DNA of 62,963 bases, filler included, from Limisphaerales bacterium (lineage in GTDB: Bacteria; Verrucomicrobiota; Verrucomicrobiia; Limisphaerales; SIBE01), in assembly GCA_044225505.1 (NCBI GenBank). It is 4 parts of 4 records of this genome, joined end to end, with 100 filler letters (N's around TTAATTAATTAA, not from the genome) between each part and the next. Parts side by side here need not be neighbours in the genome. Positions count along the whole stretch, not along the records: positions 49,586 to 62,963 come from JBGAIN010000200.1; 3 more parts are not named here. The stretch is one strand, 5' to 3'. Shown piece after piece: positions 1-62,963 of this stretch (position 1 is the first letter of the stretch; the number at the start of each line of letters is the position of its first letter). Under the pieces are notes generated by a model. That model was not told the DNA's origin. It was given only the letters and a program-made list of their open reading frames with translations, and ran no database searches. The translations under genes were made by a program, and so were the position numbers.

Positions 1-139
1 CGGAAATGACGCCCTCGCTCTTGTATCCAATATCGACGAGGACTTCCTTGGGTCGGACTTCAATGATAGTACCTTTAACAATTTCCCCCGCCGCAAAGCG
101 CTTTTCGCTCTGCCGCAAGGCTTCTTCCATGGTGAGCAT
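1..139 (-). CDS. rpsA: 30S ribosomal protein S1, 5' part (runs off window start)
   Basis: Manual translation [46 protein letters not shown] contains the S1 domain-1 motif VDIGYKSEG. Not in the ORF track. Confidence 0.93.
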
Positions 140-663
140 AATTTCAGTAACTAACTAAACGAGGAATTGAGAAATCGGGAGACTCGATCTGGAAGAGGTG
201 AATTGCTGTCTGCCATCACGGCGCCAGCCACTCGCCAGAGCCAAACGAAGACTCCATTGCCTAACGGACCGAACGTTGTATGACAACGGAGGGTTGAAGG
301 TTAGGTTACTCGTTAACTTCTGTTTCTCAGCCTCAAAGAACATCCGCACACGCGGGTTCAGGCACCGATTAAGATACGACTCTCTGAGGGTGAATCAAGA
401 TTGAACTTCTCTTATTTCAAGGGGCGGGACTGAGCCCGGTGAGAGGTGCTCGGATGGAGAACCAGCATTCCCAATGACGGTGCCCCCAATCCGTCCAAGC
501 GAAAGCACCTTCCTCCCGCATCCAAGTCTCTGATAAACAATAGGTAAAGCTCGTGTTGACATTTTGTCGACATTCTGTGCGACATTCAATTGGACCTTAG
601 CGCGAGTTGCGCCTCGACGCTCGACCAGAGGCCAGGGATACTCGGACTTTGCCGCTCCGACCC

Positions 664-1059
664 ATGAAGCACGACTACGATAAACAAAAGATTCGCGAAC
701 TCATCGATACCTGGATGCAAGCCACCGCAGCCGGTGACTGGGAGCGAGTGCTCAGCTTGATGGCGGAGGATGTGGTTTTCTTGATGCCGGGACGTCCACC
801 ACTTCAAGGGCGAGCGAGCTTCGCGGCGACCCTCGAGGGCGGATCAACGATGCCGCGAATCGAGGGCAGATCGGACATTCAAGAGATCCATGTCGCTGGA
901 GATTTCGCTTTCTGCTGGTCAAATTTGGCGGTGACTGTCACTCCGTCATCCGAGGGCCTTCCCATCCGCCGAGCGGGACCGGTTTTATCCGTATTTCGCC
1001 GAGAGCCGGACGGGAGTTGGGTTCTGTTCCGTGATGCCAACATGTTGGTGGCGGTGTAG
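664..1059 (+). CDS. NTF2-like YybH/DUF4440 (SgcJ/EcaC-type) protein
   Basis: IRELIDTWMQATAAGD...MAEDVVFL...LSVFRREPDGSWVLFRDANM; ATG at 664. Confidence 0.85.
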   Translation: MKHDYDKQKIRELIDTWMQATAAGDWERVLSLMAEDVVFLMPGRPPLQGRASFAATLEGGSTMPRIEGRSDIQEIHVAGDFAFCWSNLAVTVTPSSEGLPIRRAGPVLSVFRREPDGSWVLFRDANMLVAV

Positions 1060-1121
1060 GTGACAAGAGCCGTTTGCACGGTCGCTGAGTCGGCGTTGGC
1101 CCCGGGAAAAAAACGAGAGAA

Positions 1122-4100
1122 CTACCGGAGTCGCTGGATCGTCCCGGACTGCGTCACCAAAACCTCGCGCGCATCATCCGGGACGGAGTTGGTGGTCGAA
1201 TGATGGCATGGCCAACGGACAATCAACCCGGTCGGCGGCTGTGGCGTGGCCATGACTTGAACAGCGCTGTCCTGGGACCAATACCCGCTGCCAGCGTGAA
1301 TTTCTCGAGCCGGCCCAATACGGTCGGCAAACTGGAGCTGGATCACGGCACCCACCCCTTGCGAGTTTCCCGGTGAACCTCGCAGGCGAACGCGCAGGCC
1401 GGGCTGCGCCCCGCGATTGCGAAAGAGCTTCGTGGGACCATTGTTTTGCGTTATCACGAGATCCACGCGGCCGTCTCGATCAAAGTCCGACAGTGCCGCT
1501 CCGCGCTGATCTCCGAAAACTGAGATGCCCGCTTCTCCGACAGGAACTGCTTCCACACGTCCGGCCCCTCGACCCAACAGAACTAGGCCGCGGCCGGCGT
1601 CTTGACGGGGCACATGCCAAGGAACACCGAAGAAGTTCTGGGTTAAAAAAATGTCCTCGTGCCCGTCTCCGTTGAGATCAGCCACATGAACAGAGAATCC
1701 AGGACTCCATTGTGCTTCGCTAGGGAGTTCGAGGCGTTCAAAGTGATCCCCACGATTGAGAAAGATCGTGGAACTTAGGGTGGTGACGTCTAGAAATGCG
1801 GGAGCTTTTCGCGCGACGCGGAGGACTTGGGTTATGTCCGCTTCGCTAAAGGCTTGAAATGAGTGAAAGACCTCTCGCAATGGAGGCAATGCCGCACTCA
1901 GAGGTTCCAAGCGTTGTCTCGGTGCCACAATGCCTCGTTGGAGGTCCGTTTCCGTTTCGATAACGTCGATTACGCCACGATCCATGAGATCACCGTAATA
2001 GAGGCGCAACGGGTCATTCCGAGTGGCAACGTCGCGACTATTCTGACCCCAATTGGAGGCAACAATGTCAAGGCGTCCGTCTCCATCGACGTCTCCCGTG
2101 GTAACGCCATTCCACACGCCCTTGGCGTCAGCCATGCCGTAGGATCCAGTAACGTTCTTTAGAGTGCCGCGATCGTTCTTGAAGAGAAGGATTGGACCCC
2201 AATCACAGGCCAGAACCAGCTCCGGCCAATGGTCTCCGTCCAAGTCGCTCCAAACGGCGGCGGACACCAGTCCAACCGAACGCAGTGTTGGAGCATTCGT
2301 GGTATCCAAATCCCAGCGCCCCTCTCGTTGCCGGAAGATCCGTGAGGACGCCAGCTCCGGGTACCTTCCTGGGATCATCCGCCCGCCCACGAACAAATCC
2401 AGGTCGCCATCTCCATCGAGGTCAGCCAAGGCCAAGGGGCCTGTGCAATCGGCGGCGCCCGGAAAGCTGGGTGTGGCCAGGCGTCCGTTAGCGTCATACG
2501 CCAGGACGCCAGGGCTTGTTGCCAGGCCGTCTTCGTAGTTGCTCGAGCCGGCGAAGAGAACCGACGTGCCTCGGACATCCTGCAGCGCCGCCAGACCCAT
2601 CTGGCCGCGATCATTCGCTGGCGCATTGGACAGGCTCAGGGATCGCTGAAACGTGCCGTCCGGAAAACAATGGAAAATGGCTAATCTTCCGCCGCGGCCG
2701 CCGCCGATAATCAAGTCGTCCAATCCATCACCATCAAGGTCAAACCAGGCCGCGCCTGGCCCAAGTTCGCTGAGTCGTTTCGGGAGTAGCGGCTGACGAA
2801 CAAAATCATCAAACGGGGTCTGACGGTGCGAATGATGAATGCGATCACTCACATCTTCAAACAGACCGAGAGGAGCTTGAGTCTGAGGCGGCGATGCGAG
2901 CGGAAGTGAGCTCGGTTCCGAAATCTCGTAGAGGTGATTTGGCGCAACCGGGGCGACAATCGTTTCTCGTCCGCTCCGCCAGCGGATTTCCAATTGCATC
3001 TCCTTGGCCGTTCCCGGAGCGAACGCGAGGAGTGTATCACTCCCGGACAGATACTTTCCGCCGACGCTAATTTCTTGCGATTGATATGGGACCGCGCCAC
3101 CTCGCAAGATCACCCGCGCGCCGGCGGCGGCGGTATTAGGTGGCAAACCGATCAGACGAACGGCCAAACGGGGAGCGGCGCTGTCGTTGCGATAAACACC
3201 GCACAGTCCGTTGAGGTTATTAACGACAAAATCCAGATCGCCATCCCCATCCAGATCACCGACGGCGATCCCTTGGTGAACACCTGCCTGGCTAGTCCCC
3301 CACTCGCTGGTCGTCTCCTGGAAACTTGAATGACCACGATTCCGGAAGGTGATCAGGGGCATGTCTAACCTGGGGTAGAGCCGTGCATGGTTCATCATTT
3401 CTCGAGTAAAAGCCTCTTGATGCGCTTGCGCGTTCATGCCTTTGGGCCAGGAGTGTTGCAAGGCTTGAATCGCAACCGTCGCGTCCATGTCCTGCAAGTC
3501 CCGACGATGCCCTGCGGCGATGATGAGATCTTCCCATCCATCCAGATCGACATCGAGAAATACAGGTTGCCAAGACCAGTCGGACGCAAAAACGCCAGCG
3601 AAACTGGCGATTTCAGCGAAACTCCCGTCGCCGCGATTGTGGAACAAAGTATTGCACATGTACTGAGGAGGCCAAGGCGGGCCGGTCGGTGTCGGTGCGT
3701 TACGGGTTTGGGCGAGGCTTTGGCGGCGTCGCAGCGCTGGATCGCGGCTGAGCATGTCCAGGACCAGGAAATCGGTGTGTCCGTCGCGATCGACGTCGGC
3801 AAAATCGACGCCCATCGAATTCTCGCTGATGTGTCCGAGCGCAGACGATGGCGCGGCCCCGAACTGACCTTTCCCGTTGTTGATCCAGAAGCGGTCGGGG
3901 GTCCAATAGTCATTACAAACGTAAAGATCGGGAGCCCCATCACCATTGACGTCTCGAAAACTCGCACTTAGCCCCCAGTCGCCAGGGGGGCCAGCCAACG
4001 GTTTCCCGTCCTCGTCACGGAATGTCCCATCTGTCCAGGCCACCAGCTGAAACCGGCCGCGACCGTCATTGAGATAGAGAGCATCGGGTTCACCGAACTC

Positions 4101-4862
4101 GAAAACTCCATCCTTGGTGAGCAATAAACGACCTTGCAAGCCTGGGGCGAGTTGCATTCGCCCATTGACCCGTTGCACATCGATGCGACTACGGTCGCGG
4201 ATATCCTCAGTCCGGTAGTTCGCGACGTAGAGATCGAGACTGCCGTTGCCATCGACGTCAGCCAGAGCCACGGTCATGCTGCCCGCTCGCGATCGCAGCC
4301 CAGATGTTTCCGTGACGTCCTCGAAGCGGCCTTTCCCAGTATTAGAATAGTACCGTACTCCCTGCCCAAGGGTGGACACCAGCAAGTCCGGCCAACCGTC
4401 GCCGTCAACATCAGCGAAGACAGCGCCACGGCAAATCAATGGGGTCGCGCCGAGCCCAGACACCCCGGTAACATTCTCAAATCTCCAACCTCCCAGATTG
4501 CGAAATAGGGCGTTGCGCCCAGTCAGACTGCACAAAAAAATGTCGAGCTGTCCGTCTCGATCGAAATCGCCAATGGCCACGCCACTCCCGTTTTCGAGGA
4601 CCCGATTGGCGGCGCTCTCTGCGTCGGTCAATAGGTTAGTGAAGAAGACGCCGGTGCTGGTGGGAGGTAGAAGTGTGAAGCCGGTCCATCCCGCGGGACC
4701 AGGGACTAATGCCCGGATTTGCGTCGGCAGAACCGTTGGTGCATCCGCCCAACCCTTCGCGGGGCCACGGAAGTCGAATAGGGCCGTGAGAGCAACGAGA
4801 CACGAAAGTCGGAGGAGCGATCCGAGAATGGACTTGTTCAGCGCCCGATGACTGCAACCCAT
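1122..4862 (-). CDS. Secreted CRTAC1-like FG-GAP/VCBS repeat protein with two ASPIC/UnbV domains
   Basis: Signal peptide and many DxDGDGxxD repeats. Two ASPIC/UnbV motifs (AAGARV...GGKYLSGS...IRWRSG; GVGAVI...GSGYWSQDS...VRWP). Confidence 0.9.
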   Translation of the reverse strand: MGCSHRALNKSILGSLLRLSCLVALTALFDFRGPAKGWADAPTVLPTQIRALVPGPAGWTGFTLLPPTSTGVFFTNLLTDAESAANRVLENGSGVAIGDFDRDGQLDIFLCSLTGRNALFRNLGGWRFENVTGVSGLGATPLICRGAVFADVDGDGWPDLLVSTLGQGVRYYSNTGKGRFEDVTETSGLRSRAGSMTVALADVDGNGSLDLYVANYRTEDIRDRSRIDVQRVNGRMQLAPGLQGRLLLTKDGVFEFGEPDALYLNDGRGRFQLVAWTDGTFRDEDGKPLAGPPGDWGLSASFRDVNGDGAPDLYVCNDYWTPDRFWINNGKGQFGAAPSSALGHISENSMGVDFADVDRDGHTDFLVLDMLSRDPALRRRQSLAQTRNAPTPTGPPWPPQYMCNTLFHNRGDGSFAEIASFAGVFASDWSWQPVFLDVDLDGWEDLIIAAGHRRDLQDMDATVAIQALQHSWPKGMNAQAHQEAFTREMMNHARLYPRLDMPLITFRNRGHSSFQETTSEWGTSQAGVHQGIAVGDLDGDGDLDFVVNNLNGLCGVYRNDSAAPRLAVRLIGLPPNTAAAGARVILRGGAVPYQSQEISVGGKYLSGSDTLLAFAPGTAKEMQLEIRWRSGRETIVAPVAPNHLYEISEPSSLPLASPPQTQAPLGLFEDVSDRIHHSHRQTPFDDFVRQPLLPKRLSELGPGAAWFDLDGDGLDDLIIGGGRGGRLAIFHCFPDGTFQRSLSLSNAPANDRGQMGLAALQDVRGTSVLFAGSSNYEDGLATSPGVLAYDANGRLATPSFPGAADCTGPLALADLDGDGDLDLFVGGRMIPGRYPELASSRIFRQREGRWDLDTTNAPTLRSVGLVSAAVWSDLDGDHWPELVLACDWGPILLFKNDRGTLKNVTGSYGMADAKGVWNGVTTGDVDGDGRLDIVASNWGQNSRDVATRNDPLRLYYGDLMDRGVIDVIETETDLQRGIVAPRQRLEPLSAALPPLREVFHSFQAFSEADITQVLRVARKAPAFLDVTTLSSTIFLNRGDHFERLELPSEAQWSPGFSVHVADLNGDGHEDIFLTQNFFGVPWHVPRQDAGRGLVLLGRGAGRVEAVPVGEAGISVFGDQRGAALSDFDRDGRVDLVITQNNGPTKLFRNRGAQPGLRVRLRGSPGNSQGVGAVIQLQFADRIGPAREIHAGSGYWSQDSAVQVMATPQPPTGLIVRWPCHHSTTNSVPDDAREVLVTQSGTIQRLR

Positions 4863-5007
4863 AAGGTCCCTCGCAGGTTAGCGTTGGCGTGATTTAATTC
4901 TTCAAACGACTAGGACAGGTTTGCGATATGACTTCCAATCGATCGGAAGGGAGACCGGTCTTGGGCGGCGTATGGGCATGGCCCCCCGGTCTGGCCACGC
5001 TCCGCAT

Positions 5008-5038
5008 AAAAAGAGGACCGGGCTTACGCCCGGTCCTC
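5008..5038 (-). terminator. Rho-independent terminator of the PA14/LamG gene
   Basis: Minus strand reads GAGGACCGGGC-GTAA-GCCCGGTCCTC-TTTTT: a perfect 11-bp stem, GNRA loop and U-tract, 20 nt after the stop. Confidence 0.9.
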
Positions 5039-5058
5039 ATGAGCTCTAGGGAGCGACT

Positions 5059-8034
5059 TTACTGCAGCTTGTAGAACAAAGCGCCGCCCGTCGGCGTTAC
5101 TTTGAACGGACTCGCTGCGCCCGCCACCGCGGTGTAAGGGCCATTGACCGCCGGAGCGGAGAGCAATGTCCCGGTGGTCCAGCTAATGGTCACTTGACCC
5201 CCGGTGAAGGAGATGCCGCTGAAGTTAGGTGAGGTGCCACCGGTGCTGGGAGGAACGTAACCATTCTTGCCAGCTTGATAATGAATCGCGACGCGCTCCG
5301 CTGGAATCGCTTTATCGAAGATGGCGACCTCGTCGATATGACCGTGGAAGTAATTCCCCGTCACGTCGAACACGCCAGCGCCACCGATATGGACGTTATA
5401 CGTCGATGAGCCGTAATCAGAAGTGGCGCTGCCGCTCTTTCCAACCAACTTCCCGTCGAAGTAGTTATTGATGTTCTTGCCGTCTGCGATCGTGGCGACG
5501 TGATGCCATTCATTGTCTCCGAAGGTGTAGGTCGTATCGAGCGAACCACCGTTCGGGGTCCAGATCTGAATGGTCGTGCCGTTGATGAAGCCGTATTCGA
5601 TCGCGTCATTTTGTCCGACGATACCAATTCGGCTCCAAGCTGGGTCCGCCCCAACGCGATTCGTCGGATTCACCCAATACTCCAGAGTGAAGGCCTTCTG
5701 GTGATCCAGGAACTTATTCTTGGTATCGATCCATTCCTGGGTATCTGGCCCACCGAAGAACGCCGAGCGATTGTCCGATGCGAATCCAAGGAACGCGGGA
5801 GGTTGCGGACCCGCGTCGCCCTTGGCGGTCGCCGGAGTGCCACCTTCGTTCGCGGTTGCTTCGTCACCGGTGTAGTAGGCGCCATCGCCACCTTTGCTGC
5901 CGCTATTCTTTGCCACTGACCCGCTGGTCTCTTCAAAGCGGTAGAATGCGATCGGACCGTCTGCCAGGATGATATCGGCATAGCTCACGACGTTGGCTTT
6001 GAAAGTCGTCGTCGTTCCCGCTGGGACGGTGTTGCTATAGGGGTCTTTGATGCCGCCGACGGTCAAGGTGTATTCCTGTCCAGCTGTGAGTGGGCTGGTG
6101 GTCAACAGAACGGTGTCGCCCGATTCACCACGAATTGCTTTGGTCACGGTTAAACCGCCAGACAAGCTGTAGTTCCCTGCGGTTTCGGCAGTGGCTTTAT
6201 CGAGCGGTTCATCAAAAGCGACCAGGATCGCTTGTAAGCCGGTGGCCGCGACGCTCGCCACTTTCGGGGCGGCTGTGTCCGCGGCAAACGTTACATCCGC
6301 GTCGCTGCTGGTGACCGTCTTGCCGCTCGGGGCCGTTACAATGGCGTGGTACTTGCCAGTGGCCTGGGCCGTGGCGTTCGAGATGACGTAGCTGGTGCCC
6401 GTCGCGCCGGGAATATCGACTCCGTCTTTCTGCCATTTCACCGAATAGGGATAATTGAACGCCGCGGGAGTGACCGAGGCTTGAATGCTGAGATTTACTG
6501 TGCGGCCTTGCAGCAATTGAGGAATGCTCTGTGGTTGCGACGTGATCTGAGGATCGCCCAAGCTCGGCTTGGCATTGGCTCCTAGCCAGGTGCTTCCGAT
6601 CGGAGTGAGCGAGCCGGCCGGCGTCGTATCACCTTCTTTGCGCGCTGCAACTTGCAGAAAGTCGCCACCACCGCCTTCTTTCACAAAGGCGTAGAAAGCG
6701 TACTTCTTGCCCGCCGTTAAGCTAATCGGTTCGGAAGTGCGCGGGCTGTCCGGTTCCGTGAACGCATTACAGCAGCCGGTCTCTTCCGCCACCATGACCG
6801 CATTCGCTTCCTTGTCGTCCGGACTCAAGAACAACTGCGACGCGTCATCGCTCCGAATGAAGAAACGGTAGCTGCCCGTTTCGGGAGGAATAATAAACCC
6901 GCTGACTTTCGCCCCGTAGTTGTCGGCGTAACCATTTGGGGTGTCGATTGAGCTCAACAAACGGATGTCGTCCGGTGTCCCGGCGATGTACTTGGGGTCA
7001 CCCGTGAGAAGATCGACGGAAGTTCCCGTGATGTCGCTATACGCTTCAAATTTCACCACCCCTGGAGTGAAATCCGTCGACAAGGTCGCCACCGACAGAG
7101 TCACGCTCGAACTGGTGAGTGATCCGGCCGATGAAGTTATCAAGGCTTGGATCTTCGCCCCGTTGTCCGCTGCGACGGTCTTCAGGACCAACTGGTTGGT
7201 ATCGCTGTTGGGGATATCCGTGCCGTTCTTGGTCCACTTGTAGGTCACGCCGGTGACCCCGGGCGGAATATCGACACCCACGCTGAAAACGGCGTTGAAC
7301 CCGGCGTTAACCGCCGCGTCGCCTGGTTGCGCCGTAATCGTCGGAGCTGTCGCAGGAGCGAATGGCGACAAGTATTTTCCAGGGATGGGCAGAGTCGCGT
7401 CGATGCCTCCCCCATTGACCGCCACCGCGAGGTTGTCGCCGCCGCCGCCTTCTTTGACCACCGCTTCGATGTAATACGGCTTGTTGGCTTGCAACGTGAT
7501 CTTGGCACCGCCTGCGGTCGTGTCTTTGGTTTCCCATTCAGTCGCGGCAAAGGTCGAAGAGCTCTTCTTTTCGAGCGTGCCAGCTCCGACCGTGTCCCAA
7601 CTGCGTGGATTGCTCCAATTGTCCTCCTGAGCAATCAGCTTCTTATTGGCCGGACTCGAATCCGTGCTCAGGTAGAGGTTCGCATTATCGTCCGCAGAGA
7701 GGAGGAATACATAGTCACCCGCGGTTGGGGGATAAAAATACCCTTGCAGAACGGCGCCGTAGTTCTCGCCGAAGGCGTTGTTTGCGGGGGTGTTAATGTC
7801 TCCCGTCGCATTCCACTCGAAGTACGGGTAATAGAAAACGACGTCGGGTTGAGCGGGGTACTTGGCCGCGTCCGTGAGAGCGCTCACGGCGGTGCCACCG
7901 ATATTCAGGTATCCTGAGCCCTTGACGGTCCCCTGTGGGGTCGCCGGGGCTACCGGGTCCGCCGCAAAGGCAGACAGCAGGCTCATTCCCAACAGCAGGG
8001 AACTCACCGCTGGGATTCGTGTGTTTTGATACAT
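5059..8034 (-). CDS. Secreted PA14 x2 / Ig-like / LamG (concanavalin-like) multidomain protein
   Basis: Signal peptide; two PA14 motifs (YVFLLSADDNANLYLS, YRFFIRSDDASQLFLS); Ig repeats (YKWTKNG, VKWQKDG); LamG (EWHHVA...GHIDEVAIF). Confidence 0.88.
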   Translation of the reverse strand: MYQNTRIPAVSSLLLGMSLLSAFAADPVAPATPQGTVKGSGYLNIGGTAVSALTDAAKYPAQPDVVFYYPYFEWNATGDINTPANNAFGENYGAVLQGYFYPPTAGDYVFLLSADDNANLYLSTDSSPANKKLIAQEDNWSNPRSWDTVGAGTLEKKSSSTFAATEWETKDTTAGGAKITLQANKPYYIEAVVKEGGGGDNLAVAVNGGGIDATLPIPGKYLSPFAPATAPTITAQPGDAAVNAGFNAVFSVGVDIPPGVTGVTYKWTKNGTDIPNSDTNQLVLKTVAADNGAKIQALITSSAGSLTSSSVTLSVATLSTDFTPGVVKFEAYSDITGTSVDLLTGDPKYIAGTPDDIRLLSSIDTPNGYADNYGAKVSGFIIPPETGSYRFFIRSDDASQLFLSPDDKEANAVMVAEETGCCNAFTEPDSPRTSEPISLTAGKKYAFYAFVKEGGGGDFLQVAARKEGDTTPAGSLTPIGSTWLGANAKPSLGDPQITSQPQSIPQLLQGRTVNLSIQASVTPAAFNYPYSVKWQKDGVDIPGATGTSYVISNATAQATGKYHAIVTAPSGKTVTSSDADVTFAADTAAPKVASVAATGLQAILVAFDEPLDKATAETAGNYSLSGGLTVTKAIRGESGDTVLLTTSPLTAGQEYTLTVGGIKDPYSNTVPAGTTTTFKANVVSYADIILADGPIAFYRFEETSGSVAKNSGSKGGDGAYYTGDEATANEGGTPATAKGDAGPQPPAFLGFASDNRSAFFGGPDTQEWIDTKNKFLDHQKAFTLEYWVNPTNRVGADPAWSRIGIVGQNDAIEYGFINGTTIQIWTPNGGSLDTTYTFGDNEWHHVATIADGKNINNYFDGKLVGKSGSATSDYGSSTYNVHIGGAGVFDVTGNYFHGHIDEVAIFDKAIPAERVAIHYQAGKNGYVPPSTGGTSPNFSGISFTGGQVTISWTTGTLLSAPAVNGPYTAVAGAASPFKVTPTGGALFYKLQ

Positions 8035-8281
8035 ACGTATTTGGGTTGTTACTGGGCCGCAGAGCAACCGGTACCGTTAATCCTTGTTTCCGATGTACTT
8101 TGGCCACTCCGCGACAGTTGCATTAGGTTTTCGGAAACAACAGGCCTGGGAACAGGTGTGATGTTACAAAACCGTAACCTGAATGCAACTAATTTTGTGT
8201 TGCTCCGGGACGGTTTACAGCTGGAACTCGGTCGCCTGTCCTTTCCCTCTCGAGTAACCCGCCTACCTCCCGTTCAGTGGC

Positions 8282-9470
8282 TCACAAAGCGATCTCATAG
8301 GCATACCCCTTGAGGTACTCGGTCTCAGGAATCGTCGGTAGAATGGGGTGATCGGGCGATTGCGTGTAGGTTGCAGTTCGGCGGAGAACGCGGTGCGCAT
8401 CGAACGCTGCCTCTAGAATCACTTGTTCGAAGGTGACCGCATCAATGTGGTGCGAACAACAAAACGTGGCTAATGTCCCACCCCGCCTCAGGAGTTTTAG
8501 CGCGCGCAGGTGAATCTCCTTATAGCCCCGGAGCGCATCTGGAATCGAGGCGCGATTCCGCGTAAACGACGGCGGATCAAGAATAATCAGGTCGAACCGC
8601 GGCACCACTTTCTCGTGCGGACTCACTTTCGTCTGTTCGCTAAGCCAGTCAAACACATTGGCCGTCGTGAAGGAACACTTGTCCTCAACCCTGTTTGCGG
8701 CGGCGTTGCGACCAGCCGCCGCGATGGATTCGGCGCTTTGGTCGATAGCATGCACATGAGCCGCATTCGCTCTGGCCGCGTGTAACGCAAACCCTCCCAG
8801 GAAGGTGAAGCAATCCAACACTTGCCGCCCGGAAGCAAGCGCGGCCACTTCCCGGTAATTGGCCTGCTGGTCGAGGTAATATCCCGTCTTGTGTCCGGTG
8901 AGAAGGTCCACCTCGAACCCCAAGCCGTTGATTTTGACCGTTATCGGTCCTTCGAACGCACCTGCGACAACCCCGTTGGCTTCAGGCAGACCTTCGAAAC
9001 GCCGTGACGCCATTTCGTTGCGTTCGACAATCGCGCGGGGTTTAAACATGCGGTCGAGCAGGGAAACAATCATCGTTTTCCGCTGATCCATTCCGAGCGA
9101 CGAGGTTTGGATCACCAGAACATCCTCATACTTGTCAATGATCAGCCCACTGAGAAAATCGCTTTCGGCGTTAACGACGCGAAATGACGTGGCGCCGGGC
9201 ATGTGCCGTTGCCTCAGGTCGAAGGCGTTGCGGATCTTTTCCTCGAAAAACGACTCGTCAAGGTTGTGTCGCTCGGTGAATCTTCGATTTTGAATTATAG
9301 AACCCAACGCCGATGGAACGTTGACGGTGGTCTTTCACCTGGACAACCTCGCCGTCTGCTGCCGGGTGGGTTAATCGGTCAACGGAGCTGTGATAAACCC
9401 AGGGGTGACCCCTCCAGAGGCGATCGGATTCGCCCCGCTTCAGCAGGACTGTCGGCAACGTTAGTTCCAT
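8282..9470 (-). pseudogene. RlmI-family class I SAM-dependent rRNA methyltransferase, split by a frameshift near 9280
   Basis: The PUA N-terminus (RGHPWVY) is in ORF 9258-9470. The rest (ESDFLSGLIIDKY, GHKTGYYLDQ, LDPPSF) is in another frame, 8282-9307. Confidence 0.8.
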
Positions 9471-9638
9471 ATCTCAAAAACCCTCACTCCTCGAACCGAT
9501 GAAAGCCAGCAATTTGATTTTAAACCGTGCGATGAGGCCTGACTCCAGACTGAATCATAAGTTAGATTTGCTGAAAATAATAGACGTGGGCAGTAGTAAT
9601 ATTAAATTGAGAGTTGTTCAACCACTCACGCTTATCCT

Positions 9639-11201
9639 ATGAAACCAAACTCTTCGCTCGTTGGATGCGCTCTGTGCGGGATTAACCGGAGGCAATTTGT
9701 CCAGCGGTGTTCAGCGTGTTTCGCGTCCGCCAGTTGGCTCGGCTTTTCCGTCCCAGCGCAGGCGGTTTCATCCACACCAAAGCGCAGGATTCGTCTCGTG
9801 TTTGCGCTGCACGCAAAGCAGCAACCGGGCCCGGACTGGCCAAACAAGGGATTCGACTTTGTTCCCGTCATGGATCGTCTCACGATTCATTTGCGGCGAC
9901 ACTGCAAGCCATGGGAGTTTGTCACTTCCACGGCTGCCGGAGAGGAGCAAGCCAAGAGCTTGCTGGAAGCGGATCGCACCGCAGGCATTGATGGATACGT
10001 CGTCTTCCAAATGAACTGCTGGAACCGTGTCGTCCAGACCGTCGCGACGTCCGGTAAACCAGTCCTTTACGTCGACTTTCCCTACGGCGGAAGCGGGGGA
10101 TTCTTAACCTACAATGCGGCGTTCTTGAGGACCGCAGCACCGAACGTCGGATTTGTCTCTTCTTCCGACATCAGTGACCTGGTTGAGGCCGTGAAGTGTT
10201 TCGGCACGGTAGCAAGTGGCGAGTCCGCGATGCAGTTTGCGGCGGCGACGCGACGAGTTCGATCCAAGCGGACTCGCAAAGCGGGTAATCTCGCGTGCGC
10301 GCGCGATCCAATCGCTCTTTTGGACACGGAGGAGACGGTTCGCCGGTTGGCCCAATCGAAGATCCTCGCTGTCCGTGGCACGGAATCCGGGCCGGCGGGA
10401 AGCATCCTCGGGATTCCTGTGGTGCACGTTGCTTTCGCCGAACTAAACCATGCTTGGGAGAGGGCCGATAAAGACCACGCACGCGTGATCGCGGATCGTT
10501 GGCAAGAAACAGCTTCGCGGGTCAGCGAAGTGAGCCGGGAAACGCTCGAGCAATCCGCGGCGATGTATTTGGCAGAGAAGCAGGTTTTGGCTCACCACGG
10601 TGCGAACGCGATCAGCGTCAACTGTCTAGGTGGATTTTATGGCGGACACATTCACGCGTACCCTTGCCTGGGGTTTCATCAGTTGCTGAACGACGGCCTG
10701 GTCGGCGGCTGCGAGTGCGACGTACGTTCCGCGGCGGCTCTGGTCGCCTTCAACATCATCACCCAGGGGCGTCCCGGTTATATTTCGGATCCCGTGATCA
10801 ATACGGCCAAACGCCAGATTATCTACGCCCATTGTGTGGCATCGAATCGGCCTTTTGGTTCGAGTGGTCCAGCCAACCCGTTCGAGATCTTAACCCACTC
10901 GGAAGATCGACAGGGCGCTTCCGTTCGGTCGATCCTGCCTCTCGGATTTCTCACGACCACGATTCAAGTCGCTCCCGATCGCAAGCAGATTCTTCTGCAT
11001 CAAGGCAAAGTCGTGGCGAATGATCCGGACGATCGTGCGTGTAGAACCAAACTCGGCGTAGAACCTGTCGGTGACATGGAAAAACTGTTCACGCAATGGG
11101 ACCAATGGGGATGGCACCGCGTGACGGTTTACGGGGATGTCAAAGCTCCACTTTATGCCTTGGCGCAGCGTTTGGGATGGACCGTGGTTGAGGAGGCGTA
11201 G
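9639..11201 (+). CDS. L-fucose/L-arabinose isomerase-like protein with Tat-type signal
   Basis: NRRQF leader; YPCLG, CECD, YAHC and C-terminal HRVTVYGD motifs typical of FucI/AraA-like proteins. Confidence 0.7.
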   Translation: MKPNSSLVGCALCGINRRQFVQRCSACFASASWLGFSVPAQAVSSTPKRRIRLVFALHAKQQPGPDWPNKGFDFVPVMDRLTIHLRRHCKPWEFVTSTAAGEEQAKSLLEADRTAGIDGYVVFQMNCWNRVVQTVATSGKPVLYVDFPYGGSGGFLTYNAAFLRTAAPNVGFVSSSDISDLVEAVKCFGTVASGESAMQFAAATRRVRSKRTRKAGNLACARDPIALLDTEETVRRLAQSKILAVRGTESGPAGSILGIPVVHVAFAELNHAWERADKDHARVIADRWQETASRVSEVSRETLEQSAAMYLAEKQVLAHHGANAISVNCLGGFYGGHIHAYPCLGFHQLLNDGLVGGCECDVRSAAALVAFNIITQGRPGYISDPVINTAKRQIIYAHCVASNRPFGSSGPANPFEILTHSEDRQGASVRSILPLGFLTTTIQVAPDRKQILLHQGKVVANDPDDRACRTKLGVEPVGDMEKLFTQWDQWGWHRVTVYGDVKAPLYALAQRLGWTVVEEA

Positions 11202-11222
11202 GGGAATCCGCAATCCTTACAA

Positions 11223-12869
11223 TTACGCGGCGCGGGCGGCATCCCCTTGGCCGGGAGGGGGCGCGTCTGCATCCTCGCGACTCTCCAACGGCAACGCGGA
11301 TAGCGGGACTTTGGGATTGGTCTGCGCAAAGTAGTTCGCGGACCATTCGTTGGAGAAAAGAACGACCGCGTGCTGATGCACGTCGTAGGCAAGTTGAGCG
11401 CCCGTGGGCAAAGAAAGGGCATCCAGCATCTCTTCCGTGATTCCAAGCGGAAGCCAGCGGACGACGGTCCACGGCGCCGAATCCAAGCGTGACGCCGCCC
11501 CATACTCGCTCTCGAGTCGGTATTGCACGACCTCGAATTGGAGCGGGCCAACGGCCGCCAATAGTGGCACTTTCACGGCCGCGTTGCGAATGGATAGCGC
11601 TTGGATCACGCCCTCCTGCAGCAGTTGGTCGAGACCTTGGCGAAACTGTTTGTATTTAGCCGTGTTCGGATTGTGGAGGTAAGCGAAGGCTTCTGGAGTG
11701 AATCGCGGGATTTCCTTATAGGTGATGTTCGGATCGGTCGTCAGCGTATCCCCAATTCCAAACTCGGAATGTCCCACCAGTCCAATGATATCCCCTGGGA
11801 ACGCTTCATCCAGAGTCTCACGTTCGTTGCCAAATAGCTTGTGCGAGCTGGAAAGGCGCACGCGCTTATCGCTCCTCGGATGCAACACCGTCATGTCGCG
11901 CTCGAATTTGCCAGAGCAAACCCGCACAAAAGCGATACGATCCCGGTGTTTCGGATCCATATTTGCCTGGATCTTAAAGATGAAACCAGAAAAGGAGGGG
12001 TGTTCCGGTGAGATGGCCGTTCCGGCGATGACCCGCGCTTTCGGAGCTGGCGCATGTTGGAGAAAGCCGTCGAGGAGAAGTTGCACACCGAAATTATTGA
12101 CTGCGCTGCCAAAGAAAACGGGCGTGGTGCGGCCCGCGAGGACGGTCTCCTCGTCAAAACTCTCTCCGGCCAAGTCCAACATCTCGAGCTCCTCCGTGAC
12201 TTTATGCGACGTCTCTTCATCCAATCGATCGCGAATAAACGCATCGGTAAAACCACCCACGGAGACGGGCGCGCGAAATTGCCCGCCGACTGTCCTCTCA
12301 AAGAGATGGACCTGTTTGGCGCGCCGGTCATAAACGCCTTGAAAACCAAACCCCGTCCCGATCGGCCAGTTCACGGGGAATGCGCCAATGCCCAGCACCC
12401 GCTCGAGTTCATCCAGAAGCGAAAGCGGATCGCGCATGGGGCGATCGCATTTGTTCATGAACGTGAAGATGGGCACTCCCCGTTGCCGGCAAACCTCAAA
12501 CAGTTTCCGCGTTTGCGATTCAATGCCTTTTGCGGCATCGATCACCATAACCACCGAATCCACCGCCGTCAGCACTCGATACGTGTCCTCGGAAAAATCC
12601 TTGTGACCTGGGGTATCGAGAAGGTTGATGCGGTATCCGTTGTAGTCGAACTGCAAGACTGTGGAACTGATCGATATGCCGCGCTTCCGTTCCAGTTCCA
12701 TCCAATCCGAGGTCGTGGCCCGTTGATTCTTGCGAGCCGTAACCGATCCGGCCAGTTGGACAGCGCCACCGTAGAGCAACAACTTCTCTGTTAGAGTTGT
12801 CTTGCCTGCGTCCGGATGCGAAATGATCGCAAACGTGCGGCGCTTCTGGATTTCTTTGGATATGCTCAC
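11223..12869 (-). CDS. prfC: Peptide chain release factor 3
   Basis: RRTFAIISHPDAGKTTLTEKLLL, DTPGHKDFSEDTYR, AVGPLQFEVVQYRL. Confidence 0.98.
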   Translation of the reverse strand: MSISKEIQKRRTFAIISHPDAGKTTLTEKLLLYGGAVQLAGSVTARKNQRATTSDWMELERKRGISISSTVLQFDYNGYRINLLDTPGHKDFSEDTYRVLTAVDSVVMVIDAAKGIESQTRKLFEVCRQRGVPIFTFMNKCDRPMRDPLSLLDELERVLGIGAFPVNWPIGTGFGFQGVYDRRAKQVHLFERTVGGQFRAPVSVGGFTDAFIRDRLDEETSHKVTEELEMLDLAGESFDEETVLAGRTTPVFFGSAVNNFGVQLLLDGFLQHAPAPKARVIAGTAISPEHPSFSGFIFKIQANMDPKHRDRIAFVRVCSGKFERDMTVLHPRSDKRVRLSSSHKLFGNERETLDEAFPGDIIGLVGHSEFGIGDTLTTDPNITYKEIPRFTPEAFAYLHNPNTAKYKQFRQGLDQLLQEGVIQALSIRNAAVKVPLLAAVGPLQFEVVQYRLESEYGAASRLDSAPWTVVRWLPLGITEEMLDALSLPTGAQLAYDVHQHAVVLFSNEWSANYFAQTNPKVPLSALPLESREDADAPPPGQGDAARAA

Positions 12870-13065
12870 AAAAGAACGCGCATCCTAGCACATCGCAGGG
12901 CAGAGGCAAATCTTTACATTTGCCCAATGGGTCAGACGAAAGATAAGAGAGCGTTTGTATCCGCTGGACACGCCTGCTCTCAAAATCATTGCGATAACGC
13001 CTCCGACCTGCAAAATACACAGCGGTGAAATTAGTGGGTTTGAAGTTTCGGCTGCAGGAGCATCT

Positions 13066-13838
13066 ATGAGTCAAGACCACACCTTGATGCGGTCCCGGTA
13101 TGAACTGAAATACCATGTCACAAACGAGGTCGCCTTGCGTATCCGAGATTTTGTCCAACAACATCTGGAAATTGACGAATACGCAGCGGGCCAGCCCAAC
13201 TGCTCCTATCCAGTTCACAGCCTCTACCTCGATTCTGACGATTGGCAAATCTACACCCGCACCGTTAACGGCGATAAAAACCGGTTTAAGCTGCGGGTTC
13301 GATATTACGTCGACGCTCCCAAAATCCCCGTTTACTTCGAAATTAAGCGGCGGATGAAGGACGTGATCTTGAAGCAACGTTGCCCCGTCCTTCGCGGCGG
13401 CGAACAAGCTGTCTACGCCGGACAAATCCCGGCGCCCGAATTTCTTCTGAACAAGAAGGCGGCGGACCTGTTCTCGTTGCATGGTTTGTTGAGTTGATGG
13501 TTCAACTCAACGCCAAACCGAAAATGCATATCGCCTATCTGCGAGAGGCCTACGTAAGTCCGCACGTTAACGACGTGCGCGTGACGATTGATCGGGCGGT
13601 CCAATCGGAGCTCTGCTTGGACGGAAGATTGAAAACGACGCTCGAACGCCCAGCGCTGTGCACCAAGGATGTGGTCATTTTGGAACTCAAGTTTACAGAA
13701 CGCTTCCCCAACTGGTTTCGCGATCTGGTTCGGCGCTTCAATTGCATGCAGGCCGGCGCCGCTAAGTACGTCGAAAGTGTCAGCGTTTACCTGGGCAGGC
13801 ACCGCGCACCGCCCGACGTGATGCGTACGATGGGCTGA
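13066..13838 (+). pseudogene. VTC / polyphosphate polymerase domain protein with an apparent 1-nt deletion near 13482
   Basis: RYELKY, VHSLYLDS, RFKLRVRYY, FEIKRR in frame 1. FVELM...YLREAY...RVTIDR...VILELKF continues in a shifted frame. Confidence 0.8.
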
Positions 13839-13890
13839 ACTCGCGGTGCGCTTGATCTCTCATCGGGCATGGCCTTAACTGCGCGGAACG

Positions 13891-14973
13891 ATGCCGGGCG
13901 CTTCCAATCCAGTGCTACCCTTGCAGCAACGACCGTTGCTCGCCTTGGCGCCGATGCAAGATGTCACTGACTGGGCGTTTTGGCGTCTTATGGCACGTTA
14001 CGGCGGCGCGGACGTTTACTGGACGGAGTATTTTCGAGTGCACCGGGATTCTCGCTTGGAGCCCTGGATTCTTCGGTCGGTGATTGACAATCCCACTGGG
14101 CGTCCGGCGGTGGCTCAGCTCATTGGCAATGACGTGCCTTCGTTGGTTCGTTCGGCGCTGGAGTTACAGCGCTATCCGATCGCGGCGGTCGATCTCAATC
14201 TCGGCTGTCCCGCACCGGTCGTTTATCGGAAGTGCGCCGGAGGTGGTTTGCTGCGAGACATCCAACGCATCGATTCGATCCTGGGTGCCCTGCGCGATGC
14301 CGTAAAGACCTCGTTCACCGTGAAGACTCGGGTCGGATTCGACTCGGACGCAGGATTCGAGAACCTGATTGCGCTTTTCCGCAAGCATCGGGTCGACCTG
14401 GTCACGGTTCATGGACGAACCGTGAAGCAAATGTACCGTCCTGGGGTGCGTTACGACTTGATCAACCTGGCGGCCCGAGAGCTGCCCTGTCCCGTGTTGG
14501 CCAACGGCAACATTTACAGCGCGGCGCAGGCTTGGCAGTTGATGCGAGCGTCAAATGTCCAAGGCCTCATGATTGGGCGAGGCGCGATCCGAAATCCATG
14601 GTTGTTCAGTCAGATCCGTCAGCACCAGCGCGGTGAATCAATGACCGCACCCACGGGGCACGATCTGCTGGCGTATATCACGGAGCTTTGGGAGAGTCAG
14701 TTGACTCCAGCGGCTCCCGAAGTTTCCCAAACCCAGCGCATGAAGAAATTCATGAACTTCATTGGCGAAGGTGTTTCCGAGCAGTTTCTCTTTGAAATCC
14801 GCCGTGTGCAGACTCGTGCTGAGTTCTTCCGTGTTTGCACGCGGCACCTTGACCATGGGCGAGCAATGTCGTTGGACCCCGCGAGCACGGCTGGGGCCCT
14901 GGGCGATCTAGACAGGGACTCTACTGCTTCGAACGAGGAGCCAGATCAAACACCGTTGCGGCCAGCGCTTTGA
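13891..14973 (+). CDS. tRNA-dihydrouridine synthase family protein
   Basis: LAPMQDVTD, DLNLGCP, TVKTRVG, VHGRT, ANGNI, MIGRGAIRNPWLF. Confidence 0.93.
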   Translation: MPGASNPVLPLQQRPLLALAPMQDVTDWAFWRLMARYGGADVYWTEYFRVHRDSRLEPWILRSVIDNPTGRPAVAQLIGNDVPSLVRSALELQRYPIAAVDLNLGCPAPVVYRKCAGGGLLRDIQRIDSILGALRDAVKTSFTVKTRVGFDSDAGFENLIALFRKHRVDLVTVHGRTVKQMYRPGVRYDLINLAARELPCPVLANGNIYSAAQAWQLMRASNVQGLMIGRGAIRNPWLFSQIRQHQRGESMTAPTGHDLLAYITELWESQLTPAAPEVSQTQRMKKFMNFIGEGVSEQFLFEIRRVQTRAEFFRVCTRHLDHGRAMSLDPASTAGALGDLDRDSTASNEEPDQTPLRPAL

Positions 14974-16270
14974 TCCCGGTCTTAATGGTCGGTTCTGGAA
15001 CCGGCAAGAATCGACTGGAATGTAACGAGGGGAGCGACTCGCCGGAACTCTCACTCGCCGCGATTCGACTCGGTGCTACCGCACCCAGCCAGATCAAATT
15101 GACTGGGATCTTGTCCGATGTCCGTCCGTACTCACTAAAATCTTCCCCGCCCATCACCGGTTTTTCTGGACGAACCTTGTCCTCTCCCAGCCAACGACGC
15201 AGAGCCGCAGCGCATCGCCGGCTCAAGTCAGGGTTATTATAAAGGGCCGGTGTGAATTCATCTTTTACTTTGACGATCGGCATTCGATCTTCAGGAATGC
15301 CCGCAGCTTGGGCCAACCCGCGCACGATGCGGCGAACCGACTCGATATTGCGCTGGCGCGTTTCGTCGGTGAACGATCGCAATGTCAGTTGCAGGTTGAC
15401 TTGGTCGGGAATGACGTTGTGTTTCGTCCCGCCGTGGATCGATCCCACCGTAACCACGGCCGCTTCTCCCGGAGCGGTCTCCCGGCTGACAATCGTTTGC
15501 AGCGCCAGGACCGTCTGAGCTGCCAGCACGATCGGATCTCTGGTCATATGCGGCCAGGCGCCGTGTCCTCCGACCCCTCGTATCGTAACGTCGACCGAGT
15601 CGACGTTCGCCATGGCGTATCCTTCAATCCATCCCACTGACCCTGCCGGTAAACGCGCACTCACGTGCAACGCCAGGCAAAAATCAGGCTTCGGAAATCG
15701 AGTGAACAAACCGTCTGCGAGCATTCCTCTGGCCCCAGCGCCGCGTTCCTCAGCGGGTTGCCCGATCAGCACGAGCGTCCCTTGCCACTGGTCTTTGGAT
15801 TGGGCAAACAGCTTGGCCGCTCCCACTAGCACAGTCATGTGCACGTCATGACCGCAGGCGTGCATGACGTCCACTTCCGCGCCGGTTTCGTTAGTGCTCC
15901 TAGCACGGCTGGCGTAGGGGGCGCCTGTCTCTTCTTTGACCGGCAATGCATCCAAGTCGGTCCTCAACAACACGGTAGGGCCCATGCCGTTCTTCAGCAC
16001 CGCAACCACTCCATACCCTCCCACGCGCGGAGTGACTTCAAATCCCGCCTCTCGCAGTTCTTGACTGATCCGCTCCCCGGTCTTTTCCTCTTGTCGCGAC
16101 AATTCGGGATGGGTGTGCAAATGTTGATAGAGGCTTTCCAAGCCCGGAAAAAGGCCATCGATGCGATGTTCCACGGTCTGCGGGTCTGGCGGCAGCTCGG
16201 CGCCGACGCTAATAAGTGGGATGGCGGCAAGTAGTGTCGCCAGACGTAGAAACCTAGGCGCGGAGAACAT
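14921..16270 (-). CDS. M20D amidohydrolase / carboxypeptidase with signal peptide
   Basis: HTHPELS, RTDLDALP, MHACGHDVH, QPAEE, GGEDF. Confidence 0.92.
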   Translation of the reverse strand: MFSAPRFLRLATLLAAIPLISVGAELPPDPQTVEHRIDGLFPGLESLYQHLHTHPELSRQEEKTGERISQELREAGFEVTPRVGGYGVVAVLKNGMGPTVLLRTDLDALPVKEETGAPYASRARSTNETGAEVDVMHACGHDVHMTVLVGAAKLFAQSKDQWQGTLVLIGQPAEERGAGARGMLADGLFTRFPKPDFCLALHVSARLPAGSVGWIEGYAMANVDSVDVTIRGVGGHGAWPHMTRDPIVLAAQTVLALQTIVSRETAPGEAAVVTVGSIHGGTKHNVIPDQVNLQLTLRSFTDETRQRNIESVRRIVRGLAQAAGIPEDRMPIVKVKDEFTPALYNNPDLSRRCAAALRRWLGEDKVRPEKPVMGGEDFSEYGRTSDKIPVNLIWLGAVAPSRIAASESSGESLPSLHSSRFLPVPEPTIKTGIKALAATVFDLAPRSKQ

Positions 16271-16368
16271 AGCGTGCCGCTTGCATAACCTGGCTAGGCG
16301 CTGGCATCAAGCGAGATTAGCTCTAATCCAGATTTGACGAAAGGTTGGAAGCGACGGAAATAAGTGCT

Positions 16369-16425
16369 ATGGCAGTCGAGTTTAAGGACTACTATAAGAG
16401 CCTTGGGGTGTCGAAAACCGCGAGC
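16369..16425 (+). CDS. J-domain protein (DnaJ/CbpA-like), 5' end truncated by contig end
   Basis: MAVEFKDYYKSLGVSKTAS is a typical J-domain start. Confidence 0.85.
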
Positions 16426-16525
16426 NNNNNNNNNNNNNNNNNNNNNNNNNNNNNNNNNNNNNNNNNNNNTTAATTAATTAANNNNNNNNNNNNNNNNNNN
16501 NNNNNNNNNNNNNNNNNNNNNNNNN
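16426..16525. other. Artificial contig spacer
   Basis: N44-TTAATTAATTAA-N44, stop codons in all six frames. Confidence 0.99.
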
Positions 16526-16734
16526 TGCATCTCGACAGTACCACCCTTTGTTGGCGCGCGGACTTGAGTCCGCCGGACCGTCCGATGCGGCCAGCAGCGC
16601 TCGAATCCTTCGCGATCGCGGTCGTGCCTGCGGACATTCCTGCGGGATAAATCCCGCGATCCTGGGGGTACTGTCAAGATACGCCCCCCATCAGTCACAG
16701 GACCGGCGCAGCACCACCGCCCTGGAACCCTCCG

Positions 16735-18513
16735 TCAGTTCTCCGGAATCTGCGGCGGGCGAATCGGCATGGAGTGGGCCCCGTCCGCATGGTAAATCGC
16801 GGTTAATTCGCGAAACGAGTCGCGCAACACTGGCCCTTCCAGCTTGCCGTGGCTCCTCCAGAGCTCACGATCGATCAAGGCACGAAGATAAACCACGCGC
16901 CACCGCCAGGCGTTCCGGGCTTGGCGAGTCAGTTGGGACTGGACCCGCTCAACTCGGGCGAAGGTTTCTTCCGCACTTGCACTAATTTCCTTACGCAGGT
17001 GATTCCGTTCGAAACCTTCGACCACCTTCACCACCTCATCGGCAACCGCCGGCGAGTATTGGAAAGCCGCATATTCCCGGACCGTTTCCAACGCCGTTCG
17101 TCCCGGATCCCAATAGAACTGAGCGCAGATCGCCTTGTTCATATCTTCATAGATGCCTTCCGAGTACGGCGTGCCCCCATCGAGCTTGCCTTGGGTCTGG
17201 TCCCAGAGCCGCTGCAGTCGAGCTGGAAGCGGATTTGCTCCGTACCCGCCCCAGGGGCTTTGGCCCCACATGCTGATCTCCGGGAAACTCACGAGCGGGA
17301 GTCCTCCAGGAACCCCTTCGTCTAACGGAAAACGCGGGAAATCCTCGTGCGCATCCGCTTGAATGCAGTCGACCCATCCGCGGTCCCCCCGGAGCTGGGA
17401 CGCCAAAGCCTGCCACTCTCCCGCCGGTGGAGTATCAAAGGTCCAAGTCGAGAGAATGACTTTCACGCGAGGATGCTTATCATGCAGGGCAGCCGACACA
17501 GCTCGCGCAAGTTCGAGATACCCCCGAGCCCCCCAAGGCCAGCACTCCGAACATCCGCAACCGCCTTCGTCGTAGGGCCAGTAAGTGACAAAATCCAGAC
17601 CCGGATCGGCAAATTCATTGACCAAACGAGCCCAGTTTTGGAGCAGAAGCTCTTTCGCGGCGGGTTTGCTCGGGCACAGATTAACACCAAAGTTGCCGTG
17701 GCGTCCGAGCGGGTCTGGAACCGGGCTGCCACGCAGCTCTTTGGGCGTCGCGGTGAACCCGCCATTGAGGGCATCGCCCAGGCTCACGCGCATCCCGACC
17801 CGCTTAGCGGCTTGCATCATCTCGCGCAGGTGCACAGCCATCTTGCGTGCGGGCGGATCCTCATAGCTGGCGTACTGCCAATGGGGGTAAGCGAGCGCGA
17901 CCAGGTTAAATCCCCACAACGCCAGATCCTCAATGTACTGTTCCAGTTCTTCGGGAGAAGCCGCTTCGTAGTAATTATTAAAATGCGTCGCCAGGTAAAT
18001 GCCGCGCATGGAGCATTTCGGGATCGATGTCCCGCGCCATGGGCCCGGTGTGAAGCCACCTTGATCATAGCGCGAACTGCGTAGGAACTTCCCAACCCCG
18101 TAAAGCACGCCACGTTCGTCATTGCCAAGAATCCGGACCCGGCCTGACGCGCCGTCGAGGATCTTGTATCCTTCGGAGCCGAATCCCGGGTCGACTCCGA
18201 GTTCGATGGCATAGGCAGATTCTCCGTCAGGAACGACCTTGGCATCACAGCGCGACCGGATCTGTCGCTCCAGAATGGATGCCGCGCGTTGGATGATTTC
18301 GCCTGGGTTAGCTGGCAGCACCACACGGATCGACCGGACTGGTTCCGCAGCACGAGTCGACGCGCCCGCCAGCATCAGCCACAAAAGACGGAGCAGGAAC
18401 CCTGTCTTTAGAACGGGACCGGTGATCCACCCGGAGGGCAAATGGCGCTGAGACGAAGCAAAGATTCGTTTCCCCTGAACAAAATTCGAGAGGCGCATTC
18501 GTTTGGTTCCCAT
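16735..18513 (-). CDS. Secreted glycoside-hydrolase-like protein (GH20/GH67-type N-terminal domain plus a probable TIM barrel)
   Basis: Signal peptide; EGYKI...ILGNDERGVLYGVGKFLR; RGIYLATHFNNYY; WPYDEGGC. Start uncertain. Confidence 0.6.
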   Translation of the reverse strand: MGTKRMRLSNFVQGKRIFASSQRHLPSGWITGPVLKTGFLLRLLWLMLAGASTRAAEPVRSIRVVLPANPGEIIQRAASILERQIRSRCDAKVVPDGESAYAIELGVDPGFGSEGYKILDGASGRVRILGNDERGVLYGVGKFLRSSRYDQGGFTPGPWRGTSIPKCSMRGIYLATHFNNYYEAASPEELEQYIEDLALWGFNLVALAYPHWQYASYEDPPARKMAVHLREMMQAAKRVGMRVSLGDALNGGFTATPKELRGSPVPDPLGRHGNFGVNLCPSKPAAKELLLQNWARLVNEFADPGLDFVTYWPYDEGGCGCSECWPWGARGYLELARAVSAALHDKHPRVKVILSTWTFDTPPAGEWQALASQLRGDRGWVDCIQADAHEDFPRFPLDEGVPGGLPLVSFPEISMWGQSPWGGYGANPLPARLQRLWDQTQGKLDGGTPYSEGIYEDMNKAICAQFYWDPGRTALETVREYAAFQYSPAVADEVVKVVEGFERNHLRKEISASAEETFARVERVQSQLTRQARNAWRWRVVYLRALIDRELWRSHGKLEGPVLRDSFRELTAIYHADGAHSMPIRPPQIPEN

Positions 18514-18723
18514 GGTTCAACCCTAAGCGTGGAAGCGGCTGGGGCGTAAAGCAAGTCTTCCCCATGAGAGCAATTTGCTCTCATTTAACGAAGGCACACT
18601 CCGGCTGCCGGCAGCAAAACGCATCGATAAAACCGTCCGAATCGGCTGTCGTTGGATCGGGCTCAACTCACGGATCGAGCGCCTTTTGTCTGTCGGATTT
18701 CGTTCTGAGCGGTCATTTAGATA

Positions 18724-21102
18724 ATGATGGAACCAGCCGATGATGCTTCGCTCCTGCAGGAGTATGCGCAAGGCCGCTCAGAACAGGCGTTCGAAACGCT
18801 GCTGCGGCGGCACCTCGATTTGGTCTACTCCGCCGCGTTCCGCCAGATGGGCAATCCTCATGCGGCCGACGATGTGACCCAAGCCACCTTTATCCTTTTG
18901 GCGCGCAAAGCAGGCCGATTGGGACCCGGAGTGTTCCTTCCAAGCTGGCTCCTAAAAACCGTTCGGTTCGCCGCTGCCTCTCATCGGCGCGCCGCATACC
19001 GGCGAGAACATTACGAAATGGAGGCTCATGTGGAGTCCATTATACGGCAGGAAGGCGCGCCAGAACCGGCGTGGACAGAGCTAGCCCCGATCCTGGACGA
19101 AGCGGTCGCATCCCTCAAAGAGACAGATCGACAGGCTGTTCTCCTCCGGTTTTACCAGTCCAAACGACTGAAAGAGATTGGAGACTCTTTGGGAATCGAT
19201 GAAGACACCGCTCAAAAGCGGGTGACTCGGGCGATTCAGAGACTACGCTCGTTTTTCGTTAAGAAAGGTCTTCCGATCTCGTCGGCCAGCCTCGCCGCGC
19301 TGCTTTCAGCCAACGCCGTGCAAGCCGCTCCCCCTGGACTGGCAACGTCCTTGGCTGCTGCGGCCCTGACGCAAACAGCCGTCAGCACAGGCATTCTCGC
19401 CACAGTGATTCAGGGCGCCTCCAGAATGATGCTCTATACTCAAATCAAAACCGCCGCGGCCATCGGAACATCTCTGGTTCTGGCCGGTGCCTTCTTCTTG
19501 GCCGTACACACCCCTCGATCCTCTGACACGGAAGTGTGGACGCAGGTGATTCGCCTCGTCGCCACCAACCAATGGAATGAATTTCAAGAGGAAGCCGGCA
19601 TGGCCCCGTTGGTTGCTCTCGGCCCCCGCGCCTTGCCCGCCCTTGGCGACCTGCTGGAATGGCAACCGGAGATCTGGCATCGCCAGGCAGAGCAGCACGC
19701 GGACTCATTGCCCAAAGCGCTTCAGCCGTACCTGCGCGATCTCGAACTCCGCCGCGAACTGCAACGGAAAGCCGCGCAGATTATTGCGCAGATTGGGCCC
19801 GCCGCAGCACGTCCACTCACCAGCCGACTTTGCGACGCCCTGTCTGAACCCGCCTTCAAATCGGACTACCATCTGTTACGGGCCCTGGCCTGGGCTCTGC
19901 CCGAATCCCCGCGAGCCGTTGGCGCGCTGAGCAATTACCTGGCGGATCCGAGCGGTGGCTTCACCCTCTTTGCGACGATCGATGCGGATGACTTGTGGCC
20001 ACGGCTCCCTCAATTCGCGCCGATGTTAATTGCATGGCTCAGCAACCTCAGCGCTGTGAATGACGCGGCGAGAGCGCTGGGAACGCTCGGCACCAATGCT
20101 CACGCGGCGCTCCCCGCCCTTATCGATGTCTCCGAGAACGGCGTGGCGGGAACTCCTCTGGCTCTGGAAGGCTCGATCACGTATTCCGCGCCCTGGGAAC
20201 CCTATCTGGGCAACCAGCGGGCCGCTCTGGCAGCTTTAGGGCAGATCGGGATCGCGTCGCCGGAGGTGGTGAATGCCCTCAAGAAAGGCGTCGAGGACGA
20301 ATCCGTGCGGCTCGCCGCATTGAAAGGGCTCGTGGCACTCGGACCGCCCGTGGAGATAGAGCTCGTCAAGCTTCTCGAGTCGGTCGCGCTTCCCAGGAGC
20401 TTCGGCACCCAAGGCTTGGTCCGAGAGATCGGTCAACTCGGCCCTCGTGGGAGATGGGCGCTTCCCTGGTTGGAGCGGTTCACGTCCGTCCCATTCCTGG
20501 AAGCCCTAACAGCCCCGCCTCGAGATTCGCGAGACGCGCCAGTCTCCGCGGCAGAACTTCGTCTCACGGCCATCGTGGCGACCTGTCAGATTCGCCCAGC
20601 AGACCTCCCCAAGTACATTCCCACGCTGGCAACCCCGACTTCGGTCTGGGCATTCAATGCACTGTCGAGCTCAGCCAAGGAGAACGCATCCGCAGTCGAA
20701 GCTGCGGTCACACCGTTCCTCGATTCTCCAGAAAGCTGGGCCCGCGTGGTCGCGGCGGAGGTCTTGCTGAATGTCGTTCCGAGTCATGCGCGTGCCCGCT
20801 CCCTGCTGCAAGGCCTGGCCAAGAACGGAACGTTGGCAGAACGGATTCATGCGTTGGGACTGCTTTCGAAGACGTCCCGAGGAACTGCGGATCGATTGTC
20901 GCTGATTCGGGAGGCGCTAAAACAAGAGGACGCCGACGCCGCCCAAGCTGCCATTCAACAGCTTGTTGAGCTCGGGTCCGCTGGCCGATCGGCGATCCCG
21001 GACTTAAAGGCCGCCCTGTGGCACAAAGACTGGCGGGTTCGTATTCTCGCAGGACAGGCCCTGCGGAGCTTGGCCCCTGAGGAACTACCGCCAGTTCGCT
21101 AA
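18724..21102 (+). CDS. ECF sigma-70 factor fused to a TM helix and C-terminal HEAT repeats
   Basis: Sigma2 (AFETLLRRHLDLVYSAA...DDVTQATF), sigma4 (RLKEIGDSLGIDEDTAQKRVTRA), hydrophobic helix near aa 244-260, HEAT-like repeats (SAIPDLKAALWHKDWRVRILAGQAL). Confidence 0.9.
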   Translation: MMEPADDASLLQEYAQGRSEQAFETLLRRHLDLVYSAAFRQMGNPHAADDVTQATFILLARKAGRLGPGVFLPSWLLKTVRFAAASHRRAAYRREHYEMEAHVESIIRQEGAPEPAWTELAPILDEAVASLKETDRQAVLLRFYQSKRLKEIGDSLGIDEDTAQKRVTRAIQRLRSFFVKKGLPISSASLAALLSANAVQAAPPGLATSLAAAALTQTAVSTGILATVIQGASRMMLYTQIKTAAAIGTSLVLAGAFFLAVHTPRSSDTEVWTQVIRLVATNQWNEFQEEAGMAPLVALGPRALPALGDLLEWQPEIWHRQAEQHADSLPKALQPYLRDLELRRELQRKAAQIIAQIGPAAARPLTSRLCDALSEPAFKSDYHLLRALAWALPESPRAVGALSNYLADPSGGFTLFATIDADDLWPRLPQFAPMLIAWLSNLSAVNDAARALGTLGTNAHAALPALIDVSENGVAGTPLALEGSITYSAPWEPYLGNQRAALAALGQIGIASPEVVNALKKGVEDESVRLAALKGLVALGPPVEIELVKLLESVALPRSFGTQGLVREIGQLGPRGRWALPWLERFTSVPFLEALTAPPRDSRDAPVSAAELRLTAIVATCQIRPADLPKYIPTLATPTSVWAFNALSSSAKENASAVEAAVTPFLDSPESWARVVAAEVLLNVVPSHARARSLLQGLAKNGTLAERIHALGLLSKTSRGTADRLSLIREALKQEDADAAQAAIQQLVELGSAGRSAIPDLKAALWHKDWRVRILAGQALRSLAPEELPPVR

Positions 21103-21256
21103 GCAGCGATTTTGCGGTTGGCCGATCGCTAATTTCTACGTGCGGGACGAGGAGCCGAGAGCCCCTGACCAGACATCGCCCCGGGCCAAGGTCTCACCGA
21201 GAGAGTTGGCGCTGTGCACAGCCAACCCTTAGCCTGCTAAAAGATCGCGAGGAGCG

Positions 21257-21379
21257 CTACTTCTTCCCGCCCGCTTGTTTCGCAGCGGTTGCCTGCTGTT
21301 TCTTTTGGCTGGCCGTATTTTTCACAGCCTGTTTTTGAGTCGCCTTCTTGCTAACCGCTTTAGGGGATTTGTCGCCCAT
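21257..21379 (-). CDS. 40-aa Lys/Ala/Gln-rich small protein
   Basis: MGDKSPKAVSKKATQKQAVKNTASQKKQQATAAKQAGGKK with an A/C-rich upstream tract. Confidence 0.65.
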   Translation of the reverse strand: MGDKSPKAVSKKATQKQAVKNTASQKKQQATAAKQAGGKK

Positions 21380-21610
21380 AGTGTTTTGATTTGTTTTGGT
21401 CTTCGGAGGGCAGTGGTCACGGCGAATCGCGCGTGCCTCCCGACGAGGACGCACTTGCGCCGTGGTCTTACCCGTTCATGGCCTGGGTCGAGATCTTCTA
21501 TTATCGGCGACGGATCGGAATTGCAAGCTCTTGCACTGGATTTCGCGAGAATGAGGCAATCCTACGTCAAGCGAACACCACAGCCCGGGGCGAGTATACC
21601 GCCGACATCC

Positions 21611-22885
21611 TCAACGATTCGCGAGATCAAGAAAGAGGATGATCGATGGGTTTCCCACGGCTGCGTAGTGGCCCGTGAAGGTTAACCTCCCTGTGCTGCG
21701 ATCGACGCGAAAGACCGTGATGTTATCCGCCCGCTGGTTGCAACAGAACAGGAATTCTCCGGTCGGATCAAAGCTGAAACTGCGCGGATAGTCCCCGCGA
21801 GTCCATTCCTCGCCGATGTAACTCAACTCACCGTTCGGTCCGACAGCAAATGTAGCAATGCTGTCGTGTAACCGGTTCCCAGCGTAAACAAACTTCCCAT
21901 CGCTCGAAACCAGGATCTCCGAGCAAAAATTACTGCCCGCAAATCCAGGGGGCAGACTAGAGACGGTTTGCCGGGCGCCGAGTTTTCCCGTAGCGGAGTC
22001 GTAGTCCAACAGGACAACGTTGGACCCTTCTTCTTGGATCGAGTAACACCATCGTCCGTTGGGGTGGAATGCGAAATGCCTCGGGCCATCCCCAGGTGGG
22101 AATGAGATCGAGGGAGGATCGTTGGGACGCAACGTTCCTGTCTGCTCGTCGAACTGCCACACGAAAATCTGGTCCAAGGCCAGATCGACGTGCAAACCGT
22201 ATCGTCCGCTCGGATCGGTTGCGATCATGTGAGCGTGGGTCCGGTCATGCCCGCTGAAAGCGAAGCTGCCTGAGGGGGCATGCGTCGCTTTTCTCGGACC
22301 TAGCGTTCCCGAATCCCGCTTCACGTCGGTGGCCGGCCCCAAACGTCCGTCCGGCAAAATCGGCAACACCGCCACGGACCCTCCGAAATAGTTGGCGACC
22401 AGCAAAAAACGCCCAGTCGGGTGCACGCTCACGTAAGTCGGCCCCGCGCCACCCGAGGGAACGGTATTGAGCAGCGTCAGCTTTCCATCCGCACGATCAA
22501 TGGCAAAGGCACTGACGGTCCCTTCTTTGCTGTCGCCCACGCGATCGGTCTCATTGGCCGAATACAACCGGGTGCCCGCCCTGTTCAGCGTCAGGCAACT
22601 CGGGCTCGTTCCCAACTCGAACACACCGCTCGGCGTTAAATCACCCGTCTCGCGATCGACTTTGAAATAATGGATCCCTCGGCCGTTCCCGGGCGGCAAA
22701 TCCACCTGCGTGGGCAACACGTCGCGCAGAGGCGAACTGAACGTTCCGACATAGGCGAACAGTGGCGCCTTCCCTTCGTCCGCATGCAACCTGAACGATG
22801 GTGCAACGAGCGGACCGGCCCCCGCAAGCAACGCGATCTGCTTGAGGACCGATCGCCGAGAAATGCGCAGCAGTGGAGATGACAT
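21611..22885 (-). CDS. Lactonase family (6-phosphogluconolactonase-like) beta-propeller with Tat signal
   Basis: SRRSVLK leader; AYVGTF, LVANYFGG, HAHM, GPRHFAFHPNG, PRSF. Confidence 0.9.
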   Translation of the reverse strand: MSSPLLRISRRSVLKQIALLAGAGPLVAPSFRLHADEGKAPLFAYVGTFSSPLRDVLPTQVDLPPGNGRGIHYFKVDRETGDLTPSGVFELGTSPSCLTLNRAGTRLYSANETDRVGDSKEGTVSAFAIDRADGKLTLLNTVPSGGAGPTYVSVHPTGRFLLVANYFGGSVAVLPILPDGRLGPATDVKRDSGTLGPRKATHAPSGSFAFSGHDRTHAHMIATDPSGRYGLHVDLALDQIFVWQFDEQTGTLRPNDPPSISFPPGDGPRHFAFHPNGRWCYSIQEEGSNVVLLDYDSATGKLGARQTVSSLPPGFAGSNFCSEILVSSDGKFVYAGNRLHDSIATFAVGPNGELSYIGEEWTRGDYPRSFSFDPTGEFLFCCNQRADNITVFRVDRSTGRLTFTGHYAAVGNPSIILFLDLANR

Positions 22886-23045
22886 CGCGGCCCAAGGTAA
22901 TGGTTGGGACCCCGTACGGTCGAGACAATCACCTCTTGGACTTCGAATGAAAACCGACACCGCGAGCGACCGTGCTGGAAAATACCCAGGCCCCAGCCGC
23001 GGTCGCGCGAGCTCAGGACAACGCCGGAGAGCTATCGGCGATACG

Positions 23046-23834
23046 TTAGGCTCTCAACCAACGGCTTCGTATCAAAGCGAATCCAGGCAACGCCATAATT
23101 AGCAGGGCGAAGGTCGAACCGCTGTCAGGAACAGCGGTAATGGGTTCACCCGGCACCACCGCGCCTTCCGGCCGAGGCGTGAGCGACGTGATTTCAAATG
23201 TGATCGCATCCCAGACTTGCCAACTCGATTCGATGGCTCCGGTCGCTTGCCAATCCGTAAGGTTCAGGGCCGTCGGAATCGAATCGTTCGGTAAATCAGT
23301 GTGATCCCCTTGGAAACGCAGAATAATCTGACTGCTACCTTGGGGCAACGCCTGCCCAGAGACGGTCAGTTCACTTCCTCCAAGCCACACGACATCGGCG
23401 GGCTGCGGTGGGCCGGAGGTGTTTTTGGTCGTCACGTTGACTAAGAGTTGGTCTGCGCCGGTTGCAAGCACCTTCCCATCGAGCTGCAGGACGACACCGT
23501 GTCCGACGATATGTTCATATAGACCCCAATAAGGGCTTTGAGATACGAGACTCAGAGGGGTTTCCGACGCCGTGGTATCGTAGGAAAAAGAACCTGACAC
23601 CAGTTTGCCGCTCAGGGCGGAAAGATCGCCAAACAAATTGTGAAGTTCACCGCCGTTGTCCGTGATGCTCTGCGCAGTCGCATTATAGGGAGTCGTTACG
23701 TCCTTGACGACGCCTTCAAAATTGTAGGCGACCACCGTGGCCAAACTCTGCGACGCAATACCGCCGCCAGCCACCAAGGCGACCACGATAAGGACGGATG
23801 GAATCCAACGCGATCTTGAGATTACGAGTTGCAT
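23046..23834 (-). CDS. VPDSG-CTERM sorting-domain protein (exosortase substrate)
   Basis: Signal peptide; C-terminal VPDSGST, hydrophobic helix and basic tail (IRSRWLRA). Confidence 0.9.
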   Translation of the reverse strand: MQLVISRSRWIPSVLIVVALVAGGGIASQSLATVVAYNFEGVVKDVTTPYNATAQSITDNGGELHNLFGDLSALSGKLVSGSFSYDTTASETPLSLVSQSPYWGLYEHIVGHGVVLQLDGKVLATGADQLLVNVTTKNTSGPPQPADVVWLGGSELTVSGQALPQGSSQIILRFQGDHTDLPNDSIPTALNLTDWQATGAIESSWQVWDAITFEITSLTPRPEGAVVPGEPITAVPDSGSTFALLIMALPGFALIRSRWLRA

Positions 23835-24093
23835 ATCATTCCTATTTGAGAATTAGCGTTCGACTCGTGTTCAGAGCCGCACCGCCAAATTAAGGTTGAA
23901 GCTGCGCGCGGGGCGTTGCTGCCATGGTCAGCGTCTCGTGGGTAGCACAGATTATCTTATCAACCAAGAATGACACATTAGCAACAAGAAATGCAGCGAA
24001 CAAAAATGAATCGGGCGGAGCGTCCTCGATCTGACGACGCATCCGCCCCCCCCACCGCCAAGCTAAATACCTCCGAAGTGGTGCGAACGTGAC

Positions 24094-24555
24094 TTAAGGC
24101 TGATCTGGGATTTCTGCTTCCACGAGCTTCGCGAGCAAAATCAGGGATTCCTGCCATCCCATATAACACGCCTCGGCGGGAATGGCAGCAGGCACACCTT
24201 CCTGGGTAATCGAAAGATCGGTGCCACAGAATACCTTCTTGAGCACGATCGTCGCTTGCATTTCGCCGGGCAAGCCCGGAGCGTCAAACTTGTCCGAGTA
24301 GCGAATCCGTTCGTTGGGAACCAGTTCGAGGTAAGTTCCCCCAAAGCTGTGGCTCTTGCCGGTGGTGAAATTGGTGAACGACATTTTATGAGTCCCGCCG
24401 ACTTTGGCTTCCAGGTGATGCACTTTGCAGGTGAATCCGTTCGGCGGAAGCCATTTAGGCAACGCGTCAGCGTCTAGGAAGGCGCGGTAGACTCTTTCCG
24501 GGGCGGCTCGGAGCACGCGGTGAAGTCGAATCGTTTGAGTATCGTTATTGGCCAT
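24094..24555 (-). CDS. SRPBCC/AHSA1-family protein
   Basis: HRVLRAAPERVYRAF...GTYLELVPNERI...GWQESL. Confidence 0.92.
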   Translation of the reverse strand: MANNDTQTIRLHRVLRAAPERVYRAFLDADALPKWLPPNGFTCKVHHLEAKVGGTHKMSFTNFTTGKSHSFGGTYLELVPNERIRYSDKFDAPGLPGEMQATIVLKKVFCGTDLSITQEGVPAAIPAEACYMGWQESLILLAKLVEAEIPDQP

Positions 24556-25038
24556 AATGTTCTTAATTGTCAGTCTTCAATATAGAGACGAACGGGACCT
24601 GGTATTCAGGACACCATGCCAACCAGGGTCAGGCTCTTCAAGATTCCTCCGGCGCGATTCTGCGCACCGCGTCCGACGACCTGTGCTTGAAACGTCGCCA
24701 GGTGAGTCTACACGGACGCCTTTACTGAGATTCAGCTTATTTCGGATAAACTTCCGGAAGCCCTTAGAGCGATCCAACCAGCAGCCTGCGAGAGAGGTTC
24801 TTCTCTTGAGAGTCTGCGTAGAACGTAAAGCTTCTCGCTAAGCAGGATTCCTCGCATAGCCCCCCATTCTACGGGCGCGTGAGGTTGCGTGGACTTGGCG
24901 CTCGTGTTTGCGGCACCGTCGCTGCATCAGCCGATAATCGATGCGTTACCTAGCGGGAATTGTCTTTACTATGCCTGCCGAGTTTGCGCATTTTGGCGAA
25001 AACCCAGTCCCCGAAGTTCCCGTGTAAAATACAACGCT

Positions 25039-25674
25039 ATGATCATAGACTGCCCTCCGACCGCACAAAGTTGCCCAGCCGAGTTCCTTTCGCGCCGCCG
25101 CATCCTGCAGAGGGCCTTGTTTGCGGCTGTGTGGCTGCCTCTTCTGGGAGTGCCCGGGCTCGCTCCCTCCCGTTTACTGGCGGCAACCGACGACGCCGCG
25201 GAAACCGAGGACAACATGGAGGGCCCATTCTATAAGGCGGGCGCGCCAATTCGCTCCGTCTTGCTCGAGCGTGGCATGGCCGGAACGCCGCTTACTGTGA
25301 CAGGGCGGGTGCTGAACAGGCATGGCCATCCGCTAAAGGGCGCAATGCTGGACATCTGGCATGCGGATCACACGGGAACCTATGACAACGCGGGGTTTCG
25401 CCTTCGGGGGCGTCTCTATACTGACGATGAGGGGCGTTACACTCTGCGCACAATCAAGCCCCTCTCTTATGGCGAGGAGAATGACAAGCGCCCGGCCCAT
25501 ATTCATGTGAAAGCCAGCTCAGGGACATGGCCTGTGCTCACGACTCAGCTTTACTTCAAGGGCGATCCTTGGAACCGACATGATCCCGCGGTTCGTCCTT
25601 CACTGATCATGGCGCCACGTCGCGAATCGGACGGGTTGGCCGCACGTTTTGATTTTGTCCTCAAAGTCGGCTGA
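25039..25674 (+). CDS. Intradiol ring-cleavage dioxygenase-like protein with Tat-type signal
   Basis: SRRRIL leader; EGPFY, IWHADHTGTY, RPAHIH, LTTQLYF. Confidence 0.85.
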   Translation: MIIDCPPTAQSCPAEFLSRRRILQRALFAAVWLPLLGVPGLAPSRLLAATDDAAETEDNMEGPFYKAGAPIRSVLLERGMAGTPLTVTGRVLNRHGHPLKGAMLDIWHADHTGTYDNAGFRLRGRLYTDDEGRYTLRTIKPLSYGEENDKRPAHIHVKASSGTWPVLTTQLYFKGDPWNRHDPAVRPSLIMAPRRESDGLAARFDFVLKVG

Positions 25675-25687
25675 TTCTGGAGCCATT

Positions 25688-26455
25688 ATGATCCTCAACT
25701 CCGTCCGATCCGGCGCGGCCGTGATAATACTGACGGCGCTCCTGGCTAGCGTCGATATCGCCCGATCGTGGGCCGCGACGCCGGGTGAACAACTCATCGC
25801 GGCGGTCAACAAAGGCGACGATAAACAAGCCCGTGTCCTGCTGGAGGGGGGCGTCGACCCGAACACAACAGACATGTTCACCCAACCGGCCGTTGTAGCG
25901 GCGGCTTATGCGGGCAAGGAAAAGATCGTCAAGTTGTTGTTGGAAAAGGGGGCGAACCTTCACGCCACCGATCGAGACGGTTATACCGCGCTGCACACCG
26001 CCGCTCTTGCTGGGCAGGCGAGCATCGCCCGGTTGCTCATCGACCGCGGTCTGGGAGTCAACGAACGTGTTCCCGCGGACGGGTTGAGTCCGTTGGCGGT
26101 TGCTTCGGTTCGTGGACACCTGAAAGTCATGCGCTTGCTCCTGGATCACGGCGCCGACCCAAACATTTCGGATTCAGGTGGCAACACGCCCCTTCTCCAC
26201 GCCTCGATGCGCGGACGTTCTGACGCCGTCCGTCTCCTCCTGGAGCACCGCGCAAACGTAAACCACGCATCGAGTCACGGGTGGACGCCATTGATGGTGG
26301 CGGCTTGGGAAGGCCATGCTGACATTGTGAAGCGACTCTTGAAAGCGGGCGCGGACACCCGCGCGTTGAATGATACGCGACAATCCGCCCTAACCCTGGC
26401 GGAATCCGAGGGGCACAAAGCGATCATCGCTGCGCTTCAGACCGCGTCGAATTAG
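25688..26455 (+). CDS. Secreted ankyrin-repeat protein
   Basis: Signal peptide; repeats GYTALHTAA, GNTPLLHA, GWTPLMVAA. Confidence 0.92.
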   Translation: MILNSVRSGAAVIILTALLASVDIARSWAATPGEQLIAAVNKGDDKQARVLLEGGVDPNTTDMFTQPAVVAAAYAGKEKIVKLLLEKGANLHATDRDGYTALHTAALAGQASIARLLIDRGLGVNERVPADGLSPLAVASVRGHLKVMRLLLDHGADPNISDSGGNTPLLHASMRGRSDAVRLLLEHRANVNHASSHGWTPLMVAAWEGHADIVKRLLKAGADTRALNDTRQSALTLAESEGHKAIIAALQTASN

Positions 26456-26663
26456 CATTTGGCTCCGCCTCAAGAACAGGGGGCGCCATGTTCGGACGAT
26501 AGGCCCATCTCACCACCTGTCGAACAGTGTTCAGGGATCCGCGGTGGATACTGATGGGTTTTCTCGCTTTGAGTTAGCAAGAGGCCTTAGCACGGGACGC
26601 GACACACCTGTTCCACAATCACCACAAACAGTTTATGGATAGCGATCCTCGGCGAAGACCCCA

Positions 26664-29390
26664 TCATTGCTGGCGCAATCGGTAGTACCCCTGTCCGTTC
26701 CCGGCTGCCGGAACCACAAATCGAAAAGGCCCCACTAGGACAGCATTGGTCTGCAAGGGCTGCCACACCACTGGAGCGACTAAATTTACAGCGTGTTGCG
26801 TGACCAGATTCGCGGAAGTCTTGGCGCTTCCCTCCATGGTGAGATCGCCTGTTTGGGATCGCAACAGGGTAAGGCGGACTGGCTCGGTGAAATCGTCGGG
26901 TGCAATCGACGTTTGCAGCGAGAGTCCCGTGTTCATCAATCTTGGATCGATGTCCGCGGGCGGCAGACAGAGAGCCGGTTGATCTTCCGCGGCCCACTCG
27001 TCCACGACGGCGCGATCCCTACCCCAGAACAAGTGACGCCGGCCATCTTCCAAAGTCATTTCCAGCGTCTCGCCCAGGTCGGTTTCAATGCGAAGCACGT
27101 TGTCTGCATAGCGATGAAGAACATCCTGCCCGGGTGGCTTGGGTTGGATCGTATAAGCTCCCCAAGCGTCGATCACGTCCGCAACAATTACCGGAGGCAA
27201 GCCGGGCGCCGCACGGTGCTGAATGAATCGCATCATAACGCGCCCGTTTCTCAAGAAATGCCACTCCTGCGAATTATCGACCTCCACCTCGTAAACGAAG
27301 CCACGAATGAATCGTTGGTAATGCCGATACTCCGTAAATACGGTGGCACCATCCAACACGTGCTCTGAACGAAGATCGATAGGCAGCGACGGAGCCTGGC
27401 CAATATCCGGATTGGTGGGCCCAATTGGTATGCGGTCCAACCATTGTCGGTTCATCTCGGATTCCTGCACATCAGCAGCGAACGAAACTTGGAGTGCGGC
27501 CTCAGTCAACTCCGGATGGATCACGAACGTCAGGGGGAATCCCTGATTGGTGCTGACCAAGGTCACGGTGTCGGCGTAGACATCCAACTCCGCAATGATG
27601 GGTTCAGCCACACGCGAATCCACCACCAGGGTCCGGGACGCCAGATCGACCGCGTAAAGCCCATACTCCTTCGTGAGCTCCGCTTTTATGCAACTGGCAT
27701 AGCGGAATTGGCCGTCCGGTCTCAGCAGAAGTTCTGCACTTGAGCCATTAAACGCCTGGCTCCAAAGTCCGACGAGTGGCTCCCAGGCTCCTTCCAATGC
27801 TTTGGGGCGAGTCGTCGCCTCGGTGACACCCGTCTCTGACCCTGGGACTTTCCGCGCGACCAGCATCCGATGTCGATCGCCAATCAACAATAAAGCATCG
27901 TCGTAATAATCCGTTATAAACGCCCCGGGCTGGCCCAGGTTTGGGTAGCACGCCAGCGTCAGTTTGTCACCTCGGAGTTGGTATTTCCCACGCTCGACCT
28001 CATTTGCAATTCCGTTCTTCCCCGCTTGGACGATATAGCGCCCGTCAGGCCTGAAGGTGAATTCCATCCAACCAGCGCCGTCATTGACCTGCCATATTCC
28101 CACGGCCCACCCTACCTGAGTCTGTGCAGCCCGGGCTTGGCTTAGCTTCTCCAAGACGGACGCATCACTTCCAGGACGCTTCCGCGCAACGGTTACCCAC
28201 TGGATAACCGCGCTCAAATCGATGAACTGCAGCTCTCCATCGTAATAATCGAGCTGACGCATCGCCTCCGCATTCCCAAACTCGCCCCCCGAGTGGGCAT
28301 ACAAGTCCTGCCCGACAAATGGGCTCAGCTGGATACGCTTCGACTCGAGAGTATAAAGGCCGCGAACAATCTCTGGCCCCGAAACGGTCTGCAGTTCTGC
28401 CACGTAATGACCATCCGGCCGGAGTGTGAGATCCACATGGAGATTCCCTTGGCGGACCTCCCAAATCCCGACCTGCCAGTTCGCGCTGGCAAGAAATGCT
28501 TCCGCTTCCGCGGCCTTTACCGGGACCTCTCGCTCCGAGCCTGGAACTGCCTGAAAGGTCACCGCCGTTCTGGAGAAGCTGTCTGTTTCGATCAAGGTGA
28601 GCTCCTCCCCAAAAAAGTCCAGTTCATCAATCTCTGGTGCGGCGCTGTAGGGTTTGAACGTGAGTTGATTCCCAGTTCGTTCATATCGCCCGCGGACGTA
28701 ACTGGTGTCAAATAGTGGGTTGTCCGGTGTCTGCTTCACCGCGTAATACCCTCCCGGACGAAAGGTGCACTCGACCTCTCCATAAAAGGCGACGTGGCGC
28801 CGCCAAACGCGCACCAGTTGTGGATCCACCTGTTCCCGCGCAAGCACGTCCGCGTCTGACCCTGGACGGAAGCGAAACGTTTGGATCTGGCCATAATCCG
28901 GACTGGTCAAAGAGAACGAATCGCCGCTGAGCTCGAGCTTGTACCGTCTGGGCGCCGGTTTGATCAGATAATCGTAGGGCGTTAAAATCAGCGTGTTCCG
29001 ATCGACCTGATACTGTCCGCGTTCCGAAGACGAGAGATCGATGGCTGGGTCGGAGCTTTTCTCGTCCAGTTGATACCGCCCGCTCGAACGAAAAAGCAGC
29101 TTTGCAGTCATGAACCCGTCGTTATCCTCCCAGACTCCGATTAAACGATCGTCCCCTTGCGCCAGCGCGGTCGCCCCGTTCACAAGCAGCAAGGCCAGCC
29201 AGACCAACGCGCCACTGAGCCAAACCCAGGAGCCATCTCTGCTTTGCGTCGTTCCTCCCTCCGGTCGAAAACGGATTTTCGCCTGGCTCGGCGGGCTCCG
29301 GAACGTCCCAACCGACCATGACCGCTTTAGGTCGTTCCTCAGTCTTAAAATCCTACTCGCTGGCCGAATTGCTTGGCTGCTCGATGTCAT
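26664..29390 (-). CDS. Large secreted hypothetical protein with 5-6 tandem ~120-aa beta-rich (lipocalin-like) repeats
   Basis: Repeated (L/W)xGxW...(F/L)RPDGxY...RGxY...L motif; signal-peptide-like segment ending ALAQ. Start uncertain. Confidence 0.7.
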   Translation of the reverse strand: MTSSSQAIRPASRILRLRNDLKRSWSVGTFRSPPSQAKIRFRPEGGTTQSRDGSWVWLSGALVWLALLLVNGATALAQGDDRLIGVWEDNDGFMTAKLLFRSSGRYQLDEKSSDPAIDLSSSERGQYQVDRNTLILTPYDYLIKPAPRRYKLELSGDSFSLTSPDYGQIQTFRFRPGSDADVLAREQVDPQLVRVWRRHVAFYGEVECTFRPGGYYAVKQTPDNPLFDTSYVRGRYERTGNQLTFKPYSAAPEIDELDFFGEELTLIETDSFSRTAVTFQAVPGSEREVPVKAAEAEAFLASANWQVGIWEVRQGNLHVDLTLRPDGHYVAELQTVSGPEIVRGLYTLESKRIQLSPFVGQDLYAHSGGEFGNAEAMRQLDYYDGELQFIDLSAVIQWVTVARKRPGSDASVLEKLSQARAAQTQVGWAVGIWQVNDGAGWMEFTFRPDGRYIVQAGKNGIANEVERGKYQLRGDKLTLACYPNLGQPGAFITDYYDDALLLIGDRHRMLVARKVPGSETGVTEATTRPKALEGAWEPLVGLWSQAFNGSSAELLLRPDGQFRYASCIKAELTKEYGLYAVDLASRTLVVDSRVAEPIIAELDVYADTVTLVSTNQGFPLTFVIHPELTEAALQVSFAADVQESEMNRQWLDRIPIGPTNPDIGQAPSLPIDLRSEHVLDGATVFTEYRHYQRFIRGFVYEVEVDNSQEWHFLRNGRVMMRFIQHRAAPGLPPVIVADVIDAWGAYTIQPKPPGQDVLHRYADNVLRIETDLGETLEMTLEDGRRHLFWGRDRAVVDEWAAEDQPALCLPPADIDPRLMNTGLSLQTSIAPDDFTEPVRLTLLRSQTGDLTMEGSAKTSANLVTQHAVNLVAPVVWQPLQTNAVLVGPFRFVVPAAGNGQGYYRLRQQ

Positions 29391-29550
29391 ACTCTCTGAT
29401 CCCCTACAGGGGTAAAGTCCGGTAAAGGTTGCGGACATTTGTGCAGCACGAAATTGCGCGCTAAGGATAATTGGTCAGCCATGGCGTTCGACCAAGGAGC
29501 ACCCTGCCCTCGTGCAACCTTTCCACTGGCTCTCCCCTGTAGCGGGTTGA

Positions 29551-32500
29551 ATGAGAACCAGGACCTTGACCCGCAAACCGGCGAAAACAGCAATGCCACC
29601 GCACATATTCCGTGCGACACTGCTGCGAAAGAAAAGCCCAGTCATCGATATTCGTTGGCTATGGGCCTTAAGTGCTATTGGGCTTTTTGTTGGCGTCAGC
29701 TTGAAATCAACCGCTGCCGATCGCCCCCCCGCCAAGTTGAATGGGCCATTGCGGAGCGATCGACAGGTGGAAGACTTCGCCATTTCCAGCAATAACAAAT
29801 GGGTTGTCTACCGAGCGGATCAAGAAACGAACGACGTTCTGGAGCTCTACAGTCGTCCCATTGCAGGAAGCGGTGCTTCCATTCGACTGAACGAACCTTT
29901 GCTCAGCGGGACGCAAGTCGAATCCTACACGATCGCGCCAGACAGCTCGCGCGTTGTCTTTATGTCCGCTCAGCCGTCGGCATCAACCTACGAGATATTC
30001 AGTCGCCCGCTCGACGGACTTCTCGCCCCCAGAAAACTGAATGCTCCTTTCATTCAGGGCGGCATGGCGTTTGACTTCGCCATCTCTCCGGACAGCCAAT
30101 GGCTCATCTACCGGGCGGCTCAAGACCATGTTGGCGTCTATGAGATCTACAGCCGCGCTCTCAATGGAGCGGAGACTCTCGAGGACCCGAAGAAGCTCAA
30201 TGGCGCATTAAGCGGTCAATTCGTCGTCAACTACTCCATCTCGGCGGACAGTGCGTGGGTCGTCTACACCGCGACACAAGACCGAGCCCTCGTCTCCGAT
30301 CTCTATAGTCGCCGCATCGATGGCAGTGGCTCCTTCATAAAGCTCAATAAAAGCAGTTCGGACAGCAGTGGCGTCGGTATGTTTCGAATCTCGTCCGACA
30401 GCCAGCGTGTGGTCTATGTCGCGGACGAGGATCAACGCGGGATTTATGAGGTCTACAGCCGAGCGATCCAGGGGAGCAGCCCGCCCGTAAAACTCAACAG
30501 CGCATTACCAATCAACACTTACGTGAATCGCCTCCAGGTCGCGCCAGCCGGGGACTGGGTCGTGTATGGGATCGGCCAGGATTCCGCCAAGGTCCTCAGC
30601 ATTTTCAGTCGCAAGATGGACGGCAGGAGCGAGGCGATCCAACTGAACGACGCTCTTCCGACGGGCACTGCCATTCCCGCCTTCGGCCTTTCGCGAACAG
30701 GCGATTGGGTGCTCTACGGAGTTGGCGAGGACGATGCCGAACTAGGGCAGCTTTTCAGCCGGCGCACTGACGGTCAGGGATCCGCAGCCCGTCTGAGTGC
30801 CAACCTTAATTCTGAGGCGGATGTTTACAACTTTGACTTTTCGCCGGATGGCCAGCGTGTCGTCTACAGCGCCATCACGAACGACGGACTTCTCAAGCTG
30901 TATAGTCAATCGGTAGATGGCAGCGAGCCTGCCAAAATGTTGAGCAAACCGGGCGACGGCAGCCTTTGGGATTTTAGCGTCTTCTCGACCAATGGTGTCA
31001 CCTATATCGCCGATGATGATAAAAGCGGAACGGACGAGCTTTACACCACCACCATCGATGGCGAGGACTCGCCCAGGAAATGGAACGGTCCGGTCGTGAA
31101 AGGCGGGAACGTGGACTATGCTCATCCCTCAACCGACAGCACACGGATCGTTTATCTGGCCGACGCCGAGCGCAACGGGGTCTTTGAGCTCTACTCGGTC
31201 CCGTTGGTCGAGCCGCAGCCCGGAGAGTTGAAATGGCAGTTCGTTGCGGGAGGACGCGAGCATTCCAGCCCAGCGATCGCGGCGGACGGCACGGTCTATT
31301 TTGGGTCAGGGCAACAGCTGCACGCGGTTAACGGTACGACGGGCATCGAGAAATGGAGTTTTCAAGCCGCTGGCGATGTGAATTCCTCTCCCGCGATCGG
31401 CTCGGATGGCGCCGTCTATTTCGGTTCAAGTGACGGAAGCACTTATGCCCTCGACGGCGCAACGGGCGAGATGAAGTGGGCGTTTCAAGCGGGTGGAGGA
31501 ATGGAATCATCGCCAGCCATCGGCGCCGATGGCACTCTCTACATTGGTTCCCTTGACGGAAAGGTCTACGCGCTGGCTGGAGATTCCGGGACTAACCAAT
31601 GGCAGTTCAACACCGGCGCGATGGTTTTATCATCGCCGGCGGTCGGCCTCGACGGAACGATTTATATCGGCTCTCGCAGCGGCTGGGTTTATGCCCTGGA
31701 CAGTACGACGGGGACTAACAAATGGAAGTTTCGCACCGGAGGTTATGTCGATTCCTCGCCCGCCCTGGGTGCGGATGGAACAGTCTACGTCGGCTCTTCG
31801 CTCGGTCGTGTCTTCGCGCTTGAGGGAACCACGGGCACATTGAAGTGGGAGAGAGTCGTCGTGGGATCCGTCATGTCTTCGCCCGCGCTCGCCATGGACG
31901 GGACGGTCTATATAGGTTCAGACGATCATCGTCTCTACGCGCTGGACAGTGTCACCGGGGCTTTGAAATGGTCTTACCAAACGGGCGACGCGGTTCAATC
32001 TTCCCCCACTCTGGCTGCCGATGGCACCGTTTATATCGGCTCCAACGATGATCGCTTCTACGCCCTCGACGGAGCGACCGGCACGCTAAAGTGGGCGTTT
32101 GAAACTGGCTACTGGATCGGCTCCTCGCCCGCCATTGGAGCGGACGGCACCGTCTTCGCCCTTTCGTCGGATGGCCTGCTCTACGCTTTGGCCGGCACGA
32201 GCCCGCTAGCCGCGAGCCCATGGCCGAAGTTCCGAGCGAACCCTCTCCACACCGCGTCCAAGGAGATTGCCACCGGTCCGCCGGTCATCCTCTGGCAAAG
32301 TGCGGGTGGCCAGATCGTCGAAGGCGAGCCACTGGTGTTAAAGGTCCTGGCCGCCGGAGCGCGACCGCTCCGTTATCAATGGCTTTTCCATGGGCAGCCG
32401 CTGCTGGATGCCACCGAACCGCAACTCCTTGTCCCTGCCTTTTCACCGGAACGTGCAGGGACCTACCGCGTTCGCGTCCAGAATCCTCAAGGCGTGTTAG

Positions 32501-32834
32501 AAAGCACTGACATCTCGGTTGGCTTGGGTTACCGGCTCTCGATTGAGGTGCATGGTCCCGGCCAAGTCCGGCGCACTCCCGACGCAACGATCTACCCGCC
32601 CGGAGCAGTGGTCGAACTCACCGCGTCTGCAGGAAACGCCCGCCCGTTCCTCGGATGGAGCGGCGACCGATCGAGCCCGGAGCATTCCTGGCTCGTCACA
32701 GTCGACCAACCTCTCCATCTCGTCGCCAATTTTCAGATTGAGCCCGGTGATCCCCGAGTGGAATTCGTCACCCGCGGTGGCCAGATGAACTCGTCTCCAG
32801 CAATCGGTCCCGACGGCACGATTTATGTTGGAGC
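29551..32834 (+). CDS. Secreted TolB-like propeller + PQQ-type propeller + Ig + divergent InlB-B repeat protein (truncated by contig end)
   Basis: ~50-aa repeats (FAISPDSQWLIY...EIYSR), eight SSPAIGADGTVYxGS repeats, LRYQWLFHG Ig motif, FLGWSGD. Confidence 0.85.
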
Positions 32835-32934
32835 NNNNNNNNNNNNNNNNNNNNNNNNNNNNNNNNNNNNNNNNNNNNTTAATTAATTAANNNNNNNNNN
32901 NNNNNNNNNNNNNNNNNNNNNNNNNNNNNNNNNN
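32835..32934. other. Artificial contig spacer
   Basis: N-TTAATTAATTAA-N, 100 nt. Confidence 0.99.
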
Positions 32935-33050
32935 ATGATCACCTTTTGGCTGGCGTCTGACAACTCATCCCGGGAGCAAGGCAACCCCGAGCGGACCAAC
33001 CCAGGTTGGACAGAGTCTCACCATTGAACAACCAAGCCTGTCCCGACGAC

Positions 33051-34472
33051 TTAGGGAGCGAAGGGAACGGTGCCGTTCGTGTCTACCAGATAACGCCACT
33101 GCGCGACGTAATCGGCTGCGGGTCGAAACTCGTCATGAGACGCCTGCAACTTTTTCTTGAGCAGATTGTCGAGGTCGGTCCTTAACGCCTCCCAGCTGGA
33201 TGAGTTGACCAGATTGTTCGTCTGATACGGATCGATTTCATTGTCAAAGAGCAACCACGGTCCCTTGAGATCGCGCGCATAGGTGTATCGAGTCGTTCGG
33301 ACGCCGCGATACTCCCGCCCTCCAGCCCGTCGCTCCCACTCTCCAAACGGAGCCACGCAGAGGATCAAGCTTGCGCCATCACCCGGGCTGGGCCCGCCAC
33401 GCAAATAGCCGCTGTAATCCAGGCCATCGACGGTCTTTGGGATGGCCAGGCCCACCAAGCCGAGCAACGTGGGCATCAAATCTTCGGAATTAAAGACTGC
33501 AGGCACGGATTGAGCGTTAGTTCCCAAACCCCTCGGCCAGCGGACGAGCAGCGGGACGCGAATGGATTCATCGAATGGCTTCTGCTTCTTGAACAAGCCT
33601 TGCGAACCGAGCATGTCGCCATGATCCGAGGTAAAGACCAGGATCGTATCCTCTTCCGCGCCAGTTTCTCGCAAGGTCTTTAATACCTCACCCAGGCAAT
33701 GATCCAGCGCTGCGCCATGCGCATAGTAGCCGGCCAGGAACCGCCGCACGTCGCTTTCCAATTCGACCGGGACATTCGGACGCAATTGAAGCGCAGCCGG
33801 GTCGAACTGCGCGCGGTACGATTGCGGTGCGCTGAAATAAGGATCATGCGGGGGACCCCAGGCCAGAACCAGCAGGAATGGCTTCTGCGATCGGGCATGG
33901 GCGCGAATGTAAGCCGCAGCACCGTGGCTCTGTGTTATCGCATCGTACCCAGGCCACCGAAGCTTCTCCGGGCTGTCTGCGTAATAGAGCGAATTCGAGT
34001 AGTCGTGAGTGCATTCCAGCGCTTTCCAAAACTCGAAGCCTTGCCGCCTTTCTCTCGGGATGAAAGCGGAGCGCCCATTGCCATTGAGATGCCACTTACC
34101 AATATAGCCGGTGTCGTAGCCAGCGCGTGCGAGGACCTTCGCGAGAGTCATCGCCTCCGGCCGAAGAGGTACATCGTTGAGGAAGACCCCATGCGTCAGC
34201 GGGCGCTGGCCCGTCAGCAGCGATGCCCGGGTCGGACAACAGACTGGCAGCCCAGCGATGGCGTTCTGGAAACGGATACTTGCCGAAGCAAGGCGATCCA
34301 GATTCGGGGTTTTGGCGTTCGGGTCGCCGGCAAACCCAAATGCCTGCCCTCGCCATTGATCCGCCAGGACCACGACGATGTTCGGTCTGCGCTCATCCGC
34401 ACGGGTCCAATGGGCTGTGACGATCAGAAGGAGTGTCAGCCAGAACGCGCGAGGGTTGACCGGAGGTGTCAT
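33051..34472 (-). CDS. Sulfatase (Cys-type, formylglycine-dependent)
   Basis: RPNIVVVLADQWR, CCPTRASLLTG (CxPxR), GYIGKWHL, FTSDHG. Confidence 0.95.
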   Translation of the reverse strand: MTPPVNPRAFWLTLLLIVTAHWTRADERRPNIVVVLADQWRGQAFGFAGDPNAKTPNLDRLASASIRFQNAIAGLPVCCPTRASLLTGQRPLTHGVFLNDVPLRPEAMTLAKVLARAGYDTGYIGKWHLNGNGRSAFIPRERRQGFEFWKALECTHDYSNSLYYADSPEKLRWPGYDAITQSHGAAAYIRAHARSQKPFLLVLAWGPPHDPYFSAPQSYRAQFDPAALQLRPNVPVELESDVRRFLAGYYAHGAALDHCLGEVLKTLRETGAEEDTILVFTSDHGDMLGSQGLFKKQKPFDESIRVPLLVRWPRGLGTNAQSVPAVFNSEDLMPTLLGLVGLAIPKTVDGLDYSGYLRGGPSPGDGASLILCVAPFGEWERRAGGREYRGVRTTRYTYARDLKGPWLLFDNEIDPYQTNNLVNSSSWEALRTDLDNLLKKKLQASHDEFRPAADYVAQWRYLVDTNGTVPFAP

Positions 34473-34505
34473 GACGTGAGAGTGCTAGCTGCTCGTAGAT
34501 CAGGC

Positions 34506-34805
34506 CTAGCCCATTTTCGTCTCCACACTCTTGATTTTGTCTTCCATCGTCTGAACTCGGTCAGTCCGCGTGCCCAGTCTGAGAGTCGTGGCGATTCTCG
34601 GGGCCCCGAGTTCATGGACAACTTCATGACAACGCTTGATCGCTGCCAAAACCTCGTCCCATTCTCCTTCAATGTTCGTCCCGTTGGCGTGGAGCGCGAT
34701 CTTCAAACCTGCCGCACCAAGCACTTTCTCACACGCGGCCACAAATGGTGAGAGCGAGATCCCAACGCCGATGGGAATGATACAGAAATCGACCATGACT
34801 TTCAT
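34506..34805 (-). CDS. MTH1187/YkoF thiamine-binding family protein
   Basis: MKVMVDFCIIPIG...HANGTNIEGEWD...GAPRI...RTDR. Confidence 0.9.
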   Translation of the reverse strand: MKVMVDFCIIPIGVGISLSPFVAACEKVLGAAGLKIALHANGTNIEGEWDEVLAAIKRCHEVVHELGAPRIATTLRLGTRTDRVQTMEDKIKSVETKMG

Positions 34806-35028
34806 GGCCGGGAGTATGGCCGATCACCACCGCGCTCGTCGAGTGGGCCATTCGAGGAGTAAGAGTATCGATTGAATGATGGAGCGCTCATTCCACAGTC
34901 AGCGCGATCCATTCAAACTGCATTACTGCTGTTTCTCCCCATTTGTTAGTGCCGCGCCACCTCGAACCGCGCCGCGTCGGTGAAGGTTGATTCGCCCGTC
35001 CCGCCCATCCGAGAACTGCGCTAGCGAG

Positions 35029-36900
35029 TCAATCGGGCAAGGCTCCTGCGGATTTGCCCGGGCCCGCCAATGCACGGGCGGGGCTGTTCGGAGCTAGCCG
35101 GTAATTGCGCTGCGACGCCTCCACAAACTTCGGGTCTGCGAACACGGAGTCTTGTTCGAAACGGTGGGACTGCAGGAACGCCGCGAATTCGCCAGCACCA
35201 ATGGCCTGCTCTCCCCAGAGGAACACTGAACCCTGTGGCTGGTACCAGCAGTTGCGCTCCATGAGGAGCGCATCGGCCCAATCACGACCGTGCAGCCAGA
35301 GAAGGCTGTCTGTCGCGCGGCAAAAGATATTCCCTTGGACGACGACGTTGGTCGTCATCGCGGAGTTGTCGAAGAACATCAGATGGCGTCCATTAGGATC
35401 GGGCCGCTGCCGGTGCCCCCAACCATAACCAGCGTCGACGCAGGTGTTCTGCTCAAAGATAATGTTGCGCGTGCGACTGGCTGGACCTCGGTTCCAATAC
35501 TCGAAGGAGTACTCGCTGTTCCAGATGACGTTGCGCCGATAGGTGATGTTCTCTTGCACGTTGGTGCCGTCACCCTGGTTGGTCAATGCGGCGTCGTAAA
35601 TCTCCCAAAGCCGGCAAGATTCCACCAGGCAATCATGAGCGTCTGACCAAAACTCGATGCCATTCCCAAATCGGACGGGTTTGCCATCGCGCCCGGTCAT
35701 TTGATGACCGCCACCGATGAAAGAGAAATCGCAATCGCGAATGGTGATATGGTGAACGCCACTGCCCCCGATTCCGTGGGCTGCTCCATTGCGCAAGTCA
35801 AGGCTCTCGTAGGTCACATAAGCCCGCCCATTCTGGTCGATGATGTGCTGGCAGAGGGCCAGTTCAATGCTCTGATGGCGGTTGGCCGGATTGCCGTCGG
35901 ACCGGAGCTTCACTTGCCAGGTCCGAGCGTCGTAGAAGTAGTCGCCGTCGCGGCGCAAGTCAGCTTCCCTCCATTGCTTCACGCCGGTCGATTTGCCATG
36001 GTCGAAGACAATGTTCCCCACATCCACCGACAGCGGAATGGCCCGATTACTCCGCAGCTTGAGCAACCGCTCCGGGCGCAAAAGCAGCGTGCTGCCAGCA
36101 GGCAGAGCACTGCCAAGGAACAAAGTGAGTCGCGCGTCCGTAGCACGCTGGCGCGAATAGAATCGGACCGTGTGCTCAGCCCAGTCTGTCCCAATAGTTG
36201 GTAGAATGGTTTGCGTTACGGCGTAGCTCGTCCACGGGGGGCCGTTTTTCATCAACGTAACCGCAACTGGCGTGCATGGCTGTGTCACCTGAGCACGAAA
36301 GGTGAAAAGGAAATATTCGCCTTCCTCTACCGTCAACCCCGAGACGGACAGTTGCAGGTGGTTCGCCCGCCTCCCAGGATTGCCGCAAACCAGCCGGAGA
36401 ATCGTCCCCGTTTGATCCTTCTCTTGTGTGAAGTTGCAGGAGGCGCCAGCTTCCTGGTAGAACGACCAGGGTCCCAGCTGCAAATCGGCGTGAACGCCGT
36501 TCGTCTCAAAACGAAGGGGTGTCGTTGCCCAAACGCCTGGGCTAATAGACTGCCAATCTTCCGCGCGATCGGCAGCAACAGACCCCAGGAGGATCGGCCT
36601 GTGGCCTTCGCTGAATGCACCATAAGTAATGGCGCCGTTAGCGTCGCCACTCTGAGGGATCAGTTGGCCACGCCAGGCTTGACCACGGCGAAAGAGCACT
36701 TGGTCACCGCCAGCCAAAGATGCTCGGTTTACCCGGTTGAGCGAACGCCACGCCGTCTCTGGTTTCAGCCCATCGTGACTATCATCGCCATCCACCGCAT
36801 CCACATGAAAGGTCCGGGCTTGGGAGGCGGCCACGGTCGCTGCCAGAAAGCCGGCCCAAACGAACCGCAGGCCACTCAGGAGAGAAATTCTCTGCCACAT
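35029..36900 (-). CDS. Secreted right-handed beta-helix protein with an inserted CBM-like domain
   Basis: FHVDAVDGDDSHDG..PETAWRSL, GDQVLFRRG, beta-helix repeats, DPKFV...YRL. Confidence 0.8.
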   Translation of the reverse strand: MWQRISLLSGLRFVWAGFLAATVAASQARTFHVDAVDGDDSHDGLKPETAWRSLNRVNRASLAGGDQVLFRRGQAWRGQLIPQSGDANGAITYGAFSEGHRPILLGSVAADRAEDWQSISPGVWATTPLRFETNGVHADLQLGPWSFYQEAGASCNFTQEKDQTGTILRLVCGNPGRRANHLQLSVSGLTVEEGEYFLFTFRAQVTQPCTPVAVTLMKNGPPWTSYAVTQTILPTIGTDWAEHTVRFYSRQRATDARLTLFLGSALPAGSTLLLRPERLLKLRSNRAIPLSVDVGNIVFDHGKSTGVKQWREADLRRDGDYFYDARTWQVKLRSDGNPANRHQSIELALCQHIIDQNGRAYVTYESLDLRNGAAHGIGGSGVHHITIRDCDFSFIGGGHQMTGRDGKPVRFGNGIEFWSDAHDCLVESCRLWEIYDAALTNQGDGTNVQENITYRRNVIWNSEYSFEYWNRGPASRTRNIIFEQNTCVDAGYGWGHRQRPDPNGRHLMFFDNSAMTTNVVVQGNIFCRATDSLLWLHGRDWADALLMERNCWYQPQGSVFLWGEQAIGAGEFAAFLQSHRFEQDSVFADPKFVEASQRNYRLAPNSPARALAGPGKSAGALPD

Positions 36901-37353
36901 AAGTGGAGTGTGGCAATTCTAGCCTGGGGTGAAAAGAGGGATAACTCGACAAGCACCCGTGCGCGTCAATCTCTTGGAGATCCAAACCCGACGCTCTGCT
37001 GGTGCGACTGGCCATCGCTTCGTGGACGAAATTGGCCCTGACTCGATGTCTGGCGGTCGGACACAGCCCTGGCAACTCCGGCACGCGACGGAGTCGTGGC
37101 ACAGTCCACCATTCAGCGCGCCCGTGCTGATAGGGCTGGTATTCGATCCGAATCGCCTCGGTCGGTTTGAGCCGACAGAGTTTCCATGGTTTGATTCGGT
37201 GACGGATAAGCGTTCGGATAACATCCATCCCAACGAACGAATGGGTCGCTTTAGCTTGACCGGCTTCTTCAACGCCTGCGTCCTCCAAGCCCCGGAAAGA
37301 GCGAGCACAGTGGATTGGCAGGTTTGCTTCTGACAGCTAAGATTGTTGAACTT

Positions 37354-38445
37354 ATGAGCCTGACACTCCGTTCTTCGCGGGGACTTATCTCAGCCCTTGC
37401 GCTAATGGCCACGTTCACTAGCTGCCATACCCCCACAACGAGAATTTCAACGGCAACGCCGTGCATGGACGCGTTGCGGTTGTTCACCGCGGCCAATGTG
37501 CCCGCGTTCGGACCGAGCGAAATCGTCTGTTCGGAAACCCATACCAATGGAATCACCCGTGGTGCCTTGCCCGGCAACGGCCTGGCGCAGCACCCGATGC
37601 TCTACGTGGGAGAAAACTGCAACAAAATGTTTCTCGTCAATAAAGGCAAGGTGATCTGGACGTATTCCACCGGCCCTCGTCCGGAATTTGACGATGTCTG
37701 GATGCTCTCTAACGGCAACATTCTCTTCTCTCGCATGGAATACGTGGCGCTCATCACGCCAGACAAGAATGTGCTCTGGCGCTACGACGCCCAAGACCCA
37801 AAGGTTCCTCACCACACGGAAATCCACGCTTGCCAGCCCATTGGCTTGGACAAGGTGATGTTCGTTGAAAATGGTCTGCCGCCCAAGTTGAAGATCATTA
37901 ACATCAACACCGGAGCTGTGGAAGTTGATCACGAACTGCCGTTCGACGCCTCTCGCGGAGTGCATGGACAGTTTCGGCGGGCTCGCGTCACCGCCCAGGG
38001 AACGTATCTCATTCCCTTTCTGGGTCTGGATCGTGTCGTAGAATACGACAAGACCTTCAAAGAGATCTGGAGGTACAATATCGACAAGCCGTGGGCTGCT
38101 CTCCGGCTAAAGAACGGCAACACGTTGATCACCGACGAGAAGAACAGCCTCACCCGCGAAGTCAACCCCCAGGGCAACACGGTCTGGGAATTCAATTGTC
38201 GAAGAGATTTGCCGGCGGAGTATCAGTTCGCTTCCGCACCGCAAACCTGCACTCGCTTAGCCAACGGCAACACCCTCTTCACCTCCCGCGGCAAAAACAA
38301 CGAAGGCCCTCAACTCATCGAAGTTACTGCCGACAAGAAAATCGTTTGGGTGCTGCAAGATTGGAAGAGCCTCGGCGACGCCACGGCCGTGCAAATTCTG
38401 GACGACCCTGGTTTCCCCGAAATCCCCGGCCAATCGGAACACTGA
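37354..38445 (+). CDS. Putative lipoprotein beta-propeller (PQQ/arylsulfotransferase-like repeats)
   Basis: Lipobox-like FTSC; repeats LSNGNIL, LKNGNTL, LANGNTL, xVWE. Confidence 0.7.
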   Translation: MSLTLRSSRGLISALALMATFTSCHTPTTRISTATPCMDALRLFTAANVPAFGPSEIVCSETHTNGITRGALPGNGLAQHPMLYVGENCNKMFLVNKGKVIWTYSTGPRPEFDDVWMLSNGNILFSRMEYVALITPDKNVLWRYDAQDPKVPHHTEIHACQPIGLDKVMFVENGLPPKLKIININTGAVEVDHELPFDASRGVHGQFRRARVTAQGTYLIPFLGLDRVVEYDKTFKEIWRYNIDKPWAALRLKNGNTLITDEKNSLTREVNPQGNTVWEFNCRRDLPAEYQFASAPQTCTRLANGNTLFTSRGKNNEGPQLIEVTADKKIVWVLQDWKSLGDATAVQILDDPGFPEIPGQSEH

Positions 38446-38654
38446 GAATCGTAATTTGTTCGCGAGATTCGTTCCCTCGCGTTACCAGATTCGCGCCGTT
38501 GAGCCCGAGTGAACGCAGTGGTCTCTACACAGCGGTAACCGCGAGGCGTAGCCGGAAGCAACAGGACATTTTGCGTGGCAGCGACTATGACTAAGAACCT
38601 GGCTTTCTTATCCCTGGTTTTCAGCGGCATGAGCATTGCGGTTCGTAGAGCAGC

Positions 38655-39380
38655 TTACGGCTGGTCGAATTCCTCTTTGAGCACGATGGCCAGGTCGGTC
38701 AACAGTCGATCGCAGGAGCCGCGGTAAGACGATCCGTGCATGACCGCCAAAAGCTCCGGCTTCAGCTCGGCCAACCCGCGCAGGAGGCCCGGAGTTTGGC
38801 TGGTGTAGGGCATGTAACCGCGTAATGGCCCCTGCCCCAGCTGCCGCATCGCTTTACGCGTGGGACCGATCAAGTCCCCGTCCGTGAGCGCCTCGACATT
38901 GCCGAAGTGGTGGAATAGATCGGAACAAAACAGTGTCTTGCCCGTTTCTTCAAACATCACGCACGAATCCCAGCCATGAGGAAGATGCGGCGAATGATGG
39001 AATCGAAATCGGTACCGGCCGGTCTCGAGTGTGTCATTGGCCGTCATTCCACGCGCCGGGCGGATGGCGAAATCATCGACGCTGACCAACTTACCGACGA
39101 GGGTGCAGACCGGTTGGGCTTGGGGCGCCAGCTCCAACCAATGGTTCAGCGCGCCGCACTCATCGGATTCAAAATGACTCCACGCCACATGCCGCAGGTC
39201 AGAGGGATTGATCAGCTTTCCCACGGCTTCGCGCAGGTCTGGAAACATGGCCTGCAATCCGGTGTGAAAGAGGAGCGGTTCTTCGTCGCGGACCAGGAAG
39301 TGGTTAAACTGCATGTCGAAGTCCGGGGTATAAATCGACAGACGGAATAAATCAGGCGCAATTTCATCAACGGTCGTCAT
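38655..39380 (-). CDS. MBL-fold metallo-hydrolase (FprA/ODP-like)
   Basis: SHFESDECG, PHLPHGWD, LFCSDLF, MHGS. Confidence 0.88.
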   Translation of the reverse strand: MTTVDEIAPDLFRLSIYTPDFDMQFNHFLVRDEEPLLFHTGLQAMFPDLREAVGKLINPSDLRHVAWSHFESDECGALNHWLELAPQAQPVCTLVGKLVSVDDFAIRPARGMTANDTLETGRYRFRFHHSPHLPHGWDSCVMFEETGKTLFCSDLFHHFGNVEALTDGDLIGPTRKAMRQLGQGPLRGYMPYTSQTPGLLRGLAELKPELLAVMHGSSYRGSCDRLLTDLAIVLKEEFDQP

Positions 39381-39948
39381 AGAACTGGTGCGTTCGGATC
39401 TCCGTTATCTAACCGAAAAGGGCGCGAAGGCAAATAGAACCAACGGCCCACCCGGGTCAACACCCTGCTCCATCCCGCAGCCTACGGAGCACAACGGGAG
39501 GAATCGTTGCCGGTTTAGGTATTCTGAGGCGTGATCGTAAGCGAAGGGAACATCAGTTCGATATTACGAAAAGGCTGGGATAAAGATACCAATTCAAACG
39601 ATGCCGTCGCCGCTTTGGCACCAGGACAAAAGTTCTCATATCATGAACAGGTCATATTGTATCCTCCTGCGGAACCAACAGAGTCGACCTGGCGCTCACC
39701 TGTTTAGGTGCGGCAGTTTCTCCGTCCTTGTTGCCACTTTTTCACGGAGCCTAAACATGGCGGCGCGGCCCCGGGAATGAACGCGATTCTTCGCGTGTAT
39801 CTGGAATCGGGCCAATCCGTCATTGTGTTATGCAACCTGACAGTTCTTCGGCTTCGCGTATCGGTGATTGGCTCCACGCCCGCATGCCACTCCATGAATT
39901 CCACGTCATTCGTGCCGCGGTGGATGATGCCATCAAGCAAGTCCCACC

Positions 39949-42189
39949 TCACCATCGCGGCGCCACCGCGTTGTCAGGCGCTACCTGACGGCGGTATTCA
40001 TCCACCAGCAATCCGATGCGCGCCGCTGGAATCGGCTTGAAGGCGGGGTTGCCTTCCATCACGAGAGTGTCAATAGGCAAAGAAAACTCACCGGTGTTCC
40101 GATTAATGAAACTGAGGTTTACCGGTGCCGCCGCGGAGCCTTTCAAGTCCCGGAATCCTTTGAGGCCACGGGCTAACACCACGTTGCTCGCTCCCTTAGA
40201 ATTTACCGCCAGGTTGTCGGCGATGGTCAGTCGGTCGAGCAGTTTTCTGACGTTCCCATCGAAGCTGCACAACTCCTTGGTGCAATCCACAAAGACATTG
40301 TCCTCGATGGTGTTGCCAAGGGGTTGCTGAGGGTCTTCTTGCATGATTCGAGCTAGTTTGGGATAGCGCTCGCTCCAGGGCGGCCGAGTATACTGCAGCC
40401 TTTGAGCCTTGGCCTCCAGATGCCAACTGGCATCGGCAGGATCGTTCCATTGTTTCCATGTCATCCCCCGCGAGTCCAAGTGAAGCCCAATCGGACAATC
40501 CACGACCAGGTTGCCCACGATGATATTGTCGCGACCGCCGCCAATCATGATGGCCCGGCCCGCGCGGTAGAAAATGTTCCCTTCCAAAGTGTCGCCGCTG
40601 TCGCAATCATCCAGATAGACACCCATCGTGTTCACGTGCCCGGCATCGCCACTCCCCAAGTCATGAATATAATTATTCCGCAAAATATTGCCTTGGCTGG
40701 TCCAATCGCGCCCGGTGTAGAACGCGCCGGCGTCTCCGGTCTCCATCACGACGCGATACACTTCGTTGCCTTCAAAAAGGTGCTCGTTGCCGCCGTAAAG
40801 GACCGCGTTGTGAGGCGCATCGTGAATGCAATTGTTCCGGGCGATCTGACCACAACCCTCGGCACCGATTCCTGGCGCATAAGTCCGTTGGAAAAGGCCG
40901 TAATGATGAATGTGATTGTTGACGGCCAAGTTCCGTGCCGGGGTTAGGGATTGACGGTCACCGCCGTTCAGACTGATCCCGCCCCGGCCCAATTGATAAA
41001 GATCGCACGAACGAATCACGTTATCCTTGCCATCGACGGAGATACCGCCGCCCGCCAGGTTGGCAATGCGGCAACCTGCGATCTCGATGGCTTCGCAGTT
41101 CTGCAGCACCAATCCGTCCCCGTGGCTACCGTCGAACGCCAGCCCAATAAGCTGGATGTGCTTGGCATCGCGCAGGCGAAGCATGGGCTCCGTCAACGTG
41201 GCCAGAGTGATGTTCGCACCCTCCATCGGCGCGGGCGGATAGAAGTAGAGATGATGGCGCTCGCGGTCCAGGTACCACTCGCCCGGGGCATCCAACTCTT
41301 CGAGCAGGTTCATGGCAAAGAACCGACGTTTTGAGGCACCCCAGGTTCCAGCGGCAATACCATAATTGTGAGGCGCGGCCAGCGTGATGACCTTTTTCTC
41401 CCGATCATAGGCGCCGATTCGCAGAACTTCGTCGGACCAGTCGTGGGTCCAATAGCCGAGTAGCCACACTCCATCCTCGATTTTCCATCGGCTCGGGCGG
41501 AGGTCATCGAACTGAAATGAGCCAGGGTGGGCTCGGCGCAGGCCGGGATCAGCCGCGTCGGGTTGTGGCAATCCGGTGTCCACCGCTTTGGTGAACTCGG
41601 CCCAACCACCTCCGGAAGCTTCTGGGTTTGGCCAGCGAGCGAGCACCATCGGTCGTCCATTGCAGTACAACCATGGTCCAGATGGCGCGCCGCGAAAGGC
41701 TGGCTTAAACGGTAGGAACGGCCTGAGACCTTGCTTGGCCAGGTCGCATGCCATCACCTTGCCCCGAACTTCCGGCACAAGCCGTGACAGCACCGCCGCA
41801 TCGGTGACCAGGCCGAAGGCTGCCGAGGGAAGCGTAACGCCGCCTTGAATCCGGACTGTGCCAGGCTGCTGGGCGCGGTAGATTACGGGGGCTTCAGCCG
41901 TGCCGCTGTCGTCGGCGGTCAATTCAAAAGTCGACTCCAACCGGTATTCGCCCGGATTCAGGGATACGACGGCCGGTTTTCCGGCCGCGACGCCACCAGC
42001 GCGCCGAGCCACCCGCAACGCGTCCCGGGCCTTCCCAAGAGATTGAAACGGACGGCCATTGCTGCCGTCGCCGTTGGGGCCGGCACTGGGCGACACGAGA
42101 TAATCGGATGAGGCGCCGTAAGCCCCGATCGCGCCGACCATGGCGGCCAACGCACAGACCCGCCCTCTGAATCTGGAAAAAAGTTGCAT
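39949..42189 (-). CDS. Secreted right-handed parallel beta-helix protein (probable polysaccharide-active enzyme)
   Basis: RPFQSL..ARD, LARWPN, EELDAPGEWYLD, DAGAFY, GVYLDD. Confidence 0.85.
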   Translation of the reverse strand: MQLFSRFRGRVCALAAMVGAIGAYGASSDYLVSPSAGPNGDGSNGRPFQSLGKARDALRVARRAGGVAAGKPAVVSLNPGEYRLESTFELTADDSGTAEAPVIYRAQQPGTVRIQGGVTLPSAAFGLVTDAAVLSRLVPEVRGKVMACDLAKQGLRPFLPFKPAFRGAPSGPWLYCNGRPMVLARWPNPEASGGGWAEFTKAVDTGLPQPDAADPGLRRAHPGSFQFDDLRPSRWKIEDGVWLLGYWTHDWSDEVLRIGAYDREKKVITLAAPHNYGIAAGTWGASKRRFFAMNLLEELDAPGEWYLDRERHHLYFYPPAPMEGANITLATLTEPMLRLRDAKHIQLIGLAFDGSHGDGLVLQNCEAIEIAGCRIANLAGGGISVDGKDNVIRSCDLYQLGRGGISLNGGDRQSLTPARNLAVNNHIHHYGLFQRTYAPGIGAEGCGQIARNNCIHDAPHNAVLYGGNEHLFEGNEVYRVVMETGDAGAFYTGRDWTSQGNILRNNYIHDLGSGDAGHVNTMGVYLDDCDSGDTLEGNIFYRAGRAIMIGGGRDNIIVGNLVVDCPIGLHLDSRGMTWKQWNDPADASWHLEAKAQRLQYTRPPWSERYPKLARIMQEDPQQPLGNTIEDNVFVDCTKELCSFDGNVRKLLDRLTIADNLAVNSKGASNVVLARGLKGFRDLKGSAAAPVNLSFINRNTGEFSLPIDTLVMEGNPAFKPIPAARIGLLVDEYRRQVAPDNAVAPRW

Positions 42190-42203
42190 AGACACAGGCT
42201 ATC

Positions 42204-43085
42204 TCATGGCTGAGCTTGCGGCGTGAGGACTTTGATCCGGATATTTTTGAACTCGGTCCACATGGGTTTTCCGGCGTGTAGTTGTAAGGCGATGATGCCT
42301 TCCTTGAGGGCCAATTGCGGATCCGCATCGGTGAAATCCAGAATCAGAGTGCCATTGAGGAAATGCCGCATGTGATTTCCTTCGGCCACAATCACAACGT
42401 CGTTCCAGTCGTCGAGGTGGAAGAGGCGTTTGTACCCTTCGGCGTCCAGGAGTGTTCCGATCAAGTTCTTTTTCCCATTCTCCCAAATCACTTTCTCACC
42501 CGCGAGACACATTCGCCCCCGTTTACCGCCTTCGTCATAAATAAACCCCGTCACACTCGGGAGTGTATTCTCGTTGCGAATTTCATGCTGGTAACCTCGC
42601 ACGACCCAGTTGTTGGCAAGGTTGCCATCGGTAATGTGCTTGGACCGATACTGGATCCCGGAGTTATTGTCGGCGGTGCATCGGAAAGAGAGACGGAGTT
42701 CGAAATCGCTGAAGTGCTGATCTTTGAGAATCAGGAAGGTGTTTCCCTTGGCCGGAGCGTCTGGCGTCGTCTGGCCGCGAATAGCACCCTCTTTGACCGA
42801 CCATAACCGGGGATCACCCTCCCAGCCAGCCAGATCCTTCCCGTTGAAGAGTGCTTTCATCCCTATTGGCTCTGGCGGAGCAGCCAGGGAGGGCCCTGCG
42901 TCCGCCGCTTGGGCCAAAGGGCCGGCAAGTACTATAAGTGCGCAGAAAAGCTGAGCAACAAGGTCAATACTTCGCGCGAGTCCCAACTTGGATCTGTCGG
43001 CATCCAACAGAGATGGGCTCTGAATTCCAGGCGCCAGGATCAGGCGTTCTGAGGATGAGGGGCAATGCATATTCGGCAGGTTCAT
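42204..43085 (-). CDS. DUF1080 (3-keto-disaccharide hydrolase) protein
   Basis: LFNGKDLAGW, DFEL, NSGIQYRS, GYQ, WN, GIIALQLH, FKNIRIK. Confidence 0.92.
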   Translation of the reverse strand: MNLPNMHCPSSSERLILAPGIQSPSLLDADRSKLGLARSIDLVAQLFCALIVLAGPLAQAADAGPSLAAPPEPIGMKALFNGKDLAGWEGDPRLWSVKEGAIRGQTTPDAPAKGNTFLILKDQHFSDFELRLSFRCTADNNSGIQYRSKHITDGNLANNWVVRGYQHEIRNENTLPSVTGFIYDEGGKRGRMCLAGEKVIWENGKKNLIGTLLDAEGYKRLFHLDDWNDVVIVAEGNHMRHFLNGTLILDFTDADPQLALKEGIIALQLHAGKPMWTEFKNIRIKVLTPQAQP

Positions 43086-43150
43086 TTAAGCCGAGTATGA
43101 ACTTTAGAACGAAAGCGGCAAGTATTCGCCAGCCGTTGCAGCAACCCCAC

Positions 43151-43447
43151 TTACTTCACATTCCTTTTAGGCAGAGGCTTGCCGATATTCTTTGCGATGC
43201 GTCTTAAAAGGCTGTCGCACGATCCATTCTCGACATGAAGTGTGATGCCCGCGAATTCGTCGAAGTGTAGCACCACCGTGGTGTTTTCGATATCGTAATC
43301 CCAGTATCGTTGGTCGGGGCTGTCTAAACGCCGAACTTGCCTCGCTCCGCAATGCGCCTCAAGCCGCGAGGCGTACACCTCGAACGTTGATCCTTCATCT
43401 GAGAGATCAATAGTCAACCGTCCACGAGCGTCGCGCTGCTCTTTCAT
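43151..43447 (-). CDS. Small hypothetical protein (DUF3630-like)
   Basis: 98-aa ORF with DSPDQRYWDY...VLH motif. Confidence 0.55.
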   Translation of the reverse strand: MKEQRDARGRLTIDLSDEGSTFEVYASRLEAHCGARQVRRLDSPDQRYWDYDIENTTVVLHFDEFAGITLHVENGSCDSLLRRIAKNIGKPLPKRNVK

Positions 43448-43712
43448 GTTACCCTCAGGAAACGATTCGAAGCACTCGAAGGAACACTCACGACATCACC
43501 GCCAAGCCAGCCACAATCCCAGAGGCGAGCGATCATTGGCGCAGATTGCATCACACTCAACCTAAGGGTCAACATCCGAAGCCAGCTGACGTGCCGATCA
43601 AGCTTGCTTGCCGCCTAAGCTGCATGTTCATCCCGGGAAATTGCGCGTTGAGAACTGAATGAGCAATCACCCGTCACCCGCTTGACGCCACAGCCGGACG
43701 GAAACCGCGGCG

Positions 43713-44146
43713 TTAGCCCTTAACTCCGCTGCCTTGATCCATCAATGGCCCGTCGTTCTTGGCAATTTCATCTGCTGACACAAACCAGGGAGCATGCTCT
43801 GCCCAATAAATGTTCGCCTGAGGCCTCATCCCTGGATCTGAATCCAATGATCCGCTCGGCACAACCCAGAACTGCCGGTTCCGGCTTAGCTTCGGCAACG
43901 GCGCACCGCAACTCCTGCAAAAGCAACGCGGGAATCCGGGGTTCTCCTTCGTATCGACAAAGAGTTGGGTAAGATCTTCGCCTTGTGTCCATCGAACGGA
44001 ACCTCCAGGAAATGCCAGGTTCGCCGCATGAATAGAGCCACTCGACTTTTGACAGGAACGGCAATGGCAATAGAGAAACTTAATTGGAGCCAGTAACCTC
44101 AAAAGTTACCTTACCACATAAAGCAGGATCCTATAACTGGCTTCAT
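43713..44146 (-). pseudogene. GFA (CENP-V/Mss4-like) family gene with two 5' frameshifts
   Basis: MKPVIGSC / LCGKVTFEVT / APIKFLYCHCRSCQK...RCFCRSCG lie in three successive frames. Confidence 0.75.
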
Positions 44147-44690
44147 AATATTTTGCCGAACGACAATAGCGAACGACAGCCACCGTCCAAGCGGTGGCAC
44201 CCCCTCCCCTCCTGTGATATCCCAGAGGTAGCAAGCAAATTAACCAGCAAGCTTGGTTCCGACGATGCGTTCGCCCTTTTGGTCCTGAGCCGTGTCGTGA
44301 CTCTCGCGCAGAATTTCTACCCTCAGCACGGCGCCCTCCACTCGCAATGACGTCGTCACCTCTCCGCCAGGCCCCAGGCCTCTGACCGATCCATCGAGCC
44401 GTATCAGTTTGCCCACCGTTGGACACCCCGCCTGATTCCTGATCTCAAATTCGTGCCACCGACGAGAGCAACAGAAACAGCTCGTCGCCGTCCAGCCGGT
44501 GCTTGGGATGGAGCGTCGGGCGAGGTTCTGGACTCAGTGCTGCCGATGGGATACGACAGGATGCGCCACACTCAGTAGATTGAGACCAGACCACCCGCCA
44601 GGAACGGAACGCTAACCCCCATGACGATAAGCCGGCGCATGACTATCGTTGTGGTTCTGTTCGTGCCGTAAGGTTTCTTTCCCTGATGCC

Positions 44691-45107
44691 TTAAGCCGAT
44701 TTAGAACAAATCGCCACGGAATTTGCGGCGCCTAGATCAGGGCCGCCGTTTGCTACGTTACCTGGACCGGCTCTTTCGGTTAGCGGAGGACAGTCGCAAC
44801 GGCTGCGGCGTATCCAAGGAATGCAAACCGTCGAGACAAGTGCGAGGACGGCTAAAATGATCGCACCGACGAAGAACCATTCGGAGTTAAGACTCCACTC
44901 CTGATGTCCGTTGATCGTCTTGGATGCGCTCAGGTGAATGAACGATCTTCCCCACAGCCCAATTAATAGCCCACCCCATGACAAAGCGAGAGACGGCGGC
45001 CAGCGTGAGGAACGCAGCCAAAGATTGCGATAGAGAGCCCCTAGAGAAGCCCCGCAACTGAGCAGCCATACTGCCGATGCCACCGCAATCATCGAGCCAA
45101 ATGCCAT
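44691..45107 (-). CDS. Hypothetical membrane protein (3 hydrophobic segments)
   Basis: 138-aa ORF; no family recognised. Confidence 0.45.
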   Translation of the reverse strand: MAFGSMIAVASAVWLLSCGASLGALYRNLWLRSSRWPPSLALSWGGLLIGLWGRSFIHLSASKTINGHQEWSLNSEWFFVGAIILAVLALVSTVCIPWIRRSRCDCPPLTERAGPGNVANGGPDLGAANSVAICSKSA

Positions 45108-45259
45108 ACGCTTATCCTACCAGTGCAAGAAGTCCTCGAACATCACAAAAACACAAACCGTCCACAACTCCGCATAGTTGGGACGCAGCCACTTGCGCGA
45201 TCGGAAACCGGCTCGTAAGCACGGCCGTGCTTACGGCCAAACCAGTGCCCGTTGAAATC

Positions 45260-45485
45260 CCGGATGGTCAAACGAGTCGAACGTGGCCACCCTCAATCAA
45301 TTACGACGGGGAGCGAGAAACTGCCTGTGGGTGTGTGTGCTGACTGAATTCGGGCCGATGAACTGGAAGCGAATGCTGACTTACGTCACGGGATCCGTCG
45401 ACGAAGAGCTCCTCGCCCGAAATGGGTATCTGGTCACGGAGAATCGAATCCTGCGCAACCCGATCCAGTGTCGAATTCGGCTCGC
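45260..45485 (+). mobile_element. Truncated 5' remnant of an IS related to the one at 46263
   Basis: CCGGATGGTCAAACGAGTCGAA matches the left end CCGTAGAGTCAAACCAGTCGAA. ATG at 45358 encodes MNWKRMLTYVTGSVDEELLARN, nearly identical to 46359. Confidence 0.85.
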
Positions 45486-45546
45486 CTGCAAGTCGGCAAT
45501 CGCTGCGTAGGAAGCGGATACTGGCGCCGAATCGCGATTCCCAGCG

Positions 45547-45845
45547 TTATGAAGTACCGAGCCTCCGCCGAAGAGGCAAACCGGCTTGGCGAACCTTGGC
45601 CTCGGTCAGCACGCTGTCATAGGGTACCCTCCGGAGCTCAACCTCGCGCTTCAAAGCGTCGTAAACCACATAAGCTGCGAGCGGACTGGAGTCGCGCGGT
45701 TCGCCGACGCTGCCCACATTCACCAGGTACTTGCGTCCAGGTTGGGCTATGAGTCGTGAAAATGGACCACATTGAACCGTGGCATCTCGGGTAAACGCGA
45801 GCGGCACATGAGTGTGGCCGAATAAGCAAATAGCGGTGTTTTGGT
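45547..45845 (-). pseudogene. C-terminal fragment of a calcineurin-like metallophosphoesterase
   Basis: LFGHTHVP, NVGSVGEPRD, AAYVVYD, LRRVPYD; N-terminal motifs absent. Confidence 0.8.
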
Positions 45846-46268
45846 ATGGGTCCGAACGAACTCCAGTTTGACCACCGACTGCATCCAGCAGAGCCGGGCT
45901 ATGAGTGCATCGCCGATATCGGAAGCGGCGGCTATGGTCGCGTTTATCTCTTCTCGAGGGCCTCTGCGGGTTCACCAGATTACGTGGCGGGTAAATTCGT
46001 ATATCGGGACGTCTTTGAATCGACCGGCAACGACGACAGCGACTCGGCTTATGCGCGAGCTTTCGAGGGATTGCGAAGGTTTCGGTCGCTCACGTCGGAA
46101 TCACCTCACCTGTTGCGCATCTTCGATGTGCGCCAGCGTCCTGGATACTTCTGCTATTTCATGGAACTGGCGGACGACCTTGTTTCCGGGCGCACTATTG
46201 ACCCCAGCCAGTACAAGCCCAAATCCCTGAAAAACGAGTTGGAACGTTCGGGACAACGACAGCCGTAG
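45846..46268 (+). pseudogene. N-terminal fragment of a Ser/Thr protein kinase, cut at the IS left end
   Basis: IGSGGYGRVY, VAGK, LLRIFDV, YFMELADD; no HRD or DFG; stop lies inside the IS end. Confidence 0.8.
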
Positions 46269-47446
46269 AGTCAAACCAGTCGAAAGGCTCCGATCGCAAG
46301 CAGTTACGATGAGAGTCAGCCGTTGCCCGCGGGCACGTGAGCTGGTTGAATTTGGTCTATGAATTGGAAGCGAATGCTTGCATACGTCACGGGTTCCGTT
46401 GACGAAGAGTTGCTGGCCCGCAATGAGTATCTGGTGACTGAAAACCGGATTCTGCGCAATCAGATCCAGGGTCGGATTCGGCTCACTGATCCCGAACGGA
46501 TCAGTCTGGCCCCGACGGCCAAGCAACTTGGGCGCAAAGCGCTAGATGAGGTAGCGCAAATCGTGCGACCGGAAACGATCCTAGGGTGGCACCGCCGGTT
46601 GATCGCCAAGAAGTTCGACGGCTCAAAGAATCGGGCGCCCAAGAAGGGCGGCTCGACGAACGATGAGATTGAGAAACTGATCCTGCAGTTGGCTCGGGAG
46701 AATCGCAGTTGAGGCTATCGGCGGATCGTGTGTGCCCTGGGCAATCTCGGGCACGAAGTCAGTCATCAGACCGTGGCCAATGCTTTGAAACGACACGACA
46801 TCGCGCCCGCACCCGAGCGCGGGCGAACGATGAGTTGGCGTGAATTCATTCGGTCGCATGTGGAAGTCCTGGCCGCAGTGGATTTTTTCACAGTCGAAGT
46901 TTGGACGGCCAGCGGATTGATGACCTTCTACGTGCTATCGTGCATGCGAGTGGCCGCGCGCCAGATATGCATCGCTGGAATCACGACCTCACCGGACCAG
47001 CGCTGGATGGAGCAGATGGCGCGAAACATGAGCTTTGCGGACACCTGTTTTCTCAACGGCTGCCGTTATCTGCTTCATGATCGAGATGCAAAATTCTGTA
47101 ACGCCTTCACCGGGATCCTGGAGGGAGTCGGGATCAAGACGGTGAAATTGCCGGCGCGGAGTCCGAATTTGAATGCCAATTTGGAAAGGTGGCATAGATC
47201 TGTAAAAGAGGAGTGCCTGTCGAAGATGATTTTGTTCGGCGAGGCATCACTGCGACAGGTGTTATCAAATTACGTTCTCCATTTTCATGGTGAACGAAAT
47301 CACCAAGGCAAAGGGAATGCGATTCTCTTTCCCAGACCTGAGGACCGCATCGGTGAATCGACCGGCCAACTCCAGACGCGCGAGCGGCTCGGAGGCTTGT
47401 TGAAATTCTATTACCGCCAAGCCGCATGAGAGTTTTGACCTTACGG
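46263..47446 (+). mobile_element. Insertion sequence with rve/integrase-core transposase
   Basis: Imperfect terminal inverted repeats CCGTAGAGTCAAACC and GTTTTGACCTTACGG (12/15 match) enclose the transposase. No target-site duplication. Confidence 0.85.
46359..47429 (+). pseudogene. rve-domain transposase with a nonsense mutation at 46710-46712
   Basis: ENRS*GYRRI (expected ENxxWGYxRI, so TGG>TGA); AVDFFTVEV, HDRDAKF, NANLERW, ERLGGLLKFY. Confidence 0.88.
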
Positions 47447-47622
47447 GGTCGATCTTCGACCGGCAGGTAAACGAGATCGATGTCCACGGATAGGCGCGGG
47501 AAATTGCGCACGAAGAAATTGATCGCCGTGCCACCCTTGAGCGCAAAGCATGCTTCCGTGCTTACGAACGGGATGACCTGCACCAGCAGGTCGGCCTGCT
47601 TGAAGAAAGAGGTATTTATCAC
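47447..47622 (-). pseudogene. abiEii: AbiEii/AbiGii nucleotidyltransferase toxin, truncated after ~59 codons by the IS
   Basis: FALKGGTAINFF...PRLSVDIDL; toxin-like sequence ends exactly at the IS right end. Confidence 0.88.
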
Positions 47623-48410
47623 GGAGCGTCGTGTGGAGTTGCACTCGCTGCTGGGACGGTGATCAGGTATTTAGGATCGAGCCGACCGCCGGCCACGAAC
47701 ACCCGTTTGCCGCTGCCGAGCGAAACCTTTGTCAGTATTAATTGCTTGAGCCAAGCGTGACCGTGCTTTTCCGCCAGGTGGAGAAAAAGCCGCTTCGCTT
47801 TAACCGAGGTGCATGCCTCAAGGAGCGATTGCACCAAATCCGTCCGCAGCGTTCCGAGTCCCTCGAAGAGAAGATTGGCGTGCTCATATTCGGAATCGGT
47901 GGGCGAGAGATGCTGTATAAATTCGAGCGCTGCACGCTCCGGGGCTGACACGCTCACAACGAGTTCACCCTCGCGATGTTCTCGTAACCCTAGTTCGACG
48001 GGGAGGAAGTTCGTGCTGACATGGCACACGCGATTCGACCACGGCAGGCGTTTGAACCAAGCGGGAAGCCTCTCACCCGTCCGGCTGAAGAGGTAGAGAG
48101 GATACGCCTCGCCTAACGGAACGAAATGCGCGAGGCCTGCGAGTTCCAAAGCCGTGCGCCCGCCCGGATGAAACGACTTCGATCTCTGTTGGAGACCGAA
48201 GACCGCGCCCAGCCATGTTGGGGCGTCTGATTGAACGGCGAAGGCTCCATCACCGACACGGTGCAACCAGCCAGATCTGGCGTAGTAGTCTGCCAGGCGA
48301 CTCGATATGCCTTGGTCCTTAAGCCAGGCGGACGTAAGCACTGCATTGGCGGGTGCAGACATCAGGCGCTGGTTTATTCTTTTGCGCGCTGAACTAGTCT
48401 TGTGGGTCAT
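47619..48410 (-). CDS. abiEi: Type IV toxin-antitoxin antitoxin AbiEi
   Basis: LTSAWLKDQGIS...YARSGWL..VGDG, GGRTALEL, SAPERAALE, LLEACTSVKAKRLFL, LGSGKR; ATGA overlap with the toxin gene. Confidence 0.9.
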   Translation of the reverse strand: MTHKTSSARKRINQRLMSAPANAVLTSAWLKDQGISSRLADYYARSGWLHRVGDGAFAVQSDAPTWLGAVFGLQQRSKSFHPGGRTALELAGLAHFVPLGEAYPLYLFSRTGERLPAWFKRLPWSNRVCHVSTNFLPVELGLREHREGELVVSVSAPERAALEFIQHLSPTDSEYEHANLLFEGLGTLRTDLVQSLLEACTSVKAKRLFLHLAEKHGHAWLKQLILTKVSLGSGKRVFVAGGRLDPKYLITVPAASATPHDAP

Positions 48411-48414
48411 ATCT

Positions 48415-48448
48415 GCTAATAAATAAACCACGAGGTTTGTTTTTTGGC
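48415..48448. promoter_or_regulatory. Inverted repeat upstream of abiEi (candidate autorepression operator)
   Basis: GCTAATAAATAAACC-ACGA-GGTTTGTTTTTTGGC, 12/15 complementary, 4 nt from the start codon. Confidence 0.55.
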
Positions 48449-48825
48449 AAATAGAACAAGTATCGCTAGGTCAATCGGTGAAGCAATAAACCCCTACTCC
48501 AAGGAACCAATGCTCAGAAGACTAATCCGGGTGCGCTTACGCGCAATGGATCAGGACGAGGACGCTCTCACTTGGTTTGGAACCGGAAGCTCGTTGTGGC
48601 ACGGATCTCCCGCAGTCTAAAGGGGAGCTTCCCATCCCGGCGGCTGAAACATCGAATCGTGGGATATTGCCGGCCGGGGCAAATCCGGCGTGCCGGATCC
48701 TCCTTGGTGCAAGCTGTTTGTTGGGATCATCGTTGAGATGGTCGCAGCGGTCTTCGCTGATGCCAAAGGTGCGGAAATGGATGTCGGCAGAAATCAGCCA
48801 CCACAGGATTCATTGAGGATGCCAC

Positions 48826-49140
48826 ATGAGCAATGAACAACGACAGTTTCTTTCGTTGCCTCGATACCCTGGTCTGATTTCGCTGCTCGAAGCCTGCTGG
48901 CTGTTGGGTTTGGTTGAACATCAGGGAAAGATTTTGGTCCGGAAGGGGCTGTTGGTGCCTGCTGGAAAACGAAGACGGCCACGGAAGGCGCGGATGTTCA
49001 TTTCTGCTTACATTCTCGAATTGGCCCTGGATCGGGACTGGCTCAATAAAGCCAGAGACATCCTGGTTTCGCACTGGGAGGAACAGAACTCTCAAAAGCA
49101 TGGGCGGTTTCAGCGAACGCCGCCATCACCTCTTGCTTGA
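48826..49140 (+). CDS. Small basic hypothetical protein, possible HTH/excisionase-like
   Basis: LISLLEACWLLG...ILVRKGLL..AG pattern; located in mobile region. Confidence 0.5.
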   Translation: MSNEQRQFLSLPRYPGLISLLEACWLLGLVEHQGKILVRKGLLVPAGKRRRPRKARMFISAYILELALDRDWLNKARDILVSHWEEQNSQKHGRFQRTPPSPLA

Positions 49141-49326
49141 GTTTGTCCTCGACTCGAATCGTAATCGGCGTTTCGGGCCCACAAAAGTCCGAGCAACGAG
49201 TGGCGATGCGTTTTCTCAAGGGGGGCACGACGTTCCCATTGGAGAGTTGCCCGCCTTGGCGGAGTTGATCATCAAGGCCGCTGAAAACACGCAGGTCTGG
49301 GTGGAGTCTGGATTCGCCGCCGTGCC

Positions 49327-49485
49327 CTATTCCGCCGCCGACATGCGAATCCGGACTAGCAACTCGTGAATTTGCTGTTTGGTCGATGCGGCAGGCAGTT
49401 CGGGCAACTGACTGGCGTCGCGCGCACGCTCCAGGGCCGCGCGCAGGCGATCGTATTCTCGCCGGTGAAACTGGACATCAGCGTC
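49327..49485 (-). CDS. C-terminus of a probable nucleotidyltransferase-domain (YcgL/RlaP-like) protein, cut by contig end
   Basis: DADVQFHRREYDRLRAALERARDASQLPELP...HELLVRIR; family recognised by eye. Confidence 0.6.
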   Translation of the reverse strand, partial: DADVQFHRREYDRLRAALERARDASQLPELPAASTKQQIHELLVRIRMSAAE

Positions 49486-49585
49486 NNNNNNNNNNNNNNN
49501 NNNNNNNNNNNNNNNNNNNNNNNNNNNNNTTAATTAATTAANNNNNNNNNNNNNNNNNNNNNNNNNNNNNNNNNNNNNNNNNNNN
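49486..49585. other. Artificial contig spacer
   Basis: N-TTAATTAATTAA-N, 100 nt. Confidence 0.99.
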
Positions 49586-49600
49586 ACGACGAGGTGCCAT

Positions 49601-49696
49601 GCCCAACAAGTCGAGGCAACGAATGAGCGGCGAGAACATCAACTTGGAATTTGAGCAGTGCGAAATGCCGCTCATCGTTGCTCTTCATCGTTAAAC
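49601..49696 (+). repeat. attC site 1
   Basis: R'' GCCCAAC and R' GTTAAAC. Arm GAG(G)CAACGA(A)TGAGCGGC pairs with GCCGCTCATCGTTGCTC, leaving two extrahelical bases. Confidence 0.88.
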
Positions 49697-49701
49697 GATC
49701 G

Positions 49702-50178
49702 ATGGCCGCACTCCACGAATCCTACGTCGCACTACGAATTCACGGGGACTCACTCGATCCTACTGAAATTAGTCGGATTATGGGCTGCTCTCCGACTAAG
49801 GCTTACGTCAAGGGCCAAGTTCAGTACAAAACGAAGCTCTATACGACCGGAGGTTGGCTACTGGACGCGACTGTCCGAGCACCAGGTGATTTCGACGCGC
49901 AGGTTTCGGAGCTTTTCAGCCGAGTGACGAAGGAATTGACCGTATGGTCCAATCTGTCCGGGAAATTCGTCATTGACCTCTTTTGCGGCTTCTTCATGAA
50001 GGAAACCAACGAAGGAATCGAGCTTTCAGCAGAGACGATGCGGATGCTTTCCGAGCGCGGGATCAAAGTGGGCATCTGCCTTTACGCGCCGACGGAGGAC
50101 GTTCAGCCGACTGACTCTTGTCCCTGTAGGAGTGGGAGAGCTTATGCGGACTGTTGTGCTCCGAAACCAGAAGTTTAA
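49702..50178 (+). CDS. Cassette gene: DUF4279 protein with C-terminal SEC-C motif
   Basis: LRIHGDSLDPTEISRIMG..PT, GGWLL, IDLFCG; CPCRSGRAYADCC. The stop lies within R'' of attC2. Confidence 0.85.
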   Translation: MAALHESYVALRIHGDSLDPTEISRIMGCSPTKAYVKGQVQYKTKLYTTGGWLLDATVRAPGDFDAQVSELFSRVTKELTVWSNLSGKFVIDLFCGFFMKETNEGIELSAETMRMLSERGIKVGICLYAPTEDVQPTDSCPCRSGRAYADCCAPKPEV

Positions 50179-50302
50179 CCCACCGCCTGGACGCGAACTG
50201 CTGCTGCGTCAGCAGCATTGCGGCTTGCCGGAAATCCCCGAGAGGATACTGTGACGGCGTGAGCCTCGGTCCAGCGGCAGTCGGTCAGGCGGACCGTTAC
50301 GC
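50173..50302 (+). repeat. attC site 2
   Basis: GTTTAAC ... GTTACGC. Arm CCGCCTG(G)AC(G)CGA(A)CTGCTGCTG pairs with CAGCGGCAGTCGGTCAGGCGG. Confidence 0.85.
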
Positions 50303-50333
50303 CAGAGAAACCTCAGCGCCTTCGAACACTCCT

Positions 50334-50732
50334 ATGGAAGACTCACCGCAGCAGGCCTGTCGATCTTACCGAAGCGTTCTCGGCCTCAAGGTCGCCGTGA
50401 TTGTCGCAATCGCTCTTTCGGCGTGCTCAAGTCCGGTTCAATCCGGCTTGGAGGGCAAATGGAAAGGCGACAACCGGACCGAAACGGTGGAATTTGGCAA
50501 GGATGGGGAAATCCAAGCCGTCGATGGAGCGGGCAACCGTCTGACTGGACATTTCGAGTTCGTAGACAACGACCACGTCCGGTTGCTCATGTCCAGTTCG
50601 TCCCTTGACAAGAAGACCGGAGTTCGTGCGGAGGGCACGATGATCGCCCTCTGCAAATTCGAGGTGCGTGGCGGCACGCTAACCATGACCGACGAAGATG
50701 GATCGACCCACCAGTATAGAAAGGCTCGGTGA
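50334..50732 (+). CDS. Cassette gene: putative lipoprotein, lipocalin-like/DUF5640-like
   Basis: Lipobox LSAC; LEGKWKG...VEFGKDG...GHFEF. Confidence 0.7.
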   Translation: MEDSPQQACRSYRSVLGLKVAVIVAIALSACSSPVQSGLEGKWKGDNRTETVEFGKDGEIQAVDGAGNRLTGHFEFVDNDHVRLLMSSSSLDKKTGVRAEGTMIALCKFEVRGGTLTMTDEDGSTHQYRKAR

Positions 50733-50747
50733 GATTGCATGCTGCTA

Positions 50748-50840
50748 CGGTAACGACCGAATGCATCGATCACCACGAGATGCTGCGACCCAGATGAACG
50801 ATGACGCGGGGTGCGGTGTCGATGATCCGGATCGTCTACG
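50748..50840 (+). repeat. attC site 3 (R' mutated to GTC)
   Basis: CGGTAAC ... GTCTACG. Arm GAAT(G)CATCGA(T)CACC pairs with GGTGTCGATGATCC. Confidence 0.72.
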
Positions 50841-50849
50841 CGTGAATAA

Positions 50850-51156
50850 ATGCCTGTCCTCCGCTGTAAGAGTGTTTGGTTTGGGTCCACCGGAGACGAG
50901 CGGGCATTTTTTGAGTTTGCGAAGGGCATTCAGGCTGTTCGAAAAGTCTACGGGGAGGGCGAGGAGATTCTGCTGCGGGTCGTGTCGCGTCCATCGCAGG
51001 CATCACTCCGCGATCTGATCGCGTTGTTTTTACTAGTATTACATCGAGATGTCTCAGCTGCGACAGTTTTGTAGCCCGAGCAATCGGCAGTGGTTCCACG
51101 ATCCTCAGAAGTTTTGGTTTGAGAAGATCTTCCGAAATGCTACGACATTGGCGTAA
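50850..51156 (+). pseudogene. Cassette gene, hypothetical protein with a frameshift and an in-frame TAG
   Basis: ...SLRDLIALF then, after a +1 shift, Y*YYIEMSQLRQF...FWFEKIFRNATTLA*. This final stop lies in R'' of attC4. Confidence 0.7.
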
Positions 51157-51240
51157 CCACCGCATGCATTGAGCACCGCGAGGAAACCAAACCGGAGATC
51201 GGCCCGGCGGGTGCGGAGTCGATGATGCAGATCGTTGCTC
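51151..51240 (+). repeat. attC site 4
   Basis: GCGTAAC ... GTTGCTC. Arm GCAT(G)CATTGA(G)CACCGC pairs with GCGGAGTCGATGATGC; similar to attC3. Confidence 0.78.
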
Positions 51241-51312
51241 GTCATGGACGCGTTTCTGACGAATGAATGCTTACTTCGACGAATATCAAGTCGGTATAAA
51301 TCTGCTCTGAGT

Positions 51313-51663
51313 ATGATTGCTGATCACGACGCCTATATTGCTGAAGCTCCTAAAGACCTCCGTCCTCTGCTCGTTCGACTGCGCGCTCAACTGGTGCACG
51401 CTCTGCCTGACGCCGAAGAAGTGATCGCCTACAAAATGCCAGGGTTCAAGATAGGAGAATCCATCATCGCCGGTTATGCAGCGTTCAGTAAGCAATGCGG
51501 CCTCTATCTGTCTCCTTCAGCTATCAAGTCGCACGCCGACGACATTGCCGCGGCCGGGCTCAAGTCTACCAAGACCGGCGTCACCTTTTCGCCTAGCCAA
51601 CCCATCCCTGACGGGCTTTTTAAGAAACTCGCCCTAGCTTCTAGAAGGCATCATAAACTCTGA
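51313..51663 (+). CDS. Cassette gene: DUF1801 (YdhG-like) protein
   Basis: HDAYIAEAP...LRAQL...PDAEEVIAYKMPGF...YAAFSKQCGLY...PIP. Confidence 0.88.
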   Translation: MIADHDAYIAEAPKDLRPLLVRLRAQLVHALPDAEEVIAYKMPGFKIGESIIAGYAAFSKQCGLYLSPSAIKSHADDIAAAGLKSTKTGVTFSPSQPIPDGLFKKLALASRRHHKL

Positions 51664-51693
51664 GAGTCCGTTTGAACGCCAATTGCGCGGTTC

Positions 51694-51797
51694 CCACGAA
51701 TGACGCTCGACGAACCAGCGGCACCGATCTCGGCGAGAACTACCCGGTTCCAGATCGAATGCTACGGGTGCCGGGGCAGCGAGCGGCATTGTTCTCC
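51694..51797 (+). repeat. Degenerate attC-like site 5
   Basis: AATGACGCTCG...CGGCACC pairs imperfectly with GGTGCCG...CGAGCGGCATT, followed by GTTCTCC. R'' is not canonical. Confidence 0.5.
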
Positions 51798-51815
51798 AGA
51801 CGCGCACGTTATCCA

Positions 51816-52445
51816 ATGACAACCAGGACCTTTTGCATCGTTGCCGCCCTCTTCCTGTGGACCCCGCTGATCAACTCGCCAGCCGCGGCAGAGTCGTATG
51901 GCATTTTCAAGTCCGACGATGGCGGGCAGGTTTTTGCGTTGGCGGAGGTCGAAGGTGTGTTGTTTGCCGCTCTTTACAATCGAGGGCTTTATGCCTTGGG
52001 CGCGAAAGATCGCTCGTGGTCCAGGATTCGAGGCGTTCAGCCGCTTGTCCTGGCGAACGCTGGCGGCACACTGATTGTAGGACATAATCCCGGCGGCCTG
52101 TATTGGAGTAGGGATTTGGGTATCACTTGGTCGAAGGGAATCGCCACGGTCGATACGCCCAGCCTGCTTGGTGCAACACTTGCAGGGGATAGCGGCGAGC
52201 TTTCAGCCGAAGCCCCCGTTTGGGAAATTGGGTCCAACGGTAGCTTGGTATTTGCCGGTGCCTCGGCAGGGATCTATTACTCAGGCGACTCGGGGCGGCA
52301 CTGGGCTCGCGCGCGTCAAGGGCTTCCAGAAGAAAGTCCAGGCATAGCATTTCTGGTAAAGCGGGAGTTTATTCTCGCAGCGACACCGATCAAGGCGAAG
52401 AACGGCGAACCAGCAGCTGGGCATTCCGGCCATGGCCAGGAGTAA
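51816..52445 (+). CDS. Probable cassette gene: secreted BNR/Asp-box repeat protein (possibly internally deleted)
   Basis: Signal peptide; GIFKSDDGG, LYWSRDLGITW, YYSGDSGRHW. Confidence 0.7.
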   Translation: MTTRTFCIVAALFLWTPLINSPAAAESYGIFKSDDGGQVFALAEVEGVLFAALYNRGLYALGAKDRSWSRIRGVQPLVLANAGGTLIVGHNPGGLYWSRDLGITWSKGIATVDTPSLLGATLAGDSGELSAEAPVWEIGSNGSLVFAGASAGIYYSGDSGRHWARARQGLPEESPGIAFLVKREFILAATPIKAKNGEPAAGHSGHGQE

Positions 52446-52721
52446 AGAACCAGGCAAGGTGTCGGTGATGACGCTGCTGTTGGTGATGCTAAAGCCACTG
52501 TTGAGCGAATGTTGGATTGATGTTTGATGGCGCTGGAGTTCGTCACCGGTCGGGTTGCATGTTTTCCCGTTTCCGCATCTCTATCGGTCAACGAGAGCGA
52601 ACCCTGCCAGACAATTCCGCTGTCCGTCTGATCCCACGCCGCCGTTGACTTGGGCTGATTTTTGTTCGAACGTCACCCATTCGAAATTGATGGTGGGTTG
52701 AAGTGAGTTCCCGAAATCCCT

Positions 52722-53645
52722 ATGCGCTCCGTCAAAACCGCGTGCTCTATCACCCTTGCCTGGGTATTCCTAGGTTGTGTCGCTGCGTTTGCGAAAGATG
52801 CCCGGCCTGTGAGAGTTCTCGTCTGGGATGAACGTCAGCCAGCGCAAAAGCAGGCTTACTCTAACTACTTAGGGAACCAGATCGCCCAGGCATTAGCTCT
52901 GGCGCCTGATCTGCGTGTCCAGTCGGTCGGGTTGGATGACCCTGGCCAAGGTTTGACGACCCTTGACGAGTGCGACGTGTTGGTCTGGTGGGGACATGTC
53001 CGACAGCACGAAATCAGCCCTCAAACCGCGCGCGAGATCGTCTCGCGGATTCGTTCTGGCAAGCTCTCCCTCGTTGTCCTGCATTCTGCCCATTGGTCAC
53101 AGCCTTTTGTCGAAGCCATGCGCGATCGGGCTCGCTCGGATGCCCTCGCTCAAGTTCATCCGGTAGAACGGGCTTCAGTCGTATGGGTGGAGACGAATCT
53201 GTTCCAAAATTTCCGGACGCCGCCCAAGTATGACACGATGCTCTCGCCGTCCGCGATCTATCGCAGGCCGATGGCCGGCCCAGTCACGATCCAGTTGACC
53301 TTGCCGAACTACTGTTTCCCAGCTTATCGCGGGGACGGGAAGCCGAGCCAGATTCGCGTGCTGAAACCGGAACATCCCATCGGCCGCGGCTTGCCCTCGG
53401 CGTTTACCATCGACCAAACGGAAATGTATGACGAACCGTTTCACGTCCCGCCACCCGACGAAGTGATTCTGGAAGAACGTTGGGCCACGGGCGAGTGGTT
53501 TCGCAGTGGCAGTGTTTGGCAACTCGAGAAGGGGCAGATTTTCTATTTCCGACCCGGGCACGAAACCTACCCTGTGTTTAAGAATCCCAACGTGCTAAAG
53601 GTGATCGAGAACGCGGTCCGCTGGCTGGGGCAAGGCGATGATTGA
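52722..53645 (+). CDS. ThuA-like (trehalose utilization) domain protein
   Basis: RVLVWDE, DVLVWWGH, LHSAHWS, EMYDEPF, FYFRPGHETYP. Confidence 0.92.
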   Translation: MRSVKTACSITLAWVFLGCVAAFAKDARPVRVLVWDERQPAQKQAYSNYLGNQIAQALALAPDLRVQSVGLDDPGQGLTTLDECDVLVWWGHVRQHEISPQTAREIVSRIRSGKLSLVVLHSAHWSQPFVEAMRDRARSDALAQVHPVERASVVWVETNLFQNFRTPPKYDTMLSPSAIYRRPMAGPVTIQLTLPNYCFPAYRGDGKPSQIRVLKPEHPIGRGLPSAFTIDQTEMYDEPFHVPPPDEVILEERWATGEWFRSGSVWQLEKGQIFYFRPGHETYPVFKNPNVLKVIENAVRWLGQGDD

Positions 53646-55609
53646 AGAACGGAATTCCAGTCGAAGGGAGCGAGGCAGTGCGGTCGGCCCGGAAGAGATT
53701 CCGATCTTCGCGCCGGCGGTACTCCAACTTCCGGGAGGACTATCGGGAACGTCAGTTCGAGGATGAGTCCGGCGGAGAGCAGAGCCCCGCAACCAAGGAT
53801 GGGGCGAAGGGACCACGCACGACTCTGGGAGGGAAGCGGCGGGAATACCTGCGTGAATATCTGCGGTGGCTCTGGCCGTATCGTTTCCCGATCGGCGCGC
53901 TCTTCCTCTTGGCACTGTTCGTGGCTGGACTGGAGATGGTGGAGCCGCTTTTCATGCGCTACATCATTGATCAAGTGCTGCTGAATCCGCGATTGGATGC
54001 GGCGGCGCGGTTACCGAGACTACATTGGGCGGGGGGATTGTTCGTTGGGATTGTCATCCTTTCCAAGCTGATCGCGGTGCTCAAGGACTATCGCCAGCGA
54101 TTGGTCAACGTGCGGGTCATGTTGTCGTTGCGTAGGTTTCTCTACGATCGACTGCTTCATCTGCCGTTGCCAAGGCTCTGGGACATGAAAACCGGTGGCA
54201 TCCTCTCGCGTTTAACCGGGGACGTGGACACCACGACGGGACTGCTGCAAATGGCGCTCATCTCTCCGGCGGTCTCGGTGGTGCGGTTAATCATCGCCAT
54301 CGGTGTGCTGCTTAGCCTGAACTGGCGGCTCGCGTTGACGGCGTTGGCCATCATTCCGGGCGTCATGCTCGCCAGTTTCGCGTTTGCCCGCCGCATCCGC
54401 CCGATCTATCGCTCCGTGCGCAAAGATGTGGAGCAGATCGATGGACGAGTGGGGGAGACCTTTTCCGGGATTCGGGTCGTGCGCGCTTTTGGCCGGGAAA
54501 CTCGCGAGTCCTTCGAGTACATGCTCGGCCGGCACACGGTGTTGCGGAAAGAACTGTTTGCGCATCGCCGCGAGTTGGTGGTGTGGACATCGTGGGGGTT
54601 GCTGCTCGGTGCCGTCAATGTGGTGATCGTCTGGTATGGTGGCTACTTGAATATCATGGGGGGCGCATCGATTGGCGATATCATGGCCTTTCAATGGTAC
54701 ACCTTCCTGCTCCTGAATCCGGTCTGGCAGATCGTCAATTCCTTCTCCGAGCTGCAACGGTCTCTCGCGGCCATGGAACGCGTGTTCGAAGTGTTGGCTA
54801 TGGACGCCGACAAGCCCGACCGCCCGGAGGCGCGCGAAGCCCCTGCGACCGTCGAAGAAATCCGCTTTGAGAAGGTTGAGTTCGAGTATCGCGAAGGGCA
54901 ACCCGTGGTGAAGGACTTTTCGGTGGTGGTCCCGGGAGGGACGGTGGTCGCTTTGGTCGGACGCAGTGGCGCGGGCAAGACGACGGTGACGGATCTGGTA
55001 GCGCGTTTCCACGATCCAACGCGAGGCCAAATCCTCCTGAATGGGGTGGACATCCGCGACTTCCGCTTGAGCACCTACCGCGACCTGTTAGCACTTGTGC
55101 AGCAAGATGTCTTTCTCTTCGACGGGTCCGTTCGCGATAATATTGCTTACGGACGGCACACGGCTTCCGATGCCGAGATCGAAGATGCGGCCCGGCGGGC
55201 GAACGCCCACGAGTTCATCGCCAAGCTTCCGCAACAGTATGAGACGTTTATCGGGGAACGGGGGGTGAAGCTTTCCGGCGGTCAATGCCAGCGCCTGGCG
55301 ATTGCGCGTGCGATCCTGGCTTCACCGCAGATCCTGATTCTGGACGAGGCAACGAGCAACCTGGACACGGAGAGCGAGCAACTGATCCAAGCGTCCATGG
55401 CCACGCTGCTGGCAGGGCGAACGACGTTTGTCATCGCCCATCGGCTTTCCACGATCCGTCGCGCCCATTTGATTCTCCTAATGGAGAATGGCCGAGTGAC
55501 CGAACGCGGCACCCATGAGCAGTTGATGAATGCGCGAGGAACGTACTACGAAATGGTCCGGCGCCAGATGGCTTCTCACCATTCGCCCGAAGACGAACTT
55601 TGGCGATGA
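53642..55609 (+). CDS. ABC exporter, fused permease/ATP-binding subunit
   Basis: TM domain, GRSGAGKTT, LSGGQCQR, ILILDEATS, IAHRLST. Start uncertain. Confidence 0.95.
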   Translation: MKNGIPVEGSEAVRSARKRFRSSRRRYSNFREDYRERQFEDESGGEQSPATKDGAKGPRTTLGGKRREYLREYLRWLWPYRFPIGALFLLALFVAGLEMVEPLFMRYIIDQVLLNPRLDAAARLPRLHWAGGLFVGIVILSKLIAVLKDYRQRLVNVRVMLSLRRFLYDRLLHLPLPRLWDMKTGGILSRLTGDVDTTTGLLQMALISPAVSVVRLIIAIGVLLSLNWRLALTALAIIPGVMLASFAFARRIRPIYRSVRKDVEQIDGRVGETFSGIRVVRAFGRETRESFEYMLGRHTVLRKELFAHRRELVVWTSWGLLLGAVNVVIVWYGGYLNIMGGASIGDIMAFQWYTFLLLNPVWQIVNSFSELQRSLAAMERVFEVLAMDADKPDRPEAREAPATVEEIRFEKVEFEYREGQPVVKDFSVVVPGGTVVALVGRSGAGKTTVTDLVARFHDPTRGQILLNGVDIRDFRLSTYRDLLALVQQDVFLFDGSVRDNIAYGRHTASDAEIEDAARRANAHEFIAKLPQQYETFIGERGVKLSGGQCQRLAIARAILASPQILILDEATSNLDTESEQLIQASMATLLAGRTTFVIAHRLSTIRRAHLILLMENGRVTERGTHEQLMNARGTYYEMVRRQMASHHSPEDELWR

Positions 55610-55667
55610 CGTACGGTCGCGCCCGGGCTAGAGTGCGCCTGCCAGAAAACCCAATCGTAAACGACAC

Positions 55668-58600
55668 GTGATGTTGAATCGTGGTATTCCATTGGGCCTC
55701 TTTTGCCGAGGTCGTATATTCGGGGCGTGGCGGTCTGCAAAAGGCCCGCGGCAGCGGCCGCTGCAAATCAACCCGTTACGCGTGTTTGAGGTCTTGGCTG
55801 GGTGTTTTGTCTCTAGGCCCGCTCCGGAAAATGCAGTTGGCAGACTGGCGCTCCGTGCCCCGTGGCATCGGGCCACGATCGCGGGGACGCGAATAGCGCT
55901 CGTGCTGGCTGCTCTCTTGGTGCGACGCCACGCCGCGGATCTGGCGGGTGAGTTCAGTCGCGAGATCCGCCCGCTCGTCCAAAACTACTGTTTGGGTTGC
56001 CACTCCACCGAAAAGCACAAGGGCGATCTCGACTTGGAGAGATTTGGCACCATGGCGGACGTGTTGAAAACACCCAAGCCCTGGCAGCAAGCAATCGAGC
56101 AACTGTCCTTGGGGGAAATGCCGCCTAAGGGAAAGCCGTCGCCCACGCCGGCTGAACGCGAACAACTATTTCGCTGGATCAATGAGTCGCTCGACCAGGC
56201 TGCCCTGGCGCGGGAGGGTGACCCCGGCCCAGTCCCGCTCCGCCGCTTAAACAACGCTGAGTATACCTATACCCTCCGCGATTTGACTGGGGTGGTTTCC
56301 CTGGATCCAGCCAAGGAGTTTCCTGCGGACAGCGCTGCTGGGGAAGGCTTCATGAATACTGGAGGGTCCCTGGTAATGTCTCCGGCATTGCTCTCCAAGT
56401 ATCTGGATGCAGGCAAGGAAATCGCCAGCCACGCTGTTCTGGTGTCCGACGGGTTCCGCTTCTCGAGCAAGACGAGCCGCCGTGATTGGACCGAGGAGTT
56501 GGTGACCGAGATCCGCGAGTTTTACCGACGGTTTACGGACGCCCGCGGCGCTGAGAAGGTGAACTTGCAGGGCATTGTTTTTGATACGAATGCGGGTGGG
56601 CGGTTGCCTGTGGAAGCTTACTTACGTGCGACGTTGGAATGGCGCGCTTTGATCGAACAAGCCCAAAAGAGCTCGCGCCAGGGCGGGCCCGTAGGGGAAG
56701 AATCCACGGCGCGCGGGGCGGCCGTCGGGGCGTCGGTGGCCCGGGGATTGCACGCTTTCGCGGTGGAGCGCGGGCTGAGCGGCAAGTATCTTGAGTCCCT
56801 ATGGGAGTTGCTGCATCGCGAGGATGGGTCCCTCGTCGTCGATGCGATTCGGGCGTCATGGCGGCAAGCGCAGCCAGAGGACGCCGCCGAGTTGGCAACC
56901 GCGGTGGGCCGATGGCAAAAGGCGCTTTGGAAGTTTTCGAGTGTGGGGCACATCGGCAAGCTCAACGGCCCCAAAGCTTGGATGGAGCCGGTCAGTCCTT
57001 TGGCGGAAACGCAAGAGTTTCGTCTGAAGTTGGTCGCGCCGACCAACGATCCGATCATCCGCGTGTTCCTTCAGGCCCGGGACGGAGGCGATGGCAACAC
57101 CAACGACGTCGTCCTCTGGCAGCGGCCGCGGTTGGTGGTGCCAGGGCGACCGGACCTGCTGCTGCGCGATACGCGGAAGTTTATTGAGGAAGCTCTGGAC
57201 CGGCGCGAACGTGTGTTTGCGGCGGTGGCCAGATGTTTAGAGATCGCCGCGAGCGCCGCAGCTTCGACGAATGAGATTGACCTGGTGAAACTGGCGGGAC
57301 AGCACAACGCCGATGCCGACGCGTTAGCGGCTTGGTTCGGTTACTTGGGAATTGGGGGAGGCACCGCTGCACGATTGGATTATTTCACGAATCGAATTGC
57401 GAGTGCGTCTGGCTATACATTCATCCAAGGGTGGGGGAGCGCGGATACCCCGAGCATTATGGCCAACGCCTCGGACCAGGAGGTGCGTATTCCCGGGAAA
57501 ATGAAACCGCACGCCGTCGCGGTCCATCCTTCCCCCAAACTGAATGTTGGAATTGGGTGGCGCAGTCCTGGGACGGCAGTGGTTCGCCTGGAAGGCGCTG
57601 TGACTCATGCGCATCCTGAGTGCGGGAACGGTGTGGAGTGGACCTTGGAACTGCGTCGTGGGCAGACCAGGCAAGTGTTAGCTAAAGGCGTCGCCCAGGG
57701 GGGACAACCCGTTCGATTCCGGGCCTCGAACGACGTCGGCGTGCAGAATGGCGATTTGATCTCCGTCTTGGTGGGGGCCCGCGATGGAAACCATTCGTGC
57801 GATCTGACGGATATCGAATGGACCATTCAAGAGGTCCGCGAGGGAGGCCAACGCTGGGCTTTGGCGGACGTAAGCCGCGACCTTCCTGCGGCCAATCCAC
57901 ATCCTGACAACGATGGTCGCGAAGGGATCTGGCACTTTTACACGGAAGCGGTCTCGGGAACCGGCGCGGGCGCAATTATTCCGGCTGGCTCGCTCCTGGC
58001 CCGTTGGCAGTGCGCAGCTAACCCACAAAGCAGGGGGGCGTTAGCCAGCGCGATTGGAGATCTGCTCAAAACGCCTCCGCCAGCGACCGAGCAAAGTGCA
58101 GACGCAGCGCTTTATCGGCAACTGGCGTCTTTGTCCGGGCCGCTCTTTGCCCATAGCGTTCGAGGAGATGTCAAATTATCGGAGGCTCGGAAACAGGCGC
58201 GAAACGCTGCCCGCTCGACGGACGATCAAGAAACAGCGTGGGGAATGGATCCAAGTGATTTTGGTAAAGATCCGGAAGGGAAGGCGAGCGTCGATGACGC
58301 CGACTTGTGCGTGCGTGCCCCGGCGGTGTCGGAGATCCGTTTGCCTGCTGACTTGGTCTCGGGGGCGGAATTGGTAGTGACGGGCTGCTTGCACCCGCAA
58401 TCCGGAAGGGAGGGCAGTGTTCAGTTACAGGTCGCCCGGGTCAAACCAACCGAGAGCGCCGGACTTGTGGCCGGTGTCACCGAGGTGAACCGAATGGGAG
58501 GCATGTGGACTTCGGACGATCGCCGAATCTCGCACAGCTCCCCGATTCTCGTTAAGCCTGGAAGCTCGGCCCAGGCACGCTTGGAAGCGGGTTTCGACGT

Positions 58601-60173
58601 GTTTCGGCGTTGGTTTCCGGCTGCCCTATGCTACGAGAAGATCGTTCCGGTTGATGAAGTGATTACCCTCACACTTTTTCATCGAGAGGATGAACCGCTC
58701 TGCCGCTTGATGCTGGGAGATGCCGAAACCGCCCGATTGAACAAGCTTTGGGACGACTTACGATATATCAGCCGTGACGCCATCACGTTGGTCGACGCGT
58801 TTGAACAGCTTTGGCAGTACGCCACCCAGGACGCGGATCCGAAAGTGTTCGAACCATTGCGCCAGCCCATTCGAGATCGCGCGGCGGCCCTGCAGAAGCG
58901 GTTGGTGGACACGCAACCCGAGCATCTCCGAGCGCTCCTGGAATTCGCGGGGCAGGCCTACCGGCGCCCATTAACCGATCGGGAAACGAAAGAATTGCGA
59001 GATTTGTATCACAGGCTTCGCTCCGAGGAGATCCCGCACGACGAAGCGTTCCGCCTGACGCTGGCCCGAATTTTCGTCGCTCCCTCCTTTTTGTATCGGT
59101 TAGAAAGCGCCCCGCAGGGCAAAGAGGCCCGCCCGGTGTCGGATGCGGAATTGGCCACTCGGTTGAGTTACTTTCTCTGGTCCTCCATGCCTGACGCGGA
59201 GTTGCGGAATCTGGCAGAAGCCCGGCGTCTGCACGAGCCGGACGTGCTGGCGGCGCAAGCCAAGCGGATGATGAGCGATGGGAGAACCCGCCGATGGGCC
59301 GTCGAGTTTGGGAGTGCCTGGCTGCATTTGTACGACTTCAAAGATTTGAACGAGAAGAGCGAGCGGCATTTCCCAACGTTTGGGGAGATGCGAGATCCGA
59401 TGTTCGAGGAGGTAATCCAGTATCTGACAGACTTCGCCCAACACGACGGGTCCATTCTCACACTGTTCGATTCCGACCACAGTTTTCTCAATGAATCGCT
59501 GGCAAAGTACTACGGCGTTCCAGACGTTTCGGGTGCGACCTGGCGACGAGTCGATGGGGTCAAAAAATTGGGGCGAGGCGGCGTTCTGGGGTTCGGCGCG
59601 ACGCTAGCAAAACAATCCGGTGCGTCGCGGACGAGCCCAATTCTGCGAGGCAATTGGGTGGCCGAAGTTCTCCTGGGCGACAAGTTGCCCAGACCGCCGA
59701 AAGATGTGCCACGGTTGCCGGAAGATGAAGCGACCGAGACGCTGACCGTTCGACAGTTGGTGGAAAAACACAGTAGCGATCCCCGATGCGCTTCGTGCCA
59801 TCAACGCATTGACGGGTTCGGGTTTGCCCTGGAAGGGTACGATGCGATCGGGCGGGTGCGGACCAAAGATTTGGCCGATCGGCCGATTGATGCTCGGTCG
59901 CAGGTCTTTGACGGAACGGCGGTCAATGGAGCCAGCGGCTTGCGCGAATACCTATTGACCAAGAAGCGCGATGTGGTGGTCCAACAGTTTTGCCGCAAGC
60001 TGCTCGGATACGCCTTGGGGCGGAGCGTGATTCTTTCCGATAAGCCTTTGCTTGCGGAAATGCAAAATGCGCTGCGAGCGAACGATTACCGGATCAGCGT
60101 CGCGGTCGATGCCATCGTGCGGAGCCGCCAATTTCGCGAGATCCGCGGTGCAGACCTGGCCGATGAAGGATAA
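55668..60173 (+). CDS. DUF1592/DUF1588/DUF1587 planctomycete-type cytochrome c protein
   Basis: CLGCH and CASCH heme motifs, LRRLNNAEY, ELATRLSYFLWSSMPD, RTSPILRG. True start probably further downstream. Confidence 0.9.
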   Translation: MMLNRGIPLGLFCRGRIFGAWRSAKGPRQRPLQINPLRVFEVLAGCFVSRPAPENAVGRLALRAPWHRATIAGTRIALVLAALLVRRHAADLAGEFSREIRPLVQNYCLGCHSTEKHKGDLDLERFGTMADVLKTPKPWQQAIEQLSLGEMPPKGKPSPTPAEREQLFRWINESLDQAALAREGDPGPVPLRRLNNAEYTYTLRDLTGVVSLDPAKEFPADSAAGEGFMNTGGSLVMSPALLSKYLDAGKEIASHAVLVSDGFRFSSKTSRRDWTEELVTEIREFYRRFTDARGAEKVNLQGIVFDTNAGGRLPVEAYLRATLEWRALIEQAQKSSRQGGPVGEESTARGAAVGASVARGLHAFAVERGLSGKYLESLWELLHREDGSLVVDAIRASWRQAQPEDAAELATAVGRWQKALWKFSSVGHIGKLNGPKAWMEPVSPLAETQEFRLKLVAPTNDPIIRVFLQARDGGDGNTNDVVLWQRPRLVVPGRPDLLLRDTRKFIEEALDRRERVFAAVARCLEIAASAAASTNEIDLVKLAGQHNADADALAAWFGYLGIGGGTAARLDYFTNRIASASGYTFIQGWGSADTPSIMANASDQEVRIPGKMKPHAVAVHPSPKLNVGIGWRSPGTAVVRLEGAVTHAHPECGNGVEWTLELRRGQTRQVLAKGVAQGGQPVRFRASNDVGVQNGDLISVLVGARDGNHSCDLTDIEWTIQEVREGGQRWALADVSRDLPAANPHPDNDGREGIWHFYTEAVSGTGAGAIIPAGSLLARWQCAANPQSRGALASAIGDLLKTPPPATEQSADAALYRQLASLSGPLFAHSVRGDVKLSEARKQARNAARSTDDQETAWGMDPSDFGKDPEGKASVDDADLCVRAPAVSEIRLPADLVSGAELVVTGCLHPQSGREGSVQLQVARVKPTESAGLVAGVTEVNRMGGMWTSDDRRISHSSPILVKPGSSAQARLEAGFDVFRRWFPAALCYEKIVPVDEVITLTLFHREDEPLCRLMLGDAETARLNKLWDDLRYISRDAITLVDAFEQLWQYATQDADPKVFEPLRQPIRDRAAALQKRLVDTQPEHLRALLEFAGQAYRRPLTDRETKELRDLYHRLRSEEIPHDEAFRLTLARIFVAPSFLYRLESAPQGKEARPVSDAELATRLSYFLWSSMPDAELRNLAEARRLHEPDVLAAQAKRMMSDGRTRRWAVEFGSAWLHLYDFKDLNEKSERHFPTFGEMRDPMFEEVIQYLTDFAQHDGSILTLFDSDHSFLNESLAKYYGVPDVSGATWRRVDGVKKLGRGGVLGFGATLAKQSGASRTSPILRGNWVAEVLLGDKLPRPPKDVPRLPEDEATETLTVRQLVEKHSSDPRCASCHQRIDGFGFALEGYDAIGRVRTKDLADRPIDARSQVFDGTAVNGASGLREYLLTKKRDVVVQQFCRKLLGYALGRSVILSDKPLLAEMQNALRANDYRISVAVDAIVRSRQFREIRGADLADEG

Positions 60174-60188
60174 ACAGACCTATTGCCT

Positions 60189-61493
60189 ATGAACAAACAC
60201 TTGTTCTCTCGCCGTGCCTTTTTGCGCGGCATCGGTGTGACCATGGCTTTGCCTTGGATGGAATCGCTGCCCGTATGGGGCGATACACCAGCGCAAGCCT
60301 CGGGCGCGAGCGAAGCGCCGGTGCGGTTAGGCGTTCTCTTTTCCGGCAACGGATTTCACAGCAAGGAATGGTGGGCGAAAGGAGAGGGCGCTTCCATGGA
60401 ATTGGGCAAAGTGCTGGCCCCTCTGGCGGACGCTCGGCGCAAGATGCTGTTCATTCGGGGCCTCTACAACGACGAAGCGCTCAAGGGCAATATCCACAGT
60501 TCGCAAACGGGTAATTTGCTTTCCGGCGCGCCGCTTGCCTCGGGCGGGGAAATTCGATCGGGCACGAGTATCGACCAACTTCTGGCGCAACGGTACGGGC
60601 GATCGACGAAGGTTTCGAGCTTGGTGTTGGGATGTGAACGATCCAATCCGTCGGTGCACAAGAATTACTCGATGCTCTACAGTTCTCATATCTCCTGGAG
60701 TTCGCCGACCACTCCCACGCCGCTTGAAGTGTATCCTGCCTTGGCGTTCGACCGATTGTTCAAAGACGAGGTGAGCCGCGGAGATCGAAGTGTGCTCGAT
60801 GCGGTCATGGCGGACGCCAAAGATCTGCGGCCCCGAATCTGTGCTAACGACCAACGGAAGCTTGATGAATATCTGGACTCGGTTCGAGAGGTGGAGGTGC
60901 GCATCGAACGGGCGGGCCAAAAGGGCGAACTTCAAGGGTGGCGGCCGACGTTGACGACGCCGAATATGCCGCGTCCGGCGGATGGGATACCGCAGGATAT
61001 CGCCGAACACATGCGGCTGATGTGCGACATTATGATTTTAGGGTTTCAAACCGACACGACCCGGATCGCGACGCTCAAGCTGAATAACGACCATAGCTCA
61101 CTTCGTTTTCCCAATTTGGGGGTGGATTACATGATTCACCATCTGTTGTCGCATAGCGACAGCGCCGATTGGCTGAAGGTGAATCAGTTTTTTGTCGAGC
61201 AGGTGGCCTACATCGCGAGGCGCTTGGATGCCATTCAGGAAGGCGATCGAACACTTCTGGACAATTCCATGCTGCTGTTTTGTTCGAGCATGCTGAATGG
61301 CAATCACGACGCCACGCAGTTGCCGGTGATCGTGCTGGGGGGCGGTGGAGGCAAAATTCAGGGTGGGCGCGTTCTTGATTACAAAGAGAAGGCCGAACGC
61401 CAAATGTGCCGCTTGTACCTGTCTTTGATGGACAAAGTTGGCGTTCGGTTGCCGAAGTTCGGTGATGCTTCCGAGCCGCTCGCTGAGGTTTAG
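60189..61493 (+). CDS. DUF1552 protein (Tat signal), usual partner of DUF1592
   Basis: SRRAFLRGIGVTMALPWMESL, SIDQ, KLDEYLDSVREVE, TLLDNS. Confidence 0.92.
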   Translation: MNKHLFSRRAFLRGIGVTMALPWMESLPVWGDTPAQASGASEAPVRLGVLFSGNGFHSKEWWAKGEGASMELGKVLAPLADARRKMLFIRGLYNDEALKGNIHSSQTGNLLSGAPLASGGEIRSGTSIDQLLAQRYGRSTKVSSLVLGCERSNPSVHKNYSMLYSSHISWSSPTTPTPLEVYPALAFDRLFKDEVSRGDRSVLDAVMADAKDLRPRICANDQRKLDEYLDSVREVEVRIERAGQKGELQGWRPTLTTPNMPRPADGIPQDIAEHMRLMCDIMILGFQTDTTRIATLKLNNDHSSLRFPNLGVDYMIHHLLSHSDSADWLKVNQFFVEQVAYIARRLDAIQEGDRTLLDNSMLLFCSSMLNGNHDATQLPVIVLGGGGGKIQGGRVLDYKEKAERQMCRLYLSLMDKVGVRLPKFGDASEPLAEV

Positions 61494-61511
61494 CGAGAAG
61501 GGAGCCGAAAG

Positions 61512-61534
61512 GTCCCGGGCGCTTCGCCCGGGAC
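61512..61534. terminator. GC hairpin between convergent genes
   Basis: GTCCCGGGCG-CTT-CGCCCGGGAC; no strong U-tract. Confidence 0.5.
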
Positions 61535-61562
61535 GGTTCGGGTTCAGTTTGGTTGCTGGGCC

Positions 61563-62963
61563 TTAGGCCAGCGCAAGCGTGACCGCTTTGACCTCCGTGT
61601 AGTTTTGCAGGGCGTACTCGCCACATTCGCGACCCACCCCTGACATCTTGAAACCGCCAAACGGCACGCCGATCTCAAAGACGTCATAGCAATTGACCCA
61701 AACGGTTCCCACGCGCAACTCGGCCGCGAGCCGGTGCGCTTTGATCACGTCCCGGGTCCAGACGCCAGCGGTTAGCCCGTAGGACGTGCGATTGCCGCGC
61801 TCAATCACTTCGTCGACGGTGTCGAACTTAAGAATCGACATAACCGGCCCAAAGATCTCTTCCTGCGCGATCTTCATGCGGTCGTTGACGTTTGAGAAAA
61901 TCGTCGGCTCGATGAAGAATCCGCGATCGCCAAAACGCTTGCCGCCGGTCAACAGCTGAGCGCCGGAATTCTTGCCGGAATCGATGTAGTGCATGACGCG
62001 GTCGCATTGCACTTGGCTAATCTGTGGCCCTTGGTTGGTGGTGGGATCGAAAGGATCGCCCAAACGTTGTTGGTGCGTCCGTTGCACCATGCGCGCGACG
62101 ACTTCGTCATAGATCGAGCTCTGGACGAACAACCGGGAGCCCGCGCAACAGACCTGCCCCGCCAGGAAAAAGACGGCGAAGAAACTCGTTTCTACTGCCC
62201 GATCCAGATCCGCATCGGCAAAGAGGATGTTCGGCGCCTTGCCGCCCAGTTCAAGACTGACGCGTTTGAGGTTGGTCCGTCCAGCGGCTTGGTGAATCAA
62301 CTTGCCCACCTCGGTCGAACCCGTAAACGCGACTTTGTCGATGTCCATATGTTCCGCAATCGCGGCCCCGGCCGTCTCGCCAAAGCCCGTCACGATGTTG
62401 ACCACCCCGTCTGGGATGCCAGCTTCCAGCGCGAGTTCTCCCACCCGCAGCGCGCTCAAGGGGGTTTGCTCCGCGGGTTTGAGCACACTGGTGCACCCGG
62501 TGGCGAGCGCCGGAGCCCACTTCCACGCTTGCATCAGCAAGGGAGCGTTCCATGGGATGATCTGTCCCACCACTCCGACCGGTTCATGGCGAGTGTAGCT
62601 AAAATAAGCGCCCGAGGTCGGAATGGTCTTCCCGTGATTCTTGTCCGCCCAGCCGGCGTAGTAGCGGTAACAGTCCAGCACGAGCGGAAGCATGATATTG
62701 CGGCTGTCAGAGATCGGTTTACCATTGTTGAGCGTCTCCAACGCGGCGAGTTCGTCGCGGTGCTTCTCGATCAGGTCGGCAAGTCGATAGAGGCACGCCG
62801 CCCGTTCGCGGCCACTCATGCGAGGCCAAGGGCCTTTCTCGAAAGCCTTCCTGGCCGCCTGCACGGCGGCATCCACGTCCTGGCGGTCACCTTCCGCGAC
62901 ACGCGCGATGGCTTGGCCGGTGGCCGGGTTAAACGTCTCGAATGTCTTTTGGCTTGCCGCGGC
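61563..62963 (-). CDS. Aldehyde dehydrogenase (ALDH1/2-like), 5' end beyond window
   Basis: [48 protein letters not shown]. The frame stays open to the window end. Confidence 0.96.

Follow-up and report, generated by a model that had tools for sequence, protein, structure and literature searches.

The window, that is, the whole 62,963-nucleotide stretch of DNA analysed here, includes the start of contig C314 (first base 49586), which is occupied by a plus-strand array of open reading frames (ORFs) and attC sites. The array is followed on the right by chromosomal genes, the first of which is ThuA-like (52722..53645, plus strand), with an ABC transporter next. Because the array opens the contig and passes into chromosomal genes, it is certainly the distal end of an integron cassette array. 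The region is an element of a known kind, integrons and CALINs in Verrucomicrobiota having already been published. The Verrucomicrobiota host proposed in a preliminary description of this DNA is supported by RecA, for which 6 of the 7 matches that name an organism come from Verrucomicrobiota/Verrucomicrobiae, and by the best ThuA matches, mostly Verrucomicrobiota MAGs; the contamination of the source MAG is 4.71%. The same description correctly placed the array 15 nt from the contig edge and read it as a CALIN or the distal part of an integron, a reading that is supported here, with the distal position certain.

Cassettes and attC sites of the array

The sites were scored with a covariance model, R1, built from 34 attC sites, all on contigs outside the window, and with an attC grammar of our own rules. 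In the preliminary description, each palindrome was assigned to the ORF behind it; the sites stand but this pairing does not, because an attC forms a unit with the ORF that precedes it, so that site 1 closes a cassette that lies mostly off the contig. This cassette X is represented by the 3' end of its ORF (49586..49626, plus strand), which reads into attC1 (TGA at 49624-49626); a full copy resides on contig C216 (ORF 880-1800, without a Pfam match). attC1 itself (49601-49696, 96 nt, plus strand; 61.0 bits, grammar score 15.5) consists of the boxes GCCCAAC (R''), GAGGCAAC (L''), GTTGCTC (L') and GTTAAAC (R'), with a T-N6-C pattern of bottom-strand extrahelical bases and the G/TT crossover at 49690.

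Cassette 1 (49702..50178, plus strand) encodes a 158-aa protein combining DUF4279 (Pfam E 3.2e-19) with a C-terminal SEC-C motif (E 3.2e-6), and its stop lies inside the R'' box of attC2, a plus-strand site of the 130-nt class (50173-50302; 38.4 bits) with three extrahelical bases and the crossover at 50296. The 132-aa product of cassette 2 (50334..50732, plus strand) is a probable lipoprotein, with an LSAC lipobox discerned by eye and weak lipocalin/META-like similarity (Pfam matches under the cut-off; atlas lead 0.90-0.91). It is followed by attC3 (50748-50841, 94 nt, plus strand; 26.8 bits; extrahelical A-N6-C), the R' core of which had been read as GTC. The deviation is real, but the R1 alignment resolves it as GTT with a 1-nt C insertion (GT-C-T at 50834-50837), and the homologous cassette in L149 begins GTTACGC.

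All ORFs are co-oriented, as originally described, but the third (50850..51156, plus strand) is a broken version of a gene for a hypothetical protein of 96-101 aa, a pseudogene disrupted by one additional T near 51027 and by a stop codon at 51034-51036, with the former stop in the R'' box of attC4; an intact homologue lies between two attC sites in L149. attC4 (51151-51240, 90 nt, plus strand; 39.2 bits) has the crossover at 51234 and an extrahelical C-N6-C pattern. Cassette 4 (51262..51663, plus strand) encodes a DUF1801 protein (Pfam E 1.1e-9) with 85% DNA identity to L133, and judging by that homologue, its start is probably the ATG at 51313. attC5 (51709-51797, 89 nt, plus strand; 25.5 bits) is degenerate, as noted at the outset, with a 3-nt gap near the spacer/L'' and four broken pairs, and fails the grammar. 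The 209-aa ORF of cassette 5 (51816..52445, plus strand), a secreted BNR/Asp-box repeat protein, has lost about 135 aa internally while staying in frame, its residues 36-198 corresponding to residues 208-370 in an L135 open frame of 384 residues. This ORF reads into a heavily decayed sixth site, missed in the initial count of five, that closes cassette 5 and is the last of the array (attC6, 52404-52506, plus strand). On its own, attC6 scores within noise (9.9 bits with R1); the DNA homology to L135 reaches 52413, inside the attC of the L135 cassette itself (41.4 bits). Decay rises toward the right end of the array, where cassette 3 is broken, cassette 5 carries its deletion, and damage affects sites 3, 5 and 6.

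A search of the array for sigma-70-like promoters found none, and PADLOC, applied to six cassette proteins, yielded no convincing defence match (best E 0.007). A search of 250 genomes of the order (E <= 1e-15) did not find cassette 1, nor did an exact 23-nt probe from the start of cassette 2 match JGI metagenome contigs.

The attC family and the change of neighbours

A covariance-model check was proposed with the preliminary description; our own model R1 matched all five originally described sites (E <= 3.3e-4 each), against a top background score of 12.1 bits over the 63 kb window; the grammar picks sites 1-4 on the plus strand, and none of 1000 dinucleotide shuffles of 49586-52600 contained two or more co-oriented grammar matches. 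An attC cluster is thus borne out, and its five sites at 25 bits or above compare with the at least two co-oriented sites of the CALIN criterion. The core positions (49690, 50296, 50834, 51234 and 51791) give spacings of 606, 538, 400 and 557 nt, in agreement with the original estimate of about 400-610 bp, and the two stop codons reported inside R'' boxes are confirmed as TAA in sites 2 and 4. The R'' AAC and R' GTT ends are intact in sites 1, 2, 4, 5 and 6; L''/L' pairing, R''-arm extrahelical bases and an unpaired central spacer of 5-6 nt are present in sites 1-4 and broken in sites 5 and 6. An Rfam scan returned nothing relevant (four weak unrelated matches), and an attC-like read-through tail at 44691-45107 has no R1 match.

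Sites with T-N6-C and A-N6-C patterns are excised by IntI1 (PMC3053210); the sections of that paper dealing with these patterns make no mention of C-N6-C, as found in site 4. The attC bottom strand tends to fold more stably than the top strand (PMC5027507), and by unconstrained DNA folding, this is the case for 2 of the 6 sites, with differences of 0.5-3.3 kcal/mol. Unconstrained folding discriminates poorly and was rejected as a sole test for attC.

Across 34 attC sites of the genome, all 16 L-stem pairs have changed on both sides, a covariation that is partly circular given that the sites were picked for pairing. Sites 1, 2, 4 and 5 have relatives of 71-87% identity elsewhere in the same genome, and R1 finds matches in 27 of 30 related genomes; therefore, the sites belong to an order-wide attC family, a single lineage-wide pool with several length classes, and the mixed origins suggested originally are an overstatement.

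C314 shares 107 identical nucleotides with C216 (1760-1866), and the two sequences fork straight after GTT. In the assembly of run X1, a 988-nt contig of the same length as C216:879-1866 ends at 49692, and in run X2, the C216 continuation is a loose end behind 49692. Contigs from runs X7 and X10, which belong to two other studies, match from 49689 and carry upstream 381 and 219 unlike nucleotides, respectively, that is, other neighbours for cassette 1; they begin matching cassette 2 at 50296 and 50295, and in an X7 contig, an attC4-like site is placed before this cassette. The array is joined to the region of the ThuA-like gene by contigs of X1 (49663-53395) and X7 (51577-53434). All these are whole-community assemblies, in which some contigs possibly come from other organisms and depth does not represent copy number; gaps in contig cover were excluded from the evidence, as were RNA runs, in which only 6-7% of the words were present. 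Cassettes 3 and 5 likewise have close homologues that are themselves cassettes and have different neighbours, and altogether, co-oriented ORF and attC units with other neighbours are found elsewhere for cassettes X, 1, 2, 3 and 5, not for cassette 4. R1 matches of at least 30 bits are absent at 13 of the 14 loci with cassette 5 homologues and at the sole locus with a cassette 4 homologue, which we count against the explanation preferred below.

Integrases and attI-like heads in the genome

C314, the left edge of which stands 15 nt before site 1, contains neither intI nor a remnant of it. As anticipated, intI and more cassettes are present on other contigs: the genome holds at least 79 attC sites over 24 contigs, and a search for IntI with the integron-specific insertion identified one intact gene, on C60 (69282-70256), with an attI-like crossover at 70294 and attC sites flanking the genes straight behind intI. 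Its product scores just above the TIGR02249 cut-off (267.6 vs 265), possesses all six catalytic residues (R141, K166, H270, R273, H296 and Y305) and aligns continuously to VchIntIA, insertion included. Position 236 is Ser, where 105 of 120 members of the clade have Pro; the clade is marked by Trp-Arg at the extrahelical-base clamp (117 of 120 for each residue). On C201 and C122, tyrosine recombinases next to attC sites resembled integrases in the integron position, but scored below the TIGR02249 cut-off and were rejected as IntI; the one on C201 has an IS91-type transposase after it.

Eight attI-like heads are supported by homology, and about eight array heads reach contig ends, one of them with the intact intI. 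The attI-like heads form at least three sequence families at separate loci, several with intI remnants. C114 and C209, without homology to these heads, were dropped from the count, and C222, C339 and C293, where the motif is common by eye only, were left out of it. A cassette of 91-97% identity is present in several arrays of the genome. Palindromes upstream of the two lexA genes do not match the attI-like motif, and hence no LexA box (SOS control) is claimed.

Origin of the array and comparison with known integrons

An integron integrase recombines the folded bottom strand of attC at the G/TT crossover, and the positions at which neighbours change suggest that this occurred here. The region forms the distal tail of a cassette array in a chromosomal integron, and we consider it likely that the head of this array is one of the attI-like platforms that have lost intI; with such a head, the array would be a CALIN. 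Each cassette comprises a promoterless ORF with an attC downstream, and new cassettes would be admitted at an attI situated beyond the left contig edge, with the older ones shifting right, losing expression and decaying. The array could be served in trans by the single intact C60 IntI or by an incoming one, and the occurrence of cassette X in a second array, on C216, would fit copy-and-paste excision and re-insertion. More tentatively, and with somewhat less than an even chance, the array might be one arm of a distributed integron. Its attI-like heads, numbering at least eight at different chromosomal loci and with intact intI lacking in seven, would all receive cassettes in trans through one integrase of a divergent clade (Trp-Arg for His-His), and a gutted four-helix-bundle cassette, in the first position at 4 of 8 heads, would spread among them like a parasite.

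A tail of the complete C60 integron, divided from it by assembly, appears unlikely. The C60 array does reach the end of its contig in the same sense, and the most variable array is expected beside a working integrase, as the varying left end of the C314 array might suggest; yet C60 is only one of about eight open heads. The C216 match is the only contig-end overlap of C314, none links C60 to C314 or C216, and no synteny supporting a C60-C314 linkage or pairing C314 with any head was found, the neighbours of 77 ThuA loci giving scattered paralogue-level matches.

Still less probable is a fossil array, built by a past IntI and no longer recombining, in which the differences among runs would reflect old divergence, other species sharing cassettes or strain mixing in the MAG. 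Damage in 3 of 6 sites and 2 of 5 ORFs, contigs of X1, X2 and X7 that abut or overlap to span the order cassette 2-3-4-5-ThuA, the lack of intI matches in both same-genus genomes (0 of 2) and the unusual Ser236 of the sole IntI are compatible with it. A fossil array is difficult to reconcile with cassette X, which is free of differences over the 107 common nucleotides and leads from one unbroken 988-nt contig to both downstream neighbours, with cassettes 1 and 2, only 3-10 nt from copies that have other neighbours, or with the 91-97% identical cassette in several arrays. Chance palindromes, terminators or REP-like repeats between ordinary genes can be considered refuted: four of the six sites fold no better than shuffles without constraints (z from -0.5 to +1.1, against about -2 for sites 1 and 2), but the R1 scores, covariation and shuffle test contradict this explanation, neighbours change at GTT, and the same sites flank genes straight behind an intI.

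Verrucomicrobia are listed among the integron-bearing clades by Cury et al. 2016 (PMC4889954), who also discuss CALINs served by IntI elsewhere and found just 15 of 279 CALINs to have intI pseudogenes in the vicinity. As in those CALINs, the preferred reading here involves at least two co-oriented attC sites on a contig without intI, an IntI elsewhere in the genome and cassette genes mostly of unknown kind; their definition needs the upstream 4-10 kb, whereas C314 begins 15 nt before site 1, and unlike the CALINs treated there, several intI-less arrays of this genome retain an attI-like head, in some cases together with remnants of intI. With the integrons of Xanthomonas, described as having inactivated intI and extra CALINs (bioRxiv 10.1101/2025.06.18.660453), this genome shares integrases in decay, arrays spread over several chromosomal loci and a proposed mobilisation in trans; there, intI resides at one locus, ilvD, in contrast to the attI-like heads here, which occupy separate loci and fall into three or more sequence families. 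Taken as an attC array, the present one is unremarkable; it is of value as a clean example from nature, in which related populations differ in neighbours from the crossover base onward and decay grows along the array. If orphan attI heads indeed capture cassettes via one distant integrase, many "inert" CALINs of Verrucomicrobiota would be working insertion platforms, with a bearing on how CALINs arise and persist.

The genome shares with the Vibrio cholerae super-integron the R''-L''-L'-R' layout, spacers of 5-6 nt, two or three extrahelical bases in the R'' arm, and toxin-antitoxin and hypothetical-protein cassettes; VchIntIA (2A3V) is the best PDB match of the C60 IntI (E 8.8e-49), which keeps the equivalents of K209, Y210 and W219. 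It differs in having many short arrays instead of one long array, and attC sites measuring 59, about 90 or about 126 nt in place of a single repeat. In 26 of 34 sites, the extrahelical base of the L box is C, compared to G in the Vibrio cholerae system, and the His-His pair with which VchIntIA holds the other extrahelical base is replaced by Trp-Arg in the C60 IntI clade, so that this clade and the C-type extrahelical bases provide ready substrates for studying how integrases read attC structure.

Anatomy and decay of the array

The contig at 49586-62963 of the window (C314, 13,378 nt) carries a real integron cassette array of an already known kind. The attC sites proposed in the preliminary description hold up. 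A hand-written attC grammar, the thresholds of which we set with the window's own sites already in view, matches sites 1-4 on the plus strand, and 1000 dinucleotide shuffles of 49586-52600 produced zero matches in 971 cases, one in 29 and two in none. The covariance-model check, run with a model of our own (R1) trained on 34 aligned grammar matches from other contigs, with the identical copy of site 1 on contig C216 excluded, recovers all five sites at 25.5 bits or more in the whole window (site 1, 61.0; site 4, 39.2; site 2, 38.4; site 3, 26.8; site 5, 25.5); the reverse strand of site 1 aside, the next match reaches 12.1 bits. Across the 380,625 nt that surround ThuA homologues (32 of 77 loci, picked as verrucomicrobial), R1 with default filters gives no match at E <= 0.01. 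In the training alignment, each of the 16 L-stem pairs shows changes in both partners, with pairing in 96.2% of cells, evidence that is partly circular because the training sites were selected for pairing. Against the attC reading stands the weak signal from unconstrained folding, in which only sites 1 and 2 stand out; the bottom strand is stabler than the top in only two of six sites.

Each ORF is closed by the attC site downstream of it. Site 1 belongs to cassette X, only the last codons of which lie on C314; cassettes 1 (DUF4279 and SEC-C), 2 (a probable lipoprotein), 3 (a pseudogene), 4 (DUF1801) and 5 (BNR repeats) follow. No sigma-70-like promoters were found within the array, against 1.5 expected. 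The stretch is the old, distal end of an array, along which a decay gradient is directly visible. An extra C interrupts the GTT of site 3, and the R1 alignment of site 5 shows four broken pairs and a gap of 3 nt. The intact relatives of cassette 3 are 96-101 aa long, a longer and an open-ended entry having matched as well; the copy in the window contains one extra T that is absent from the sequencing runs X7 and X10. The internal stop of this cassette is probably older than the frameshift, because a 61-aa relative, which may not be independent of X10 (its contig equals one X10 record in length), ends at the same TAG. Cassette 5 lacks about 135 internal residues compared with its closest homologue, located inside an array in another family of the same order (L135). 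Because this homology extends into that cassette's own attC (41.4 bits), we read site 6 (52404-52506, 9.9 bits with R1) as the remnant of cassette 5's attC. A ThuA-like gene and then an ABC transporter follow site 6.

The window consists of four contigs, with N spacers between them, from a MAG that spans 9.04 Mb in 342 contigs (95.21% complete, 4.71% contaminated). The guess of a Verrucomicrobiota host is supported: seven of the best 120 RecA relatives carry an organism name, six of them Verrucomicrobiota or Verrucomicrobiae, and the best relatives of the ThuA-like gene are mostly Verrucomicrobiota MAGs (60-67% identity).

Changes of neighbour at the crossover

C314 opens with 107 nt that match C216:1760-1866 exactly. 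The two sequences diverge right after the GTT of site 1, beyond which C216 continues into an addiction-module cassette. Where cassette X begins, a scaffold join on C216 (L018:865-878) is flanked by two copies of a 140-nt stretch (725-864 and 879-1018), suggesting a second fork 12 nt within this cassette.

Contigs of four of the 24 listed sequencing runs, one per study from four studies, were compared with the window; one of these, X1, may be the source and is not independent. In X1, a 988-nt contig of depth 9.93, equal in length to C216:879-1866, stops at 49692, and another, of depth 5.83, spans 49663-53395, which fits the presence of cassette X in two contexts, depth not being copy number. 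Behind 49692, X2 has the C216 continuation as a loose end. In X7 and X10, the alignment of cassette 1 starts at 49689, preceded by 381 and 219 unlike bases, respectively, and that of cassette 2 at 50296 (X7) and 50295 (X10). One X7 contig has an attC4-like site preceding cassette 2. In X10, the contig that carries cassette 1 diverges after 50283, 12 nt before the crossover. From cassette 2 through ThuA, three X7 contigs align at about 99% identity, with a single 18-nt gap within site 4. By this comparison, the left end of the array is variable at the crossover base and its right end looks fixed, with the proviso that community contigs may derive from other organisms.

Among 250 genomes of the order, cassettes 1, 4 and 5 occur in 0, 1 and 13, respectively. 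A homologue of cassette 3 (85% DNA identity; L149) has attC sites on both sides and lies between different cassettes; the other 13 loci with cassette 5 homologues and the sole locus with a cassette 4 homologue contain no strong R1 match. The same genes in conserved order elsewhere, without the palindromes, would speak against an array; the window's order is absent from all cassette-homologue loci compared, so that this reading is not refuted.

Integrase and array heads elsewhere in the genome

At >=25 bits, R1 detects at least 79 distinct sites, the 34 training sites included, on 24 contigs (the window and 31 hand-picked loci, about 190 kb). The sole intact intI, on contig C60, scores 267.6 bits with TIGR02249 (cut-off 265); its product has 6/6 catalytic residues and aligns unbroken with VchIntIA through the IntI-specific region. 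Searched with a profile of 119 homologues, the genome shows intI remnants that are split on C311, truncated at C60:64385 and reduced to a C-terminal scrap on C330, as well as weak traces on C292 and C293; C162 carries a 5' intI remnant. Eight array heads form three BLAST families (C60a/C60b/C162; C311/C292/C152; C330/C273), and we infer that they are attI-like: a GTT marks the junction of each with its first cassette, and their sequences are similar to what lies 5' of intI or of an intI remnant. At C60:64385-72350, a unit of truncated intI, attI-like site and eight cassette sites is followed in tandem by a second unit of intact intI, a near-identical attI-like site and further cassettes; the distance from the intI start codon to the crossover is only 38 nt. 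About eight arrays reach a contig end (C60a, C273, C292, C293, C221, C339, C168, C72), so that C314 could continue any of them; contig overlaps and synteny pick none.

Matches to R1 are present in 27 of 30 relatives (12/12 within the family) and TIGR02249 matches at E <= 1e-40 in 12 of 30; two same-genus genomes (63% and 96% complete) contain attC sites and no TIGR02249 match at E <= 1e-40. Two related IS91-like elements (tyrosine recombinase and transposase), at C201:1100-3398 and C122:45411-47713, were rejected as intI; their common end base lies immediately before an attC R'' box, mimicking that position. The genome has two lexA genes (L151, L152) with differing upstream palindromes, neither of which resembles the attI-like motif.

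The two ends of a TIGR02436 four-helix-bundle gene, with hexamer repeats, make up a 340-nt cassette that occupies the first position at C273 and C311; at C162 and C60b, this position is taken by a shorter variant. Further copies lie within the C60 array and at two GTT sites in the chromosome that lack attI-like sequence, C209:7443 and C114:21054, the latter two possibly secondary-site insertions; the C209 copy is directly upstream of a divergent gene that may be mnmA. The cassette recurs in many arrays, often first, and is found on C60, C162, C273, C311, C114, C209, C221 and C99, the last carrying a full-length parent.

IntI binds the folded bottom attC strand via extrahelical bases and cuts within the R' AAC (PMC5027507); cassette excision, being semi-conservative, can give rise to a duplicate (PMC8024014). 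We infer that the C60 IntI is active and serves the C314 array in trans, with cassettes entering at a putative attI left of the contig edge. Across 34 sites of this genome, 26 have C as the L-box extrahelical base; at the outer position, 20 have T and 13 have C. Several IntIs excise sites of the T-N6-C and A-N6-C types (PMC3053210), so that sites 1 and 3 match working patterns, although the core of site 3 is damaged. The C60 IntI keeps the equivalents of K209, Y210 and W219, whereas Trp244-Arg245 replace His240-His241 of VchIntIA. Trp and Arg are each present in 117/120 members of its clade, and His-His in eight of the nine relatives' integrases where the motif was located. Its activity is not certain because Ser replaces the Pro of 105/120 clade members. 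Residues 236-248 of this protein family (P0001 and homologues) separate two IntI clades in this order, canonical RRHH and divergent VRWR(C/L/M)HE; both integrases of this genome belong to the latter.

CALINs were defined by Cury et al. (2016), who list Verrucomicrobia as an integron-bearing clade and discuss arrays that rearrangement has split or that rely on an IntI elsewhere (PMC4889954); Verrucomicrobiota are also listed in PMC8618304. Integrons of MAGs mostly appear as CALINs, one MAG having up to 107 attC sites on >18 contigs (PMC9668308), and a Xanthomonas preprint describes CALINs at several loci (bioRxiv 10.1101/2025.06.18.660453). The C314 array is ordinary in itself; population evidence of shuffling and the multi-head genome layout add some value. 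A weak search, over a literature with few subscription journals, listed no paper on a single integrase combined with many attI-headed arrays in this phylum, nor on a Trp-Arg IntI clade.

Elsewhere in the window

A second, more decayed cassette remnant probably lies at 43600-45107 on the minus strand of contig C290. An attC-like site there (44275-44155; 11.9 bits, not significant) precedes a GFA-family ORF (44102-43713); another attC-like start lies near 43720, and an ORF has an attC-like read-through tail (45107-44691). The region 46359-48431 holds a type IV toxin-antitoxin pair, AbiEi (48431-47619) and AbiEii (47622-47134), the latter apparently interrupted by an IS-like integrase-core gene (46359-47429). 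Near 45283-45510 lies a 5' fragment of this IS.
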